The translations under genes were made by a program, and so were the position numbers. The notes beneath the pieces are model-generated. The model was given only the letters and a program-made list of their open reading frames with translations. It searched no databases and had not been told where the DNA came from. From an uncultured Actinomycetes bacterium (GTDB lineage: Bacteria > Actinomycetota > Thermoleophilia > Gaiellales > Gaiellaceae): a stretch of DNA of 64,000 bases. Below are positions 1 to 64,000 of the stretch, piece by piece (the first letter of the stretch is position 1; each line of letters starts with the position of its first letter). The stretch is taken from positions 39,045 to 103,044 of the forward strand of contig CAVWHA010000010.1 of assembly GCA_963754715.1 (NCBI GenBank), in the 5' to 3' direction.

Positions 1-578
1 CCCCCATCGGCTTCGTCCGTGCCGCGAAGGCGGCGGGGATGCGGAACATGGACGCCTACGCCCACCACCCGTACGCCGGCGACCCCGCGTACCGCCCGGG
101 TGCCCACCCGCGCAACCCGCGCGCGATCACGATGGCGAACATCGGGAAGCTGATCGACGAGGTCACGATCCTCTACGGCGAGAAGCCGATCTGGATCACC
201 GAGTACGGCTACGAGACGAACCCGCCCGACTGGAACTTCGGCGTCTCCTGGGACCGGCAGGCGGAGTACATGCGCGAGGCGTACACGATCGCCCGGCGCA
301 ATCCGCGCATCAGCATGATGCTGTGGTTCCTCGTCCGGGACGAGCTGCGCGAGACCGGCTGGCAGTCAGGCGTGATTTCCGCCGGCGGGCGGCGCAAGCC
401 GTCGTTCTACGAGTTTCAGCGATTGGCGGAAGGCGTGCGGAAGCACCATCTGGCTGTCTTGCGTCGGAAGCCGATGTTCGACCGCGACACGTTCGTCAAG
501 CGGATCGTCGAGGACTCGGGCTCGTCGGCGTCGATGCGCGAATGGATCGCGCTGGCCCCGCATCTCGGCGGCGCGTAG
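1..578 (+). CDS. glycoside hydrolase-like protein (clan GH-A type), C-terminal part; 5' end lies off the left edge
   Basis: Frame is open from nt 3 to the stop at 576-578. 'HHPY...PIWITEYGYETNP' resembles the nucleophile-Glu strand of (beta/alpha)8 GH-A hydrolases. The family cannot be assigned by eye. Confidence 0.5.
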   Translation, partial: PIGFVRAAKAAGMRNMDAYAHHPYAGDPAYRPGAHPRNPRAITMANIGKLIDEVTILYGEKPIWITEYGYETNPPDWNFGVSWDRQAEYMREAYTIARRNPRISMMLWFLVRDELRETGWQSGVISAGGRRKPSFYEFQRLAEGVRKHHLAVLRRKPMFDRDTFVKRIVEDSGSSASMREWIALAPHLGGA

Positions 579-642
579 CCCAGGGCTGGTCCCATGAATC
601 CTGGTCTTGTAACCAGGAAAGCAATCTGAATAGGTTCAAGCG

Positions 643-3600
643 GTGCGTTCTGCGGGCGCCTGCTGCGGCCAATCGCTTTCACCTGCCCGGGCTCTCAGGC
701 TCGCGCTCGTGGTGCTCGCTCTCGCGCTTGCCGTGGTCGTGTGGCCGAAGCCGGCGCACGCGTACAACGGCGACGCCACCTACCAGTGGTGGCACCCCTA
801 CTACTCCTGCACCTACACCCAGACGTTCGAAGGCGGCTTTCAGACCGCAGGACGAATCGACGGACGCTGGCAAGTGGTCGCACAGGCGGTCGGCGGGAAC
901 AAGATCACCTGGATCAGGCTCGAAGCCTGGGTGGTCGGCTATGCGGAGAGCGGCCTGTTCGGCCTTCCTCAGTGGGTGAAAATCGGCAACAAGATCAATT
1001 TGCAGAACACTCTGCTCCTGAGTGGAAAGCGCACGGAGCCCGTCACGTTCAACTTCCATTCGCAGGGTCTGCAAGTGACCAACCTGCAGACGATGCCGTC
1101 GACCGTCGGCATCGTCTTCAAGATCAGCTGGCGGCGCCAGTACGGCAAGGGGCCGTTCAAGAAGTGGAAGACGAAGAAGAAGGCCTCGGACTTTTTCGAC
1201 ACCGTCCGGCTCTCCGGCAACCAGGTGCTGAGCGACGTGAAGGACTACGTTCTCTTGCAGCAGTGCAGGAATGTTCCGCTCGGCTCGCGCCCCGCCGACG
1301 CGCGGGCGACTGATGCGCCGTCCGGTGGAACGCTGAGCGGGTCCGCCTCGGTCGGACTGCCGAAGCCGGAGTCGGGCCGCGACCTGGAACCCGTGGACAT
1401 GGGCCCGTTTGCGGCTCTCGGTTACCTCGCGGACGTCGACGACGTGCCGGCGCCGAGCCACGATCGGAGCTTCGAGGGAATCACGGCGGCCGAGACCGCT
1501 GAAGGAGTCGCGGACTCGCGCGCTCCGCCAGAACCGGCGCTCGCAGTGGGCAACGATCGTCTGCTCGTCGCAGGCGGCGGGACGCTCAACGTCCTCGACA
1601 AGGCGACCGGCGCCCGCATCGGTGCGCCACGATCTGCGCGAGAACTGTGGGCCGGCTTGGGCGGGCCCTGCGCGGACGCACTTGGTGATGCGCGCGTCGC
1701 CGTCCTTTTCGACGAGCATGCCGGTCGCTTCGTCGTCGCCAGGACAGCGTCTTCTGCGGATGCAGAGACAGAAGCTCGAGCCTGCCTCGCGGTGTCCGCG
1801 ACGGGAGATCCGTCAGGCTCCTGGCACGCCTACGACAAACCTCTGGGAACCGGGCTCGCTACGAGAGACGTCCGACTCGCGTCCTGGCCGGGCTCGTTCC
1901 TGCTGACGACCAACACCGCGCGGATCGAGCCGCCACCTACCACCGACGAGGAGCCCAGCCCGCCGGAGGATCTCGCGTCGGCATCGACCTCGGTGGTCGC
2001 TTTCGGCCGCGACGCCGCCCTCGCGGGCGGACCCGCTCCGTCTCTGATCCGGGGCTTCCCCGCGGCCGACGGCGTCACGTCGCTGGCGCCCGTAGACCTC
2101 GATACAGACGGGGTCGATCCTGCGTCACCGGCGCTGGTCGTGGGTGTCAGCCCTACGGGCCTTCTTCTCTACAAGCTGACGATCGACTGGGCCAACCCCG
2201 CTTCCGCAACGGTGAGCACCGCCGTCCCCGTCAACGGGTCGGCGCCTCTGAGCTCGTCGGAGTGCGAGGCGCCTTGCGCGGCACAGCCGCCGCCCGGCGA
2301 GCTGCTCGACATCGCTTTCGGGCGTATCGGAACGCGGCCCCTGATCTATCGCAACGAGGACGGCGACCTTCGGCTCAACCTCGCGCTCAGCACCGACACG
2401 CCGTACTGGGTCGACATCGCCGACCCGCTGGGCTCGCCCAGCATCGACGCCAACCGAGATGTGTCGGCCGGCGACACGGGTCTCAAGTCGTTCCAGCCCT
2501 CCGTCGTTCCAGACGGGCACGGCGGACACGCCGTCGCTCTGCACGCCTCGAGCACGACTGCCGCCCCCGCGACGTACTACGACACGTTCGACTCCCTCGG
2601 CACCGAGAGCAGCCTGAGGCGGGCATCGATCTCCGATGCGGCCGTCTCGACGCTCGGCTCGAGCTTCGGGCCCGACACCGCCGCGGCGCGTGATCCCTCA
2701 GAGGACTGCCGAATCTGGATTGCCGGCCAGGAGCAGCGGTCGACCACTCCGGGAGACTGGTCGGTGCGGATCACGTCGTTCCGAGCGAGCTCGTGCCCGG
2801 CCGAGCCGAACGCAGCGCCGACGGCCACCTTCACGATGACACCGGCGCGCGGCCGGCCCCCGCTCAATGTGGCATTCAACGCGTCCCAATCCACGGATCC
2901 CGAAGCAGGTGCGCTCACATACGAATGGAGCTTCGGCGACGGAGGAAGTGGAACCGGTGCGACGGCGGCGCACGAGTATTCGGCGGAGGGCATCTTCCGC
3001 GCACGGCTCGTGGTGACGGACCCGGACGGAAAGACGGCGACCATGACGAGGCTGGTGGAGGTGGTCGACGACGATCGCCCGCCGGTCGCGGGACCCGACG
3101 ACATGTTCACGAAGGTCGGGATGACCGCGAGCTTCAATGTCATCGCCGGCCAGGTCGGCGGGCCGCCGAGCGACTGGGATCCGGACGGCGGAGCGGTGAC
3201 GATGACCGCGAACACCGATCCGGCTCACGGGTCCGTCGCATGCTCGCCCGAAGGGGTCTGCATCTATACGCCGGAGGATGCGTACAGCGGAGGAGACCGC
3301 TTCGAGTACACGCTGCGGGACGACGAGGCGAACGTCGTCACCGGCCTCGTGTCGGTCGACGTCCGGAACAGAGGCCCGCAGCTCGAGGAGGACGGGCTCG
3401 AGGCCGGGTCGGGGACGCCGGCGACTGAGGACGTCCTCGCGAACGACAAGGAGCCCGATCCGACCGACGTATTGACGCTCGTCTCGAACACGGCGCCGGC
3501 GCACGGGACCGTCGATTGCTCCGAGGGCGGCGTCTGCGTCTACGAATCGTCGCCGGGCTTCGCCGGCATCGACCGCTTCGAGTACACGGCCACCGACGGT

Positions 3601-6600
3601 GAGTTGACCGCGACGAGCGCCGTCGACGTCTTCGTGTCCGAGTGCCCAGACCTGACGGGCGCGATCGGAAACGGCTCCTCGCTGATCTCCGGATGGGAGT
3701 GGGTCGAGTGCGCCTCGCCCGACGCGCACGACGAGACGACGCTGTCTCCGGCCGGTCTTCCGCGAACCGGGCCTGCCGCACTGATGACATCCGGGGCGGC
3801 TGCGCTCGCGGCGCCGCCGAATACGGAGGACGGCGCCGGCGCCGACCTCGGCACAGCGGCGCGAGGCGCATTCGACGTAAGCATCCTCCGTCTCGACCTC
3901 CAGATCCCGGAGGGCGCCACCTGCCTCGGCTTCGACGCGGTCTTCGCGTCGGACGAGTACCCCGAATACGTCGGCTCGCCGTTCAACGACGCCTTCCTCG
4001 CCGAGCTCGACGAGTCGAACTGGTCTGTAGCAGGATCGACGATCACTGCGCCCAACAACTTCGCGCTCGACGCCGGAGGACGGATCCTGAGCGTGAACAG
4101 CGTCCTCTTCGGCGGCGTCGTCACGCACAACGGCACCGAGTACGACGGCTCGACTCCCCCGATTCGAATCCAGACCCCGGTCACACCGGGGTCCCACAGC
4201 CTCTACCTCTCGATCTTCGACGCGTCCGACCACATCCTCGATTCCGCCGCGTTCGTCGACAACCTCCTCGCCGGCGTCACGCCTGTCGGTGGCTGCACAA
4301 GCGGCGTCAACGTGAAGCCGACCGCGGGATCCGACACCGCCGCGACTCTCGAGGACACAGCCGGTGAACGTGGACGTGCTGGCGAACGATTCGGATTCCG
4401 ACGGCACGCTCGTGCCGTCCACGCTCCGAGTCGTGACCCCGCCGGCGACCGGGACCGCCACGGTCGTCGACGGAAAGATCGCGTACACCCCCGCTCCGAA
4501 CGCCTCCGGCGCAGTGACGCTCACGTACGAGATCTGCGACAACGGCGGGGCATGCGCGACGGCGACTGTGACGATCACCGTCGTCGCCGTCAACGATCCG
4601 CCGGTCGCGAACAACGATTCGGCGGCGACGAGCCCAGGCACGCCCGTGGACGTCGACGTACTCGCGAACGACTCCGACGTCGAGGGCTCGACGCTCACCG
4701 TTTCGACCTTCAGCCAGGGCGCCAACGGGACCGTCGCGCTCGTGGCGGGCAAGCTCCGCTACACACCGGGCGTCGGCTTCACCGGCTCGGACACGTTCAC
4801 CTACCGCGCGCACGACGGCACCGTCGACTCCAACCTGGCGACGGTCACGATCACCGACGGGAACGTCGCACCGGTGGCGGTAGACGACGCGGCCTCGACC
4901 GACGAGGACACGCCCGTGGACGTCAACGTGCTCGCCAACGACACCGATGCCGACGGGGACCCGCTCTCGGTCGCATCGTTCACGCAGCCTGCCCACGGAA
5001 GCGTTGCGCTCGCGGGAGCCATGCTCCGCTACACGCCTGCGGCGAACTTCAACGGCACCGACACATTCCAGTACAGGGCCAGCGACGCGACGGAGCAATC
5101 GAACCTCGCGATGGTCACGATCACCGTCAACTCGGTGAGCGACGCGCCGGTCGCAAGCGACAGCACCGAGACGACGGCTGAGGACACTCCGCTGACCTCG
5201 ACCGTTTCGGCGACGGACGGGGACGGCGACGCGCTCAGCTATTCGCTCGTCGGCCCAGCACCGGTCGGCCTCAGCTTCAACACCGCGAACGGCGCATTCA
5301 CCTACACCCCGGCGTCGAACTTCCACGGGACCGTCAGCTTCCAGTTCAAGGCGAACGACGGAACGACTGACTCGAACACCGCGACGGTCACGATCACCGT
5401 CACTCCCGTCAACGACCGGCCGGTGGCCCTGACGGACGCCTACGAGACGAACGAGGACACGACGCTCAACGTCGCCGCATCCGGCGTCCTCGGCAACGAC
5501 AGCGACGTTGAGGGCACTGCGCTTCAGGCAGTCCTCCAGCCCGGCGGCGACCCCCTCAACGGCGTGCTCACGTTGAACGCGGACGGCTCGTTCAGCTACG
5601 TCCCGGATGCGAACTTCCACGGCACGGACTCGTTCCAGTACCGCGCCAGTGACGGCGCGCTCGTCTCCACACCGCCGACCGTCGTGACGATCACCGTGCG
5701 TCCCATCAACGACGCGCCGGTCGCTCTGGATGACTCGAAGAGCACCGACGAGGACACGCCGTTCAGCGCGTCTGTCTCGGCGACCGACGTCGACGGCGAC
5801 CCGCTGTCGTTCGCGCTCGTCGGATCGGCGCCGGCTGGGCTCACGTTCAATGCGAACGGCTCCTACACGTACACGCCGCCGGCCGACTTCAACGGAACGG
5901 CGAGCTTCCAGTTCAAGGCCAACGATGGGACCGTCGACTCGAACACGGCAACCGTCACGATCACCGTCAACCCGGTCAACGACGCGCCGGTCGCTTTCGA
6001 CGCCGGCCGGGCGACCGACGAGGACACCACGCTGAGCTCCTCGGTCCCGGCGGCTGTTGACGTCGACGGCGACTCGCTGACCTACGCCGTCGTCACCGGG
6101 CTCCCTGGCCTGACGTTCAACGCGAACGGCACGTTCACCTACGTCCCGCCGGCCAACTTCAACGGCACGAAGACGTTCACATACAAGGCCAACGACGGCA
6201 GCGCGGACTCCAACGTCGCCACGATCACCATCACCGTCAATCCGGTCAACGACGCGCCGGTGGCCGCGAATGACTCCGCCGCGACCGACCAGGGCGTCGC
6301 GGTGGACGTCGACGTGCTCGCCAACGACGCCGACATCGACGGCCCCTCGCTCGGCGTCGGCTCCTTCAGCCAGGGCGCCAACGGCACGGTCGCCCTCGTC
6401 GCCGGCAAGCTTCGCTACACGCCGAACGCCGGCTTCCACGGCACGGATTCGTTCACCTACCGGGCGACCGATGGGATCGCCGACTCGAACCTCGCGACGG
6501 TGACGATCACGGTGCGCAAGCCCAACGAAGCGCCGGTCGCGGCTGATCTCTCGGTGAGCACGCCCGAGGACACAACGCTGACGTCCTCTGTCGTCGCGAC

Positions 6601-8149
6601 CGACGCCGACAGCGACGCGCTCACCTACTCGGAGACGGGCGTGCACCTCGTCGGCCTGACGCTCAATCCGAACGGCAACTTCACCTACACGCCGGCGACC
6701 AACTTCAACGGCACCAAGACCTTCAGCTTCAAGGCGAACGACGGCACGGCGGACTCGAACGTCGCGACCGTGACGATCACCGTGACCCCGGTGAACGACG
6801 CGCCGACCGCCGCGAATGACTCCGCCGCAACCGACCAGGGCGTCGCGGTGGACATCGACGTGCTCGCCAACGACGCCGACATCGACGGCCCCTCGCTCGG
6901 CGTCGGCCCCTTCGGCCAGGGCGGCAACGGGACGGTCTCCCTCGTGGCCGGCAAGCTTCGCTACACGCCGAACGCCGGCTTCACCGGTGCCGACAGCTTC
7001 ACGTATCGCGCGTCCGACGGCTTGCTCACGTCGAACCTTGCAACGGTCACGATCACGGTGCGCCAGACGACGCCCGACCCGAACGCCCAGTGCACGATCA
7101 ACGGCACCGGCGGCAACGACACCCTGTCGGGGACGCCGGGTGACGACGTGATCTGCGGCCTCGGCGGCAACGACCGCATCAGCGCTCTGGGCGGCAACGA
7201 CGTCGTCAAGGGCGGCCCCGGCGCCGACACCGCCGACGGCGGCGACGGCAACGACTTGATCCTCGGCGAGGCGGGCAACGACACCGTTCTCGAGGGAGGC
7301 GCGGGCGACGACACGATCATCGGCGGCGTCGGACACGACAAGCTCGCCGGCACCGGCGGCAACGACCAGCTCCGCGGCGAAGACGGGCGCGACTGGCTGC
7401 TCGGCGGGTCCGGCAACGACACGCTCGACGGCGGAGCCGACAACGACAAGGCCGACTACAAGGAGTCCTCGAGCGCCGTCCAGATCGATCTCGCCGCGGG
7501 AACAGCCGCCGGTGAGGGCTCCGACACGCTCTCGTCCGTCGAGATCGTCGTCGGCTCCCCGTTCGGTGACCTGATCGACGGGAGCGACGGGCCGGATGAG
7601 CTGAGCGGCTACAACGGCAACGACACGATCAACGGGCGCGGCGGCAACGACTTCATCGACGGCGGGCGCAACACCGACGACTGTGGCCAGGGCCCCGGCA
7701 CGGGCGACGTGGTCAACTGCGAAGCCCGCCAGGCGGCCGGCGCAGCCGCGACCAACAACGCCTCGTCGAGCTTCACGCAGCCGAACCAGCTGGCGACGCA
7801 GACGATTCCCGTCTCGCCCGCCAGTTCGTCGTTCAACGCGATCCTGAGCTGGGAGGCCCCGGGATCCTCGTTCACGATCACAGCGGAGCTCGTCCAGGCC
7901 GGGTCTGGAGCGTTCGCGCTCGCCTCCGCAGACACGAGCGACAAGGCGAAGCCGAAGAAAAAGCCGAAGGCGAGGAAGCCCATCACTCTCCGGCTCACGG
8001 TTCGGCGAGGCGCCACCTACATGGTCGTCCGAGGCTCCGTCCCGAAGAAGTACCGCAAGCGAGGCGCGAAGATCCGCTTCAAGCTCAGAGCGGTCCAGCT
8101 CGCGGAGCGAACGACGGTCGAGACGACCGTCAAGCAGCCACGACGCTAG
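643..8149 (+). CDS. giant secreted multi-domain adhesin-like protein (~2,500 aa); reading frame broken as assembled by one extra base at ~4363
   Basis: ORFs 643-5181 and 4364-8149 join seamlessly if G4363 is skipped: '...SDTAATLEDTA|VNVDVLANDSD...' matches the following repeats, while the frame-1 continuation is Arg-rich nonsense. Domains seen: signal peptide (...LALAVVVWPKPAHA), PKD domain (~2806-3066, 'YEWSFGDG...VTDPDG'), choice-of-anchor-L-like module (~3868-4276, 'FASDEYPEYVGSPFNDAF'), 12 Ig-like repeats, an RTX block and a Lys-rich C-terminus. Confidence 0.85.
3067..7075 (+). repeat. 12 tandem ~91-100-aa Ig/cadherin-like coding repeats ('tandem-95'/VCBS-type), interrupted by the choice-of-anchor-L module
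   Basis: Recurrent boundary 'VTITV.PVNDAPVA..D'. Two alternating repeat flavours: 'VDVDVLANDSD..G..L.V..F.QGANGTVALVAGKLRYTP' and 'TEDT.L...V.ATD.DGD.L.Y.LV....GL.FN.NG.FTYTP..NF.GT.SF.FKANDG'. Confidence 0.8.
7090..7670 (+). repeat. RTX / hemolysin-type Ca2+-binding nonapeptide repeat block
   Basis: More than 15 consecutive GGxGxDxLx units ('GTGGNDTLSGTPGDDVICGLGGNDRISALGGNDVVKGGPGADTADGGDGNDLILGEAGNDTV...'). Confidence 0.85.
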
Positions 8150-8162
8150 GACCCCGCGTCCT

Positions 8163-9176
8163 CTAGCTCATCTCCCTGCGGTGGCTCGTGGCGAGCGCGG
8201 TGATCTCGCCCGCCTCGATCGCCTCGAGCGGGATGACGACCGAGCGCACCTTGGTGGCGGCGCGGAGCGTCGACGTCCGCATCCCGCCCTCCATCGACGC
8301 GCGCTCGCCGACGATCGCGCCCGGGCCGACCTGGGCGACGGTTTCGCCGTCGACCTCGACGTCGAGGATCCCGTCCAGGATCAGGAACAGGCTCGTCCCG
8401 GGCTCGTCCTGCTCGACGAGCGCCTCTCCTTCCTTGAGCTCGCGCCGATCGAGACCCTTCGAGTCGGCCATGAGGAGCTGGGAAAGCTCGCGCTCGAGCT
8501 CGGTCTCGACGGCCGCGACGAGCGCCGGGTTCTCCTCCCCGCCCCACGGCGTGTTCGGCCCGTAGGACTCGCGCCACCAGCGCTCGAAATCGATCTCGCC
8601 GCTCTTCTCGACGAGCGCCCCCTCGTCGTCGTAGATCCAGTGGCGCGGAAACGGCGAGGCCCCGACGAGGCGGTGCTTTGAGGTCCCGTCGGCGTAGATG
8701 ATCAGCTGGAGGGTCGTCCAGGCGGAGGCCGAGGAGATCTGGAAGAACGGCTTGCCGCTGACGCGGCGCGGCGCGGGAAGCCCCATCCGGCCGCCGGCGC
8801 TCTGGACGAACTTCACCCAGTCCGGCCCGACCTCCGGCTCAGCCTGGATCAGCGGGTACTTGACACCCGGGAACGCCATCGTCTTCGGGCCGACCTTCAC
8901 GTGCGTCGTCCCGACGAGCGCGCCGCCCGAGTAGCCCGAGTCCACGATCTTCCCGTCGTCGACCTCGATCCAGGCGCGAAGCTGATTGGCCTCGCGAAAG
9001 CTGTCGTTGTCGCGCAGCTTCTCGATCTGCCCCTGCGCCAGGCGGTCCGGCGGCGGCTGGTCGTAGTGGGTGATCCCGATCTCGAACGGAAGCTTCGGCA
9101 TTCCCTCGATCGCCTCGGACGGAATCCATGTGACGGCGGTTACAGACTTCTCTACTCGCATGCCCACTCTCCTCAT
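8163..9176 (-). CDS. cyclic-nucleotide-binding domain protein with an unrecognised ~220-aa N-terminal domain
   Basis: 337-aa ORF. The C-terminal ~110 aa look like a CAP-effector cNMP-binding fold ('LFLILDGILDVEVDGETVAQVGPGAIVGERASMEGGMRTSTLRAAT'). Start is either 9176 or 9161. Confidence 0.65.
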   Translation of the reverse strand: MRRVGMRVEKSVTAVTWIPSEAIEGMPKLPFEIGITHYDQPPPDRLAQGQIEKLRDNDSFREANQLRAWIEVDDGKIVDSGYSGGALVGTTHVKVGPKTMAFPGVKYPLIQAEPEVGPDWVKFVQSAGGRMGLPAPRRVSGKPFFQISSASAWTTLQLIIYADGTSKHRLVGASPFPRHWIYDDEGALVEKSGEIDFERWWRESYGPNTPWGGEENPALVAAVETELERELSQLLMADSKGLDRRELKEGEALVEQDEPGTSLFLILDGILDVEVDGETVAQVGPGAIVGERASMEGGMRTSTLRAATKVRSVVIPLEAIEAGEITALATSHRREMS

Positions 9177-9279
9177 CGTGTTCAGACAATCCTTACCGAC
9201 TCCGTGGATTCACCTCAACTGCTGCGGGTATCCATACCTCCATCGGACCACGAAGCACGTGAAGGGGGAATCCGAACTG

Positions 9280-10068
9280 ATGAGAAAGCTCCAGCTACTC
9301 GCGGCTGCGGCCGCGGCCTCGGCGTTGACAGCGCTCGCTGCAGTCGCCGGCTTGGCCGAGGCACAAGCTCAGATCGCACCGGCCAACACCACCCCGCCCA
9401 CGATCTCGGGAACCGCCCGGGACGGCGACACCCTGACGGTCGACGAGGGCTCCTGGACCGGAGACGACCCGATGACGTTCACCTTCCAGTGGCAGCGCTG
9501 TGACGTGAACGGCCTCAACTGCTCAGATCTCGCCGGCGCGACCGGCTGGACGTACGACGTGCAGACGCCTGACGTCGGCAACCGCCTGCGCGTCCGCGTG
9601 ACGGCGAGGAACACGACCGGCTCCTCGACGGCCAATTCGCAGCCGACCGCACAGGTGACTCCACCCGAGGGCGCGACGAGGCTCGCGAACGGCCGCTACT
9701 CGATCCCCGCCTCGAGCGTGCGCCTGCCGCACCGGCTCGTGGTCTCGGGTGTCGAGTTCGCCCCGACCGTCCTGCGCTCGCGGCAGGAGTTCACCGGCCG
9801 CTTCCGCGTCACCGACACGCGCGGCTACTACGTCCGCGACGCAATCGTCCTGCTCACCGGCGTTCCGCTCGGCTGGATCAACGCGCCGCAGGAGATCCGG
9901 ACGAACGTCGACGGGCTGGCCACGCTGCAGCTCCAGCCCACCACCCGCCTGCGGCTCGTCCGGGGCGGATCGATGGTCATGTTCCTCCGCGCCCGGAAGG
10001 ACGGCGACAGCCTCCTGGCCGGAGTCTCGTCCAGGCGGCTCGTCCGCGTTCGGACGGCGAGGCCCTAG
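9280..10068 (+). CDS. secreted protein with an Ig-like 'PTISGTA.DG.TLTVD.G.W.G' module
   Basis: ATG 9280 follows a purine-rich SD (GAAGGGGGAA, 9261-9270). Signal peptide MRKLQLLAAAAAASALTALAAVAGLAEAQA. The upstream part of ORF 9070 overlaps the previous gene and was trimmed. Confidence 0.7.
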   Translation: MRKLQLLAAAAAASALTALAAVAGLAEAQAQIAPANTTPPTISGTARDGDTLTVDEGSWTGDDPMTFTFQWQRCDVNGLNCSDLAGATGWTYDVQTPDVGNRLRVRVTARNTTGSSTANSQPTAQVTPPEGATRLANGRYSIPASSVRLPHRLVVSGVEFAPTVLRSRQEFTGRFRVTDTRGYYVRDAIVLLTGVPLGWINAPQEIRTNVDGLATLQLQPTTRLRLVRGGSMVMFLRARKDGDSLLAGVSSRRLVRVRTARP

Positions 10069-10098
10069 AGACGCAGCTGCTCGGCGGCGGCGGGAGCT

Positions 10099-10314
10099 CT
10101 AGGAGCTCTCGCCGTCGTCGCTGCGGCGACGGCGCCAGAACCAGAGCGCTCCTCCGACGGCGGCGAGGGCGGAGACGATCGCGCCCTTGTTCGGACGCAT
10201 CGAATCGTCGACCCGGCCCGGGACGGCGTTCTTGGCCTTTCGCTTGGCGACGCGCTTGCCGACCTGCCAGACGCTCCAGCCGAGCATCGCGTTCCGCTTG
10301 TTCAGGATTCCCAT
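10099..10314 (-). CDS. small basic membrane protein (hypothetical)
   Basis: 71-aa ORF with one predicted TM helix (IVSALAAVGGALWFW) and Lys/Arg-rich flanks. No clear SD. Confidence 0.35.
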   Translation of the reverse strand: MGILNKRNAMLGWSVWQVGKRVAKRKAKNAVPGRVDDSMRPNKGAIVSALAAVGGALWFWRRRRSDDGESS

Positions 10315-10344
10315 CGGTCTGAGCCTACCCGCACCGGGAGGCGG

Positions 10345-11241
10345 CTAACCAGGCGGCGTGCCCTGCTTGCGAAGTTTCTCGGGACGCGCATGCCTGCTGG
10401 GAGCGCCTTTCTCGGTCGCCGCCCTGGCCGGCTCAATGCGCGTCGCGTCCTGGCCCCACTGGCGCGGATCGACCCCGCCCGCGATCACGCCTCCCACGAC
10501 GAGAGCGATTGCCGCGATGGCGGCGGTCCTGACGAGCGTCCCGCCGGCGATCCGGCGCCTTGCGGGCGGGGCGACGAACGCGTAGGACAGGAGCGCTGCC
10601 CGGTGCGTCTCCTGGGTTTGCGCGAAGCGCGCACATTCCGTGCAGGAGCGCAGGTGCGCCTTGAGCGGCTTCCGCTCGGCACGCGTCAGGCGGCCGTCGA
10701 GTTGTCGCGAGAGCGCCCGTTCGGCCTGGTTGCATGTGAGCGATTCCTCCAGCCCTTCACGCAGTGCCTGGCGGGCTCGAAAGACGAGGCTCTCGACCTC
10801 GCCGACGCCGAGGTCGAGGAGGCCGGCGATCTCCCCGTTCGTCCTCCCCTCCAGCTCACGCATGACGAGCGCCGCGCGCTGGTCGAAGCCGAGCCTCTGG
10901 AGGGCTCGGCGCAGATCACCCGGCGTCGGAGCCTCCTCATGGTCGAACAGTTCCTCGGGCGGGTGCGGCTCTCCCGTCGCCGAACACCGACGGCAGACGT
11001 CGTGGGCCAGCCCCATCAGCCAGTTCCGCGGCTTTCGCGGCATCTCGCCGCGCTTGTGCGCCCGGTACGCGTTGACGAAGGTCGCCTGAGTGATGCTCTC
11101 GGCATCTTCGGGATCCCGCAGGACGACGAGCGCATACCGATAGACGTCACTGACGTGACGCCGGTAGAAGCGCTCGAAGGCCCGCTCCTGACGCCGCGCG
11201 AGCAGGGGACTCATGTCCCTGTTGATGCCAACTGACCCCAT
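10345..11241 (-). CDS. ECF sigma factor fused to a zinc-finger anti-sigma (ZAS) domain and a TM helix
   Basis: Sigma70 region 2 ('DAESITQATFVNAYRA') and region 4 ('QRAALVMRELEGRTNGEIAGLLDLGVGEVESLVFRARQAL') are followed in the same ORF by HxxxCxxC ('AHLRSCTECARF') and a TM segment ('AAIAAIALVVGGVIAGGV'). By analogy with the paralog, the start may be 11214 (MSPLL). Confidence 0.8.
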   Translation of the reverse strand: MGSVGINRDMSPLLARRQERAFERFYRRHVSDVYRYALVVLRDPEDAESITQATFVNAYRAHKRGEMPRKPRNWLMGLAHDVCRRCSATGEPHPPEELFDHEEAPTPGDLRRALQRLGFDQRAALVMRELEGRTNGEIAGLLDLGVGEVESLVFRARQALREGLEESLTCNQAERALSRQLDGRLTRAERKPLKAHLRSCTECARFAQTQETHRAALLSYAFVAPPARRRIAGGTLVRTAAIAAIALVVGGVIAGGVDPRQWGQDATRIEPARAATEKGAPSRHARPEKLRKQGTPPG

Positions 11242-11296
11242 TACTTGCGATCGACCCGACTATGACTTTCGAGTCGGTGGTCCTTCCTGCCGCTGC

Positions 11297-12592
11297 TCAG
11301 CCCCCGATCTTCGGCAGGGGTGGGGGTGGCGGTGGCGGCGGAAGAAGCGGGAGCTGCGGCAGCGACGGAGGCTGCACCCCTGGAAGTGACGGCGTCTCGA
11401 CCGTGGGTGGCTTCGGCGCCGGGGCCGCCTTCACGACCTCCTTCGCCGTGTTCACCGCTGCCTCGACGGGAGCCGGAGCGCGCGGCGGCTGCGGTGCAGT
11501 GACGAGCGGCGAGGACGCCTGATCCGGTGTACTTCCCGCTTCGCCGCCGGGAGCGGGCGCACCGGAGCGGGACCGTCCCAACGCGTCGCGAACGGCGCCG
11601 CGAACCTGAGCCTCGCCCGGAGCGGTGGCTGCCACGTTCTCGCTGTCCTGATTGACCGTTGCGCGCTCACTGAAGACCGCCGAGCTCGCTCCATAGAGCT
11701 TGGGGAAAGTGTGCGGAAGCCGCTTCAGCGCCGGAAGAGGCGTGCGATCCGGCTCGCTGGCGGCGACGGCCTCGACCGCCTGGTGACCGACTCCTCCCGC
11801 AATCACGCCGGCCGCGACCATCGCGGCGGCCTTGACGATGATCCCCGAGCCGGCAACCGCACCCCCGACGGTCGCGGCGCCGCCGCCGCCGAAGAATCCG
11901 ACGAGCGACGGTGGGAGCTGCACGACGCCGAGCCGCTTCACGGCCGCGCGCTGCGCGCGCTGCTTGCGCTCGAGGGCAGAACACTCGCTGCACTCGCGGA
12001 GATGCGCCCTCAGTGCGCGCTGCTCCGTGGGTGCGAGCGTTCCGTCGAGACGCTTGGAGAGCGTGGCCTCCGCCTCACCGCAACTCAGGCCTCCCTCCAG
12101 CTGCTCGCGCAGCGCACGACGTGCGCGGAAAAGCAAGGTTTCGACAGCCGAGACCGAGACGTCGAGGATCTCGCCGATCTCGTTGTAGGAGCGCCCCTCG
12201 AGCTCGCGCATCACGAGCGCAGAGCGCTGGTTGAAGTTCAGGTGGCCGAGCGCCTGACGGATCTCGTCAGCGGTCGGAATCGTCTCGTCGACCGGCGGCG
12301 CGGCGACGCGCTCGTCCCAGATGACTTCCTTGGGGCGCCGCGCGAGCATCCGGAAGCGCTGGCGGCACTCGTTGTGCGCGATCTTCAGGAGCCAGTTGCG
12401 CGGAAGCTCGGGGCGATCGCCGCGCTGGAATGCGCGGTAGGCGCTCAGGAAGGTCGCCTGCGTGGCGTCCTCGGCGTCGGCCGGATTGCGCAGGACGGCC
12501 AGGACGTAGCGATAGACGTCGTGGACGTGCCGCTTGTACAGCCGCTCGAACGCTCGCTCCGTGGTCGGCTTGTTGAGGACTGCGACGCTCAT
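11297..12592 (-). CDS. ECF sigma factor fused to a ZAS anti-sigma domain, TM helix and Pro-rich extracytoplasmic tail (paralog of 10345-11241)
   Basis: Region 2 ('DAEDATQATFLSAYRAF'), region 4 ('QRSALVMRELEGRSYNEIGEILDVSVSAVETLLFRARRAL'), 'AHLRECSECSAL', Gly/Ala-rich TM segment, and C-terminus '...PPSLPQLPLLPPPPPPPPLPKIGG'. Confidence 0.8.
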   Translation of the reverse strand: MSVAVLNKPTTERAFERLYKRHVHDVYRYVLAVLRNPADAEDATQATFLSAYRAFQRGDRPELPRNWLLKIAHNECRQRFRMLARRPKEVIWDERVAAPPVDETIPTADEIRQALGHLNFNQRSALVMRELEGRSYNEIGEILDVSVSAVETLLFRARRALREQLEGGLSCGEAEATLSKRLDGTLAPTEQRALRAHLRECSECSALERKQRAQRAAVKRLGVVQLPPSLVGFFGGGGAATVGGAVAGSGIIVKAAAMVAAGVIAGGVGHQAVEAVAASEPDRTPLPALKRLPHTFPKLYGASSAVFSERATVNQDSENVAATAPGEAQVRGAVRDALGRSRSGAPAPGGEAGSTPDQASSPLVTAPQPPRAPAPVEAAVNTAKEVVKAAPAPKPPTVETPSLPGVQPPSLPQLPLLPPPPPPPPLPKIGG

Positions 12593-12698
12593 CGCTCTCC
12601 GGTTGATGCCTCCATAGCTCGTTCCTTGCGTTGCTTTCCCCGCACGGAGTAGAACGAACCCAGGCCGCCTGCGGATACGCCGTTTTGGCTGTGAGCGC

Positions 12699-14105
12699 TT
12701 AAGCGGTTGTTTTGGCGCGTTTCTTGTTCGGAAGGTGGATCGCCCGTCCCAGCGCGACCAGACCGGCTTCCTTGATCGCCTCCGAGAGGGTCGGGTGGGC
12801 GGCCATGCCGTCCGCGACCGTCTCGACCGTGGACTCGGAGTCGATGGCGACCACTCCGGCCTCGATCAGGTCGGTGACGTGCGGCCCGACCATGATCAGT
12901 CCGAGCAGCTCGCCGTAGCGGCTCTCGTGGATCGACTTGACCCAGCCGACCGTCTCGTTCTGCATCACGGCCCGGGCGTTCGCGACCCAGGGGAAGACTC
13001 CGACCTCGACGTCGTCGCCGTACTGCTCGCGTGCCTCGGCCTCCGTCAGGCCGACGCCGGCGATCTCCGGATCCGTGTAGATCGGACGCGGAACGCCACG
13101 GTTGTCGACGACGGCCTCGTGGCCCATCGCGTTCTCCGCGGCGACCTCGCCCTCCCGGAAGGCGGTGTGGGCGAGCTGCCAGTAGCCGGCGCAGTCACCG
13201 ACGGCGTAGATGTGCTCGACCGTCGTGCGGCGATGCTCGTCGGCGGCGATGCCCTTCCGGCGGTCGAGCTCGACGCCGATCTCCTCGAGCCCGAGGTTCT
13301 CGACGAGCGGCGCGCGGCCGACCGAGACCAGCATCAGGTCGGTGTCGACGGTCTCTCCGTCCCCGAAGTGGACCGTGAGGCTCGATCCGTTGTCGTCGAC
13401 TTTCGTGCACTGCTTCTCTAGGTGGAGCGTGATGCCGCGCTTGCCGAACTGCTTGGCCAGCTCCTTCGCGGCGTCGGCATCCTCTTGCGGGATCAGCGAG
13501 GGGAGCATCTCGATGATCGTCACCTCGGAGCCGAAGCGGCTGAAGATCGAGGCGAACTCGCAACCGATGATCCCGCCGCCGAGGACGACGAGGCGCTTCG
13601 GGAGCTCGGTCTGGGCGAGCAGCCCGGTCGAATCGACGCAGCGCGGTGAGTCGAGCCCTTCGATCGGCGGGCGGATCGGGAAGCTGCCGGTGGCGACGAT
13701 GGCCGTACGGAAGGTGACGTCCTCGCCGCCCTCGACCGCGATCGTGTTCGCGTCCTTGAAGCGGCCGGCGCCCTTGACCCACTCGACGCCGTTCGCCTTC
13801 AGGAGCTGCGCCACGCCGCCGGTCATCTGCTTGACGACGCCGTCCTTCCACTGGTTCGCGGTCGCGAAGTCGAGCTGCGGCTCGCCGACCTGGACGCCGA
13901 GCTTGGCGAAGGTCTCCTCGGCCTCCTTGATCGCGAATGCCGTCTGCACCCAGGCCTTCGTCGGGATGCACCCGACGCGAAGGCAGGTGCCGCCGAGCTC
14001 GGGCTCCTTCTCGATGCAGATCGTCTTGGCGCCCAGCTGGGCGGCGCGGATCGCGGCCGTATAGCCGCCCGGGCCGCCTCCCAGGACGGCAACGTCACAT
14101 TCCAT
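12699..14105 (-). CDS. lpdA: dihydrolipoyl dehydrogenase (E3)
   Basis: FAD motif 'VLGGGPGGY', redox-active disulfide 'GGTCLRVGCIPTK', NAD motif 'VVLGGGIIGCEFA', and C-terminal interface 'HAHPTLSE'. Confidence 0.95.
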   Translation of the reverse strand: MECDVAVLGGGPGGYTAAIRAAQLGAKTICIEKEPELGGTCLRVGCIPTKAWVQTAFAIKEAEETFAKLGVQVGEPQLDFATANQWKDGVVKQMTGGVAQLLKANGVEWVKGAGRFKDANTIAVEGGEDVTFRTAIVATGSFPIRPPIEGLDSPRCVDSTGLLAQTELPKRLVVLGGGIIGCEFASIFSRFGSEVTIIEMLPSLIPQEDADAAKELAKQFGKRGITLHLEKQCTKVDDNGSSLTVHFGDGETVDTDLMLVSVGRAPLVENLGLEEIGVELDRRKGIAADEHRRTTVEHIYAVGDCAGYWQLAHTAFREGEVAAENAMGHEAVVDNRGVPRPIYTDPEIAGVGLTEAEAREQYGDDVEVGVFPWVANARAVMQNETVGWVKSIHESRYGELLGLIMVGPHVTDLIEAGVVAIDSESTVETVADGMAAHPTLSEAIKEAGLVALGRAIHLPNKKRAKTTA

Positions 14106-14178
14106 CGTTTCTGCTCCTCGGTTTGATTTCCGGCCTCGATCCTACTGGCGGAGCAGAGGACACGGCCGCTCCGGACAT

Positions 14179-14199
14179 GACGAGTGTCTGACACTCGTC
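14179..14199 (-). other. perfect 21-nt palindrome / 9-bp stem-loop between the GNAT gene and lpdA
   Basis: GACGAGTGTCTGACACTCGTC. It lies 9 nt downstream of the GNAT stop on the minus strand and has no U-tract. Confidence 0.3.
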
Positions 14200-14207
14200 G
14201 TAGCCGA

Positions 14208-14666
14208 TCAGGCCAGGTTGATGCGCATCGTCCACGAGCCGTCGGTCTGCTCGACCTTGTCGAACCCCTGCTTCTCGAAGACGTGCATCGCCGGGCTCTG
14301 GTCGGCGACCGAGAGGCTGAGGCCCGTGTGGCCCTGCTCCTTCGCCAGCTCGATCAGCGCATCGAGGAGCTCCGAGCCGATCCCCTTTCCCCGCCGGCCC
14401 GGGACGACCGCGATCGAGATCTCCGGCGTCTGCTCGTCGACGAAGCCGAAGCCAGGCTCATCGCGGGAGAAGAGCCGGTACCACGCGGCGCCGATCGGGA
14501 ACCCGCCGTCGAGCGCGATCACCGCCGAGTCCCCCTTTCGTCCCCAGCCCGAGACGTAGCGCCAGAGCGACGCATCCTCGACAGCGCCGCCCGACCGCCA
14601 GTAGAAGGCGTGGCGGAGCATGTCCTTGAGGAACCGGACGTCCTGCCGGTTGCCTCGGCGGATCAC
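14208..14666 (-). CDS. GNAT family N-acetyltransferase
   Basis: 152 aa with acetyl-CoA binding motif 'VVPGRRGKGIGSELLDALIELA'. There is a 4-nt overlap with the upstream VOC gene. Confidence 0.8.
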   Translation of the reverse strand: MIRRGNRQDVRFLKDMLRHAFYWRSGGAVEDASLWRYVSGWGRKGDSAVIALDGGFPIGAAWYRLFSRDEPGFGFVDEQTPEISIAVVPGRRGKGIGSELLDALIELAKEQGHTGLSLSVADQSPAMHVFEKQGFDKVEQTDGSWTMRINLA

Positions 14667-14992
14667 GGGCGCAGCTCCTGGACCATCTGCACCCGGTTCC
14701 CGTCCGGGTCGTAGATGTCCAGGAGTCGGACTTCCTCGTGCAGCTCGAGCACCGTGCCGACCTCGACGTCGTCCTCGCGCAGGCGGTCGGCCTCGGCCTT
14801 GACGTCCTCGACGTCGATCGTGGCGACGCCGCCTTCCTCGGGCTCACCCTCGGCGAGGGCGATCTGCATGCCGCCCCGCTCGAGCTTCGCCCACTTGCCC
14901 GGCTCGTCGTAGTACGTCTCGTCGAAGCCGAGCTTGCCCGTGTACCACCGACGGGCAGAGTCGAGGTCTCGCACGCGGTACCAGACCCTCAT
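14663..14992 (-). CDS. VOC (glyoxalase/bleomycin-resistance fold) family protein
   Basis: 109 aa; 'RVRDLDSARRWYTGKLGF' matches the typical VOC N-terminal beta-alpha-beta motif. Confidence 0.6.
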   Translation of the reverse strand: MRVWYRVRDLDSARRWYTGKLGFDETYYDEPGKWAKLERGGMQIALAEGEPEEGGVATIDVEDVKAEADRLREDDVEVGTVLELHEEVRLLDIYDPDGNRVQMVQELRP

Positions 14993-15001
14993 CCGCTGAT
15001 C

Positions 15002-16270
15002 CTAGAGCGCGAGACCTGGTTCTTCGAGCATCGAGCGGACGATGGCGAGGAATTCGGCGGCGACAGCCCCGTCGACGGCACGGTGATCGCAGGTCAGCGT
15101 GAGGCTCATCAGCGGCCGAACGACGAGCTCGCCGTCACGGACGACCGGCTTCTCCTCCACGGCACCGACGGCGAGGATCGCGACCTGCGGCGGGTTGAGG
15201 ACGGCGATGAAGTGCTCGACGCCGAACATCCCGAGATTCGAGATCGTGAACGTCCCGCCCTCGAGATCCGCTTGCTGGAGCTTCCCGCTGCGCGCGCGGT
15301 CGACGAGCTGGACCCGCTCCTCCGCGATCTCCTGGATCGAGAGCCGCTCCGCGCTCCGGGTGACCGGCACCACAAGGCCGCGGTCGGTCGCGACGGCCAT
15401 CCCGACGTTGGCGGTCGGATGCAGGCGGACTTCCTCGCCGACGAACTCTGCGTTCAACCGGCGGTGGCGCATGAGCGCCGAGGCCGCGACCTTCGTCAGG
15501 ACGTCGGAGATCGTCGGCTTGGCCTCGCCCTCGGCCATTCGCTCGACGAGCTTCGCCCGCAGCTCGAGCGCGCGCGTCATGTCGGCCGACATCGAGATCT
15601 GGAAGACGGGCGCCTGCCACGCCTCGGTCAGCCTGCGCGCGATCGTCTTGCGGATCGAGGTGAGCGGCTCGATCTCGACGTCGGCGGGCGCCGCCGCCGG
15701 AGCGGCCGCCGGCGCAGCCTTGCCCGGCTCGATCTCGGCGCGCTCGACGTCCTCGGCGACGATCCGCCCTTCAGGCCCGGTTCCGCGCACCTGCGCGAGA
15801 TCGATGCCGCGCTCGCGGGCGATCCGGCGCGCGAGCGGCGACGCCTTCACGCGCCCGTCCCGCTGGGGCTCCCGCACCTCGGTGATCTGCTCCGTCATCT
15901 CGCCGCGGCCGGAAGCTTCTGCGCCCTCTTCGCGCTCGTCGTCCCGCGCCGGCCCGCGCGAGCCCTCCTCCTGCGAGGTCTCGTCGACCTCGGTCTCCTT
16001 GGTCTCGGGCTCCTCGGCCTGCGCGACCGCCTCGCCCTCCTCGCCGATCACGGCCACCGTCTTCCCGACCGCCACCTCGCCCTCCGGCACTGCGATCTTC
16101 AGCAAGACCCCTGACGCCTCGGCCTCGACCTCCTGCGTCACCTTCTCCGTGTCGAGCTCGTAGAGAGGCTCGCCCTTCTCGACCTTGTCGCCCTCCTGCT
16201 TGAGCCAGCGGACGACGGTCCCGGACTCCATGCCCTGGCCGAGCCGGGGAAGCTTGACCTCAGTCGCCAT
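15002..16270 (-). CDS. 2-oxoacid dehydrogenase E2 (dihydrolipoamide acyltransferase)
   Basis: Lipoyl domain ('LYELDTEKVTQEVEA'), E3/E1-binding domain ('ASPLARRIARERGIDLAQVRGTGPEGRI') and catalytic 'CDHRAVDGA'. Start ATG 16270 (MATEVKLP) overlaps the E1-beta stop by 11 nt; the ORF-track start at 16306 was trimmed. Confidence 0.9.
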   Translation of the reverse strand: MATEVKLPRLGQGMESGTVVRWLKQEGDKVEKGEPLYELDTEKVTQEVEAEASGVLLKIAVPEGEVAVGKTVAVIGEEGEAVAQAEEPETKETEVDETSQEEGSRGPARDDEREEGAEASGRGEMTEQITEVREPQRDGRVKASPLARRIARERGIDLAQVRGTGPEGRIVAEDVERAEIEPGKAAPAAAPAAAPADVEIEPLTSIRKTIARRLTEAWQAPVFQISMSADMTRALELRAKLVERMAEGEAKPTISDVLTKVAASALMRHRRLNAEFVGEEVRLHPTANVGMAVATDRGLVVPVTRSAERLSIQEIAEERVQLVDRARSGKLQQADLEGGTFTISNLGMFGVEHFIAVLNPPQVAILAVGAVEEKPVVRDGELVVRPLMSLTLTCDHRAVDGAVAAEFLAIVRSMLEEPGLAL

Positions 16271-17246
16271 CGCGCTGGACCGTGCGCTGAATTGCCTGGA
16301 CGACATCCTTGGCGTGAGGGACGACGAACTCCTCCATCACGGGCGCGAACGGGATCGGCGTGAACTTCGCGCCCACCCGCTCGATCGGCGCGTCGAGCCA
16401 GTCGAAAGCCTGGTGCTGGACGACGGCGGCGACCTCCGCGCCGAAGCCCATCCGCGTGACCGCCTCGTGCGCGACCACGCACCGGTTCGTCTTCTTCACG
16501 GACTCGACGATCAGCTCCTCGTCGAGCGGCTGGAGCGTCCTCGGGTCGAGGATCTCGACTGAGACGCCCTGCTCCTCCAGCTGCTTCGCCGCATCGAGCG
16601 CCTCGTGGACGAGCCGGCCGGTCGCCACGACCGTGACGTCTTCGCCCTCGCGGATCACCCGCGCCTTGCCGAGCGGAATCGGCTCCAGCTCGTCGGGCAT
16701 CTCCTCCTTGAGGTTGTAGAGCGTCCGATGCTCGAAGAAGACCACGGGGTTGTCCTCGTAGATCGCGCTGTAAAGGAGGCCGCGAACGTCGGTCGGTGTC
16801 GAGGCGAAGACGACCTTGAGACCGGGGATGTGGACGAACCAGGACTCGAGCTGCTGGGCGTGCTGCGCGCCGGGCGACCAGCCCGCGCCGCCCTGGGTGC
16901 GGATCGTCAGCGGCACTTTCAGCTGCCCGCCGGACATGTACCGGTGCTTCGCCGCCTGGTTGACGAGCTGCTCCGCGGAGAGCGTCAGGAAGTCCTCGTA
17001 CATGATCTCGACGACCGGCCGCATGCCCTGCATCGCCGCCCCGATGCCGGCGCCGACGATTCCGATCTCCGAGATCGGCGTGTTGCGGATCCGCTCCGGG
17101 CCGAACTCGTCGAGGAGGCCCTGCGTGACACCCATCGACCCGCCCATCTCGGCGATGTCCTCGCCCATGAGGAAGACGTCGTCGTCCTTGCGCATCGCCG
17201 TGGCGAGCGCATCGCGGACCGCTTCTCGGTACGAGAGCTCAGCCAT
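16260..17246 (-). CDS. 2-oxoacid dehydrogenase E1 component, beta subunit
   Basis: 328 aa with typical transketolase-like Pyr and C-terminal domains ('VFLMGEDI', 'NTPISEIGIVGAGIGAA'). Its ATG overlaps the E1-alpha TAA (TAATG). Confidence 0.9.
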   Translation of the reverse strand: MAELSYREAVRDALATAMRKDDDVFLMGEDIAEMGGSMGVTQGLLDEFGPERIRNTPISEIGIVGAGIGAAMQGMRPVVEIMYEDFLTLSAEQLVNQAAKHRYMSGGQLKVPLTIRTQGGAGWSPGAQHAQQLESWFVHIPGLKVVFASTPTDVRGLLYSAIYEDNPVVFFEHRTLYNLKEEMPDELEPIPLGKARVIREGEDVTVVATGRLVHEALDAAKQLEEQGVSVEILDPRTLQPLDEELIVESVKKTNRCVVAHEAVTRMGFGAEVAAVVQHQAFDWLDAPIERVGAKFTPIPFAPVMEEFVVPHAKDVVQAIQRTVQRDGD

Positions 17247-18241
17247 TACGCGTAGACGTTCTTGAGCGCGTCTTCCGGCTTGGGGTCCGTGCCGGCCTTC
17301 GCGAACTCGACGCTGGCCTCCACGAGCTCGATGACCTCGCTGTCGAGCTCCTCGAACTCCTCGTCGGAAAGCTCGATCTCCGCACGGAGCTTGTCGATCG
17401 GATCCTGCGTCTCCTTGAGGTGCTGCAGCTCGTCCTTCGGCCTGTAGACCTGCGGGTCGCCGATGTAGTGGCCGACGAGCCGGTAGGTCTCGGCGACGAG
17501 GAAGACGGGCCCGCGGCCGGAGCGCGCGTGCTCCACGGCCTTGGCTGCGGCCTCGTAGACCTTCCCGACCTCCTGACCGTCGACCTTCATCGCCTCCATC
17601 CCGAAGGCCTCAGCCCGCTTCGTCATGTCCTCGATCGGCATGTGCTGCTTGGCCGGTGTCGATTCCGCCCAGTGGTTGTTCTCACAGACGAAGACGGCAG
17701 GGACGTTCCAGAGCTGCGCGAGGTTCAGCGACTCGTGGAACGTGCCGATGTTCGTCGCCCCGTCGCCGAAGAACGCAACGGCGACACGGGACTCGTCGCG
17801 GAACTTGAAGGCGAGCGCCGCCCCGACGATCGCAGGCAGCCCGCCGCCGACGACGGCGTTGGCGCCGAGATTCCCGCGCTCGACGTCGTAGAGGTGCATC
17901 GACCCGCCGTAGCCGTGGGAGCAGCCCTCGAGCTTCCCGTAGAGCTCGGCCATGAGCTCGTTCGGGTGCGTTCCCTTCGCAAGTGTGTGCCCGTGGGCCC
18001 GGTGCGTGGAGGCGATGACGTCGCCCTCCTCGAGCGCGCGGCAGACGCCTACGGCGACCGCTTCCTGGCCGATCGCGACATGGAGGAAGCCCGGCAGCTC
18101 GCCTGCGCGGAAGCGCTCCTCGACCTTCTCCTCGAAGCGCCGGATGAGCAGCATCTCGCGGAAGAACTCCCGCAGGAGCTCGGGCGAGACGACCCCTTTC
18201 CTCTCCACCTTGGCCACGAGCGCCAGTCTAGACTCGGGCAA
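17246..18241 (-). CDS. 2-oxoacid dehydrogenase E1 component, alpha subunit (TPP-dependent)
   Basis: 331 aa with TPP motif 'FFGDGATNIGTFHESLNLAQLWNVPAVFVCENN'. Substrate (pyruvate, acetoin or branched-chain) cannot be decided by eye. Confidence 0.9.
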   Translation of the reverse strand: MPESRLALVAKVERKGVVSPELLREFFREMLLIRRFEEKVEERFRAGELPGFLHVAIGQEAVAVGVCRALEEGDVIASTHRAHGHTLAKGTHPNELMAELYGKLEGCSHGYGGSMHLYDVERGNLGANAVVGGGLPAIVGAALAFKFRDESRVAVAFFGDGATNIGTFHESLNLAQLWNVPAVFVCENNHWAESTPAKQHMPIEDMTKRAEAFGMEAMKVDGQEVGKVYEAAAKAVEHARSGRGPVFLVAETYRLVGHYIGDPQVYRPKDELQHLKETQDPIDKLRAEIELSDEEFEELDSEVIELVEASVEFAKAGTDPKPEDALKNVYA

Positions 18242-18886
18242 GTGTCCATCGCCGAGCAGTACCGGGAGCTGGAATCGCGCCTGCCGGCGGACTGGACGGA
18301 TGCCCGGTTCGTCCTGAACGTCGACGACACCGGCCGCGCCGAGCGGGCCGCCTCGCTGCTCACACCCTTCGCCCCCGGCCGCGTCGGTGGGCAGGTGCGC
18401 TTCTCCGTCCCGCGGCGCGGCGGCCGCCTCGAGCAGATCCAGCGCATGCTCGGCCGGATCGACCGCGAAGGGATCACCGGAGCTCTCGAGCTCGTGACCT
18501 CGACGCTCAGCGTTCCCGAAGTCGCGGCCGACTCACGCGTCGCCTGGCCCCCGGCTGCGGAGCAGTGGGACGCCGCGGTTGCCGGGCTCCCCGAGGACTG
18601 GACGGATATCTACGCGCAGGTCGAGTTCGCCTCGAGCGACTTCCTCGACCCCGGCGCGTTGCTGATCGGGCCGCTGAACCCCGCCCGCTACGGCGGCGCG
18701 GTGGGCTTCCGTTTCCGCGTGGGCAAGTCGGGCTACGGAGCCGCGCCGCAGATGGCACGCCGCTGCCTCGAGCGTCTCGACGAAGCAGGGATCGGCGCGC
18801 GACTCGAGATCCTTCGCGCGCTCTCCGACACGAAGCCGGTCCTCACGCAGGGACCGGTCTGGTACCTCGAGGGCAAGGCAGTTTGA
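18242..18886 (+). CDS. hypothetical protein made of two homologous ~100-aa halves
   Basis: In-frame GTG at 18242; the earlier part of ORF 17420 is antisense to E1-alpha. Internal repeat: 'LPADWTDARF...GGQVRFSV...MLGRIDREGITGALEL' versus 'LPEDWTDIYA...GGAVGFRFRV...CLERLDEAGIGARLEIL'. Confidence 0.55.
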   Translation: MSIAEQYRELESRLPADWTDARFVLNVDDTGRAERAASLLTPFAPGRVGGQVRFSVPRRGGRLEQIQRMLGRIDREGITGALELVTSTLSVPEVAADSRVAWPPAAEQWDAAVAGLPEDWTDIYAQVEFASSDFLDPGALLIGPLNPARYGGAVGFRFRVGKSGYGAAPQMARRCLERLDEAGIGARLEILRALSDTKPVLTQGPVWYLEGKAV

Positions 18887-19159
18887 GCGCCGATCCGGTC
18901 TCCTGGCTGATGATCGAGCCCGGGTGGAAGGTGATCGCCGCCGACGGTTCCGAGATCGGCAAGGTCGAGCAGATCGTGGGCGATTCCGGGTCTGACATCT
19001 TCAACGGCCTCTCGATCGCGACCGGCCTCTGGAGCAAGCCGAAGTACGTCGCGGCCGAGCGCGTCAAGACGATCACCGAGGGTCGGGTCGAGCTCGATCT
19101 CTCGCAGGACGAAGTCGGCCGGCTCGACGACCATGAGCTCCAGCCGCCGTCCGAGCAGT

Positions 19160-19173
<14 letters not shown>
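18883..19173 (+). CDS. PRC-barrel / DUF2171-like small protein
   Basis: 'GWKVIAADGSEIGKVEQIVGDSGSDIFNGLSI...PKYVAAERVKTITEGRVELDLSQDEV'. Start is either TTG 18883 (overlapping the upstream TGA) or ATG 18910. Confidence 0.55.
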
Positions 19174-20343
<1,170 letters not shown>

Positions 20344-20365
<22 letters not shown>

Positions 20366-20745
20366 ACGAGCGCCGTTCCGTCCAGGACGACAGTCCCCTC
20401 CTGGTTCACGATCGTCGTGCGCAGGCGGGTCAGCGGCTTGTCAGTGCGCGCTTCCAGCACCTCGACCTCCGCCGTGATCTCGTCTCCTGGCCGCACCGGC
20501 GCCTTGAAGCTCCAGTCGACGTGCAGGAAGACGCTGCCCGGGCCGGGCAGATCCTCGGCGACGACGGCATTCAGGAGCCCGGAAGTCACGCCTCCCTGCA
20601 CGATCAGGCCGCCGAATCGCGACCGTTCCGCCGCCTCGGAGTCGTAGTGGAGCGGGTTGCGGTCGCCGGTGAGCTCCGTGAAGAGCTCGATGTCGCGCTC
20701 CGTGACCTTCCGGCTGCGACTCGCGGTGGCGCCGACCTCAGCCAA
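20344..20745 (-). CDS. MaoC-like (R)-specific enoyl-CoA hydratase / hot-dog fold dehydratase
   Basis: 133 aa; 'TERDIELFTELTGDRNPLHYDSEAA...FGGLIVQGGVTSGLL'. Confidence 0.8.
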
Positions 20746-21214
20746 TGATCTCCCCCAGCTCCTTCGCGATCGACGCCGCTCCCGCCCGGTCGCCGGCGAT
20801 GACGAGGCACGTGTCGTCGCCGGCGAGGGTGCCGACGATCAAGGGATGCTCGATGCGGTCGAGAGCGCGCGCGATCGCCGGAGCCGAGCCGAGCTCGGAC
20901 TGGACGACGACGATGTTCTGCGCGGCGGCGGCGTGGAGACCGAACGCCGAGAGGACGGCCGCCAGCGCCTCGCGCGGATCGGCCCGGCGCCCGTCCTGCG
21001 GAAGGACGTAACGCGGACGGCCGAGCTGGTCGCTCGTCTTTTCCAGCCCGAGCTCCCTGATGTCACGCGAAACGGTCGCCTGGGTCGCTCGGCATCCCTC
21101 CGCCGCGAGCGCCCCGAGCAGGTCGTGCTGTGTGCCGATCCGGCGCCGGGAGACCAGGCTTGCGATCAGCCGCTGGCGCTGCGCTTTGCCGAAGGGACGC
21201 GCGTCGCTCTCCAT
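20738..21214 (-). CDS. argR: arginine repressor
   Basis: Winged-helix 'TQHDLLGALAAEGCRATQATVSRDIRELGL' and C-terminal oligomerisation/Arg-binding region 'IVGTLAGDDTCLVIA'. Confidence 0.85.
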   Translation of the reverse strand: MESDARPFGKAQRQRLIASLVSRRRIGTQHDLLGALAAEGCRATQATVSRDIRELGLEKTSDQLGRPRYVLPQDGRRADPREALAAVLSAFGLHAAAAQNIVVVQSELGSAPAIARALDRIEHPLIVGTLAGDDTCLVIAGDRAGAASIAKELGEIIG

Positions 21215-21269
21215 CGACGGAGTTTTTCAAGGTTTCCCCTTACCGCTGAAAGGTAAGTTCCACCTGGCA

Positions 21270-21398
21270 ATGCTGCGCAAGCTGACCTGGACCCTCATCT
21301 ACGGCCTCTTCGGGGCGATCGCTGCGATCGGCGCCAGGGTCGCGGCGTCGAAGGTCTACCGACTCGTGACCGGCGAAGAGCCTCCGGTGAAGAAATGA
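21270..21398 (+). CDS. small membrane-associated protein (DUF4235-like)
   Basis: 42 aa, 'MLRKLTWTLIYGLFGAIAAIGARVAASKVYRLVTGEEPP'. Stop overlaps the start of the next gene (ATGA). Confidence 0.45.
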   Translation: MLRKLTWTLIYGLFGAIAAIGARVAASKVYRLVTGEEPPVKK

Positions 21399-21760
21399 CG
21401 GCCAAGGCCGACCAGGTGCTGGATCGCGCCGCCGACCGCCTGCGCGAGTTCGCCGACCGCGCCGCCGCCGAGGGAGGGGTCGCCGCCAAGCTGGCACAGC
21501 CGCTCGCCGAGGACGCCGCGTTCCTTCGCAAGCTGAAGCCGAGCCTGATCGCCGCTCGCATGAAAGGCGAGGCGCCGACCGACCAGCCGGCCGGCAGCGG
21601 CGCTCCAGCCGCGCCGACCGCGCCCCAGCTGGGCAAGAGGCCGAAGCCGAAGAAGAAGGGCGGCCCGAGCCCGTTCCTCGTCGTCGGAGCGGCGCTGCTC
21701 ACCGGCATCGTCCTCGCAAAAGTGATCGACTGGAGGGGCCATGCCCACCCCAGAGACTGA
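21395..21760 (+). CDS. hypothetical membrane-anchored protein
   Basis: 121 aa: helical N-terminus, Pro/Lys-rich linker and C-terminal TM segment 'FLVVGAALLTGIVLAKVI'. Confidence 0.5.
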   Translation: MTAKADQVLDRAADRLREFADRAAAEGGVAAKLAQPLAEDAAFLRKLKPSLIAARMKGEAPTDQPAGSGAPAAPTAPQLGKRPKPKKKGGPSPFLVVGAALLTGIVLAKVIDWRGHAHPRD

Positions 21761-22151
21761 GCCCCGCACCCATCCCGGCCTCGGCGCGGCCGCCAAGGGG
21801 GTCGCCGAGCATGCAAGCGCGATCGCCCGGCTCGAGATCGAGCTCGCCACGATGGAGCTCAAGAAGAAGGTCGCGGCCCTCGGCATCGGGATCGGGCTGC
21901 TTGTAGGTGCCCTCGTGCTCGCCCTGTACGGCATCGGCTTCCTCTTCGCAACGATCACGGCGGCGCTCGCGACCTTCATGCCGATCTGGCTCTCGCTTCT
22001 CGTCGTCACCCTCTTCCTGTTCGCCGTCGCCGGAGTGCTCGGGTATCTCGGTATTCGCTACGTCAGTCGCGGGACCCCGCCGATGCCGAAGCAGGCGATC
22101 GACGAGGCAAAGCTCACGACCCAGGCCCTGAAGAGCAATGGCGCCAGGTAA
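21741..22151 (+). CDS. phage-holin-family (Holin-X type) membrane protein
   Basis: 136 aa with two adjacent TM helices after an amphipathic 'LARLEIELATMELKKK' segment, an architecture common in actinobacterial 'holin-X' proteins. Confidence 0.5.
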   Translation: MPTPETEPRTHPGLGAAAKGVAEHASAIARLEIELATMELKKKVAALGIGIGLLVGALVLALYGIGFLFATITAALATFMPIWLSLLVVTLFLFAVAGVLGYLGIRYVSRGTPPMPKQAIDEAKLTTQALKSNGAR

Positions 22152-22425
22152 CTCGCGAACTCCCGAGGTCGTCCGGCACGAGCTCGAGGCCGAGCGCGAG
22201 CAGCTCGCCACGGCGGTGGACTCCCTCCGAGCCGAGGTGAAAGAGGCGACCGACATCGGCTCGAAGCTCCAGGCGAACCTGCCGGTCATCGCAGCAGGAG
22301 CCGCGGGCGTCGGTTTCTTCCTCGCCGGCGGGATCGGCGCGACGATGCGGCTGCTTGCACGCAGAGGCCGCGAGGGGAAGGAAAAGGCCCGCTTCGGCCG
22401 CTTCTCCTTTGTCGACCGCGACTGA
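22138..22425 (+). CDS. DUF3618-like small coiled-coil/TM protein
   Basis: 95 aa: 'EVVRHELEAEREQLATAVDSLRAEVKE' followed by TM segment 'LPVIAAGAAGVGFFLAGGIGA'. Confidence 0.45.
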   Translation: MAPGNSRTPEVVRHELEAEREQLATAVDSLRAEVKEATDIGSKLQANLPVIAAGAAGVGFFLAGGIGATMRLLARRGREGKEKARFGRFSFVDRD

Positions 22426-23350
22426 AAACGCCGAAGTAGGACACGTCCCCAGCGGGCCACAGCGGCTGGGCCTCGGCGAGTGGGTGTCCGTCTTCAAGCG
22501 CGCGTTCGGAGGGTTCCTGGCCGACGACTGCATGGGCTACGCGCAGCAGATCGCGTTCAGCTCGCTCCTCGCGTTCTTTCCCGCGGTCATCCTCGTGGTC
22601 GGCCTGCTCGGCCTGATCGGCGCCTACGACGACCTCCAGGAGTTCCTTGGCGCGATCGCACCCGGCGCCGTCATGGACGCGATCGACACCGCACAGAAGA
22701 GCGCATCCGGAGAGGGCACTGCGTCCTCCCTCGCCGTCGTCTTCGGAGCCTTCGGCGCCGTCTGGGCCGCAAGCGGCGCGATGAACTCCGTGATCAAGGC
22801 CGTCAACGCAGCGTACGAGCGGGTGGAGACACGGCCGTTCTGGAAGGTGCGCATCACCTCGATCGTCCTCGTCCTGGCCAGCGGCTTCGCGTTCGCGTCG
22901 ATGTTCGTGCTGATCGTCTTCGGAGGCCCGGTCGGCGACGCGATCGCCAAGCAGGCCCATCTCGGAGGAGCGTTCGACCTCTTGTGGGCTCTCGTCCGCT
23001 GGCCGATCGCCTTCGCCGGTGTCCTCGTCTTCTTCAGCCTCGTCTACTACGCAGGCCCGAATGTGGATCAGCGGAGCTGGAAATGGATCACGCCCGGATC
23101 TCTCGTCGGCGCGATCGCCTGGCTCGCGCTCTCGGGCCTCTTCGCGCTCTACACCAGCTTCTCGAGCTCCTACGACAAGACGTACGGCTCACTCGCCGGG
23201 GGAATCATCCTCCTGCTCTGGCTGAACTACTCGGCGTTCGCGCTGCTCTTCGGGGCGGAGCTGAACTCGGAGCTCGATCGCCAGGCCGACATCCACGCAG
23301 CCGGCGGGGAGAAGGCCGGCCTCGTGAAGCAGGCCCGGCGATCGCACTAG
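22355..23350 (+). CDS. YihY/BrkB (virulence factor BrkB / 'RNase BN-like') family membrane protein
   Basis: 'AFGGFLADDCMGYAQQIAFSSLLAFFPAVILVVGLLG' plus 5-6 TM segments and 'LLLWLNYSAFALLFGAELN'. The start is uncertain because the ORF-track start overlaps the previous gene by 71 nt. Confidence 0.75.
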   Translation: MHAEAARGRKRPASAASPLSTATENAEVGHVPSGPQRLGLGEWVSVFKRAFGGFLADDCMGYAQQIAFSSLLAFFPAVILVVGLLGLIGAYDDLQEFLGAIAPGAVMDAIDTAQKSASGEGTASSLAVVFGAFGAVWAASGAMNSVIKAVNAAYERVETRPFWKVRITSIVLVLASGFAFASMFVLIVFGGPVGDAIAKQAHLGGAFDLLWALVRWPIAFAGVLVFFSLVYYAGPNVDQRSWKWITPGSLVGAIAWLALSGLFALYTSFSSSYDKTYGSLAGGIILLLWLNYSAFALLFGAELNSELDRQADIHAAGGEKAGLVKQARRSH

Positions 23351-23359
23351 GGCAGCGCA

Positions 23360-24047
23360 CTACGTCGCCCTGAAGCTCCCTTTCATCCGCGCTGCATGCG
23401 GATCGCAGCGGAAGCGGTAGGTCTTGCCCTTCCGGAAGGTGACCGTCCAGGTCGTCGTCCCCCGGTAACCGACGCCGGTCTTCTTGTTCACACCCAGTCC
23501 GAGCAGGTGGAAGTTGTGCATCGACGACCTGTCGCGGACGACGATCCGGTAGCGGCCGGCCTTCAACCGAGTGATCCGCGCGCCTCGACTGCGTGCGTAG
23601 CGAGATCGTGGCACCGGGACCGACCGTCGCAGTCAGCGTCTGGATCTTCGGCGGCGGCGGAGGCGGCTGGGCGGGTGGCCCACCGCCCGTCGTGAACGAA
23701 CCGCGCAGGGTCGTGTTGTGCGGGTCGCAGACGAACGTGTACCGGGCCCGGTCCTGGAGGGTGACCGTCCAGGTCACAGTGCCGATCGTCTCGACCTCCG
23801 TCCGCTGGTCGACGCCAGGGCCGGAGAGATGGAAGTTGTGCATGATCGACTGGTCCCGCACCTCGATCGTGTAGGTCCCGGCAGGGATGTCATGGACGTC
23901 GGTGCCGCTCTCGGTCGTGAGCGAGATGGTCGCGGGGTCCGAGACGGTGCCGATGAGCTTGGTCTGAGCGAGTGCGACTGTGGGCGATGCGAGCGCCGCC
24001 AGCGTCGCGAAGGCGGCGAGCACTATGAGTCGTTTGCGGTGGGTCAT
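23360..24047 (-). CDS. secreted tandem cupredoxin (type-1 copper) domain protein; frameshifted as assembled at ~23585
   Basis: ATG 24047 has a strong SD (GAGGGGGA). Signal peptide 'MTHRKRLIVLAAFATLAALASPTVALA'. Domain 1: '...IMHNFHLSGPGV...YTFVCDPHNTTLRGSF'. After a poly-Pro linker, domain 2 continues in ORF 23360-23614: 'SMHNFHLLGLGV...YRFRCDPHAARMKGSF'. Skipping one base gives 'TQSGARITRLKAG', collinear with 'TESGTDVHDIPAG' of domain 1. Confidence 0.75.
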
Positions 24048-24262
24048 GTCCCCCTCTACGTCCTTCATGCGCCGAACGGTTTTACGAGCCTCTGACGAAC
24101 TTGGGCCTGAGCCGCCGGGCCGCGCTGGCACGGCGCGAGGCCGACGTCCTCAGTCGCGCCCGTATCGCTGCGGATACGGACGCTCCCTGCGTCCTTGCCT
24201 CACGCCGCCCATCGCGGCCCGTCGACGAGCACAAGCACGTCAGAAGCTCTTAGACTCGCACC

Positions 24263-24682
24263 ATGGCACTTCGGAAGAACGCGAAGGTGGAGCTCATCAA
24301 GGGCGTCCCGCTCTTCTCGGAGCTCGGCAAGCGGGAGCTCAACGAGGTGGCGTCGATCGCGGACGAGATCGACCTGCGTGAGGGCAAGGAGCTGACGGTC
24401 GAGGGCCAGCCGGGGCGGGAGTTCTTCGTGATCATCGAAGGCGACGCCGCAGTCCGGCAGGGCGACCGGGAGATCAACCGCCTCACTGCCGGAGACTTCT
24501 TCGGCGAGATCGCGCTGGTCGAGGATCGGCCCCGGACTGCGACCGTCGTCGCCGAGACGCCGATTCGCGCGCTCGTGATCACCGACCGGAGCTTCCGGAC
24601 GCTGCTCGACCGCTCGCCCGAGATCGAGAGCAAGGTGATGAGCGCGAAGGCGGCTCGGCTCTCGCCCGAACCAGAGCTTTAG
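24263..24682 (+). CDS. stand-alone cyclic-nucleotide-binding domain protein
   Basis: 139 aa; 'VPLFSELGKRELNEVA...GREFFVIIEGDAAV...GDFFGEIALVEDRPRTATVVA' is a canonical cNMP-binding motif (FGE...R.A). Confidence 0.85.
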   Translation: MALRKNAKVELIKGVPLFSELGKRELNEVASIADEIDLREGKELTVEGQPGREFFVIIEGDAAVRQGDREINRLTAGDFFGEIALVEDRPRTATVVAETPIRALVITDRSFRTLLDRSPEIESKVMSAKAARLSPEPEL

Positions 24683-26968
24683 GCCCGCAGCTCGGCGCCG
24701 AACTTCGCCTTCAGGGCGCTGACGATCTTCTCGCGCAGGCTCGCGGCCTCGTCGTCGGTCAGCGTTCGGTCAGGCGACTGGAACTCGACGCTGAAGGCGA
24801 CCGACTTGCGCCCCTCCCCAGCCTGCTCGCCGCGGTAGACGTCGAACGGGGTCATCTCTCGCAGCTCGGGCCCCGCGGCCTCACGCGCCGCGTCGACCAG
24901 ATCGCCGGCCGCCACGTCCTCGTCGACGGCGAACGCGAGATCCTGCCGCACAGCCGGATAGGTGATGACGTCCTCGTAGGCGACGCGCTCGGGAACACCG
25001 GCGAGGAGTGCGGCCAGGTCGAGCTCGAACGCGCTCCACGTGCCCTCGAGCCGACCCGGACGCACTTCCCCGACGACACCGAACTCGAGGTTCGCGGTCT
25101 TTCCCGGGTGGAGGAGCGGATGCTCGCCGCGCTCGAACGCCGCCTGCACGCCGAGGGCGCCGAGAACCGTCTCGACCGCGCCCTTCGCCCTGCTGTAGGA
25201 GCCTTCCGCGACGCCGCCGACGTGCACGCGCTCGTCCGGCAGGCCTTCCGCCGGCAGATAGATGTGCGCGATCTCGAAGAGCGCGATGCCGCTGTTCCCG
25301 ACCGACTGGTTGTACCGGGCGGCCTCGAAGAGCGTCGGAAGCAGCGTCGTGCGGAGCACGGCCATTTCCTGCGACTGCGGCTGCGGGATCCGCAGCGCGT
25401 CCGGCCGCGGATCCTGCGCGAGGAGGCTTGGCGTGTAGGCCTCGGAGAATCCTGCTCCGACGAGGGCATCCTCCACGAGTCGGCGGAGCTGCTGCTCGGG
25501 TGAGAGGCGGCCGAACATCTCCCGCCTCGCGGGCAGCGTGAACGGAACCTCGTCCAGCTTCATGCGGCCGACCTCCTCGATCAGGTCGACCTCACGCGTC
25601 ACGTCGCGCATCCGCCAGGTCGGAACGCGGACGTCCCAGTCCTGCTCGACCTCGAACAGGAGCGCCGTCAGGATCTCGCGCTGCCGATCCTCGGGAACCT
25701 CGAGCCCGAGCAAGGCCGAGGTCCGCTCGGTGCGCAGGTGGACGAGCGGCGGCTCTGGAAGCTTGTCCTTGGCGTCGGCGTCTCCGACCCAACGCGCGCC
25801 GGCGAACTCGGCGAAGAGCTGGCTACAAAGGACTGCGGCCTGCTCCGCCAGGTACGGGTCGACGCCCTTCTCCCACCGCCCGGACGCCTCCGAGCGGAGG
25901 CCGAGGCGTTCGGAGGTCCGCTGGATCCCACTCGGCTCGAAGTTCGCAGCCTCGAGCAGGAGGTCGGTCGTCTCGTCGGTGACCTCGCTGTCCTCGCCGC
26001 CCATGATCCCGGCGATCGCAACCGGGCGGGCGGCATCGGCGATCACGAGATCCTCCGGGGTCAGGACGCGGACGTTGCCGTCGAGCGTGCGGATCTCCTC
26101 GTTCGGCGCTGCACGGCGTACGACGATCCGGCCCTCGGCGAGCTTCGTCTGGTCGAAGGCGTGCAACGGACTGCCCAAAGCGAGCATCACGTAGTTCGTG
26201 GCGTCGACGACGTTCGAGATCGGCCGCATCCCGGCCGCCACGAGCCGGGCTCGCAGCCACGGCGGTGAAGGCCCGATCCGGACGTCCCGGAACGTGCGGC
26301 CGACGTAGCGGGGGCAGCGCTCGAAGTCCTCGATCCGGATGTCGACCGCCTCGTCGGCGTCTGCGCTCGGGATCCGTCCCGGGCATCGGCTTGAGCTCAC
26401 TGCGGAAGATCGCGGCGACCTCGCGCGCCATTCCGTAGATCGAGAGCAGGTCGCCTCGGTTCGGAGTGGTCTCGACCTCGAGCACCTCCTCGCCGAGCGG
26501 AAGGACGTCGGCGAGCGGCGTTCCGGGCTGCAGGCCGTCCTCGAGCACCATGATCCCGGAGTGGTCGGTGCCGAGCTCGAGCTCCTGCTCGGAGAGGATC
26601 ATCCCGGAGGAGCTCTCTCCCCGGAGCTTGACCTCCTCGAGTCGCTGGCCGCCCGGCAGGACTGCTCCCGGAAGGGCGACGGCCACAGTGGCGCCGGCGC
26701 CGAAGTTCCAGGCGCCGCAGACGATCTGGCGCGGCTCCCCCTCGCCCACGTCGACGCGGCAGAGCTGGAGCCGGTCCGCGTTCGGGTGCTTCCCCGCCTC
26801 GACGACGCGGCCGACGCGGAACAGGCCGAGGTTTCCGTTCTCGTCGGCGACCCCGAGACGGACGATCTGCTCGACCTCGCAGGTCGAGATCGCAAGCCGG
26901 TCCGCGATCTCGTGCGTCGACGCGTCGACGTCGACGTACTCGCGCAGCCAGGAAATCGGGACCCTCAA
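24679..26968 (-). CDS. pheT: phenylalanine--tRNA ligase beta subunit; frameshifted as assembled at ~26368
   Basis: N-terminal part lies in ORF 25823-27043 ('RVPISWLREYVDV', tRNA-binding 'KHPNADRLQLCRVDVG'). The remainder lies in ORF 24679-26400 ('IEDFERCPRYVGR...', B3/4, B5, C-terminal FDX-ACB). The frames join at '...KPMPGTDP|SADADEAVDIRIED'. The TTG start at 26968 overlaps the pheS TGA. Confidence 0.9.
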
Positions 26969-27962
26969 AATTGCTCCAGGAGCCGCAGGTCGTTCTGCCA
27001 GAGGTCGCGCGGATGTCGGGAAGCCCGTGCCGGAGCATCGCAATCCGCTCGAGGCCCCAGCCGAACGCGAACCCGGAGACCTCCTCGGGGTCGTAGCCGA
27101 CGAACTCGAAGACGTTCGGGTCGACCATTCCGGCCCCGCCGATCTCGATCCACCCGGACTGCTTGCAGACCCGGCAGCCGCTGCCGTCGCAGAGGAAGCA
27201 GGACACGTAGGCCTCGACCGAAGGCTCCGTGAAGGGGAAGAAATGGGTGGCGATGCGCGTCTCGCGGTCCTCGCCGAAGAGCGACCGCAGGAGATGCTGC
27301 AGCGTCCCCTTGAGGTCGGCGAGCGTGATCCCCTTGTCGACGGCGAGCCCCTCGACCTGGTGGAAGATCGGGTAGTGGGTCGGGTCGGCCGTGTCTCGGC
27401 GGTAGCAGCGGCCGAGCGAGACCATGTAGATCGGGGGCTTCCGCGCCTCCATCGTGTGGATCTGCGACGGCGACGTCTCCGTGCGGAGAACGATGTCGCC
27501 GCTCAGATAGAAGGTGTTGAGCGGTGACCGGGTCGGATGCGTGGCCGGCATGTTCAGGGCGTCGAAGAGATAGCGAGTCGTCTCGACCTCGCGGCCCTCG
27601 ACGACCTCGTAGCCCATGCCGAGGAAGATGTCCTCGACCTCGCGCCGGATCTGCGTGATCAGGTGCAGGTGACCTCGCGGATGCCCCTCGCCGGGGAGCG
27701 TGATGTCGATCCGCTCCTCAGTGAGAGACCGCTCGAGCTCGGCTCCCTCGAGCTCCGCCTGGCGGGCGGCGACGGCCTCCTCGATCCGCTCGCGCGCGGC
27801 GTTCAGGGCCATCCCCGTCTCGCGGTCTCGAACCTCGCGCAGCGCCTGTTTCAGCTCGCTCTTGCGACCGAGGTACCTGACGCGGGCGTCGTCCAGCTCC
27901 TCGGTCGTCGACGAGCTCGAGACGGCGCTCAGCGCCTCCTGCGCGAGAGCCTCAGCGTCCAA
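26965..27962 (-). CDS. pheS: phenylalanine--tRNA ligase alpha subunit; frameshifted as assembled at ~27005-27012
   Basis: Class II motifs 'FPFTEPS', 'GWIEIGGAGMVDPNV', 'GFAFGWGLERIAMLRHGLPDIR'. The canonical C-terminus 'DLWQNDLRLLEQF*' is found in ORF 26965-27153 in another frame, with the switch inside a CGCGCG run. TTG start at 27962. Confidence 0.9.
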
Positions 27963-28097
27963 GACGGCCCCGGATCGAGTGTCGTCGGGTCGGCAGCTCT
28001 GTCGTCAGCGCCGGTCCCCGGACTCGAGCCGGGGCCGCGTAAACGGGGAATCCAGGCGCTTCCGTGCCACGCGCACACGATAACGGAGAATGCGGCC

Positions 28098-28820
28098 GTG
28101 GACCCCTACGCGCCCTTCGCGGAGATCTACGAGGCCTGGTCGGACGACATGACGGAGGACGTCCCGTTCTACGTCGAGCTCGCCCGAGAGGCGGACGGGC
28201 CGGTGGTCGAGCTCGCCGTCGGAACCGGACGGGTGGCTGTGCCGGTGGCGAAAGCGATCGGTCGTCCGATGCTCGGGATCGACCGGTCGGCCGCGATGCT
28301 CTCGAAGGCCCGGGCGGCCGCCGAGGAAGCCGGAGTCGACCTCGAGCTCCGCGAAGGGGACATGCGCGAGCTCTCGCTCGACGAGCCGGCGGCGCTCATC
28401 TACTGCCCCTACCGGTCGCTGCTCCACCTGCCGACCTGGGCTGACCGGCGCACTGTGTTCGAGCGCGTGGCCGCCTCGCTGAAGCCGGGCGGACGGTTCG
28501 CCTGGAACGTCGTTCGTGTTCGATCCCCACATCGCGGCGTCGATGGACCGACGTGGCGCGTCCGCATCGAGGGTCCGACGACGCTCTGGGAGTACGTCGA
28601 GCACCACCCCGAGGACAACCGCATCGAGATCACGGCCTACGTCGACCGGCCGGGACAGGGCGGCCGGACCCTCCAGCTCTGGTGGCTGACGCGCTCGGAG
28701 TGGGAAGGCCTGATCGACGTCGCCGGCCTCGAGGTCGAGGCGCTCTACGGCTGGTTCGACAAGCGTCCCTTCGACGAGGCGAGCCGGGAGTTCGTGTGGA
28801 TCGCGCGAAAGCCGATCTAG
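28098..28820 (+). CDS. class I SAM-dependent methyltransferase
   Basis: GTG 28098 follows ACGGAGA. SAM motif I 'VVELAVGTGRVAVPVA', post-I 'GIDRSAAML', and 'GGRFAWNV'. The earlier part of ORF 27537 is antisense to pheS. Confidence 0.8.
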   Translation: MDPYAPFAEIYEAWSDDMTEDVPFYVELAREADGPVVELAVGTGRVAVPVAKAIGRPMLGIDRSAAMLSKARAAAEEAGVDLELREGDMRELSLDEPAALIYCPYRSLLHLPTWADRRTVFERVAASLKPGGRFAWNVVRVRSPHRGVDGPTWRVRIEGPTTLWEYVEHHPEDNRIEITAYVDRPGQGGRTLQLWWLTRSEWEGLIDVAGLEVEALYGWFDKRPFDEASREFVWIARKPI

Positions 28821-29532
28821 CTCCTCCCAGTCCTTACGACGCGATCGCGGAGCTCTACGACCCGTGGAGCCGGAGCGTCACCGAGGACATCCCCTTCTAC
28901 GTCGCCGAAGCTCGCAAGTCCGGCGGGCCGGTGGTCGAGCTCGGCGTCGGCACCGGCCGGATCGCGATTCCGACGGCCGCCGCCGGAATTCCGGTGATCG
29001 GCGTCGACTCCTCAGCCGGAATGCTCGACGTCTGCCGGAGGCAGGCCGAGACGGCGGGCGTGGCCGATCTTCTCGACCTGCGGCTCGGGCGACATCGCGG
29101 ATCCGCCGGTGACCGAGCGCGTCGCCCTCGTCACGTGTCCGTTCCGGCTCCTACCTGCATCTGGCCGACTCGGCGGCGCGGCTGGAAGCCCTGCGCGCTG
29201 CGCGCGAGCTGCTCCTGCCCGGCGGACGACTGATCTTCGACGTCTTCTCCCCGAGGCGCGACGACATCGAGGCGACGCACGGACGGTGGCTCGAGCGCGA
29301 GCCCGGCATCTTCGAGCGAGCGGATTGGGACTCCGAGGCGCGGACGCTGACACTCTCGGTCCGCGGGCCGGGCGGGGAGTCGACGATGCGGCTCGCCTGG
29401 GCCTCCGCCTCAGAGTGGAAGGAGGCGCTCCGCGACGCCGGCTTCGAGGTGGACCGCGTCTACGGCTGGTTCGACTACCAGCCGCACCGGCGCCAGGAGG
29501 ACATGGTGTTCGTCGCCAGCCGCCGGGACTGA
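28796..29532 (+). CDS. class I SAM-dependent methyltransferase (paralog of 28098-28820); two single-base insertions as assembled (~29090, ~29148)
   Basis: Frame a: 'PYDAIAELYDPWS...VVELGVGTGRIAIP...LDLRLG'. Frame b: 'DIADPPVTERVALVTCPFR'. Frame c: 'SYLHLADSAARLEAL...GGRLIFDVFSP...VYGWFDYQPHRRQEDMVFVASRRD*'. The joined product is collinear, residue for residue, with the upstream paralog ('LELREGDMRELSLDEPAALIYCPYRSLLHL'). Confidence 0.75.
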
Positions 29533-29952
29533 CTAGAGGAGCTGGACTTCGTCGCCGGCGGCGACCTCGCCGCTCTCGACGACCCGGGCGAGCATGCCGC
29601 GCTTCCCGTCGAGCTCGGCCTGCAGCCCGGGGCGGATCTCGTCCATCCTCGAGCACGGATCGCAGACCATCGTGATCTCGAACTCGGCCCCGCCGACGCG
29701 AACGCGCTGCCCGACGGGCCAGGAATGGACGTCGTCGCCCTCGATCGTGAAGTTCTCGCGGATGCGTCCGTACTCCACGCCGAGCGCGTTCAGGTGCTCG
29801 GCCGATGCGAACAGCACCTGCCGCTTCGTGCCGGGCCGCGCGTGCGCGCAGCCTTCGAGGCCATGCCCTTCGATCGCCTGGGCACGCTCGCACGGATCCA
29901 TCCGGCCGCTGCCCTTGGCCGGAGACGTCCAGAGCCCAGCAACCCGTGCCAT
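29533..29952 (-). CDS. MOSC domain protein
   Basis: 'EGCAHARPGTKRQVLFASAEHLNALG...RENFTIEG...GAEFEITMVCDPCSRMD' is the conserved MOSC Cys region. Start taken at MARVAGL. Confidence 0.65.
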   Translation of the reverse strand: MARVAGLWTSPAKGSGRMDPCERAQAIEGHGLEGCAHARPGTKRQVLFASAEHLNALGVEYGRIRENFTIEGDDVHSWPVGQRVRVGGAEFEITMVCDPCSRMDEIRPGLQAELDGKRGMLARVVESGEVAAGDEVQLL

Positions 29953-29963
29953 CTCTTTCGACT

Positions 29964-30686
29964 CTACCTGCCGCGTCGGCGCCACTCGTAGAGCGCGATT
30001 GCGCCGGCGATCGCGACATTGAGGGACTCGGCGCCGGATGCGAGCGGGATCGTTGCGATTTCGTCACACGTGGCCAGGACGTCGTCCGGAATCCCCTCTC
30101 GTTCGGCTCCCAGCACGAACGTCGTCCCCTCTTCGAGCTCGAGCTCGTCGAGCGGCTTGCCGTCGTGTGCCACAAGGGCGATCCGGCGTCCCGGTGCGTC
30201 GTCGAACCGGGCGGTGGGGACGCGGAACACCGCGCCCGCGGATGCCCGCAGCGCCTTCGGTCCACTCGGATCGGCGCAGCCCTGGGAGAGCGCGACGAAC
30301 GACGGCCCGAGTCCGTCCGCTGCTCGGAGTAACGTGCCGATGTTGCCGGGATCGGCAACGTGCCAGAGGGCGAGACCGACAGGAGGTGGAGTACGTGCGT
30401 CCAGGAGAGGAAGATCTGACCGGCGGAAGATCCCGATCACCCGGGGCGGGTGGCCCAGGGTGGAGACCTCGGCGAGGAGGCGCGGCTCGACGGCCTCCCC
30501 GGGCGGGAGATCCGGCACCGGGCGCTCGGCGTCGACAAGCAGCTCGACTGGCTCGAGGCCGGCCGCGACCGCCGCCTCGACGAGATCCTCGCCCTCACAC
30601 ACGAACAGGCCCAGACGCTCACGCTGGTTGCGGGACGCGAGCCTGCGGACGAGGCGGAGCCGCGGATTCGAGGCGGACGTGATCAC
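29964..30686 (-). CDS. TrmH/SpoU family RNA 2'-O-methyltransferase
   Basis: Motifs 'DPGNIGTLLRAADGLG', 'VLGAEREGIP', 'IPLASGAESLNVAIAGAIALYE'. GTG 30686 (GTGA overlap with the upstream stop) gives the typical N-terminus 'ITSASNPRL'; the alternative is ATG 30713. Confidence 0.85.
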   Translation of the reverse strand: MITSASNPRLRLVRRLASRNQRERLGLFVCEGEDLVEAAVAAGLEPVELLVDAERPVPDLPPGEAVEPRLLAEVSTLGHPPRVIGIFRRSDLPLLDARTPPPVGLALWHVADPGNIGTLLRAADGLGPSFVALSQGCADPSGPKALRASAGAVFRVPTARFDDAPGRRIALVAHDGKPLDELELEEGTTFVLGAEREGIPDDVLATCDEIATIPLASGAESLNVAIAGAIALYEWRRRGR

Positions 30687-31660
30687 GGCCCGTCGGCGAG
30701 CCACTCGAGCCACTGGCCGTGGAACGGCGCGTGTGCGAGGAGCAGCTCCTCGTCCTCGGGCCAGAGGCGGGCCCAGAGGCCCCAGTAGCCGTGCTCCCCC
30801 TCCTTCGGCTGCCCGGTCCAGAGGAAGGCGAGCGGAAACTGCCTTCCGGCGTCCTCAAGCGCCGAGACGATCTCACCCTGGCGCTCGCCGAGGTAGCTGA
30901 GGACGGCTGTCGCGTAGACGACAGTGAGCGCCCCGAGCTGCCGCTCGGCGAGAACCGCCGGTAGACGGTCGGCGATGTCTCCCTGCTCGAGCGCAGGAGG
31001 ATCGGGACGAAGCGTTTCGACCGCGCGCTCCAGCCGCTCGAGGCGGGCAGTCTGGTCTGCCCAGACGAACGACTTGAGCAGCTGCGTCTGGTCCGGCCGG
31101 GTGACGTCGATCGGCGATCGGTCGATGCCGCGGCGATGCCGGATCCGCGGCCGGACGCGCAGCAGGTCGGCCGGGACCGGACGGCGCTCCTCGCCGGTGA
31201 GCTCGAGGGGTGAGTCCTGCGGCCCCCACTCCCCGGCCTCGTACTCGTAGCGGTACCGGTCCCAGACGAGGTTCAAGCCTGCGCTCGAGCCCAGCTCGAC
31301 GAGGTCGAGCGTCTCGACGCCGGTCCGGCGCGCGATCTCGAGGAAGCAGGGAAGCAGGATCCAGCTCCGCTGCACCTCGTTCGTCTGGACCCCGTGCTCG
31401 GCAAGGAAGGCCCGCAGCTGGTCGGCGTGCTCGGAGACGGCCGCCGCCGGGTCCGTCCACGGGTCGATCCCCTCCGTCAGCGCCAGGTGATGGAGCCCGC
31501 CGAGAAGCTGCAGCGGCCGGTCCCAACGCTCGTCCGGGATGATCTCGGCCGCGATCGGATCAGCCGCGAGGCGGCGGCAGGTCCGTGCGTACAGCTGCGA
31601 ACCGGCCCGCTCGCATTGCTCGGCCTGGTGGAGGAAGCGGCCCTCGAGCCCGGACGTCAG
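30683..31660 (-). CDS. DUF2332 family protein; probable CTG start overlapping the rplT stop
   Basis: The ORF track starts at 31375, but the same frame stays open and protein-like for 95 more codons ('[35 protein letters not shown]...'), with no in-frame ATG/GTG/TTG. CTG at 31660 overlaps the rplT TGA (CTGA). Confidence 0.6.
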
Positions 31661-32016
31661 CTCTCGAGCGCGGCCTTCGCCTGCTCCGCGATCTTCCCGA
31701 ACGCCTCAGGGTCGACCACAGCGATCTCGGCGAGGACCTTGCGGTCGAGCTCGATCCCCGCCTTGCGGCACCCGGAGACGAACTGGTTGTACGAAAGACC
31801 GTTCGCGCGCGAGGCTGCGTTGATCCGGATGATCCAGAGCCTGCGCATGTCGCGCTTGCGCGCCTTCCGGTCCCGGTACGCATAGACGAGCGAGTGCTCG
31901 ACCTGCTCCTTCGCCGCGCGGTAGGTCGAGTGCTTGAGCCCGACGTAGCCCTTTGCGGCTTCCAGAACCTTGCGACGCTTCTTGCGCCCGTGGACGGAAC
32001 GCTTGACGCGCGGCAT
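31657..32016 (-). CDS. rplT: 50S ribosomal protein L20
   Basis: '[26 protein letters not shown]...[21 protein letters not shown]'. Confidence 0.97.
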
Positions 32017-32225
32017 TAATGGCCTCTCTTCTTGCCGCCGAGCAAGCGGACGACTTCCCGCTTGTCGCTCGGCGACAGGGCCGCCGGCTGCCGGAACCTA
32101 CGCTTGCGCTTCGCGGACTTCTTCTCGAGCAGGTGGCTCTTCATTGCTCTCCGGCGCAGGATCTTGCCCGCTCCCGTCAGCTTGAACCGCTTCTTCGCTG
32201 CTCTCGATGTCTTCTGCTTTGGCAT
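32016..32225 (-). CDS. rpmI: 50S ribosomal protein L35
   Basis: '[37 protein letters not shown]'. SD AGGAG lies 9 nt upstream. Its stop overlaps the rplT ATG. Confidence 0.95.
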
Positions 32226-32787
32226 CTCTGGAAACTCCTGCGTTTTTCGTGGGCCCGAGCAACATCACCATGTTCCGTCCATCGAGGAGCGGTGGTGACT
32301 CGACCACGCCGATCTCCTTCACGTCCTCCGCGAGCCGCATCAGGAGGTCTCGGCCGCGCTCCGGATGGGTGGTCTCCCGCCCTCGGAACATGATCGTGAC
32401 CTTGACCTTCGCGCGCTGGTTGAGGAACCGAACGACGTGGCCTTTCTTGGTCTCGTAGTCCTGAATCGCGATCTTCGGCCTGAGCTTGATCTCCTTGACG
32501 TGGACCTGGGACTGGTGCTTGCGGGCGAGCTTGGCCTTCTGCTCCTCCTGGTACCGGTACTTGCCGTAGTCCATGACCCGGGCGACCGGCGGCGAGGCCT
32601 GTGGCGCTACCTCGACGAGATCGAGGTTCTTGCCGTACGCATACTCCACGGCTTCGTTCGTCGCCTTGATCCCGAGTTGTGCGCCGTCCTCGTCGATCAG
32701 CCGCACCTGTGGAACTCGGATCCGCTCGTTGATCCTGGTCTGCGGCTCCGGGGGTGGCTCAGGACGAGAGAACCGTCGTGGCCTCAA
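32098..32787 (-). CDS. infC: translation initiation factor IF-3 with an acidic C-terminal tail that overlaps rpmI
   Basis: 'INERIRVPQVRLIDEDGAQLGI...LDLVEVAP.ASPPVARVMDYGKYRYEE..K' and the C-domain 'VKEIKLRPKIAIQDYETK...'. TTG start at 32787. No stop occurs in any frame before the rpmI ATG. Confidence 0.9.
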   Translation of the reverse strand: MRPRRFSRPEPPPEPQTRINERIRVPQVRLIDEDGAQLGIKATNEAVEYAYGKNLDLVEVAPQASPPVARVMDYGKYRYQEEQKAKLARKHQSQVHVKEIKLRPKIAIQDYETKKGHVVRFLNQRAKVKVTIMFRGRETTHPERGRDLLMRLAEDVKEIGVVESPPLLDGRNMVMLLGPTKNAGVSRDAKAEDIESSEEAVQADGSGQDPAPESNEEPPAREEVREAQA

Positions 32788-32821
32788 ATGCTCTTCACCA
32801 AGCTCTGTTGCTCCTCCTTCT

Positions 32822-32849
32822 CAAACGACAAAACCGCTGCACGCAGCGG
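32822..32849 (-). terminator. possible intrinsic terminator/attenuator between thrS and infC
   Basis: Minus-strand CCGCUG-CGUG-CAGCGG followed by UUUUGUCGUUUG, about 95 nt after the thrS stop. Confidence 0.4.
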
Positions 32850-32941
32850 CTCCAGACATCTCCTCGCCTCGCTTGAACCTCCGGCTTCGCGTCTCCGCGC
32901 CGCTGGAGGTGAGGGAAAGTGCTGAGCCCCTGCTTGCAGGA

Positions 32942-34825
32942 TCACACCTTAGCAACCAGTTCCCGCACCAATTCGTCAAGACTTTTTGACGATTGCTCCC
33001 CGCCGTGCTCCCGGATGGCCAGCGACTCCTCCGACTCGCGGTCGCCGTACACGATCACGTAGGGGATCTTCTCGACCTCGGCGTTGCGGATCCGCTTGCT
33101 GACCGTCTCGTCGGAAACGTCGACCTCGACGCGAAAGTCGGCGAGCTTCTCGGCGAGAGCGCGCGCCGCTTCGCGGTGATCCTCGCCCACCGGGATAACC
33201 CGAATCTGCACCGGCGCCAGCCAGAACGGAAAGGCGCCGGCGTAATGCTCGATCAGGATCCCCATGAACCGCTCGAGCGAGCCCAGGAGTGCCCGATGGA
33301 CGACATAAGGCGTGTGCTCGACGTTGTCGGGGCCCATGTACGTGAGACCGAAGCGGGCCGGCATCTGCGAGTCGAGCTGAATCGTCCCCATCTGCCATGA
33401 CCGTCCGAGGACGTCGTTCATGTGCAGGTCGATCTTCGGCCCGTAGAACGCGCCGTCGCCCTCGTTTAGCTCGTACTCCAGCCCGCGGCGCTCGAGCGCG
33501 GAGCGGAGCGCGCCCTCGGTGAAGTCCCACTCCTCGTCGGTTCCGAGCTTGTTCTCGGGGCGGGTAGAGAGCTCGAACCGCGCCTCCATCCCGAAGAGGT
33601 CGTACGTGTATTTGGCGTAGTCGAGGCAGCCGAAGATCTCCTCCTCGATCTGGTCGGCCGAGCAAAAGATGTGTGCGTCATCCTGTGTCACGTGCTGGAC
33701 GCGGAGCAGCCCGTGGAGCGTCCCGGCGCGCTCGTTGCGATGGAGAGTCGAGGATTCGGCGTAGCGGTACGGGAGATCGCGGTAGCTCCGCAGGGCGCTG
33801 CCGAAGAGAAGCATGTGACCCGGGCAGTTCATCGGCTTGAGCCCGAGCGTCCGGTCCTCGCCGTACGGCACGAGGAACATGTCGTCGCGGAACTTCTCCC
33901 AGTGCCCCGAGGTCTTCCAGGTCTCGACGTCGTAGAGGAGCGGCGTCTTGACCTCGACGTACCCGCGCTTCGCGTTCTCGCGCCGGCGCAGGTCCTCCAG
34001 CGCGTTCCAGATCACCATTCCCTTCGGATGCCAGAACGGCATCCCCGGCGCATGGTCGGAGAGGTGGAAGAGGTCGAGCTGGGCTCCGAGGCGGCGGTGA
34101 TCGCGCTTCCGCGCCTCCTCCAGGCGCTCGAGGTACGCGTTCAGGTCGTCCTCGGAGTAGAAGGCCGTGCCGTAGATCCGCGTCAGCTGCGTGTTCTTCT
34201 CGTCACCGCGCCAGTAGGCGCCCGCAAGACCGGTCAGCTTGATCGCCTTGATCGGCTTCGAGTTCTGGAGGTGAGGACCGCGGCAGAGGTCGGTGAACTC
34301 ACCCTGCGTGTAGAGGGAGATCTGCCCCTCCGCCGTGTCGACGAGCTCGACCTTGTAGGGCTCGCCCTCGGCCTCGAAGCGCTTTCGTGCCTCGTCCGCG
34401 GAGATCTCCTCCCGTGCCCAGGCGCGGCCTTCCTTCAGCTCCCGGCGAACTTCCTCCTCGATCTTCTCCAGTGCGTCCTCGCCGATCGGCTCCGGGAACT
34501 CGAAGTCGTAGTAGAAGCCGTTCTCGATCGGCGGCCCGATCGCGATCTTGACACCGGGATAGAGCCTGCGAACCGCCTCGGCCAGCAGATGCGCGGCCGA
34601 GTGGCGAAGGACGTAGAGCGCGTCCGGGTCGTCTTTGTCCCGCGTGGTCAGGATCTGGATCGGCTGCCCGTCCTCGAGCGGAAGCCGCAGATCCTGCACT
34701 CGCCCGTTCGAGCGGACGAGCACAGCCTGCTCGGCAAGTTTCGGCCCGATCGCGGCAGCCGCGTCGAGCCCGGTCGCACCCTCGGGAAGTTCGAGCTCGG
34801 ACGAATCGGGCAGGATGACGCGCAT
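32942..34825 (-). CDS. thrS: threonine--tRNA ligase
   Basis: TGS domain ('MRVILPDSSELELPEGATGLD'), editing domain 'HSAAHLLAEA', class II core ('FWHPKG', 'HRNERAGTLHGLLRVQHVTQDDAHIF', 'GAFYGPKID') and anticodon-binding domain. ATG 34825; the upstream 31 codons of the ORF were trimmed. Confidence 0.95.
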   Translation of the reverse strand: MRVILPDSSELELPEGATGLDAAAAIGPKLAEQAVLVRSNGRVQDLRLPLEDGQPIQILTTRDKDDPDALYVLRHSAAHLLAEAVRRLYPGVKIAIGPPIENGFYYDFEFPEPIGEDALEKIEEEVRRELKEGRAWAREEISADEARKRFEAEGEPYKVELVDTAEGQISLYTQGEFTDLCRGPHLQNSKPIKAIKLTGLAGAYWRGDEKNTQLTRIYGTAFYSEDDLNAYLERLEEARKRDHRRLGAQLDLFHLSDHAPGMPFWHPKGMVIWNALEDLRRRENAKRGYVEVKTPLLYDVETWKTSGHWEKFRDDMFLVPYGEDRTLGLKPMNCPGHMLLFGSALRSYRDLPYRYAESSTLHRNERAGTLHGLLRVQHVTQDDAHIFCSADQIEEEIFGCLDYAKYTYDLFGMEARFELSTRPENKLGTDEEWDFTEGALRSALERRGLEYELNEGDGAFYGPKIDLHMNDVLGRSWQMGTIQLDSQMPARFGLTYMGPDNVEHTPYVVHRALLGSLERFMGILIEHYAGAFPFWLAPVQIRVIPVGEDHREAARALAEKLADFRVEVDVSDETVSKRIRNAEVEKIPYVIVYGDRESEESLAIREHGGEQSSKSLDELVRELVAKV

Positions 34826-34990
34826 GGACGAGAAGGTATCGCAGCACCCCAGGGACGACGATCGAAACGACGAGGTCGAGGGCACGCCGGTCCCGGACCC
34901 CGAAGAGGAGACCGGCACCGCCGAAGACGTCCCGGGCGCCGACTAGCGGCCAGCCCGGCTCACAGTCCCCAGCCACCGACGGTCCTCGAC

Positions 34991-35023
34991 CATGGCGAAC
35001 CCCCGGTCCGGGGGTTCGCCATG
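34991..35023. repeat. perfect 33-bp palindrome in the thrS / XRE-TPR divergent intergenic region
   Basis: CATGGCGAACCCCCGG-T-CCGGGGGTTCGCCATG (16-bp arms). It lies 166 nt upstream of the thrS ATG and 188 nt upstream of the 35211 ATG, with no U-tract on either strand. Confidence 0.9.
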
Positions 35024-35210
35024 CGACGTTCTCCTAGAGTGCTTCGGTTCTAGGGCCAGACGGGCCCACTGGCCGCAAAGACGGCCAGCGACGCCAACAA
35101 AGCCAAAAGAGCAGCGATTCGTGCGTACACCGGGACCTCCCTTCCGCAGATACGGGGGTGGGAATGTCCCGGGCCCGGGGCGAGTCGTAGTATAGGAGGC
35201 AGATCAGACA

Positions 35211-36521
35211 ATGCCACGACGTAAGTCAACCCATGTAGACGACCCTGCGGCCGTCGGGCGGCGACTCCGGGAAGCGCGCGAGCGCTCGGGCATCAGCCAG
35301 CGGCAGCTCTCCTTCGAGGGCTGCTCCCCTGCGTACATCTCGCGCATCGAGGCGGGCGAGCGAATCCCCTCACTTCAGCTCCTCCGTGAGATGGGACGGC
35401 GGCTCGGTGTCTCCGAGGACTACCTCGCGACGGGACTCGAGCGGGAAGCCGGCGGCGAGGATCGGAAGCTCCTCGACGCGGAGGTCGCTCTTCGGCTAGG
35501 CGAAGTCGAAGATGCTTCGCGTCTCTACGCGGAGGTTCTCGAATCCGCGGCCACACTGACGATTCGCGCTCGTGCGCTCGCCGGTCAGGGCCAGATCGCG
35601 TTCGAGCGGGGAGAGCCGCGCCGGGCGATCGACCTTCTCGAGCAGGCGCTTTCGGTCTCCCAGGCCGAGGTCTCGGAGCAGCCGGCCCTGGCTGACACAC
35701 TCGGCCGCGCGTATGCGACGGTCGACGATTTGGAGCCGGCGATCCGGATCTTCCGACAGGCGCTGGCATCCGCAGAGAAGCGGAACGACACCATCGAGGC
35801 GGTGCGCTTCGGCGTGCTCCTTGCGAACGCCTACATCGACACAAACGAGTTCGCGGTAGCCGAGGAGCTGCTCGAGAAGACGATCGGCCATGCTCCGGAC
35901 TCGTCCGACCCGATTTTCCGCGCGCGGATCTACTGGTCCCAGTCCCGCCTCTACACGATGCGTGAAGACGCAACAACCGCTGCTCGCTACGCCCGCAAGG
36001 CGCTCGAGCTCCTCGAGCTCACCGAGCACACGCATTACGCAGCACGTGCGCACCACCTGCTTGCGCACGTCGAGCTCGATCGCGGCAACGCAGCCGAGGC
36101 GCTCGCCCTCATCGACAGGGGACTGCCTCTCGTCGAAGCGAGTGGTAATCGAGCCGAGGTGGCGCTCTTCCGGCTCGAGCGCTCCCGGGCTCTCGTCGCG
36201 CTCGGCCGAAAAGAGGAGGCCACCGCCTTGGCCCTGGAGAGCGCCGAACGTCTCGCGGAGGTCGCGCCGCACGACGCCGGCCGCGGCTACGGACTCCTCG
36301 GAGAGATCCTGGAGTCCGCGGGCGACCCGGCTGGCGCGCGAGCACGATACGAGCAGGCGATTCCGCTACTGGACGGTGGCCCCAATCGGTACCTCGTCGA
36401 GGTCTACGGGAAGCTCGCGGCGTTGCACGAGGCTGAGGGCCGACCCGAGGAAGCTCTCGCCGTGCTGAAGAAAGCGATGGCCGTGCAGTCGCCGGCCCCG
36501 CCCGTAACCGTCTCCGCGTAA
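35211..36521 (+). CDS. XRE-family HTH transcriptional regulator with a C-terminal TPR domain
   Basis: HTH 'VGRRLREARERSGISQRQLS...SPAYISRIEAGERIPSLQLLREMGRRLGV' followed by about 300 aa of TPR-like helical repeats. SD TAGGAGG lies upstream. Confidence 0.8.
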   Translation: MPRRKSTHVDDPAAVGRRLREARERSGISQRQLSFEGCSPAYISRIEAGERIPSLQLLREMGRRLGVSEDYLATGLEREAGGEDRKLLDAEVALRLGEVEDASRLYAEVLESAATLTIRARALAGQGQIAFERGEPRRAIDLLEQALSVSQAEVSEQPALADTLGRAYATVDDLEPAIRIFRQALASAEKRNDTIEAVRFGVLLANAYIDTNEFAVAEELLEKTIGHAPDSSDPIFRARIYWSQSRLYTMREDATTAARYARKALELLELTEHTHYAARAHHLLAHVELDRGNAAEALALIDRGLPLVEASGNRAEVALFRLERSRALVALGRKEEATALALESAERLAEVAPHDAGRGYGLLGEILESAGDPAGARARYEQAIPLLDGGPNRYLVEVYGKLAALHEAEGRPEEALAVLKKAMAVQSPAPPVTVSA

Positions 36522-36556
36522 GGCTCGCGTAAGGGTTCGGGCCCCATCCGAGCTAT

Positions 36557-37207
36557 TTGGGGTGGACCTACGGAGGGGTCACCACTCGAATGGCTGGATC
36601 ATGGACGGCACGACGATGCTTTGCCTTGGGGCTTCCGGCTCTGGCTACGGTCGCACTGACGGCCGCCGCGGCCGGCGGCGCAGCTCCGAGGGAAGACGGT
36701 CCGGCGGCGAAGATCCGCGCGTTCAAGCCTGTCGCCGACGCCTACGTCACCGCGGCGCGTCCAAGCTCCAACTACGGAAAGGCGCGAATCCTTCGCGTCG
36801 ACGGCGCACCCAAGGCGAGCTCCTTTCTTCGCTTCGAGCTCAAGAACCTCCGAGGGAAGATCACCAGCGTGACGCTCCTGCTGCACCCAACCACTGCCGC
36901 TCGGGCGGGCTTCGCGGTCCGTCGCGTTTACGAAGACGAATGGCGCGAGCGCGGCCTCACCTACGCGAACGCTCCGCAATTCTCGTCCCGGTACACGGCC
37001 GCGAAGGCGGTCCGGCAGGGCGTCTGGAGCGCAATCGACGTGACGCCGTTCGTCGAAGGAGGCGGCGGGCTCAGCCTCGCGGTCACGACCCGCGCCGCAC
37101 AGGCGCTGTCCTTCGGCAGCCGGGAGTCGACGCATGGCCCGCGCCTCGTCGTCCGAACCGACGGGGGCAAGGCCGGAGATCCCCCGTCCGAAGCTCTGTC
37201 TGGCTGA
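36557..37207 (+). CDS. secreted DNRLRE-domain-like protein
   Basis: Signal/TM segment ('CFALGLPALATVALTAAAAGG'), then 'FKPVADAYVTAARPSSNYGKARILRVDGAPKASSFLRFEL...LTYANAP'. Start may be 36590. The alternative-frame ORF 36562 was rejected. Confidence 0.5.
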   Translation: MGWTYGGVTTRMAGSWTARRCFALGLPALATVALTAAAAGGAAPREDGPAAKIRAFKPVADAYVTAARPSSNYGKARILRVDGAPKASSFLRFELKNLRGKITSVTLLLHPTTAARAGFAVRRVYEDEWRERGLTYANAPQFSSRYTAAKAVRQGVWSAIDVTPFVEGGGGLSLAVTTRAAQALSFGSRESTHGPRLVVRTDGGKAGDPPSEALSG

Positions 37208-37227
37208 ATCCCCTCTAGGATCGCGGA

Positions 37228-38373
37228 GTGCGCCCCCGGCCGGCTCGAATCGACCGGCTTCCCCCGCAGTACTTCGCGGCACTCCTAGCCAGAGTGGCCG
37301 AGGCGGCGAATGCCGAGGGCGAGCCGCTCATCGATCTCGGCCGGGGCAATCCCGAGGTCGGTCCACCCCAGCATGTGATCGACCGACTGAGAGCGACCGC
37401 GGGGGAGGAACGTGCGCATGGCTATCCCCCGTTCCGCGGGCTTCCCGAGCTCCGGGAGGCGATCGCCGAGCGCTATCGCACGGTCTACGACGTCCAGCTC
37501 GATCCCGACACGGAGGTGGCCGTCGTTCCTGGGACGAAGACGGCGCTCGTCGAGCTGTCGGTCGTGCTCGCCGAGCGCGGGAGCAGCGTCCTGCTCCCCG
37601 ATCCCGGTTACCCGGACTATCCCTCAGGCGTCGCGCTCGCCGGCGCCCGACTCGTCCCGCTTCGCCTCGATCCGTCTGCTGCCTGGGCGCCGGCATGGAG
37701 CGAGGCGAGCCGGCACGCCGTCGCCGCGGTCTACCTGAACTACCCGTCGAATCCCTGCGCAGCCGTCGCTCCGCCCGGCGTCTTCTCCGACGCGATCGAC
37801 TTCGCACGCCAGACCGGCGGTGCGGTCGTCCACGACTTCGCGTACGGCGACCTCGTCTTCGACGGCAGGAGGCCCGAGAGCTTCCTCAGCACCCCCGGCG
37901 CGAAGGACTACGGCGTCGAGATGTTCTCGATGTCGAAGACGTACGGGATGGCCGGCTGGCGGCTCGGCTTCGTCGTGGGGAACCCGGAGATCGTCGAACG
38001 GATCAACCTGATCCAGGACCACTCACGCGCCGGAATCTTCACGGCCGTTCAGGAAGCGGGAATCGCTGCCTTGACCGGCCCCCAAGACTCCGTGGAGGAG
38101 CGGCGGAGCCGGTACGAGGCGCGCCGTGACCGGGTCATGGCCGCGCTTCAGGGCTCCCGCGTCCGGCCGCCGGTCTCGGACGGGAGCTTCTACGTCTGGA
38201 TCGAGCTGCCGGAGGGAGTGACGGCCGAGGATCTGCTGACCGACGCGCGTGTCGCGCTCGCCCCGGGCCAGGGCTTCGGCCTCGCAGGAGTCGGCTGGGC
38301 GCGACTGTCCCTCGCCGTGACGGACGAGCAGCTCGAGCGTGGGCTCGAGCGGCTCGTCCGTGCCCTCGGTTAG
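37228..38373 (+). CDS. pyridoxal-phosphate-dependent aminotransferase (class I/II)
   Basis: 'IDLGRGNPE', 'HGYPPFRGLPELREAIAERY', 'NYPSNP', and PLP-Lys motif 'SMSKTYGMAGWRLGF'. Confidence 0.85.
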   Translation: MRPRPARIDRLPPQYFAALLARVAEAANAEGEPLIDLGRGNPEVGPPQHVIDRLRATAGEERAHGYPPFRGLPELREAIAERYRTVYDVQLDPDTEVAVVPGTKTALVELSVVLAERGSSVLLPDPGYPDYPSGVALAGARLVPLRLDPSAAWAPAWSEASRHAVAAVYLNYPSNPCAAVAPPGVFSDAIDFARQTGGAVVHDFAYGDLVFDGRRPESFLSTPGAKDYGVEMFSMSKTYGMAGWRLGFVVGNPEIVERINLIQDHSRAGIFTAVQEAGIAALTGPQDSVEERRSRYEARRDRVMAALQGSRVRPPVSDGSFYVWIELPEGVTAEDLLTDARVALAPGQGFGLAGVGWARLSLAVTDEQLERGLERLVRALG

Positions 38374-38750
38374 ACGGTCAGGGCTCCGCGACAGACCTGA
38401 TTGCCGGCGACCGATCGTGCGGTGGCCGTGATTCGGTCGGATCCCGCAGGATTCGCCACAAGTCTGCGAGCCGTGAACGACCCGCTCGGCGGCACAGTCG
38501 TGCGCGCGCCACGGAAGACCACCGTGCTGCCACGCTTGATCACGACGTTCCATCGCCGGCCCGCGATGTTCTGGTCGACCTCGAACTCGATCTCGAGCCG
38601 AGCGTTGTCGTTCTTCGCCTTCAGCTTCCACGTGGCATTACCCGAGCACTTGCCCGAGCGGATGACGCCTGGATTGCCCTTTCCCGGAGCCACGGCCGGA
38701 ATCGCCACGGCGACTGCGACGAGCGCGATGAGGACGGTCAACTTTCGCAT
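38370..38750 (-). CDS. small secreted protein (hypothetical)
   Basis: 126 aa; signal peptide 'MRKLTVLIALVAVAVAIPAVAPG' and a beta-rich mature part. Confidence 0.55.
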   Translation of the reverse strand: MRKLTVLIALVAVAVAIPAVAPGKGNPGVIRSGKCSGNATWKLKAKNDNARLEIEFEVDQNIAGRRWNVVIKRGSTVVFRGARTTVPPSGSFTARRLVANPAGSDRITATARSVAGNQVCRGALTV

Positions 38751-38819
38751 TTCGGATCTCCCTTGATCGACTTTCGTCCACGCTAGAGGTCGGCGCCTCA
38801 GGGGCAGGACAGGGCTTGG

Positions 38820-39782
38820 TTAAGCCTTGGTATCCAGGCCTCGGGCGAGCCCGGCGAGGGTGTCCTTCATCACCTGCTCGGAGCTGTTCTCGAACCTGAA
38901 GTGGTAGGCCGCGAAACCGGCGACGTTCTGTCGCGCCCGCTCGTCGACGTATTTCGCTCTCCACCTGTTGACCTCCGCGCGAGGCCGACGGGCGACGTTG
39001 CCGCCGAGCCCGGGTGCGAGGTGCCAGCCGGGCGTCATCCCGGCGACGTAGCGGGCGGCGAGCCCGCGGCGAATCTCGCCGCGGGAACGTGCGAGGGCGC
39101 CCTGGGTGGCGGCATGCTCCTGGGCCGAGGCCCCGGGCTTGCCGGTGAAGGGTGGATATTCCTCGCCTACGAGCCCGAAGGTCGCGCTGTCGAGGGCGCG
39201 CCAGAACGCACGCAGCTCGGAGTCCACCGTCAACGACGCGATGCGGAGGGCGTGGAGGGACGCCCAGACGAATCCGATCCGCGGGCCGTCGCCGAACTCG
39301 GCCCGGCCGAAATTGAGCCCGTGGAGGACGCCGCGTGTCAGTTCGCGCCATTGCCGGCCTTGTGGGCCTGAGAGCTCCGAGACGAGCTCGTCGAGCTGCC
39401 AGGCGTCGGCGCGGATCCCCTCGGCCTCCGCGAGCCGGATCTCGTCATGGAAGCGTCGCCCGAGCTCCTTTCCCCACGCGAGCCGCTCGCCCGACGGCAG
39501 CCGCATGAGCGCGGTCAGCGACGGCAGCTTGCCCTCGAAACGGGGTCCTTCCGCCCCTTCGACCCGGCGGCGGGTCCAGAAGGACGTCGGCTTGATCGGG
39601 AACATGGGCGCGTAGCGCCCGCGCTTCAGCTCGTGAACCTGGCGGGCGACCGGCCCGTTGACGCCGTAGCTCCCGACGTAGATCGGCGTGTCCGGCGGTG
39701 TCCGGGTTGCGCGAATCGCCCGAATGAGCTTCGGGACGTCGTCTGGCTCGAAGTACGAGAGGAGGAGTAGGCGGGGCGGCAC
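38820..39782 (-). CDS. hypothetical protein
   Basis: 320-aa ORF with protein-like composition and no motif I recognise. Confidence 0.5.
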   Translation of the reverse strand: MPPRLLLLSYFEPDDVPKLIRAIRATRTPPDTPIYVGSYGVNGPVARQVHELKRGRYAPMFPIKPTSFWTRRRVEGAEGPRFEGKLPSLTALMRLPSGERLAWGKELGRRFHDEIRLAEAEGIRADAWQLDELVSELSGPQGRQWRELTRGVLHGLNFGRAEFGDGPRIGFVWASLHALRIASLTVDSELRAFWRALDSATFGLVGEEYPPFTGKPGASAQEHAATQGALARSRGEIRRGLAARYVAGMTPGWHLAPGLGGNVARRPRAEVNRWRAKYVDERARQNVAGFAAYHFRFENSSEQVMKDTLAGLARGLDTKA

Positions 39783-39797
39783 CCGAAGGCGCCGAGC

Positions 39798-40016
39798 CTA
39801 CCTGTAGCGATAAACGATTCGGCCGCGGTCGAGATCGTACGGCGAGAGCTCTACCTTGACCCGGTCGCCGAGGAACAGGCGGATCCGGTAGCGCTTCATC
39901 TTGCCCGCCGAGTACCCGAGGGTCTCATGGCCGTTGTCGAGGCGAATCCTGAACATGGAGTTGCGCAGGGCCTCGATGACCTCGCCCTCCATCTCGACTT
40001 TCTCTTCCTTCCCCAT
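39798..40016 (-). CDS. infA: translation initiation factor IF-1
   Basis: '[72 protein letters not shown]'. Confidence 0.97.
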
Positions 40017-40095
40017 ACCGCACTCCTCCGGGTCGAGGCACCGTGACCGCCCGAGTTGCGGCGGCCACGGCCCTCAAACGTCGTTCCTAATTTAA

Positions 40096-40305
40096 CTACG
40101 CGCTGATCGGGGCGACGTTAGTCGCCTCGGGGCCTTTTTGGCCCTCTCGCTCTTCGAACTCGACGCGCGCACCCTCGGTCAGGGACTTGAAGCCCTCACC
40201 GGCGATGTTGCTGTGATGGACGAAGAGATCCTTGGAGCCCTCGTCCGGGGTGATGAAGCCATACCCCTTGCTGTCGTTGAACCACTTGACGGTTCCGCTA
40301 GCCAT
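40096..40305 (-). CDS. cspA: cold-shock protein (CspA family)
   Basis: RNP1 'KGYGFI' and RNP2 'LFVHHS'; 69 aa. Confidence 0.95.
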
Positions 40306-40474
40306 AAAAACACCTCCCTCGAAACTTCACGAACAAGTAGGAAGGCGCCTTGCGCGAACCGAACTCGCTCTAGATTGCTCCTGCGAGGGTATCAGCACCG
40401 GCACGAGTGTGAGCGAACGGGTGTATGCCGCAAGCCTTACGAGGTGTTAACAACCCCGTCCTACCGTCCGAGTC

Positions 40475-41409
40475 ATGAGGCCCCTGCTCGCCATCGCCCT
40501 TACGCTTTCGGCTGCCCTGGCCACGGCGACCTCGGCCACCCTGCCTGGGCGTGCAGCTACGGGAGCGAACTGCACGGCGGCTTCGACCGGGATGACGCCT
40601 CTGCCGGACCTCGGCAAAGCGAGGTACAACGGTTTCGCCGGTGGGCTCTATCCCGGCGGTCGAGTGACGCCGTCCGCCGCCTACCTGAAGAAGGGTCGCG
40701 CCTGGACGCGCCTGGTGAAGCCGGTCGGCGGGAAGATCGTCCTCCTCTCAATCGGCATGTCGAATACGACCCAGGAGTTCTCTGCCTTCAAACGCCTTGC
40801 AGACGCGGATCTGCGCAAGAACCCGTCGCTCGTGATCGTCGACGGCGCCCAGGGAGGGCAGGACGCTCCGCGGATCAAGGACGGAAGCGCGCAGTTCTGG
40901 AGCGTGATCGACCAGCGGCTCGCGTCGGCCCGCGCGCAGCGAAACCAGGTTCAGGTTGCATGGGTCAAGGAGGCGATCGCCGGAGAGAGGCGACCGTTCC
41001 CCTCCGACGCTCGCGGCCTACAGGCGGACCTGAGGCAGATCGTCGCTGTGCTGCGCAGCCGGTTTCCAAACCTGAGGCTCGTCTATCTCTCGAGTCGCAC
41101 GTACGCCGGTTACGCGACGACGCCGCTGAATCCCGAACCGTACGCCTACCAGAGCGGGTTCGCCGTCAAGTGGCTCGTCACGGAGAGGATCGAGGGAAGG
41201 CTGCCGCGCCGGCCCTGGCTCGGCTGGGGGCCCTACCTCTGGACGGACGGGACCAAGGGCCGCCGCGATGGCTTCGTGTGGACGTGCTCCGACACGGCTG
41301 CCGACGGGACCCATCCGTCGGCCAGCGGAAGAGAGAAGGTCGGCGCGCTGCTGCTCTCCTTCTTCAAGAGGACCCGACCGCGCGCCCCTGGTTCCTCGCC
41401 GGCGGGTGA
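40475..41409 (+). CDS. secreted hydrolase-like protein (possible SGNH-type, 'SIGMSNT'); one base missing as assembled at ~41368
   Basis: Signal peptide 'MRPLLAIALTLSAALATATSA'. As assembled the ORF runs into the tRNA gene. Shifting -1 at 'FFK|EDPTARPWFLAGG*' gives a protein-like end at 41409, 26 nt before the tRNA. Confidence 0.55.
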
Positions 41410-41435
41410 GAGGGGTCCGGACTTCGAGTTGGCTA

Positions 41436-41508
41436 TGGGCGGTACTGGGCTCGAACCAGTGACCCCCAGCTTGTCGAGCTGGTGCTCTCCCAACTGAGCT
41501 AACCGCCC
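41436..41508 (-). tRNA. tRNA-Val (anticodon GAC), CCA not encoded
   Basis: Manual cloverleaf: acceptor GGGCGGT/ACCGCCC, D-arm GCTC-AGTTGGGA-GAGC, anticodon arm CCAGC-TCGACAA-GCTGG, variable loop GGGTC, T-arm ACTGG-TTCGAGC-CCAGT, discriminator A. Confidence 0.9.
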
Positions 41509-41533
41509 TCTTGGCGGCGCATTCTAGCGACGG

Positions 41534-41665
41534 TCAGTAGCCATAACCGGTCTGCCCGGTCGTCGTGCCGCCGCCGCCCTTGTTGCCGTCGCCGCCGCAG
41601 CCGCCGAGGGCCAGCGCGAGCCCGGCCGCCAGGATCGCTACGAGGCAGAGAGCCTTCATTCCCAT
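41534..41665 (-). CDS. tiny Gly-rich lipoprotein (hypothetical)
   Basis: 'MGMKALCLVAILAAGLALALGGCGGDGNKGGGGTTTGQTGYGY' with lipobox LGGC. AGGAGA lies 6 nt upstream of ATG 41665. Confidence 0.45.
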   Translation of the reverse strand: MGMKALCLVAILAAGLALALGGCGGDGNKGGGGTTTGQTGYGY

Positions 41666-41700
41666 CCACGCTCTCCTACCCGATCGACGGCCATTCGGAT

Positions 41701-42543
41701 TCACCGGCGCGTCAGCACGACGCCGGCCAGGCAGAGCGCCCCGCCCGCCAGCGCAAGCTGCTCCGGCGTTTCGCCGAGGAGCCCCCACCCAAAGAGGATC
41801 GCAATCGGCGGGACGAGGTAGGTCGTGGCGCCCATGCGGCCCGCGGTCGTCTTCGAGAGCGCGTAGGCCCAGGTCATGAACCCGACCGCGGTCGGGAAGA
41901 CGCCGAGATAGACCATCCAGGCGATGGAGCTGCCCTCGGCCCGGCCGAGCTCGTCGACGAGCGACGGCGCGAACGGAAGGCAGACGACGAGGCCGATCGT
42001 GCAGGCCGCCCAGGTGACGTGCAGCGCCGAGATCCGGGACAGGAGCGGCTTCTGCGCGACGACTCCGCCGGCGTACAGGGCGGCCGCAGCCACACAGAGG
42101 ACGGCGCCCCAGCTCGCCGCGACGCCACGCTCCGATGTCGCGAGGCCGATGATGACGACGCCGACGAAGGCGATCGCGCAGCCGATGACCAGCGTCCTCG
42201 GAAACCCCTCTCGGAGCAGGAACCCCGCGAGGATCGCGATCAGGATCGGTCCGACGTTGACGAGCATCGCCGCCGTGCCCGCGTCCACGCGCCGCTCCGC
42301 CTCGTTCAGCGCGAGGTTGTAGAGGCCGAGCCAGAGGACGCCGACGACGACGAGTTGCGGAAGGTCGCGCCGGCCGGGCAAGCGCCCGCCCTGCCAGAGG
42401 ACGACCGCGCCGAGCAGCGCGCTCCCGACGGCAAGCCGGCCGAGGCTCAGCGCGCCGGGAGAGAGATCCTCGCCTGCAGCACGGATGCCGACGAATGCGG
42501 AGGCCCACAGGACCACCGTGACGAGCGCCGCCAGGAGTGCCAC
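41701..42543 (-). CDS. EamA/DMT family transporter
   Basis: 280 aa with 10 TM segments in two EamA halves ('VLWASAFVGIR', 'GVFPTAVGFMTWAYAL'). Confidence 0.85.
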   Translation of the reverse strand: MALLAALVTVVLWASAFVGIRAAGEDLSPGALSLGRLAVGSALLGAVVLWQGGRLPGRRDLPQLVVVGVLWLGLYNLALNEAERRVDAGTAAMLVNVGPILIAILAGFLLREGFPRTLVIGCAIAFVGVVIIGLATSERGVAASWGAVLCVAAAALYAGGVVAQKPLLSRISALHVTWAACTIGLVVCLPFAPSLVDELGRAEGSSIAWMVYLGVFPTAVGFMTWAYALSKTTAGRMGATTYLVPPIAILFGWGLLGETPEQLALAGGALCLAGVVLTRR

Positions 42544-42590
42544 ATCAAGCTGTAACGAAACGGAGGCGCGATTTCGTCAGCTGAAGGTGA

Positions 42591-43802
42591 TCAGAAAATT
42601 TCCGGGCACCACGGGTAACGATCCGCCCGGAAGAGCCCGTCGGCCCGGTCGAGCGCGCCGTCGACGAGCTCCTCCACCCGACCCGCCCGCGCGAGCTCGC
42701 CGAACGTGAATCCGCCGAGATACGCAGAGCCGAGCGCGGTGACCGGCAGGGCGACCTCGGCCTCGGCGTCCGTGCGCTCCACTCCTTCGGAGGTCACCCG
42801 CCAGCGGCCGGCGTTCCACGGGCACAGCTCGTCCTCGATCTCAAGCACCACCGGCTCGCCGGGCTTGAAGCTCCGGCCGTTGAGCGCCGCCTCGACGTCG
42901 ACAACCCGCACCCAGAGCCCGTCCCGCAGCTCGAACTGCAGCCGGCGCGGGTCGCGCAACAGCAGGAAGAGCTCGTGGTCGAGTGGGAGCAGATAGGCGC
43001 GGATGCGCGCCATCCAGTCGATGTCGAGCAGGTAGCGCCAGATCTCCCGCGTGGACTCGGGCGAGTCTCCGACCGCCTCGATCACGCTCGTAAAGCCGTT
43101 CGGGATGCCTCGCTCGGCGGAGAAGTGCATGCGGTAGAGCGCGTACGCGGCCGGGCGGCCGTCGAGCGCGAGCAGCGCCCGCACCATCTCGCCCCCTCCC
43201 TCCCGTCCCCATTCCGGATCGGCAAGCCGGCGGGCGCTCCACCACTCCGGCGTCCGCACGAACATGCCCGGGTGTCGCGCGGCCGCGGCTCGCTGGATCG
43301 TCGAGAAGGGCTCCACCGCCTCCTCCGTGTCCAGGAGGCGCACCCGGCCCGAGGGCTCGAAGTCCCGGTGGAAGGCGACCCGGTCGCGCCGCATGTCGAT
43401 GTCTCCGCAGAAGGACGCGATGCCGTAGCCGAAGCGGCCGTAGAGCGAGTCCTCGGAGGCCCACAGGTATGCGATCGGCTCGCCGCGCTCGTGGATGTCT
43501 TCGAGCTGCGTCTGCATCAGGTTGCCGAAGATTCCGCGGCGGCGGTGTGTCGGCAGCACGCCGACGAGCGTCACGCCGGCGGCGCGGATCAGGCCGCCCG
43601 GGATGCCGGTCTCGAAGGGAAAGACTCCGCCGCTGCCGACGACCTGGCCATCCTCGAACGCAGCATGGATGCGCTCCGGCGGGATGATCTGACCGAAGCG
43701 ATCCGCGAACTCCTGCGAGGGAGTGCGGCCGAAGTAATGCATGATCGGCCGCAGGACGTCCGGGAACTCCTCGGCCGTGGCGGGCCGGATCTCGACGCTC
43801 AC
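42591..43802 (-). CDS. Eis-like GNAT acetyltransferase with a C-terminal SCP2-like domain
   Basis: 403 aa; 'VGVLPTHRRRGIFGNLMQTQLEDIHERGEPIAYLWASEDSLYGRFGY' plus the typical three-domain length. GTG start overlaps the uvrD TGA (GTGA). Confidence 0.75.
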   Translation of the reverse strand: MSVEIRPATAEEFPDVLRPIMHYFGRTPSQEFADRFGQIIPPERIHAAFEDGQVVGSGGVFPFETGIPGGLIRAAGVTLVGVLPTHRRRGIFGNLMQTQLEDIHERGEPIAYLWASEDSLYGRFGYGIASFCGDIDMRRDRVAFHRDFEPSGRVRLLDTEEAVEPFSTIQRAAAARHPGMFVRTPEWWSARRLADPEWGREGGGEMVRALLALDGRPAAYALYRMHFSAERGIPNGFTSVIEAVGDSPESTREIWRYLLDIDWMARIRAYLLPLDHELFLLLRDPRRLQFELRDGLWVRVVDVEAALNGRSFKPGEPVVLEIEDELCPWNAGRWRVTSEGVERTDAEAEVALPVTALGSAYLGGFTFGELARAGRVEELVDGALDRADGLFRADRYPWCPEIF

Positions 43803-46800
43803 GCGAGCTTTTCCAACGGCGCGTAGTCGAGGACGAGGCGGCGGTCGACGTTCTCGCCGGCGAAGCGGACGCTGACGACGCCGCCCGGCTCGAGGGCGGT
43901 CACGATGCCCTCGCCGAGCGTCCCGTGGCGGACCGCGTCTCCGGTGGAGAGCTGCGGGACGTCACCCTTCGGCTGAACCTGTGCGACAGGCGCGCCGTAC
44001 CCCGACCACGACGACGGACGGAGCCGCTCGCGATGGATCTCCTCCTGGGGGAGCTCGTCGAGGAAGCGGGACGGCAGGTTGTAGTTCCGCGAGCCGTAGA
44101 GCGACCGGCCGGCCGCATGCGTGAGCGTCAGTCGCTCCCGGGCGCGCGTCATACCGACGTAGGCGAGGCGCCGCTCCTCCTCGAGGCTGTTCTCCTCGAG
44201 CGAGCGCGAGTGCGGGAAGATCCCCTCCTCCATCCCGATCATGAACACGGCCTTGAACTCGAGGCCCTTCGCGTTGTGGAGGGTCATGAGCGTGACGAGG
44301 CTCTGCTGGTCGCGAAGGCTGTCCTGGTCGGAGAAGAGCGAGATCTCCTGGAGGAAGGTCGAGAGCTCGGGCGCCTCGGCGCTCGCCTGGTACTCCTGCG
44401 CGACGCCGACGAGCTCCTGCAGGTTCTCGATCCGCCCCAGAGCCTCGATCGTCCGCTCCGCCTCCAGCGACTCCATGTAGCCGCTGCGCTCGAGCGTCCG
44501 CTCGACGAGCTCGTCGACCGCCATGTCGAGGGCGCCCGCCTGGAGCGAGAGGAGCAGGTTCCGAAGGCCGGTGACGGACCTGACCTGCGCCGGGCCGAGG
44601 CCCGCCTCCTCCGGGAACTCGAGCGCCTCCCACAGCGAGAAGCCGTGCGAGTCCGCGTAGGTCTGGAGGCGCGCGAGCGAGGCGTCGCCGATCCCGCGCC
44701 GCGGCCGGTTCGCGATCCGCTGGAGGCTGACGGCGTCGTAGGGGTTGTCGATCACCTGGAGGTACGCGATCAGATCCTTGACCTCGGCCCGCTCGTAGAA
44801 CCGCGGGCCGCCGATCACCTGGTACGGGATCTCGCTCCGGACGAGCACGTCCTCCAGCACGCGCGACTGCGCGTTCGTCCGGTAGAAGACCGCGATCTCG
44901 CTGCCGTTCACGCCCTCGTCGACGAGCCCGGCGATCTCCGAGGCGACCCAGCGCGCCTCGGCATGCTCGTCCTCGACCTCGAGGACCCGCACGGGATCGC
45001 CGTCGCCGAGGTCGGACCAGAGGTTCTTGGGCTTCCGCTCGCTGTTGTGGGAGATGACGGCATTGGCGGCGCGGAGGATCGTGTTCGTCGAGCGGTAGTT
45101 CTGCTCCAGCGGGACCGTCTTGGTCTCGCCGAAGTCGCGCTCGAACTCGAGGATGTTGCGGATGTCGGCGCCGCGGAACGCGTAGATCGAGTTATGGGTG
45201 ACAAGACCATCAGCGACGAAGTTGTGCGTACGCTCAACGTCCAAGTCGTACACAGGAGCCTCCAGAACGATCCGGTCGACGCGCTCGACAGTGTCGAACT
45301 CACCCGCCTCCGTAACCATCACCATTCCAGGACGAACAGAGGCCGCAGGGAGGAACGGCACCGAGTTGCTTCCTTTCCCGTTCGACCCGTTTCGCCCAGC
45401 CAGTCTCGCCGTGAAGCGAACCGAAACGTCCAGAGCGTTCTCGATGCGCTCGACGATCTCGATGAGCTCTCCGAAGTCCGCATGAGCCGTCTCGAAACGC
45501 CAACCGGCCGAGCCCTTGTGGGCGGGCCGGAGGCTCAGGCCGAGTCGCTCAAGCGCCACTCGTCCCTCCTCGTCGTAGCCGAAGAGCGCGATTCGATGAA
45601 GCGGCCGTCCACCTCGCGCATCTCCGCAAAGACAGACGTTCAGCCTCCTCCGTACCCGCTTGCCGCTCGTCGTCGTCGCCGCGCTGAAATGAGGATGGTC
45701 GAGGCTCAAACCCTGTTCACGCAGGAGCTTCCGCGCGCCGGCATCGGTGTCGACTCGGGCGAAGAGATCATCCAAGAGCCGCTGGTCTCCGACGAGACTG
45801 CGTCCTTCGCCGCCGGTCCGGCGTCGAGCCACGAACGGCAGAGTGGGGAGCTGATAGCGCAGCGACAGCATCGTCTCCGCCAGCCGCGCATCGGCCTCGC
45901 TCGGATGAACCGAGACAACCCAGGTTGCGTCCGCGTGCTCGCCGTTCATTCGCGTCGCCGGCCCGGGGATCGACCTCGGCTGCCCGCTCGTGTACGTCCT
46001 CGATGTCCCGATCCGGAACCCGGATCCCTGTTTCCACATCAGATACGTCATGTAGAGCTGAGGCGTCCTTCCGCTTTTGAATCCGGCGAAGTGCGTGTGC
46101 TCCGGCGTGGACACGATCCGTCGTCCGCTCTCCGTCGTTATGGCAATCCCGGATCGCCGTGACGACTTGTGAACGCGCGTGACACGCGCAGCCGCGAAAA
46201 CGCCGCTCCCAAAGCACGACAGCACTTCCTCGCCGGAGCGAACTCGCTCGATCGGTCTCTTCGAGCCATCGGCCATCGTGATCAGCGTCCCAGCCACCAA
46301 GCACTGATCAGGGTCGCCCACGACGCAGACGTTCCTGTGCTTCTCGGCGAGCAGTTGGAGCAGCCGGTACTGCGCGTGGTTCGTGTCCTGGTACTCGTCG
46401 ACGAGGACGTAGCGGAACGCCTTCTGCCAGCGCTCCCGCGCCTCGGGAAAGCGCTCCAGCACCTGGACCGTGAGCATCAGCAGGTCGTCGAAGTCGACGG
46501 CGTTCGCGGCGAAGAGGCGCGCGCTGGTAGAGCTCGTACGCGTCCGCGACGGTCTGGTCGTAGAAGGACTCGACCCGAGTCCGGTACTCGCCGGGATCGA
46601 CCAGCTGGTTCTTGGCCGACGAGATCTGCTCGTGGATCCCGCGCGGGACGAAGCGCTTCGGGTCCCGCTCGAGCTCCTCGAGCACCTGCTTCGTCAGGCG
46701 CACCTGGTCGGCCTGGTCGTAGATCGTGAAGTTCGTCCGGTAGCCGAGCCGTGGCGCCTCTCGGCGCAGGATCCGGCCGCACGCGGCGTGGAACGTGAGG

Positions 46801-47069
46801 ATCCAGATGCGGCGGGCGACCTCGGGCAGGAGCTGCTCCAACCGTGAGCGCATCTCGGCCGCGGCCTTGTTGGTGAACGTGATCGCGAGGATCTCGTTCG
46901 GCTGGATCCCGACCGCCGAGATCAGGTGCGCGACGCGGTGAGTGAGTACGCGCGTCTTGCCCGAGCCGGCGCCGGCGACGACGAGGAGCGGCCCTTCCGT
47001 GTGCCGGACCGCCTCCTGCTGCGCCGGGTTCAGGTCGGCGAGATAGGTCTCCGGGGAGGCGACGGCCAT
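43799..47069 (-). CDS. uvrD: UvrD/PcrA-type SF1 DNA helicase carrying an intein; also frameshifted as assembled at ~46518-46525
   Basis: Motifs: I 'AGAGSGKT', Ia 'TFTNKAAAEM', II 'VDEYQDTN', III 'VVGDPDQ|intein|SIYAFRGA', IV 'QNYRS', V/VI 'TLHNAKGLEF', 'LAYVGMTRAR'. The N-terminal ORF 46308-47069 leaves frame after 'AYELYQR', and the correct continuation 'RLFAANAVDFDDLL' lies in the frame of ORF 43799-46477. Confidence 0.92.
45191..46303 (-). mobile_element. class-1 intein (371 aa) inserted in helicase motif III
   Basis: Block A 'CLVAGTLITMADG', block B 'IVSTPEHTHF', block F 'VYDLDVERTHNFVA', block G 'DGLVTHN' followed by Ser+1. The extein junction restores GDPDQSIYAFRGA. Confidence 0.9.
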
Positions 47070-47077
47070 GTGCGGCG

Positions 47078-47476
47078 ATGCTAGCGTCAGCTTCCGTGGG
47101 CTACGCGCACACGACCATCGACGAGCTCGGAGACGAGTCCTTCCGGAAGGTTCGGCGGGCGCTCGGGATCACGGCGTTCGGGGCAAACGTCATCGTGCTC
47201 CAACCGGGAGTCGTCGGGCGACCGCACTACCACGAGGAGCAGGACGAGCTGTACTTCGTCCACCAGGGCCACGCGATCTTCGATCTGCCCGACGAGCAGG
47301 TCGAGCTGGGGCCGGGCGGCCTGATCCACGTCGAGTCGACGACGCCACGCCGCGTGACGAACCCCGGGCCGGATGAGCTCGTGATGCTGGTCGTCGGCGC
47401 AAAGGACGGCTACATCGGGCGAGACGGCTCACTCGCCAACCCGAAGGCCTTCCTGCGCGACGCCGACAGCGACTGA
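47078..47476 (+). CDS. cupin domain protein
   Basis: 132 aa; 'GRPHYHEEQDELYFVHQGH...GGLIHV' matches the two cupin motifs. Confidence 0.75.
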   Translation: MLASASVGYAHTTIDELGDESFRKVRRALGITAFGANVIVLQPGVVGRPHYHEEQDELYFVHQGHAIFDLPDEQVELGPGGLIHVESTTPRRVTNPGPDELVMLVVGAKDGYIGRDGSLANPKAFLRDADSD

Positions 47477-48254
47477 TGACCTCCCTCGCGGAGCTCTTCG
47501 AGCGCCGCGAGCACGAGCTCCGGCTCACCCCTGACCGCGCGCTGGAGACGCTGGACGAGGCCGAGGAATTTCTCCACGACCGCGGGCTGCTGACCCGGTC
47601 GGCCGACTCCGCCCTCCCGAGCCTGTACGAGGCGTGCCACGAGGATCCGTACAAGCCCGGCAGCAGCGGTTTCGGCCAATGGCCGGCGACCAAGTGGCCC
47701 TGGTTCGGTGAGCTCGCTGATCGGAAGGGCGTCTACGCCCTGAAGGTGCATCGGGGCAAGAACGTCCTCGTCACCGAAGAGGTGGCGGGACTCCTCGACC
47801 CGATCCTCCGGGCCGAGATCGAGCGGATGCGTTCGGAGGCCGACGACTGGGCGCTCCTGCTCGACCACCTTGCCGCCACGGGCCCGTCCCAGATCGACGA
47901 CCTCCAGGAGGAGCTCGGCCTGGGCCCGAAGAGCCTGAAGACATCCGGTCTCCCCTCGAGCGCTGCGGTGCCGTCGTCAGCCGCGCGTACGCCGTCACCT
48001 CGTCCAGCGGAGCCCACGTCCACACGAGCGAGCTCGCCCGGTGGGATCAGGTCTATCCGGAGCCGGCCGGCGGCGAGGTCGATCTGAAGCCGCTCGTCGT
48101 CGCCGGCGTTCGCGCCGCCGTCGTCGCGCCGGATCGCGAGCTTCCGAGGTGGTTCAGCTGGTCGTGGTACTGGAGGAAGGGGCTCGTCGACGAGCTCGTG
48201 GACGAGGGCCTGCTTTACCGGCCGGACGCGGGCTGGGTCAGCGTGCCGGACTAG
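47476..48254 (+). CDS. hypothetical protein (winged-helix-like?); -1 frameshift as assembled at ~47900-47937
   Basis: ORF 47476-48087 turns Ser/Pro/Ala-rich after '...LGLGPKSLK'. The adjacent frame reads 'EDIRSPLERCGAVVSRAYAVTSSSGAHVHTSELARWDQVYPEP...WYWRKGLVDELVDEGLLYRPDAGWVSVPD*' and ends at 48254. Confidence 0.5.
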
Positions 48255-48920
48255 GCCGCTTCTGCGGCGGCGGGCCGCCGGGAATCGAAAACCGAGACGA
48301 AACGGCCCAGTGCACCGGGATCGCCCTTGACACTCGCGAGCCCGTGGGCGATCGCATCCTTCGGCTCCATCTCGCCCGAGGCGAGCGCGAAAAGCGTGCC
48401 GGGATCGAGCTCGATGACCGCGTCGACGTCCGCGCAGCCACCGGGGTCCGAGTCGATCGTCCCGTTGTCGATGCGGATCGTCGCGATCTCCTCGCCGCAG
48501 CGAACCTCGTAGCTCTCGACGAGGTCGCCGGCCCGTTCGGGATCGAACATCGTCCGCGAGCCCTGGACGAGCCAGCCCTCGGGCATCGGGCAGTCGGCGG
48601 GCGGCGGGCCGAGCGAATCTGAAGCCCCAGCGACCGAGGGCCTGGATGACCTCCTCGAGGTCCTCGCCGTACTCGGTCAGCTCGTAGACGTTGCAGTTCG
48701 CGGGCGGTGGGAGCTTCCGCTTCCGGATGACCTCGCCCTCCTCGAGCTCCTTCAGCCGCGCCGCGAGGATGTTCGTTCCGAGGCCGGGGAGCCCGGCGAT
48801 GAGGTCGCTGTAGCGCTTCGGGCCCTTCAGGAGGTCGCGCACGATCAGCAGCGACCAGCGCTCGCCCACCAGCTCGAGCGAGTGGGCGACGGGGCAGTAC
48901 TGGACATACGGGCGGGCCAT
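48251..48920 (-). CDS. HxlR-family winged-helix regulator fused to an SCP2 domain; frameshifted as assembled at ~48612-48625
   Basis: N-terminus: 'YCPVAHSLELVGERWSLLIVRDLLKGPKRYSDLIAGLPGLGTNILAARLKELEEGEVI'. The SCP2-like C-terminus lies in ORF 48251-48586 ('...DAVIELDPGTLFALASGEMEPKDAIAHGLASVKGDPGAL'). Divergent from the MFS gene. Confidence 0.7.
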
Positions 48921-49023
48921 CGGCGGGAATTATAGCGCGTCGCTTGCGTTCTGACAGCTAATACTTGCAAAACGAAAGTGATTTCTGTAGTTTCGCAAGC
49001 TCCATCCGGACGAAAGGGACGCA

Positions 49024-50470
49024 ATGGTTGCTTCAACAGGACGCAAATGGCTCGCACTGGCGCTTCTCGCCTCGGTGCAGTTCATGGTCGTGCTGGACAT
49101 CGCGGTCGTGAACGTCGCGCTGCCGTCGATCCAGGTCGACCTCGGGTTCTCGCAGGAGAACCTCCAGTGGGTGATCAGCGCCTACGCACTCTTCTTCGGC
49201 GGCTTCCTGCTCCTTGGAGGACGCGCGGCCGACCTGCTCGGCACGGCGGCGCATCTTCCTGGCGGGGCTCGTCGTCTTCACGATCGCCTCGCTCCTCGCC
49301 GGGCTGGCCTGGAGCGAGACCTCGCTCATCGTCGCCCGCGCGCTGCAGGGGCTCGGCGCGGCGATCATCTCCCCCGCCGCACTCTCGATCCTCATGACCA
49401 CCTTCTCGGAAGGGAAGGAGCGGAACACGGCCCTCGGCGTCTGGGGCGCCGTCGGAGCGTTCGGAGCCGTCGCCGGCGTCCTGCTCGGCGGGATCTTCAC
49501 CGACCTGCTCAGCTGGGAGTGGATCTTCTTCGTGAACGTCCCGGTCGGCGCGCTGGCGTTCGCGCTGACGCCGCGGCTGCTTCGCGAGAGCCGTGACGAG
49601 GACGCCCGCAGCTTCGACGTCCCGGGAGCCGTGCTCGTCACGAGCGGGCTCGTGGCGCTCGTCTACGCGATCACGCAGGCGAACGACTACGGCTGGGGCT
49701 CGATCGAGACGATCGGCCTCTTCTCCCTGGCAGGCGCGCTCCTCGCGGGCTTCGTCGCCTGGGAGGCCCGTGCCAGCCAGCCGCTGATGCCGTTCTCCAT
49801 CTTCCGGCTCCAGACCCTGGTCGGCGCCAACGTAGCCGGGCTGATCCTCGGAACGTCGCTCTTCGCCATGTTCCTGATGCTGACGCTGTACATGCAGCAG
49901 GTGCTGGGCTACTCGCCGCTGCGGACAGGCGTCGGCTACCTGGCGGTGGCGGGCACCGCGATCGTCTGGTCGGCCGTCGCCGCCCAGCTCGTGACGCGCG
50001 TCGGCGTCAAGCCGGTGCTGGTCGCCGGAATGACGCTGATGACCGCCGGGCTTCTGTACTTCACGCAGGTCGACGTCGGTGGCTCGTATCTGACCGACCT
50101 CCTGCCCGGCTTCCTGCTGATCTCGATCGGCATGGGCTTCTCGTTCGTCCCGATCTCGATCGCGGCGCTCGCCGGAGTGAAGGACTCGGAGGCCGGACTC
50201 GCTTCGGGCCTGATCAACACGTCGCAGCAGATCGGCGGCGCGCTCGGCATCGCGGCGCTGTCGGCGGTCGCCACGTCGACCACGGACAACGCGGTGGCGA
50301 GCGGAACCGCGCTGCCGATCGCTCTGACCGACGGCTTCGAGGCGGCGTTCGTCGGCGGAGCGATCGTGGCCGCCATCGGCGTGGTCGCCTCGCTCGTCCT
50401 CATCCGAGGCCGTGACCTCGTGCAGGAAGCGCCTGTCGAGGCCTCTCCCGCCTTCGATCTGGCCGGCTAG
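49024..50470 (+). CDS. MFS drug:H+ antiporter (DHA2/EmrB-QacA type, 14 TMS); extra base as assembled at ~49243
   Basis: 'LASVQFMVVLDIAVVNVALPSIQVDLGFS...WVISAYALFFGGFLLLGGRAADLLG' in frame 1 continues as 'RRRIFLAGLVVFTIASLLAGLAWS...' in ORF 49214-50470. Confidence 0.85.
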
Positions 50471-50474
50471 CCGC

Positions 50475-51275
50475 CTACCGTCCAAACGGGTACTGCTTGC
50501 GCGCAAGCGCAGGCAGTACCTGGGCGGTGACGATCGCCGGAGTGACCGCGTAGCGCCTGCTGTAGCGGTAGCTCCCGTCCTTTCGCTTGAGCGACGCGAG
50601 AAAGGCGAACGCGGCTCTCGGGGGTCGCGCACCGGCGGCGAGGTAGGCCTGGATCGCCCACGCCGTCGACTGGGCGTCGGGCTCCCGGCCCGTAACGAGG
50701 CGAACACCGCCGTTCCGCGCCGTCAGTCCGCGGATGAACGTGAGGCCGCGGCTGATCGGGCGCCCTCGCACCCCACTCCAGCGAAGCGCCTGGACTGCCG
50801 CCGCGGTGTCGTTCGAGTCGGGTGCGCCGTTCGGCGTCCACGACCAGCCGCCTGAACGCCGCTGCCGGCGGAGGAGGTAGCGGACCGCCGGCGTCTGTCC
50901 ACGAGGAAGCGCCAGCACGCTCCAGATCGTCGAATTGACGAGCGGGCCGATGCGGCCGTCGCGGCGGCGCTGCCGTTTCAGCCGGTCGACGAACGCCGCG
51001 GGATTCTCGCCGAGTGCCCGCAGAGCCAGGACCCGAAGGGCGAGGTCGGTGGTGTCGACGATCGGCGCCTCCCGCAGATACGCGGCCGCGGGACGGCTCG
51101 GAGCCCGACCAGAGGCGGCCAGGCCCAGCACCGCCCAGGAGCTGAGCGCGGGGTCGGCTCGCGCGCCCGGCTCGGCGAAGCCTCCGTCAGGCTGCTGGCG
51201 CGCTGCGACGAAGTCGCCCGGCGTGGCGACTCCAATCGCAAGAGCCCCGGCGACCGCAAGCGCTTTCAGGCCCAT
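50475..51275 (-). CDS. prenyltransferase/squalene-oxidase-repeat (alpha/alpha-toroid) protein, probably exported; last gene of the B12-riboswitch operon
   Basis: Repeated 'Q.(P)DGGF/W' units: 'QQPDGGFAEPG...SSWAVLGL', 'RRDGRIGPLVNSTIWSVLAL', 'RRSGGWSW...NDTAAAVQAL', 'ARNGGVRL...QSTAWAIQAY', 'RKDGSYRY'. N-terminal hydrophobic segment. ATG overlaps the S-component stop. Confidence 0.7.
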   Translation of the reverse strand: MGLKALAVAGALAIGVATPGDFVAARQQPDGGFAEPGARADPALSSWAVLGLAASGRAPSRPAAAYLREAPIVDTTDLALRVLALRALGENPAAFVDRLKRQRRRDGRIGPLVNSTIWSVLALPRGQTPAVRYLLRRQRRSGGWSWTPNGAPDSNDTAAAVQALRWSGVRGRPISRGLTFIRGLTARNGGVRLVTGREPDAQSTAWAIQAYLAAGARPPRAAFAFLASLKRKDGSYRYSRRYAVTPAIVTAQVLPALARKQYPFGR

Positions 51276-51940
51276 GCGACCTCCACGCGCAGCCTCCGGC
51301 CGTAGCGCTCGAGGAGCCTTCTAAGCTCGGGGCCGATCACCAGCGCGAAGACGACGTTGCCGACCGCGTGGGCGGCGCTGAACCAGACGCCCTGGGCGTA
51401 GACGAGGGTGAGCGCCTCCCAGGTATGCGGCCAGAAGCTGTACCAGTGCCAGAGATCCATCGCGCTGCTGAATGCGAAGCCGAGCGCGAAGCAGAGAGCC
51501 GCGAAGGCCCAGCGGCGCCGGATCAGGCGGGCGGCGAGGGCGCCGGCGACGCCGCAACCGCCCCAGGCGAGCATCTGCCAGGGCGTCCAGATTCCCTGAC
51601 CGAGGTAGAAGTTCGAGACGAGCGCTGCGACCGCGCCGACGGCGAACCCGACGCGTGCGCCGAGTGCGGCGCCGGCCGCGACGACGACGACGGTCACCGG
51701 CTGCACGCCCGGGACGGCGGCGAAGAGCACCCTCCCCGCGGCTGCGACGCCGCCGAGCACCGCCACGAGCGCGACCTCCTTCGCGGAGCCCGGGCCGTCC
51801 TCGAGCCAGACGAACCCGGAGACCACGAGGGCCAGAGCGACAAGGAGGAGCGAGAGCCCGGCGTCCCTCGGCGACAGCGCCGCCCACGCGCCTCCGGCGA
51901 AGGCAATTGAGGCACCGAACAGAAGCGGAGTTCTAGGCAT
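51266..51940 (-). CDS. ECF transporter substrate-capture (S) component
   Basis: 224 aa with 6 TM segments. ATG 51940 overlaps the EcfA stop (GCATGCCTAG). The longer ORF-track N-terminus is an out-of-frame overlap and was trimmed. Confidence 0.7.
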   Translation of the reverse strand: MPRTPLLFGASIAFAGGAWAALSPRDAGLSLLLVALALVVSGFVWLEDGPGSAKEVALVAVLGGVAAAGRVLFAAVPGVQPVTVVVVAAGAALGARVGFAVGAVAALVSNFYLGQGIWTPWQMLAWGGCGVAGALAARLIRRRWAFAALCFALGFAFSSAMDLWHWYSFWPHTWEALTLVYAQGVWFSAAHAVGNVVFALVIGPELRRLLERYGRRLRVEVAWA

Positions 51941-53282
51941 GCACGGCTTCCCGCACCGGCGTCGAGCTGACGATCCGGTCGGCGACGTCGGCGGCGAAGA
52001 CGAGGTCGTGCGTGACGACGAGCGTCCCCCGCCGCTCGGCCTGCGAGCGAAGGAGCGCGGCGAGTTCGAGCTTGCGCTCCGGGTCCACCCCGCGCGTCGG
52101 CTCGTCGAGGACGAGCAGGTCCGGGTCGGTGACGAGGACTGCGGCGAGGGCGAGTCGCTCCCGCTCGCCGCTCGAAAGGTCGCGCGGGTGGCGCGCCTCG
52201 AATCCTTGAAGGTCGACGAGCCCGAGGGCTGCACGGGCCCGCTCGAGCTCGCCGCCCACTCCCAGCGCGACCTCCTCGTCGACCCGCTCGGCGACGACGT
52301 AGCGTCCCGGGTCCTGGCTGAGGTACGACGCGCGCCCCTCCCGCCGGACGGCTCCGCTCGACGGCTCCAGCAACCCCGCTGCGAGCTTCGCCAGAGTCGT
52401 CTTGCCCGAGCCGTTGTCGCCGATCAGAGCCACGACCTCACCACGTCGAATCTCGAGGTCGGGCACCTCGACGATCCGCTCTCCGTAGGCGTACGACGCC
52501 CCCGTTAAACGGCAAGCGACGAGGCCGTCGGGCTCGGCGTCGCTTACGAAGCCCGGCTCATGGGCGAGGAAGGTCGGCCGTTCCGCGGCGAGCCAGCGCA
52601 AGCCCTCTTCCCGCCCGGCGTCGAGCACGATTCGGCCGCCCTCGAGGAAGACGACGCGGTCACAGCGCTCGAGCGGCCGCGCAGGACGCTGCTCCGAGAC
52701 GACGACGGCGCAGTCCAGCTCCGTCGCAAGGTCGAGCAGCGCTTCGGCCGCCTCGGGGTCCAGCTGCGACGTCGGCTCGTCGAGGAGCAAGAGCTGCGGC
52801 CGCAGGGCCAGTGCCGATGCGACGCAGACCCGCTGGAGCTCACCGGCCGACAGCTCGTGCGTGCGGCGCCCGGCGAGGTGTTCGGCCCCCAGGGCGGTGA
52901 GAGCATCGAGCGCGCGGCCCCGGATCTCGTTCGACGCGACGCCGAGGTTCTCGAGCCCGAAAGCAACCTCGTGCTCGACGATGGTGAAGACGACCTGGTC
53001 CTCCGGGTCCTGGAAGACGCTGGCGACGGTTCCGGCCAGGTCCGCCGGACGGGCCACTCGGGTGTCGCGGCCGGCAAGCTCCACCCGCCCGGCGAACCAG
53101 CCGCCGTGGAAATGCGGCACGAGTCCGGCGAGGGCCCGCAGCAGCGTCGACTTGCCGGATCCCGACGATCCCAGCAGGCAGACGAGCTCGCCGGCCTGAA
53201 TCTCGAGGGACAGTCCCTCCACCGCCGGCCTGGCACCCTCCGGGTACTTGTAGGTGAGGTCTTCGACCCGCGCTAGAGCCAT
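51933..53282 (-). CDS. ECF transporter ATPase, fused EcfA-EcfA' (two ABC domains)
   Basis: Walker A 'GSSGSGKST' and 'GDNGSGKTT'; signatures 'LSAGELQR' and 'LSSGERER'; Walker B 'LLLLDEPTSQLD' and 'LLVLDEPTRGVD'. ATG 53282. Confidence 0.9.
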   Translation of the reverse strand: MALARVEDLTYKYPEGARPAVEGLSLEIQAGELVCLLGSSGSGKSTLLRALAGLVPHFHGGWFAGRVELAGRDTRVARPADLAGTVASVFQDPEDQVVFTIVEHEVAFGLENLGVASNEIRGRALDALTALGAEHLAGRRTHELSAGELQRVCVASALALRPQLLLLDEPTSQLDPEAAEALLDLATELDCAVVVSEQRPARPLERCDRVVFLEGGRIVLDAGREEGLRWLAAERPTFLAHEPGFVSDAEPDGLVACRLTGASYAYGERIVEVPDLEIRRGEVVALIGDNGSGKTTLAKLAAGLLEPSSGAVRREGRASYLSQDPGRYVVAERVDEEVALGVGGELERARAALGLVDLQGFEARHPRDLSSGERERLALAAVLVTDPDLLVLDEPTRGVDPERKLELAALLRSQAERRGTLVVTHDLVFAADVADRIVSSTPVREAVHA

Positions 53283-53971
53283 AACGCTCCCAAGAGGACG
53301 GCGAGGGCTGCGCCGGCAAGGCCCAGGCGATCCAGCGAGCTCCACGCCGGAGCGGGAGCCCTCGTGCGGCCGGGCCGTCCGAACCCACGCGCCTCCATCG
53401 ACTCCGCAAGGTTCAGCGAGCGCTCGAGCGAGCCGGCGACGAGCGGCGAGAGTAGGCGGGCACGGCCGCGGACGCCTTCCACGGCGACGCCGCGTCCCCG
53501 AAGCGCCTCGACGAACCCGGCAGCGTCCCGCTCCAGGGTCGGGACGAGCCGCGTGGCAAGGGCGACGGCAAGCACGGACCTCCGGAGCCGGCCGCCGGCG
53601 AGGAGGAGGCGATCGAGGTCGAGCAGCAGCGCGTAGGCCGCGAAGGCCAGGCCCACTGCGGCCAGGCGAAGGCCCTGGAAAAGCGCCTCCGACAGCTCCT
53701 CGCTCGTGACGTCGAGCCTCCCGATCACCGGGATGGACGGGCCTTCCCAGTAGACGACGCCGCCGTAGCGCGCGACGAGCGGGCTGAAGAGAAAGAGGAC
53801 GAGACCGGAGGCCAGTGTCCCGAAGAGGTACGGCCAGCGCCGTCGGCGTGGCGCGCGGAGGCAGAGAAGGAGCAAGCCCGTGACGATCACGGCCACGGAG
53901 ATCGTTCGGTCGGCGAGCAGCGCGGCAGCGGCAAGGCCCGCGAGCAGAGCAGCCGCGGGAACCGGGCTCAA
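53273..53971 (-). CDS. ECF transporter transmembrane (T) component (EcfT/CbiQ family)
   Basis: 'ALATRLVPTLERDAAGFVEALRGRG' is the typical EcfT coupling-helix region; 5 TM segments. TTG 53971 overlaps the upstream TGA. The N-terminal 250 codons of the ORF track are an out-of-frame overlap. Confidence 0.75.
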   Translation of the reverse strand: MSPVPAAALLAGLAAAALLADRTISVAVIVTGLLLLCLRAPRRRRWPYLFGTLASGLVLFLFSPLVARYGGVVYWEGPSIPVIGRLDVTSEELSEALFQGLRLAAVGLAFAAYALLLDLDRLLLAGGRLRRSVLAVALATRLVPTLERDAAGFVEALRGRGVAVEGVRGRARLLSPLVAGSLERSLNLAESMEARGFGRPGRTRAPAPAWSSLDRLGLAGAALAVLLGALWL

Positions 53972-54645
53972 GGCAGACCCTCGTACCGGTAGCGGGCCAG
54001 CCCCGGATCGTCGGCCAGTCGCCTGGCGTCTTCCCGACCGAGCTCGAAGACGACCGGATCGCCCGGAGCGCCCGACAGCCGGGCGCGGAAGCCCGTGCCG
54101 TCGACGATGTCGATCCGGTTGGCCCCGCGCTGGTCCTTGTTCAGCGTGCCGCCGACGAGCTTCGCGATCTTCCTGGAGGTCGCATCGTCCGGCCCGCGCA
54201 CGACGGCGGGGCGTGTCTTCCCGCCGAACCCGTGCAGGAACGGCTCGGGAAAGGCGCCGACCACCACGGGCCGGCGCTGCTGCTGCGCCCAGGAACGGTG
54301 GTCCCACCAGAGGACGTCCCCGTCGCGAAGCCGGTAGTCGGCGGCACTGAGGTCGGCCCAGTAGCCGTTCACGAAGTAGAACCAGTCGCGATGTCCCTCG
54401 ATGTCGCCCTCGACGCCGCCGATCGACTGGACGAAGCGGCCGCCGTATCGCGTCTCGACTTCGGCCTTGCGGCGGAGCGCCTCCATCGCGGAGATCCCGG
54501 CGGGGACGGTCGTGTTCAGCACCAGCTGGGAGCCCCGGTCGCGGGTGATCCAGAGCTGTGCGGTCCCGTCGCCGGACGCCTCCTCCCCGCACCCTGCAAG
54601 AGTGCAGAGCGCGAGGAGAAGGATTGCGATCCGGCGGAGAGTCAC
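53968..54645 (-). CDS. DUF4430-domain lipoprotein (transcobalamin beta-domain-like)
   Basis: Lipobox 'LCTLAGC'. DUF4430 signature: 'AQLWITRD.G......TVPAGISAMEALRR...VETRYGGRFVQSIGGVEG......DWFYFVNGYWADLSAADYRLRDGDVLWW'. Confidence 0.8.
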   Translation of the reverse strand: MTLRRIAILLLALCTLAGCGEEASGDGTAQLWITRDRGSQLVLNTTVPAGISAMEALRRKAEVETRYGGRFVQSIGGVEGDIEGHRDWFYFVNGYWADLSAADYRLRDGDVLWWDHRSWAQQQRRPVVVGAFPEPFLHGFGGKTRPAVVRGPDDATSRKIAKLVGGTLNKDQRGANRIDIVDGTGFRARLSGAPGDPVVFELGREDARRLADDPGLARYRYEGLP

Positions 54646-55238
54646 CGCAGGGCGTTCGAGCGCACCGCGCCGGCCAGCGTGGCCCGGACGGTTCCGGTGT
54701 GACGACCGACGCAGGCACGGCCCGCACGAGTCCGAACCCGACGCCCGTCGACGTTGAGCAGCGCCCCTGCCGCGGGCGTGTCGACGCCCTGGTCGTTCTC
54801 GGAGACCGCCCAGTAGCAGTTGCGCCCGGTCCGGGTCAGGAGCAGGGTCGGCGGCCCGCCGGCCGGGCCGAAGGTCGCCCAGTACCAGAGCACGCGGTCT
54901 CCGTCCCTGAGGACGTACTGGTCGGATCCCACCGGCGGCGAGATGCCGTTGACCTTGTACGTCCAGCCGTTCGTGCCGCCGGCCGGGAACCGGCCGATCT
55001 GGTCGACGTATGGGCCGAACGACGACTGGGTGACGTGGTAGTAGAACTCGCCGCGCAGGCTGGCGGCGTCAAGCGCCTGCATCGCGTTCGGGCCCGCCTC
55101 GAACCGGGTCTCGAGCGCGCCGAAGAGCGACAGCGTCCTTCCTTCGACTCGAACGGACACCCGTGCTGCGAGCGCAGCCGGGACGAGCAGAGCCGCGACC
55201 GCGACAAGCGCCGCGAGGGTCACGAGGGGTTTACGCAC
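54642..55238 (-). CDS. DUF4430-domain secreted protein
   Basis: GTG 55238 lies 6 nt after GAAGGAGGA. Signal peptide 'VRKPLVTLAALVAVAALLVPAALA'. 'VSVRVEG.....NAMQALDAA......FGPYVDQIGRF.AGGTNGWTYKVNG....GSDQYVLRDGDRVLWYW'. Confidence 0.8.
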   Translation of the reverse strand: MRKPLVTLAALVAVAALLVPAALAARVSVRVEGRTLSLFGALETRFEAGPNAMQALDAASLRGEFYYHVTQSSFGPYVDQIGRFPAGGTNGWTYKVNGISPPVGSDQYVLRDGDRVLWYWATFGPAGGPPTLLLTRTGRNCYWAVSENDQGVDTPAAGALLNVDGRRVRTRAGRACVGRHTGTVRATLAGAVRSNALR

Positions 55239-55261
55239 GAATCCTCCTTCCGCGAGGGGTT

Positions 55262-55432
55262 CTGAGTGCCAGGCGGGCGGCAGGTCTTCTGACTCGGGGC
55301 GCCCTCCCTCACCGCCTTCCCGGCCCGCGGGCCAGTGGCAGTTCGGCGTGGGAGCGTCTCCCCTCACAGCGGCGGGACCGTCCCGGACTTGCACCGGGTT
55401 CCCTCTCCGCTCGCCTTTGGTTGTCGCCCCTA
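55262..55432 (-). promoter_or_regulatory. cobalamin (AdoCbl/B12) riboswitch
   Basis: Minus strand reads ...AGGCGAGCGG-AGAGGGAACCCGGUGCAAGUCCGGGACGGUCCCGCCGCUGUGAGGGG...UGCCACUGGCCCGCGGGCCGGGAAGGCGG...GAGUCAGAAGACCUGCC-GCCCGCCU. It has the conserved core, the GCCACUG motif (55339-55333) and the B12 box (55295-55279). P1 pairs about 55416-55407 with 55280-55271. Confidence 0.9.
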
Positions 55433-55444
55433 GTATGCCCCTCC

Positions 55445-55810
55445 GTGCAGGCGACCGTCCGGCGTTGGGGTCCCGTCGTCGCCTGGGCGGCGCTGATCTT
55501 CGCGCTCTCCTCGATCCCCGGGCTCGGAACCGGCCTGGGCACCTGGGACGTGATCCTGCGGAAGATCGCCCACGCGGCGGAGTACGCGATTCTCGCAGCG
55601 CTGCTCGTCCGGGCTCTCCGCAACCCGGGCTGGGCCGTCGTGCTGACGATTGCCTACTCGATCTCGGACGAAGTGCACCAGTCGTTCGTCTCCGGCCGCC
55701 ACGGCGCTCCGCTCGATGTCGGCATCGACACGATCGGCGCCGTAGTTGGCGCTGTGCTCGCCGTCCGGATCATCCGTAAGAGGGACGAGCTATCCGACCT
55801 GCATGGGTAG
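55445..55810 (+). CDS. VanZ-like family membrane protein
   Basis: 'WAALIFALSSIPG....DVILRKIAHAAEYAILAALL....AYSISDEVHQSFVSGRHGAPLDVGIDTIGAVVGA'. GTG at 55445. Confidence 0.75.
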   Translation: MQATVRRWGPVVAWAALIFALSSIPGLGTGLGTWDVILRKIAHAAEYAILAALLVRALRNPGWAVVLTIAYSISDEVHQSFVSGRHGAPLDVGIDTIGAVVGAVLAVRIIRKRDELSDLHG

Positions 55811-56045
55811 ATTTGGGGTTGTGGAGTCACCCAAAGACGTTGGAGATCGCCAGCTCGACGCACTGCTCGAGCGCCTCGATCGCCTAACCGCCGAAGTGCA
55901 GGGCCTGAATCGGCGGCTTGACAGCGGCGAGAACCTCGCTCCGGTCGTGCGCGAGCTCGCGTTGCTCAACGATTCGCTACAGACGCTCGCCTATGCGGCA
56001 CTCGGCCAGTCCGGCCCGCAGGTGCAGCGCCGCCGCGCCGGCTAG
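55803..56045 (+). CDS. small coiled-coil protein (hypothetical)
   Basis: 80 aa from ATG 55803 (overlapping the VanZ stop); 'LDALLERLDRLTAEVQGLNRRLD'. Confidence 0.4.
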   Translation: MGRFGVVESPKDVGDRQLDALLERLDRLTAEVQGLNRRLDSGENLAPVVRELALLNDSLQTLAYAALGQSGPQVQRRRAG

Positions 56046-57124
56046 CCGCTCGCCAACCGCCAGAGCCGGCCGTTGAGCGTGACGGCGTAGAGCTCGCCAC
56101 CCCCGTCTTCGCCGAACGACGAGATCCCCGGCAGCGAGAAGCTCTCCTTGCGGCCGCCTCGAGCCCGCCCGCCGACGACGCGCAACGTCCAGATCGCCCC
56201 GCTGCAGTTGTCGCCGTAGAAGTACCGGCCCTTCGCGGCTGCCACGGCGCTACCGCGGTAGACGAAGCCTCCGCTCACCGCGCACTCGTCGCCGCCGAGG
56301 GAGTACACCGCGATCGGGAAGACGAGATGCCCGCGCGGGTTCGGAGCCTTGCGCTCGTGGCGGGCACGGCCCTCGTAGACATCCCAGCCGTAGTTTTCGA
56401 GCCCGGGACTCCCGCGCCGCGTGAAGTCCACTTCCTCCCAGTCGTTCTGGCCCACGTCCCCGATGTACAGGTCCCCCGTCTGCCGGTCGAACGAGAAGCG
56501 CCAGGGGTTGCGGAGGCCGTAACCGACGATCTGCGGGCGGGCGCCGCGCCGGTCGACGTTGATCGCGAGCAGCTTGCCGAGCCGGCTGCCGAGGTTCTGC
56601 GCTCGATCCTCCGGATCTCCGCCACTTCCGCCGTCGCCCATACCGACGTAGAGGCGACCGTCGGGGCCGAAGGCGAGCTGGCCACCGTTGTGGTTCGAGT
56701 AGGGCTGGTCGACGAAGAGCAGCTGGCGCAGCCGCCGCGTGCCGCGGTACTCGACGACCCGCGTGTCGCCGGAGCGGTCCGTGTAGTTGACGTAGTACTT
56801 CTTGTTCTGCGCCCAGCGAGGGTGGAACGCGACCGAGAGCAACCCCTGCTCGCCGCAGCACGAGATCTGCGAGCGGAGGTTGACCAGCGTCCCCGTGATC
56901 CGGCCGTTCTGGACGATGCGGATCCGGCCGGTCTGCTCGACGACGTAGAGGCGGCCCGCCTGGCCCTTCGGCGCGGAGACATGAACCGGCGAGTCGAGGC
57001 CGGACACGACCTGGACGAACCGGTACCCGGCGGCGGCCGAAGGCGTCCTCTCGGTCACCTGCTGGCCCCCGCAGCCCGCGACCGCCACCGCGAGAGCGGC
57101 CAGCAGCACGACTCGGCCCCCCAT
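56042..57124 (-). CDS. PQQ-dependent sugar dehydrogenase (soluble glucose/sorbosone dehydrogenase family) lipoprotein
   Basis: Lipobox 'AVAVAGC'. 'GLLSVAFHP', 'YSNHNGGQLAFGPDGRLYVGMGDGGSGGDP', 'GLRNPWRFSFD..TGDLYIGDVGQN.WEEV'. ATG 57124 overlaps the trkA TGA (TGATG). The upstream 358 codons of ORF 56042-58198 are an out-of-frame overlap. Confidence 0.85.
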   Translation of the reverse strand: MGGRVVLLAALAVAVAGCGGQQVTERTPSAAAGYRFVQVVSGLDSPVHVSAPKGQAGRLYVVEQTGRIRIVQNGRITGTLVNLRSQISCCGEQGLLSVAFHPRWAQNKKYYVNYTDRSGDTRVVEYRGTRRLRQLLFVDQPYSNHNGGQLAFGPDGRLYVGMGDGGSGGDPEDRAQNLGSRLGKLLAINVDRRGARPQIVGYGLRNPWRFSFDRQTGDLYIGDVGQNDWEEVDFTRRGSPGLENYGWDVYEGRARHERKAPNPRGHLVFPIAVYSLGGDECAVSGGFVYRGSAVAAAKGRYFYGDNCSGAIWTLRVVGGRARGGRKESFSLPGISSFGEDGGGELYAVTLNGRLWRLASG

Positions 57125-57792
57125 CAGTCTCGTTTCCTCAGGAGCACGCGGCGCAGCTCGTCTTCCTTGCCCGGCTCGAGCACGGCCAGCACCTGATCCC
57201 CCGCCCGAAGCTCGGTGTCGCCGTCCGCCATCTGCGCCTGTCCCTCGCGCATCACCGTGATCAAGCGCGAGCCTGCAGGCAGAGCGAGGCGAGAGATTTG
57301 CTTGCCGACCGACGGCGAGCCGACGTCGAGCTGCACCTCGACGATCTCCAGGTTCTCCTTGCGCAGCTCGAGCAGGTGAATCAGGCCGTGCTCGGGCACC
57401 TCGTGCTCGATCATCGCGAGGATGATCGAGGTCGCCGAGATCGTCGGCGAGATCCCGATCAGGTCGAAGAGCGGCTGGTTTCGCGGATCGTTGACGCGGG
57501 CGATGACCTTCTCGACGGAGAAGTGCTCGCGCGCCATCTGGCAGATGACGATGTTGTCCTCGTCGTCGCCCGTGACGGCCACGACCAGGTCTGGGGGCCG
57601 CGCGATGCCTGCTCGCTCGAGGACGAAGAGCTCCGTGGCGTCGCCGAGCTGCGCACGGTGCTCGAACTCCTCCTCGAGGCGCTCGAAGCGGTCGCGCCCC
57701 TGCTCGATCAGCGTCACCTCGTGGCCGAGGTCGAGGACGCTTCGAGCCAGGTTCGCGCCGACCTTGCCACCGCCGGCGATGACGATGTACAC
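57124..57792 (-). CDS. trkA: TrkA-type K+ transport regulatory protein (RCK N + C domains)
   Basis: Rossmann motif 'IVIAGGGKVGANLARSVLDLGHEVTLIE', TrkA-C 'VEVQLDVGSPSVGKQISRLALP'. GTG start. Confidence 0.88.
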   Translation of the reverse strand: MYIVIAGGGKVGANLARSVLDLGHEVTLIEQGRDRFERLEEEFEHRAQLGDATELFVLERAGIARPPDLVVAVTGDDEDNIVICQMAREHFSVEKVIARVNDPRNQPLFDLIGISPTISATSIILAMIEHEVPEHGLIHLLELRKENLEIVEVQLDVGSPSVGKQISRLALPAGSRLITVMREGQAQMADGDTELRAGDQVLAVLEPGKEDELRRVLLRKRD

Positions 57793-58218
57793 CTAGCCTC
57801 GTGCCTCCACGCGCTCTTCCGACTTGCGGACGGCCGCGGTCAGGATCTCGATCGCGGTCGACGTCGGGCTGACGGTGCGGAGCCCCAGCTTCTCGTAGAC
57901 CTTCGCGCGCGCCGGATCGAGCACTCGGACGATCGTCGTCTCGATGTCGAACTGCTTCTGGGCGATCTGGCCGATGACGAGGTTCGTGTTGTCCCCGTCG
58001 GTCGCCACGACGACGGCGTCGGCCTCGTCGATGCCTGCCTCGCGCAGGACGTCGACGTCCATTCCATGGCCGACGACGAAGCCGCCCGACCAGTGCTCCC
58101 CGAGGCGTTGCAGGGCGCCTTCGTCCTCGTCGATCGTCGTGACCTCCCATCCGGTGCGATCGAGCTCCAACGCCACCGCTGAGCCGACGCGGCCACACCC
58201 GACGACGATCACCTTCAT
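57793..58218 (-). CDS. trkA: TrkA-N (RCK N-domain only) protein
   Basis: 'MKVIVVGCGRVGSAVALELDRTGWEVTTIDED'; 141 aa. Confidence 0.85.
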   Translation of the reverse strand: MKVIVVGCGRVGSAVALELDRTGWEVTTIDEDEGALQRLGEHWSGGFVVGHGMDVDVLREAGIDEADAVVVATDGDNTNLVIGQIAQKQFDIETTIVRVLDPARAKVYEKLGLRTVSPTSTAIEILTAAVRKSEERVEARG

Positions 58219-58237
58219 AGGATCGGAGGTTAGCGAC

Positions 58238-60166
58238 TCACACTGTGACGCCTGCCTCTTCCTCCTCGAGCACACCCTGCGGATACGCGATGACCATGAC
58301 CTCGCAGTCGGCGTTGCGCAGGACGTAATCGACCGTCGGACTGAAGAAACGAGACTGGCGGCGCCAGCGCGGCGCAGAGCCGAGAACGATCAGGTCGGCC
58401 GCATGCGTCTCGGATTCCTTCACGATCGCCTCGCCGATCGCCCGGGATCTGACGATCTCGGCCTGGACCGTGACGCCGTGCTCGGCGGCGAGCAGCCTGG
58501 CCTCCGCGAGCGAGGCGGCCGCCCGCTCTTCGGCTTCATGCATCGGTGCGTCGATGGGGTTTTCGAGCGGGACGGAGATCACGTGGATAGCCACGACCGC
58601 GCTGCTCTGCTCCTCGGCGAGCTTGATCGCGGTCGCCAGCACCTCCTCGCCGATCAGGCCGAGCTTCATCGGGACGAGGATCCGCTCGTAGACCCCCTCC
58701 GCGGCGGGCACGAGGTCTGGTTCCGCCGGCAGGACCCGGCCGAAGATCGGCTCTCTCCGCGAGATGCGCGTTCCGACATAGACGACCGCCCCGAACACGA
58801 GCCAGAGTGGACCGGCGATGCGCGTGGCCGAGTGCGTGGTGAGCGTGACGACCCAGATCGCAAAGGTGATCGGGGCACCGATGAGCGCCGCGAGCGGGAC
58901 GGCGGCACCGCGGATCCGGACATTTCCCGGCACGCGGAACGGGCGCTCGAGCTCGGGTTGGGTGAAGCGAAGACGGACCACGGCCAGCTGGGCGGCCGTG
59001 AACGCGAGCAGCACACCGAAGCTGAAGAGCGCCGCGAGGAACCGCACCTCCCTCCCGAGCAGTTCGCCGGCGAGCAGGAGAGCCGAGGCGATCAGCGCCG
59101 ACGCGACGATCGCGGGCGGCGCGATGAGCGTCCGCCGGTTCAGCGTCCCGAAGGCATGCGGGATCATGTCGTGCTGTCCGAGCGAGTACGCGAGCCGGCC
59201 TGCGCCCGAGATCGAGGTCGTGACGGCGGTGAGGAGGACGAGCGCGCCCGTCAGGCCGATGGCGATCCGGATCAGGTCCGCGACCAGGTCCGGCATCGGC
59301 CCGTCGAGAGCGGCCGCAAGCCCCATCAGCGGTGCGCGGAGCCAGTCGGTGCCGAGATCGCTCGCATAGCCGCCGGGCGCGCCGGGCTGGGGATGGGCCG
59401 GATACGACGAGATCCCGATCATCGCGATCGCGAACGAGACCAAGACGACTGCGCCGATGCCGGCGAACAGGCTCCGAGGCAGCGTTCGACCGGGCTCGCG
59501 GGTCTCCGCCGCAAGGTTCGCCACCGTCTCGAGCCCGGTGTAGGCCAGCATCGCAAGCGGGAGCGCGAAGGCGATCGAGTGCCATGTCGGCGCCGTGCCC
59601 AGGTCCAGGCCCTTCGACAGGCCGTTGGCCGAGAAGAGGAACGCGAACCCGAGGACGACGAGCAGGAGGTGGGAGACGAGCGCGATCCCGGCGATGATGA
59701 TCGCCGTCCGATAGAGGCTCGTCCGCCGCACGAGCCGCGTCCCGGCGACGCCCAGGATCACGATGATCCCGGCGACGAGATCCCACGGCTCGTGCGTGAG
59801 CCCTTCCCAGCCGATCGCGTGGCCGACGTAGTGCGGCACGAAGAGCCCGGCAAGGGCCATCACGATCAGGTAGTCGAGAATGAGGGCCCAGCCCGTGATG
59901 AACCCGAGGGGGTCGTTGAAGGCGCGGCGGACGAAGGTCGCGGCGCCCCCGGGCTCCGGGATCGCGCTCGTCCCCTCGGCGTACGAGAGCGCCACGAGCA
60001 GGAAGAGCAGACCGACGGCGAGCAGCACCCACGGGGTAAAGCCCAGCGCGTACAGCGCGACCACGCCGAGCGCGAAGTAGAGCGAGGAGGCGATCTCCCC
60101 GTACGCGACTGCGGCCAGCGACGGGACGTCGAGGACTCGCTGAAGTCCCGGGAGCTTCTTAGCCAC
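58238..60166 (-). CDS. APC-superfamily permease fused to a C-terminal universal stress protein (Usp) domain
   Basis: About 12 TM segments ('SLYFALGVVALYALG', 'EGTSAIPEPGGAATFVRRAFN') followed by Usp ('ILVPMKLG...AVVAIHVISVP...DLIVLGSAPR...FFSPTVDYVLRNADCEVMV'). GTG start. Confidence 0.85.
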   Translation of the reverse strand: MAKKLPGLQRVLDVPSLAAVAYGEIASSLYFALGVVALYALGFTPWVLLAVGLLFLLVALSYAEGTSAIPEPGGAATFVRRAFNDPLGFITGWALILDYLIVMALAGLFVPHYVGHAIGWEGLTHEPWDLVAGIIVILGVAGTRLVRRTSLYRTAIIIAGIALVSHLLLVVLGFAFLFSANGLSKGLDLGTAPTWHSIAFALPLAMLAYTGLETVANLAAETREPGRTLPRSLFAGIGAVVLVSFAIAMIGISSYPAHPQPGAPGGYASDLGTDWLRAPLMGLAAALDGPMPDLVADLIRIAIGLTGALVLLTAVTTSISGAGRLAYSLGQHDMIPHAFGTLNRRTLIAPPAIVASALIASALLLAGELLGREVRFLAALFSFGVLLAFTAAQLAVVRLRFTQPELERPFRVPGNVRIRGAAVPLAALIGAPITFAIWVVTLTTHSATRIAGPLWLVFGAVVYVGTRISRREPIFGRVLPAEPDLVPAAEGVYERILVPMKLGLIGEEVLATAIKLAEEQSSAVVAIHVISVPLENPIDAPMHEAEERAAASLAEARLLAAEHGVTVQAEIVRSRAIGEAIVKESETHAADLIVLGSAPRWRRQSRFFSPTVDYVLRNADCEVMVIAYPQGVLEEEEAGVTV

Positions 60167-60323
60167 GGCGCAGGCTCCGGTTGAGGTAGAGCCGCAGCGC
60201 GCCCGCGACGACGAGGAGCGCGCCGAGGATCAGCCCGCGCCCACCTCCCACTCCGGCAGCGACGGTGCGGGCGATGACGGCCGCGCCGAGCGCGATCATC
60301 AGCCAGGCGAGAGCGACCGTCAT
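60159..60323 (-). CDS. small two-TM membrane protein, translationally coupled between the two APC-Usp genes
   Basis: 54 aa: 'MTVALAWLMIALGAAVIARTVAAGVGGGRGLILGALLVVAGALRLYLNRSLRRG'. ATGA overlap with the upstream stop; its own stop overlaps the downstream GTG by 8 nt. Confidence 0.5.
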   Translation of the reverse strand: MTVALAWLMIALGAAVIARTVAAGVGGGRGLILGALLVVAGALRLYLNRSLRRG

Positions 60324-62215
60324 GCCGCCTGACGCCCTGCCGCGATCGCGACTCGGGACGGGCTGTGCTTCAGGACGTAGTCCACCGTCCTGCCGAAGAT
60401 CTTTCCTCGCGCAGTGCGTTGTCGCCGTGCGCCGAGGATCACGAGCTCGGCGTTGCGGCGCTCCGCCTCCGCGACGATCTCCGGCCCGGCAGCTCGGCCG
60501 CGGCGCAGACGCGCGACGGCCCGCACGCCGTAGGACTCGACGAACGCCACCGAGTTGTCGAGGACGTCGTCCGCCTCCTCCTCGGCGTCTGGAAGGCTGA
60601 CGTCGAGCGGCAAGTCGAGTGGGACCTCGATGACGTGGACGACGGCCACCGTCGAACCGCGCTCGGCGGCGAGCCGGGAAGCGGCGACGAGCGCTTCCTC
60701 CGTCTCGTTCGAACGGATGACCGGCACGACGATCGTCCGATAGTCGATGGTCAGCGCCGGCCCGAGCACGAATGCAGGCGCGCGCATGGTGGCGGTCAGC
60801 GGAATCCTCAGCCCCCGGCGCCGGTAGACCGCATAGCCGGCGAAGCCGAAGGCCAGCCAGCCGATCCCGGCCCATCTCGTTACCGGCTCCTGAACGACGA
60901 TCACGATCCAGGCGAGCAGCGTCCCAAGCCCGCCGACGACGGCGAAGACCGGCCAGTCGACGCCGCGAAAGCTGAGGTTCGGACGGGCGCGGTAGGCGAC
61001 CTCCTCGTCCTGCCGCCGGTAGCGCAGAGCGACGATCGACGCATGGGCCACGGTGAAGGAGAGCGTCGCGCCGAACGCATACATCGTCCCGAGGAAGTCC
61101 GTCTGCCCGGGCAGGATGGTCAGGATCGGGACCGCGCCGGCGAACACGAGCAGCGCAACCCACGGGGTCCTGAAGCGCGAGTGCAGCCTGCGAAAGCCCA
61201 GCGGCAGCTGGCGGTAGCTCGCCATCGCGTAGGTGATCCGCGAGGCGCCGATCACGCCCGCGTTCGTGGCGATGAAGAGGATCGTGGCCGCGAGCACGCC
61301 GACGTAGATCTCGAGGCCGTCGAGGAGCGTGCCAGGATCGAGCCCGAGGTTCTGCACGACGCCGAGCACCGGGTCGTTGGTGAAACCGCCGTCGTCAGGC
61401 CCGAGCCCGAGCTTCGTCACGTACTCCCCGTTCTGCTGGAAGACGGGCAGCGCCGAGAGCGCGATCGCCGGCAGGGTGAAGTAGATCGCGAAGACGGCGA
61501 GCGCGATCAGCTTGTAGGCGTTCGGGACGTTCCGAGGCGGATCGCGCACCTCTTCGGCGAGGTTCGAGACCGTCTCGACACCGGTGTAGGCGAGCATCGC
61601 GATCGGGATCGCGATGAAGAACTGGCTCCAGGTCGGCGCGACACCGAAGGAGACGTTGGAGGTCAGCGTGTCCAGGTCGAAGACGAGGAAGAACCCGAGG
61701 CCGACCAGCAGCGCCTGGGTCGCGAAGTCGACGACGGCGAGGAGGACGTTCAGGCTCGCCGCCTCTCGGACGCCGACGATGTTGATCCCGACCAGGAGCA
61801 CGACGACGATCGCGCCGCCGACGATGTCCCAGGGGTTCTCGCGCAGCGGCTCCCAGAACACGGACAGGTAGTGCGGAACGAAGAAGGCCGAGATGGCCAC
61901 GGTCGAGACGTAGACGAGCATCTGAGCCCAGGCCGCGCCGAAGCTCGCGAGCTCGTTGAAGGCGTGCCGAGCGAAGCTGGACGAACCGCCCGCCTCCGGA
62001 TAGCGCACCGTTCCCTCGGCGTAGGTCGCTGACGTCGCGGCGAAGATCAGGCCGGCGATGACGAAGACGAGCGGTGTCAGCCCGAGCGCAAACGCCGCCG
62101 TGACGCCGAGCGCGTAGTAGATCGAGGAGCCGACGTTGCCGTACGCGGTGGCAAAGAGCGCCGGCGTCCCGAGGACGCGCTCTAGACCTTGTTGCCTCCG
62201 CCGCCGTCTCGGCAC
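60320..62215 (-). CDS. APC-superfamily permease fused to a C-terminal Usp domain (paralog of 58238-60166)
   Basis: 'SIYYALGVTAAFALG', 'EGTVRYPEAGGSSSFARHAFN', and C-terminal Usp ('IVVPVIRSN...VAVVHVIEVPL...ELVILGARRQ...IFGRTVDYVLKHSPSRVAI'). GTG 62215. Confidence 0.85.
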   Translation of the reverse strand: MPRRRRRQQGLERVLGTPALFATAYGNVGSSIYYALGVTAAFALGLTPLVFVIAGLIFAATSATYAEGTVRYPEAGGSSSFARHAFNELASFGAAWAQMLVYVSTVAISAFFVPHYLSVFWEPLRENPWDIVGGAIVVVLLVGINIVGVREAASLNVLLAVVDFATQALLVGLGFFLVFDLDTLTSNVSFGVAPTWSQFFIAIPIAMLAYTGVETVSNLAEEVRDPPRNVPNAYKLIALAVFAIYFTLPAIALSALPVFQQNGEYVTKLGLGPDDGGFTNDPVLGVVQNLGLDPGTLLDGLEIYVGVLAATILFIATNAGVIGASRITYAMASYRQLPLGFRRLHSRFRTPWVALLVFAGAVPILTILPGQTDFLGTMYAFGATLSFTVAHASIVALRYRRQDEEVAYRARPNLSFRGVDWPVFAVVGGLGTLLAWIVIVVQEPVTRWAGIGWLAFGFAGYAVYRRRGLRIPLTATMRAPAFVLGPALTIDYRTIVVPVIRSNETEEALVAASRLAAERGSTVAVVHVIEVPLDLPLDVSLPDAEEEADDVLDNSVAFVESYGVRAVARLRRGRAAGPEIVAEAERRNAELVILGARRQRTARGKIFGRTVDYVLKHSPSRVAIAAGRQAA

Positions 62216-62254
62216 CGGCGCAGCTTACGCCGCACTACGGTGCGCCTTGCCGCT

Positions 62255-62540
62255 TCCCGGAAAGTCTTTCGACTTTCCGCGACCTTCCGGAAGCCGGGCC
62301 GCGCTCCGCGCGGCGCGGCGCGGCTGCCGGGCCTGACTCGGTGGGCTATCGGGCGGCTGTCTCTAGGCGAAACGGGCGAAGCCCGTTTCGCGGCAACGTT
62401 GCCGCGGAGCGGGCTTTGCCCGCTCCGCTCACAGACGTCCGGGCATCGCCGCCGAGTCAGGGCTGGCGGTCGCGCCGCGCACCGCGCAGCGGTGCCCGGC
62501 TTCCGAAAGGTCGCTCGAAGTCGCGAGACTTCGAGCGAAA
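62255..62540. repeat. ~280-bp nested imperfect palindrome (foldback element / highly structured leader)
   Basis: Symmetry centre is AAC|GTT at 62397/62398. Central hairpins at 62367-62391, 62389-62406 and 62404-62428. Arms 62258-62341 and 62452-62537 are reverse-complementary at roughly 3/4 to 4/5 of positions. Terminal sub-hairpins at 62258-62279 and 62512-62537. Confidence 0.85.
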
Positions 62541-62544
62541 ACGC

Positions 62545-64000
62545 CTAGCCGTGGATAGAGACGAGGAGCGGAATTATGAGGATGGCGACGATGTTGGTGA
62601 TCTTGATCATCGGGTTGATCGCGGGGCCGGCCGTGTCCTTGTAGGGGTCGCCGACGGTGTCGCCGGTGACCGCGGCTGCATGCGCGTCAGAGCCCTTTCC
62701 GCCGTACGCGCCGTCCTCGATCAGCTTCTTCGCGTTGTCCCAGGCGCCTCCGCCGGAAGTCATCGCGATCGCCAGGAAGATGCCCGTCACGATCGTCCCG
62801 ATCAGAAGGCCGCCGAGCATCTCGACGCTGATGATCCCGACGATGATCGGGAACAAGACCGGGATGAGGCTCGGGAGCATCATGTTCTTGATCGCCGAGC
62901 CCGTGACGATGTCGACGGCGCGGCTGTAGTCCGGGCGGCCGGTCCCCTCGAGGATCCCCGGGATCTCACGGAACTGCCGTCGCACCTCCTGCACGACCTG
63001 ACCGCCCACGCGTCCCACCGCCTGCATGGCGAGGGACGAGAAGAGGAACGGCATCAGGCCCCCGATGAAGAGGCCCGCGATCACCCAGGCATTCCCCAAC
63101 TCGAACCGGAGATTCGTCAGCCCCTCGTCGCTCAGTTCGGTCGTAAAGCCGTCGAAGAGGATCAGCGCCGCGAGTCCCGCCGAACCGATCGCATAACCCT
63201 TCGTGACCGCCTTCGTGGTGTTCCCCACGGCGTCGAGCGGATCGGTCACCGCGCGGACGGATTCATCCAGGTCGGCCATCTCCGCGATCCCGCCGGCGTT
63301 GTCGGTGACCGGTCCATACGCGTCGAGCGCGACGATCAGCCCCGTCATCGAGAGCTGCGCCATGACGGCGATGCCGATGTAGAAGAGGCCCTCGGTCGAC
63401 GTGTCGCCGATCGAGAAGGCGCCGACGATCCCGGCTGCGATGACGATGACGGGAAGCGCGGTCGCCTGCATCCCGATCGCGAGCCCTTCGATGATGTTCG
63501 TGGCGTGGCCGGTCAGGGAGGCCTTCGAGATCCCCTTCACGGGGGCCCAGCGGGTGCCGGTATAGAACTCGGTGATCGCCACGAGCAGGAACGTGATCGC
63601 CAGGCCGATCAGAGATGCACCGTAGAGCTCCCAGAAGTTGAACTTGTCGCCGTCGAACGCCGCGGTCACGGGGATGAAGAGCAACGCTGAGATCACCGTC
63701 GACGCGATGACGGCCTTGTAGAGCGCCGCCATGATCGATCCGCCGCGGCCGATCCGCGCGAAGAACGTTCCCGCGACGGAGGCGAGGATCGCCACGGCCC
63801 CGATGACGAGGGGGAAGTGGACGATCTCGGTCGACGGGAAGTTCACGGCGCCGAGGAACATCACGGCGACGAGCGTCACCGCGTAGGTCTCGAAGAGGTC
63901 GGCCGCCATCCCGGCGCAGTCGCCGACGTTGTCGCCCACGTTGTCCGCGATCACGGCGGGATTGCGCGGATCGTCCTCCGGAATCCCGGCCTCGATCTTG
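62545..64000 (-). CDS. hppA: membrane-bound H+-translocating pyrophosphatase; N-terminus lies off the right edge
   Basis: '[24 protein letters not shown]', 'GGAWDNAKK', '[20 protein letters not shown]'. The frame is open to nt 64000. Confidence 0.95.

Follow-up and report, generated by a model that had tools for sequence, protein, structure and literature searches.

A 280-bp palindrome downstream of hppA in a Gaiellaceae genome is an inverted dimer of a modular repeat located mainly at gene 3' ends

The locus

We studied a 64,000-nt stretch of Gaiellaceae DNA (the window). Near one end of the window, hppA is followed by a gene that encodes an APC-family permease fused to a universal stress protein (Usp) domain. 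Both genes are on the minus strand, and the spacer extends from the hppA stop codon (62545-62547) to the APC-Usp start (62215). The APC-Usp gene (60320..62215) heads a tandem pair of paralogs, with the second copy at 58238-60166. The features of the locus are shown in Table 1.

The spacer contains an imperfect palindrome of about 280 bp (62254-62540), whose centre falls between AAC and GTT at 62397/62398. A previous inspection of the letters alone (the sequence-only reading) had described the spacer as one imperfect palindrome with this centre, and self-alignment upheld the description. When the spacer was compared with the window by blastn, it matched its own reverse complement over 272 nt at 77.2% (E 5.5e-53), and no second palindrome of comparable strength was found in the rest of the 64 kb. 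The long arms, previously estimated to pair at about 78% (67/86), were recovered by a repeat search as 83-nt outer arms (62262-62344 / 62449-62531, 81% complementary) and 44-nt inner arms (62354-62397 / 62398-62441, 77% complementary). The perfect block said to be shared by the arms was located as the 10-mer CCTGACTCGG, which occurs solely at 62332-62341 (plus strand) and 62452-62461 (minus strand), once per arm. All four nested mirror hairpins are also present as they had been written (62258-62279, 62368-62392, 62404-62428, and 62511-62538). The predicted RNA fold of the spacer has a free energy of -232.7 kcal/mol, as compared with -163.5 +/- 5.1 for shuffled sequences (z = -13.5; 0/100 shuffles as good). 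The genome has a G+C content of 69%, and hairpins are frequent in it.

The palindrome is not an assembly artefact: orthologous dimers are present in two independent assemblies (loci L196 and L009). The junction GCGGCA(A/G)CGTTGCCGC is common to the window, L196, and L009. Two compensatory changes distinguish the dimers of the window and L196, namely an A-T to G-C change in H2 of unit R and a G-C to A-T change in H1 of unit L. In unit R, whose 5' end is 4 nt past the hppA stop codon, the conserved linker CCTTTCGGAAGCCGG precedes H2.

Table 1. Features between hppA and the APC-Usp gene (positions in the window)
Feature	Position	Strand	Evidence
hppA (H+-translocating pyrophosphatase), 3' part, open at window end	62545..64000	-	Pfam H_PPase E 2.9e-189; ORF list
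hppA stop codon TAG	62545-62547	-	ORF list
Repeat unit R, sense orientation behind hppA	62401..62540	-	covariance model R1 142.8 bits, E 1.5e-28; nhmmer 106 bits
H1 of unit R: TCGCTCGAAGTC-tcgc-GACTTCGAGCGA	62510..62539	-	perfect 12-bp arms 62511-62522 / 62527-62538
H2 of unit R: GCCGGGCACCGC-tgc-GCGGTGCGCGGC	62474..62500	-	repeat search, alignment, consensus fold
H3 of unit R: GCGGAGCGGGC-aaa-GCCCGCTCCGC	62404..62428	-	perfect 11-bp arms
Junction AAC/GTT, meeting point of the 3' (H3) ends of both units; palindrome centre	62395..62400		
Repeat unit L, inverted partner	62254..62394	+	covariance model R1 135.4 bits, E 5.3e-27; L196/L009 context
H1 of unit L: (TCC)CGGAAAGTC-tttc-GACTTTCCG(CGA)	62255..62282	+	alignment, consensus fold
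H2 of unit L	62293..62319	+	family alignment, RNAalifold consensus
H3 of unit L: GCGAAACGGGC-gaa-GCCCGTTTCGC	62368..62392	+	alignment, consensus fold
-10-like hexamer TAAGCT (TANNNT), 6 nt upstream of GTG start at 62215	62222..62227	-	conserved spacing in relatives
APC-family permease fused to Usp domain	60320..62215	-	Pfam AA_permease_2, Usp

A modular repeat family in Gaiellaceae-type genomes

We found that the palindrome consists of two inverted copies, joined tail to tail (H3 to H3), of a modular repeat of about 135-141 nt, which is dispersed in Gaiellaceae-type genomes. Most blastn matches span only one half of the palindrome. The halves are two diverged family members, about 77% identical, and both are matched by covariance model R1. 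Each unit consists of H1 (consensus (T)TTCGCNGAAAGTC-tnnc-GACTTTCNGCGA), a conserved linker (..GAAGCCGGGCG), the GC-rich H2, a poorly conserved middle of about 40-50 nt, and H3 (GCGRARCGGGC-nnn-GCCCGYTYCGC, then GGC(GA)). All dimers are tail-to-tail.

A scan with the H3 pattern gave more than 115 loci, and the family covariance model gave 99 matches; 91 full units were obtained (nhmmer). An independent scan with the H1 pattern gave more than 116 loci, all of them, among the matches listed, in Gaiellaceae-type metagenome-assembled genomes (MAGs), and added 50 full units and 33 other H1 architectures. The family thus has about 140 full units, together with over 30 forms that are partial or mosaic, and its true members are found only in Gaiellaceae-type MAGs among the matches listed. 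H1 itself, a palindrome of 26-30 nt, is present in more than 170 copies across the MAGs, either alone or inside units. Individual genomes carry from several to at least 18 copies; the estimate of roughly 10-20 or more per genome of about 2-2.6 Mb is a lower bound. Hairpins of the H3 type (GCGGAGCGGGC-nnn-GCCCGCTCCGC) also occur singly after stop codons in unrelated phyla.

The covariance-model search of the 64 kb found no other family copy in the window; a weak match at 20247-20342 was an unrelated perfect palindrome of 28 nt after a stop codon. A viral origin was rejected, as viral contigs gave 0 matches to the H3 or H1 patterns. Our literature search found no paper on repeats in Gaiellales.

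Identity between copies within a genome is 0.79, 0.57, and 0.87 for H1-H2, the middle, and H3, respectively, equal to that between genomes, and no near-identical copies were found within one genome. Unit L of the window is 0.91 identical to the copy L154 in H1-H2, as compared with 0.78 to its own partner, unit R. The sequence-only reading had framed the palindrome as an element specific to this locus; a locus-specific regulator is rejected because the unit is scattered through Gaiellaceae-type genomes after stop codons. That reading had itself named many dispersed copies flanked by target-site duplications as the observation that would overturn it. The dispersed copies exist (about 140 full units), and no consistent duplication was found.

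Structural constraint on the hairpins

Among the 99 copies, 97.9% of the stem cells are paired, and 30/33 pairs show compensatory changes. The observed pairing was reached by 0/500 shuffles, and slid controls were 34-45% paired. H1 (helix 1) is 97.9% paired, with 12/12 pairs covarying, and H3 (helix 4) is 99.3% paired, with 9/11 pairs covarying, although the middle region is only about 55% identical. The paired differences previously noticed between the mirror hairpins of the palindrome belong to this family-wide pattern, which also confirms the proposal that conservation acts on the small hairpins themselves as well as on the long foldback. Because the stems are paired while the middle is near-random and decayed relics are few, the units are either constrained in place or deleted very rapidly.

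The non-Watson-Crick cells comprise 20 G-U and 31 A-C. As G-U is no commoner than A-C, the constraint is for Watson-Crick pairs only. The absence of a G-U preference fits a need to fold on both strands. It is unusual for selection on RNA only, and fits DNA-level selection or quasi-palindrome self-correction equally well.

Location at gene 3' ends

Within 30 nt of a gene 3' end lie 75 of the 91 units (about 82%): the gene end is only 5' of the unit in 33 cases and only 3' of it in 16, and 26 units have one at either side. H1 usually begins 0-25 nt past a stop codon or the 3' end of a tRNA gene; in two dimers, the 3' end of tRNA-Leu is 12 and 26 nt before the repeat. Units between convergent genes (44/91) often occupy the entire gap when monomeric, and dimers place one sense-oriented unit behind each convergent gene. 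Only 6 units are in divergent gaps. In the sample ascertained by H1 (n = 70), 40 copies have a same-strand stop codon at most 30 nt upstream, the H1-to-stop distance is -6 to +14 nt in 35, and six supply the stop codon by a TGA inside H1. The genes between paired units are housekeeping genes in the Pfam scan (ferritin, glmS, glmM, methylmalonyl-CoA mutase, and sigma-70). In at least four cases, a unit fills a gap of no more than 60 nt between two co-directional genes.

TAG stop codons are used beside units in 58% of cases, as compared with a background of 41% (p 0.02). The enrichment is merely mild because TAG is already common in this lineage. We considered CTAG as a fixed terminus or target-site duplication and rejected it, since the distance between the stop codon and the unit varies.

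Mobility and turnover

Orthologous sites were found to be empty, filled, inverted, monomeric, or dimeric. Five pairs of filled and empty sites (A-E) were compared, in addition to the hppA site itself. At the empty sites, the stop codons of convergent genes overlap without any element between them; because the genes function in this state, the element is dispensable at any single site. CTAG is present at five of the five empty sites, an observation confounded with the overlapping convergent stop codons. Inversion of the unit was seen between flanks with 92-96% identity. The filled orthologous pairs comprise 14 in inverted and 24 in the same orientation, and units from one orthologous site often resemble each other no more than randomly chosen family members do.

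The units have no terminal inverted repeats, as the ends TTTCGCNG... and ...TTYCGCGGC form a short direct repeat. No consistent target-site duplication was found in the five comparisons; site E alone can be read as a degenerate (C)TAGCGGCC repeat. In about 1.5 Mb of loci from the family, a weak tblastn test with IS200 TnpA and E. coli RAYT found no match (best E 0.11). The fetched loci contained no IS with matching ends, and an H1 placed at a distance from H3, the arrangement expected for the two ends of an autonomous element, was not seen either. The family may spread and turn over by a mobilisation that leaves neither terminal inverted repeats nor target-site duplications.

History of the hppA locus

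In L196, the gene order is hppA, the dimer, convergent trkH-trkA, and APC1. The window is collinear with L196 except that it does not contain the 2.9-kb trkHA segment. In the relatives, the counterpart of unit L is in sense orientation behind the convergent trkH, and in L009 the matching dimer junction is beside the trkH stop codon. Neither trkA nor trkH was found in the window, while the relatives carry trkH-trkA exactly at this place; the "APC-Usp/TrkA operon" that had been named as the neighbour is thus without its TrkA. We conclude that the dimer arose between convergent hppA and trkH, and that trkH-trkA was then lost from this genome, which left the trkH-side unit beside the APC-Usp promoter. 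Unit L is an orphan owing to this loss. A trkH remnant was sought in the 38-nt stretch 62216-62253, where the alignment was unconvincing, and an apparent match to the TrkA N-terminus at 62148-62231 proved to be the antisense of the conserved APC N-terminus. We also rejected the idea that the dimer came from a recent local inverted duplication, since each half resembles copies from other genomes at least as closely as it resembles the other half. More than 45 orthologous spacers downstream of hppA, those of the closest relatives included, do not have the element; these relatives carry the family elsewhere, and several copies were found in close relatives.

A TANNNT hexamer (mostly TAGAGT) is located 6 nt before the start codon in about 27/29 relatives and in the window. 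Judging from this conserved spacing, TAAGCT is probably a leaderless-type promoter of the APC-Usp gene, and it is outside the palindrome. Because the conserved -10 box lies between the palindrome and the start codon, the palindrome is not an APC-Usp leader. The earlier proposal that the APC genes have here a structured leader or an sRNA has to be abandoned for this reason. The APC-proximal half originally faced the convergent trkH, since lost.

Comparison with known repeats

Its dispersal to positions right behind stop codons places the repeat in a familiar class, that of REP/BIME- or TRIT-like elements; the family is new, and its function is putative. REPs lie for the most part behind ORFs, where the neighbouring genes are convergent or unidirectional; they sometimes supply stop codons and form inverted dimers (PMC3733652). 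The REP/BIME/REPIN systems of E. coli, Pseudomonas, and Stenotrophomonas resemble the present family in their short conserved palindromic modules in extragenic DNA, inverted pairs that fold into larger structures, mosaics with other motifs, and long persistence of diverged copies (PMC3733652, PMC3337134). The Gaiellaceae H1 is a short repeated palindrome at gene 3' ends and resembles a REP in its behaviour; the complete H1-H2-middle-H3 unit, like the dimers made from it, is comparable with a BIME or REPIN. However, a REP is a palindrome of 20-40 nt, whereas the Gaiellaceae unit is about 135 nt and has three different hairpins. REPs number hundreds per genome, as compared with tens (lower bounds) for the Gaiellaceae family. 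REPs have frequent G-T pairing (PMC3733652), whereas G-U is not enriched in the Gaiellaceae stems. The known systems are proteobacterial and the present host is an actinobacterial lineage. REP systems have a single-copy RAYT (Y1 transposase) gene flanked by the repeats, and none was seen in the Gaiellaceae flanks in a weak tblastn test. Neither a GTAG nor a CGTC tag was found beside the palindromes; H1 is between (T)TT and ACC, and H3 is between (G/A)AG and GGC(GA).

The TRIT element ("Tuberculosis Rho-independent terminator", Gardner et al. 2011) was described as 147 palindromic, mostly bidirectional copies tightly located at stop codons, without the classical U-tract context and solely in Mycobacterium, and additional cellular machinery was proposed for it (PMC3152330). 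Like TRIT, the present family is an actinobacterial, lineage-restricted palindrome conserved in sequence and structure, with about 10^2 copies and a narrow placement at stop codons that even extends to overlap. Pairing limited to Watson-Crick pairs is compatible with a function on both strands, as in the bidirectional TRIT. In contrast to TRIT, which is a single hairpin, the Gaiellaceae family is modular, with three hairpins and a variable middle, and shows polymorphism by insertion, inversion, and turnover. We treat TRIT as an analogue, likened by description and not by sequence, and not as the same family, because it has been reported from mycobacteria only.

Foldback MITEs and structured repeats, such as Correia/CREE in Neisseria, ERIC/IRU in enterobacteria, and BOX/RUP in pneumococcus, are 100-200 nt long, have stable folds, and are located in transcribed intergenic DNA. 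They show presence/absence polymorphism between strains, and their effects on transcripts can include termination, stabilisation, or processing. The modular build of BOX elements (boxA-B-C) resembles the Gaiellaceae mosaics, and the presence/absence polymorphism is also shared. However, terminal inverted repeats, consistent target-site duplication, and near-identical copies within a genome, all hallmarks of MITEs, are lacking in the Gaiellaceae family, and a further hallmark, a related autonomous IS, was not found in the fetched loci. PATEs, which derive from IS200/IS605, have subterminal hairpins at both ends, are asymmetric, and have no terminal inverted repeats or target-site duplication. 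The Gaiellaceae units are similar in their end hairpins, asymmetric ends, and DNA-type (Watson-Crick) pairing constraint, but no tetranucleotide is recognisably conserved 5' of the left end, the copies are not near-identical, and no TnpA/Y1 was seen near them in a weak tblastn test. Intrinsic terminators are also GC-rich stem-loops just past stop codons; H1, H2, and H3 differ from them in having no U-tract and in a sequence conservation between copies far above what a terminator needs. An integron attC site, which would be a single long imperfect hairpin repeated in arrays after cassette ORFs, was considered and rejected, as there are three separate hairpins, the copies lie singly behind housekeeping genes, and the junction is GTTGCCG as compared with GTTRRRY.

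Possible function

We consider it fairly probable, from the anatomy and location of the units, that the palindrome is a gene-end repeat dimer acting as a mobile REP/BIME/TRIT-like transcript-end element. The units would be transcribed at mRNA ends on either strand. Their stable Watson-Crick hairpins would form transcript-end structures that take part in non-canonical or factor-assisted termination, or that are a barrier to 3' exonucleases or to read-through. Following from such a role, the foldback of about 135 bp in the window would insulate the transcript of hppA from the APC-Usp genes with their separate, leaderless promoter. Among the four earlier candidates, "foldback MITE-like" and "insulator/terminator" are the nearest to this reading, and the leader/sRNA idea is unsupported. 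No U-tract follows any hairpin on either strand, the flanks of the family consensus have no T runs, and 0 terminator-like sites were found in 61900-62900; the units are thus not canonical intrinsic terminators. Mycobacterial RNA polymerase was reported to need U-tracts (PMC3993855). A further point against this reading is that strong termination by the units in co-directional gaps of at most 60 nt would shut off the gene behind them. A bolder proposal, which we regard as speculative and rather unlikely, is that the Gaiellaceae possess a sequence-conserved, factor-recognised, bidirectional transcript-end signal, used as H1 alone or in mosaics, that replaces U-tract terminators. This signal would itself be mobile: it would insert exactly where convergent stop codons abut or overlap, and would flip or be replaced in place. 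It would be a "portable terminator" with a dedicated protein partner, an actinobacterial counterpart of TRIT whose mobility can be demonstrated.

The units might instead be purely selfish non-autonomous mobile elements with no host function, whose hairpins are recognised by an HUH/Y1-type (RAYT-like or IS200/IS605-like) or other transposase and whose insertions at gene ends are merely harmless. Presence/absence, flips, changes between monomer and dimer, and replacement of copies at orthologous sites all fit this explanation, as does the dispensability of copies at individual sites. Hairpins at both ends without terminal inverted repeats or consistent duplications would be the outcome of ssDNA transposition, Watson-Crick-only covariation fits DNA hairpins, and the abutting or overlapping convergent stops with CTAG at all five empty sites suggest a preferred target. 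Nevertheless, we think the explanation unlikely. No transposase was seen in about 2 Mb of flanks, a weak test, and the Pfam scan of the neighbours showed housekeeping genes only. No genome has near-identical copies, and identity within genomes equals that between them; the stems are 98% paired while the middle is near-random and decayed relics are few. Moreover, H1 alone recurs after stop codons and tRNA genes in many architectures, more like a reused functional module, and it faces the gene end above chance (33 vs 16 one-sided units), with every dimer tail-to-tail. The strand-symmetric, Watson-Crick-only constraint, together with the enrichment between convergent genes, would also suit modules that are recognised at the DNA level, as duplex or cruciform, by a nucleoid factor, a topoisomerase, or a factor for replication/segregation, in the way that gyrase and IHF bind REP/BIME in E. 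coli; their location would then serve to relieve supercoiling between convergent units. The conserved unpaired linker GAAGCCGGGCG suggests sequence-specific recognition, and E. coli REPs are gyrase targets (PMC3733652). However, the asymmetry of the unit, with a preference of the H1 end for the stop-codon side, is hard to explain for a purely duplex-DNA site, and the copy number is modest (lower bounds of roughly 10-20 or more per genome of about 2-2.6 Mb); we regard such a site as quite improbable.

A cis-regulator specific to this locus (a leader, riboswitch, or sRNA for APC-Usp, or an attenuator linked to hppA) was suggested by the position of the palindrome directly upstream of the APC-Usp gene, its extremely stable fold, and a plus-strand match to SAM-IV that stayed under the threshold (29.5 bits as compared with a gathering score of 38). 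This explanation is effectively refuted, and we give it almost no credence. About 140 homologous units are behind unrelated housekeeping genes, more than 45 orthologous hppA-APC spacers do not have the element, the leaderless-type -10 box is outside the palindrome, and the APC-proximal unit belongs to trkH in relatives. The SAM-IV match is rejected because it is on the wrong strand, opposite to both genes, and below the gathering score. In the Rfam search, nothing in the window spacer exceeded the gathering score (SAM-IV, as above, and MIR1437, 34.6 as compared with 168, were the best), and a copy of a second subfamily gave nothing. A neutral local inverted duplication, or chance self-complementarity of GC-rich DNA, would be in keeping with a genome of 69% G+C with frequent hairpins and with the perfect 10-mer that the halves share in their otherwise variable middle. 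The family data refute it, and it is scarcely credible given the self-alignment (E 5e-53) and the fold (z -13.5): each half has family matches in other genomes that equal or exceed its match to the partner half, and the L196 dimer is conserved with compensatory changes.

Significance

High-G+C Actinomycetota are short of classical U-tract terminators, and the mycobacterial TRIT is one of the few sequence-conserved terminator candidates there. A second, unrelated-looking actinobacterial family tight to stop codons makes factor-recognised, possibly mobile terminator modules more testable. In the Gaiellaceae, the coupling to stop codons is joined by insertion and inversion polymorphism and by Watson-Crick-only covariation. 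An apparently unique "regulatory" palindrome of 280 bp has become a copy of a recognisable repeat family, and the family covariance model can be used to mask or annotate the repeats across Gaiellaceae MAGs. Such repeats break assemblies, and several of the copies are located at contig ends.

Repeat family

The spacer between hppA and the APC-permease/Usp gene is one long imperfect palindrome, as the sequence-only reading had claimed. A repeat search returned its outer arms (83 nt, 81%) and inner arms (44 nt, 77%), blastn aligned it with its own reverse complement over 272 nt (77%, E 5.5e-53), and the RNA fold reached -232.7 kcal/mol versus -163.5 +/- 5.1 for shuffled sequences (z -13.5). That reading was also exact on the 10-mer CCTGACTCGG / CCGAGTCAGG and on all four nested hairpins. 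Blastn of the palindrome gave no comparable match elsewhere in the 64-kb window.

The relatives of the window were Gaiellaceae-type MAGs (APC protein, up to 92% identical; hppA C-terminus, up to 97%). In pattern scans of a species-representative genome collection, the exact pattern of the central hairpin occurred at more than 115 loci, mostly from Gaiellaceae-type MAGs and many per genome; the matches in other phyla were bare H3-like hairpins outside the family. Blastn of the palindrome against the pattern-selected loci matched mostly one half alone, and the aligned copies defined a unit of about 135-141 nt. The unit consists of hairpin H1, (T)TTCGCNGAAAGTC-tnnc-GACTTTCNGCGA; a conserved linker, ..CGGAAGCCGGGCG; the GC-rich hairpin H2; a poorly conserved middle of 40-50 nt; and hairpin H3, GCGRARCGGGC-nnn-GCCCGYTYCGC, then GGC(GA). 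With 13 copies as the basis of a covariance model, the pattern-selected loci gave 99 matches, and 91 were full length by nhmmer. An independent scan keyed to H1 added 50 full units and, among the matches listed, all loci were from Gaiellaceae-type MAGs.

The palindrome is thus a dimer of a dispersed repeat family, its two units facing each other with their H3 ends across AAC|GTT, and the proposal of a locus-specific regulator was not borne out. We regard the family as a new one of a known kind of element, real and well structured. No copy was found in viral contigs with the H3 and H1 patterns, no Rfam family matched the window spacer or a copy of the second subfamily above threshold, and we found no publication describing repeats of this kind in Gaiellales.

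As lower bounds on copy number, one 2.38-Mb contig carried 8 loci, and one MAG carried at least 18. Many short-read MAG contigs stop inside a unit (L009 1-60 and the ends of L087, L091, L110, L114, L126, L129, L147, and L171; L numbers denote loci from relatives), and L009 terminates in an odd poly-C run within a dimer. The repeat evidently breaks assemblies, and the copy numbers in MAGs are therefore underestimates.

Features of the window and of loci from relatives
Feature	Location	Strand	Remark
hppA stop	62545-62547	minus	right edge of spacer
APC-permease/Usp gene start	62215	minus	left edge of spacer
TAAGCT (TANNNT hexamer)	62222-62227	minus	6 nt before APC-Usp start
Unit L	62254-62394	+	covariance model, 135 bits
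Unit R	62401-62540	-	covariance model, 143 bits
Outer arms	62262-62344 / 62449-62531
Inner arms	62354-62397 / 62398-62441
Missing trkH-trkA segment	62216-62253		L196 5231-8157
Empty site	56040-56047		GGCTAGCC; stop codons overlap in CTAG palindrome
Dehydrogenase-like gene	56042-58198	minus	glucose/sorbosone type
Empty site	29530-29542		TGACTAG...; convergent genes, abutting stops TGA|CTA; unit in L093 ortholog
SAM-IV match	62436-62549	+	over unit R
Perfect 28-nt palindrome	20313-20340		GCGGTGCCAGGAATATTCCTGGCACCGC
APC-permease/Usp paralogs	58238-60166, 60320-62215	minus	tandem
Variant H1	L205 3357-3382, L225 6086-6111, L229 1523-1548, L255 1674-1699, L268 1536-1561		CGCCGAAAGTCT..CGACTTTCGGCGG
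H3-like hairpin only	L161 6890-6914, L178 1424-1448, L138 2734-2758

Structural constraint

In the 99-copy alignment, standard pairs occupied 97.9% of stem cells and both sides had changed at 30 of 33 pairs (203 cells). None of 500 shuffles reached any of these measures, and a slid-partner control was 34-45% paired; fitting the alignment to the covariance model favours structure, but the excess over the controls is very large. In the initial MAFFT alignment, RNAalifold had already detected 7 covarying pairs, spread over all three hairpins. Among non-Watson-Crick stem cells, G-U/U-G (20) was not commoner than A-C/C-A (31). An RNA selected solely as the sense strand normally tolerates G-U; hence either folding is required on both strands, or recognition is of a DNA hairpin, or quasi-palindromes undergo correction. 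Identities for H1-H2, the middle, and H3 were 0.79, 0.57, and 0.87 within genomes versus 0.75, 0.55, and 0.87 between genomes. No burst has occurred recently, and the stems are kept as the middle diverges. What the family conserves is structure, in Watson-Crick pairs only.

Placement at gene ends

By crude gene calls (long ORFs, high GC3), a gene 3' end lay within 30 nt of 75 of the 91 units, a same-strand stop codon preceded the H1 end by 0-25 nt in 59, and only 6 were in divergent gaps. In 26 the unit was the entire intergenic spacer, both ends abutting the stop codons of convergent genes, and in about 8 the upstream ORF terminated at a TGA within H1 (CGC TGA AAG). The placement was replicated in the H1-ascertained sample, in which a same-strand stop was within 30 nt upstream of 40 of 70 H1 copies (within 15 nt in 35) and the internal TGA served as the stop in six. 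Neighbouring genes were ordinary housekeeping genes. All dimers (the window/L196/L009 site, L189/L183, L132, and L181) were tail-to-tail, with the H1 of every unit pointing to the nearest gene end. Two dimers followed tRNA-Leu(CAA) by 12 and 26 nt, so the association is with transcript ends rather than with translation stops as such.

Turnover and mosaic architecture

Five orthologous pairs of filled and empty sites were found, the window being the empty allele in two. In all five empty alleles the stop codons of the convergent genes abutted or overlapped, and the sequence there included CTAG (TAGCTAG, GGCTAGCC, GGCTAGAG, TGACTAG, and GGCTAGCGG), and both flanking ORFs were nearly intact in the filled alleles. 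At one window site, where the dehydrogenase-like gene meets a convergent plus-strand gene, L134 and L088 carry a unit and the dehydrogenase ORF ends at the internal TGA of H1. In the five pairs we found neither a target-site duplication nor a terminal inverted repeat that was consistent. The family fails the classical criteria for a MITE.

Between two genomes with 92-96% identical flanks, only the unit was inverted, and the limits of the inversion were no more than 1-2 nt from TTTCGC...CGCGGC. Across at least 7 orthologous filled sites, 14 pairs were inverted and 24 had the same orientation. Units at the same site were often no more similar than random family members (in one pair, flanks 94% identical and units 0.76), and monomers alternated with dimers, and full units with H3 only. 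The family is thus dynamic. Where some genomes have the full unit, others have an H3-like hairpin alone, in some cases lengthened by additional palindromic flanks; it may be either a deletion relic or a pre-existing hairpin beside which units insert.

H1 also occurs alone directly past stop codons, beside tRNA genes, with a short spacer and H3 without H2, or joined to H2 and another terminal hairpin. Together with two subfamilies distinguished by the linker and middle regions, these arrangements indicate that the family is modular, like the BIMEs of E. coli. A variant form of H1 stands directly past TAA stops, with another conserved hairpin (..GCCGGCACCGGCAAAGCCGGCACCGGC..) after it, and may represent one more mosaic type within this system.

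History of the hppA locus

The element was absent from the hppA-APC site in all of the more than 45 relatives with hppA near the APC gene, of which the closest do carry the family at other sites. In L196, a metagenome contig with about 89% nucleotide identity to the window, hppA is followed by 31 nt, a sense unit, the junction GGCAACGTTGCC, an inverted unit, 12 nt, trkH and trkA (convergent to hppA), and APC1 with its own promoter box. This dimer follows the pattern of the family, in which each convergent gene has one sense unit behind it. L009 has an identical junction beside the trkH stop at the contig end. Apart from the missing trkH-trkA segment of about 2.9 kb, the window and L196 are collinear, and no trk homolog was found anywhere in the 64 kb; unit L is thus an orphan. 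The two dimers differ by two compensatory stem changes, one mismatch, and substitutions mostly in the middle regions. The hppA-to-APC distance in relatives was less than 0.8 kb or 2.6-3.7 kb. The trkHA pair is also present in L001, L006, and others, and its presence varies among relatives.

The sequence-only reading had also suggested a 5' leader for the APC operon. In about 27 of 29 relatives, TANNNT (mostly TAGAGT) lies exactly 6 nt before the APC GTG/ATG. Such spacing is the geometry of leaderless promoters in mycobacterial and other actinobacterial transcriptomes. Judging from this motif, the APC mRNA most likely begins at its start codon; the palindrome lies upstream of this separate promoter signal, and the leader proposal was abandoned.

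Possible function and analogous elements

We infer that the units may serve on either strand as structures at transcript ends, and that the dimer in the window would fold back into a barrier separating the hppA transcript from the APC promoter. The mechanism that mobilised them would leave neither terminal inverted repeats nor target-site duplications. The chief alternative is that the element is purely selfish, of an ssDNA type, and is tolerated where genes end; a weak test detected no Y1 transposase near copies. Three observations count against a strict terminator role: the palindrome region of the window has no U-tracts, a few units are in tight co-directional gaps, and empty sites show that the element can be dispensed with.

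The closest analogues are REP/BIME/REPIN and mycobacterial TRIT. With the former the family shares gene-end placement rules, inverted dimers, stop-codon supply, and mosaicism (PMC3733652, PMC3337134), but it lacks the GTAG/CGTC tag, and a weak test did not find a RAYT; REP membership is not supported. TRIT is conserved, palindromic, bidirectional, and tight at stop codons, with a factor suspected (PMC3152330); by description of the motif, the family is likewise conserved, palindromic, and tightly placed at stop codons.

Other features of the window

The SAM-IV riboswitch match (29.5 bits; gathering score, 38) was judged spurious, as it was below threshold and on the strand opposite both genes; we consider it a product of the GC-rich nested hairpins. 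The perfect 28-nt palindrome lies 5 nt past a minus-strand TGA stop, directly before the next ORF, and is unrelated to the family (weak covariance-model match, 27.8 bits). The tandem APC-permease/Usp fusion paralogs are about 35% mutually identical, and the pair is kept in relatives.
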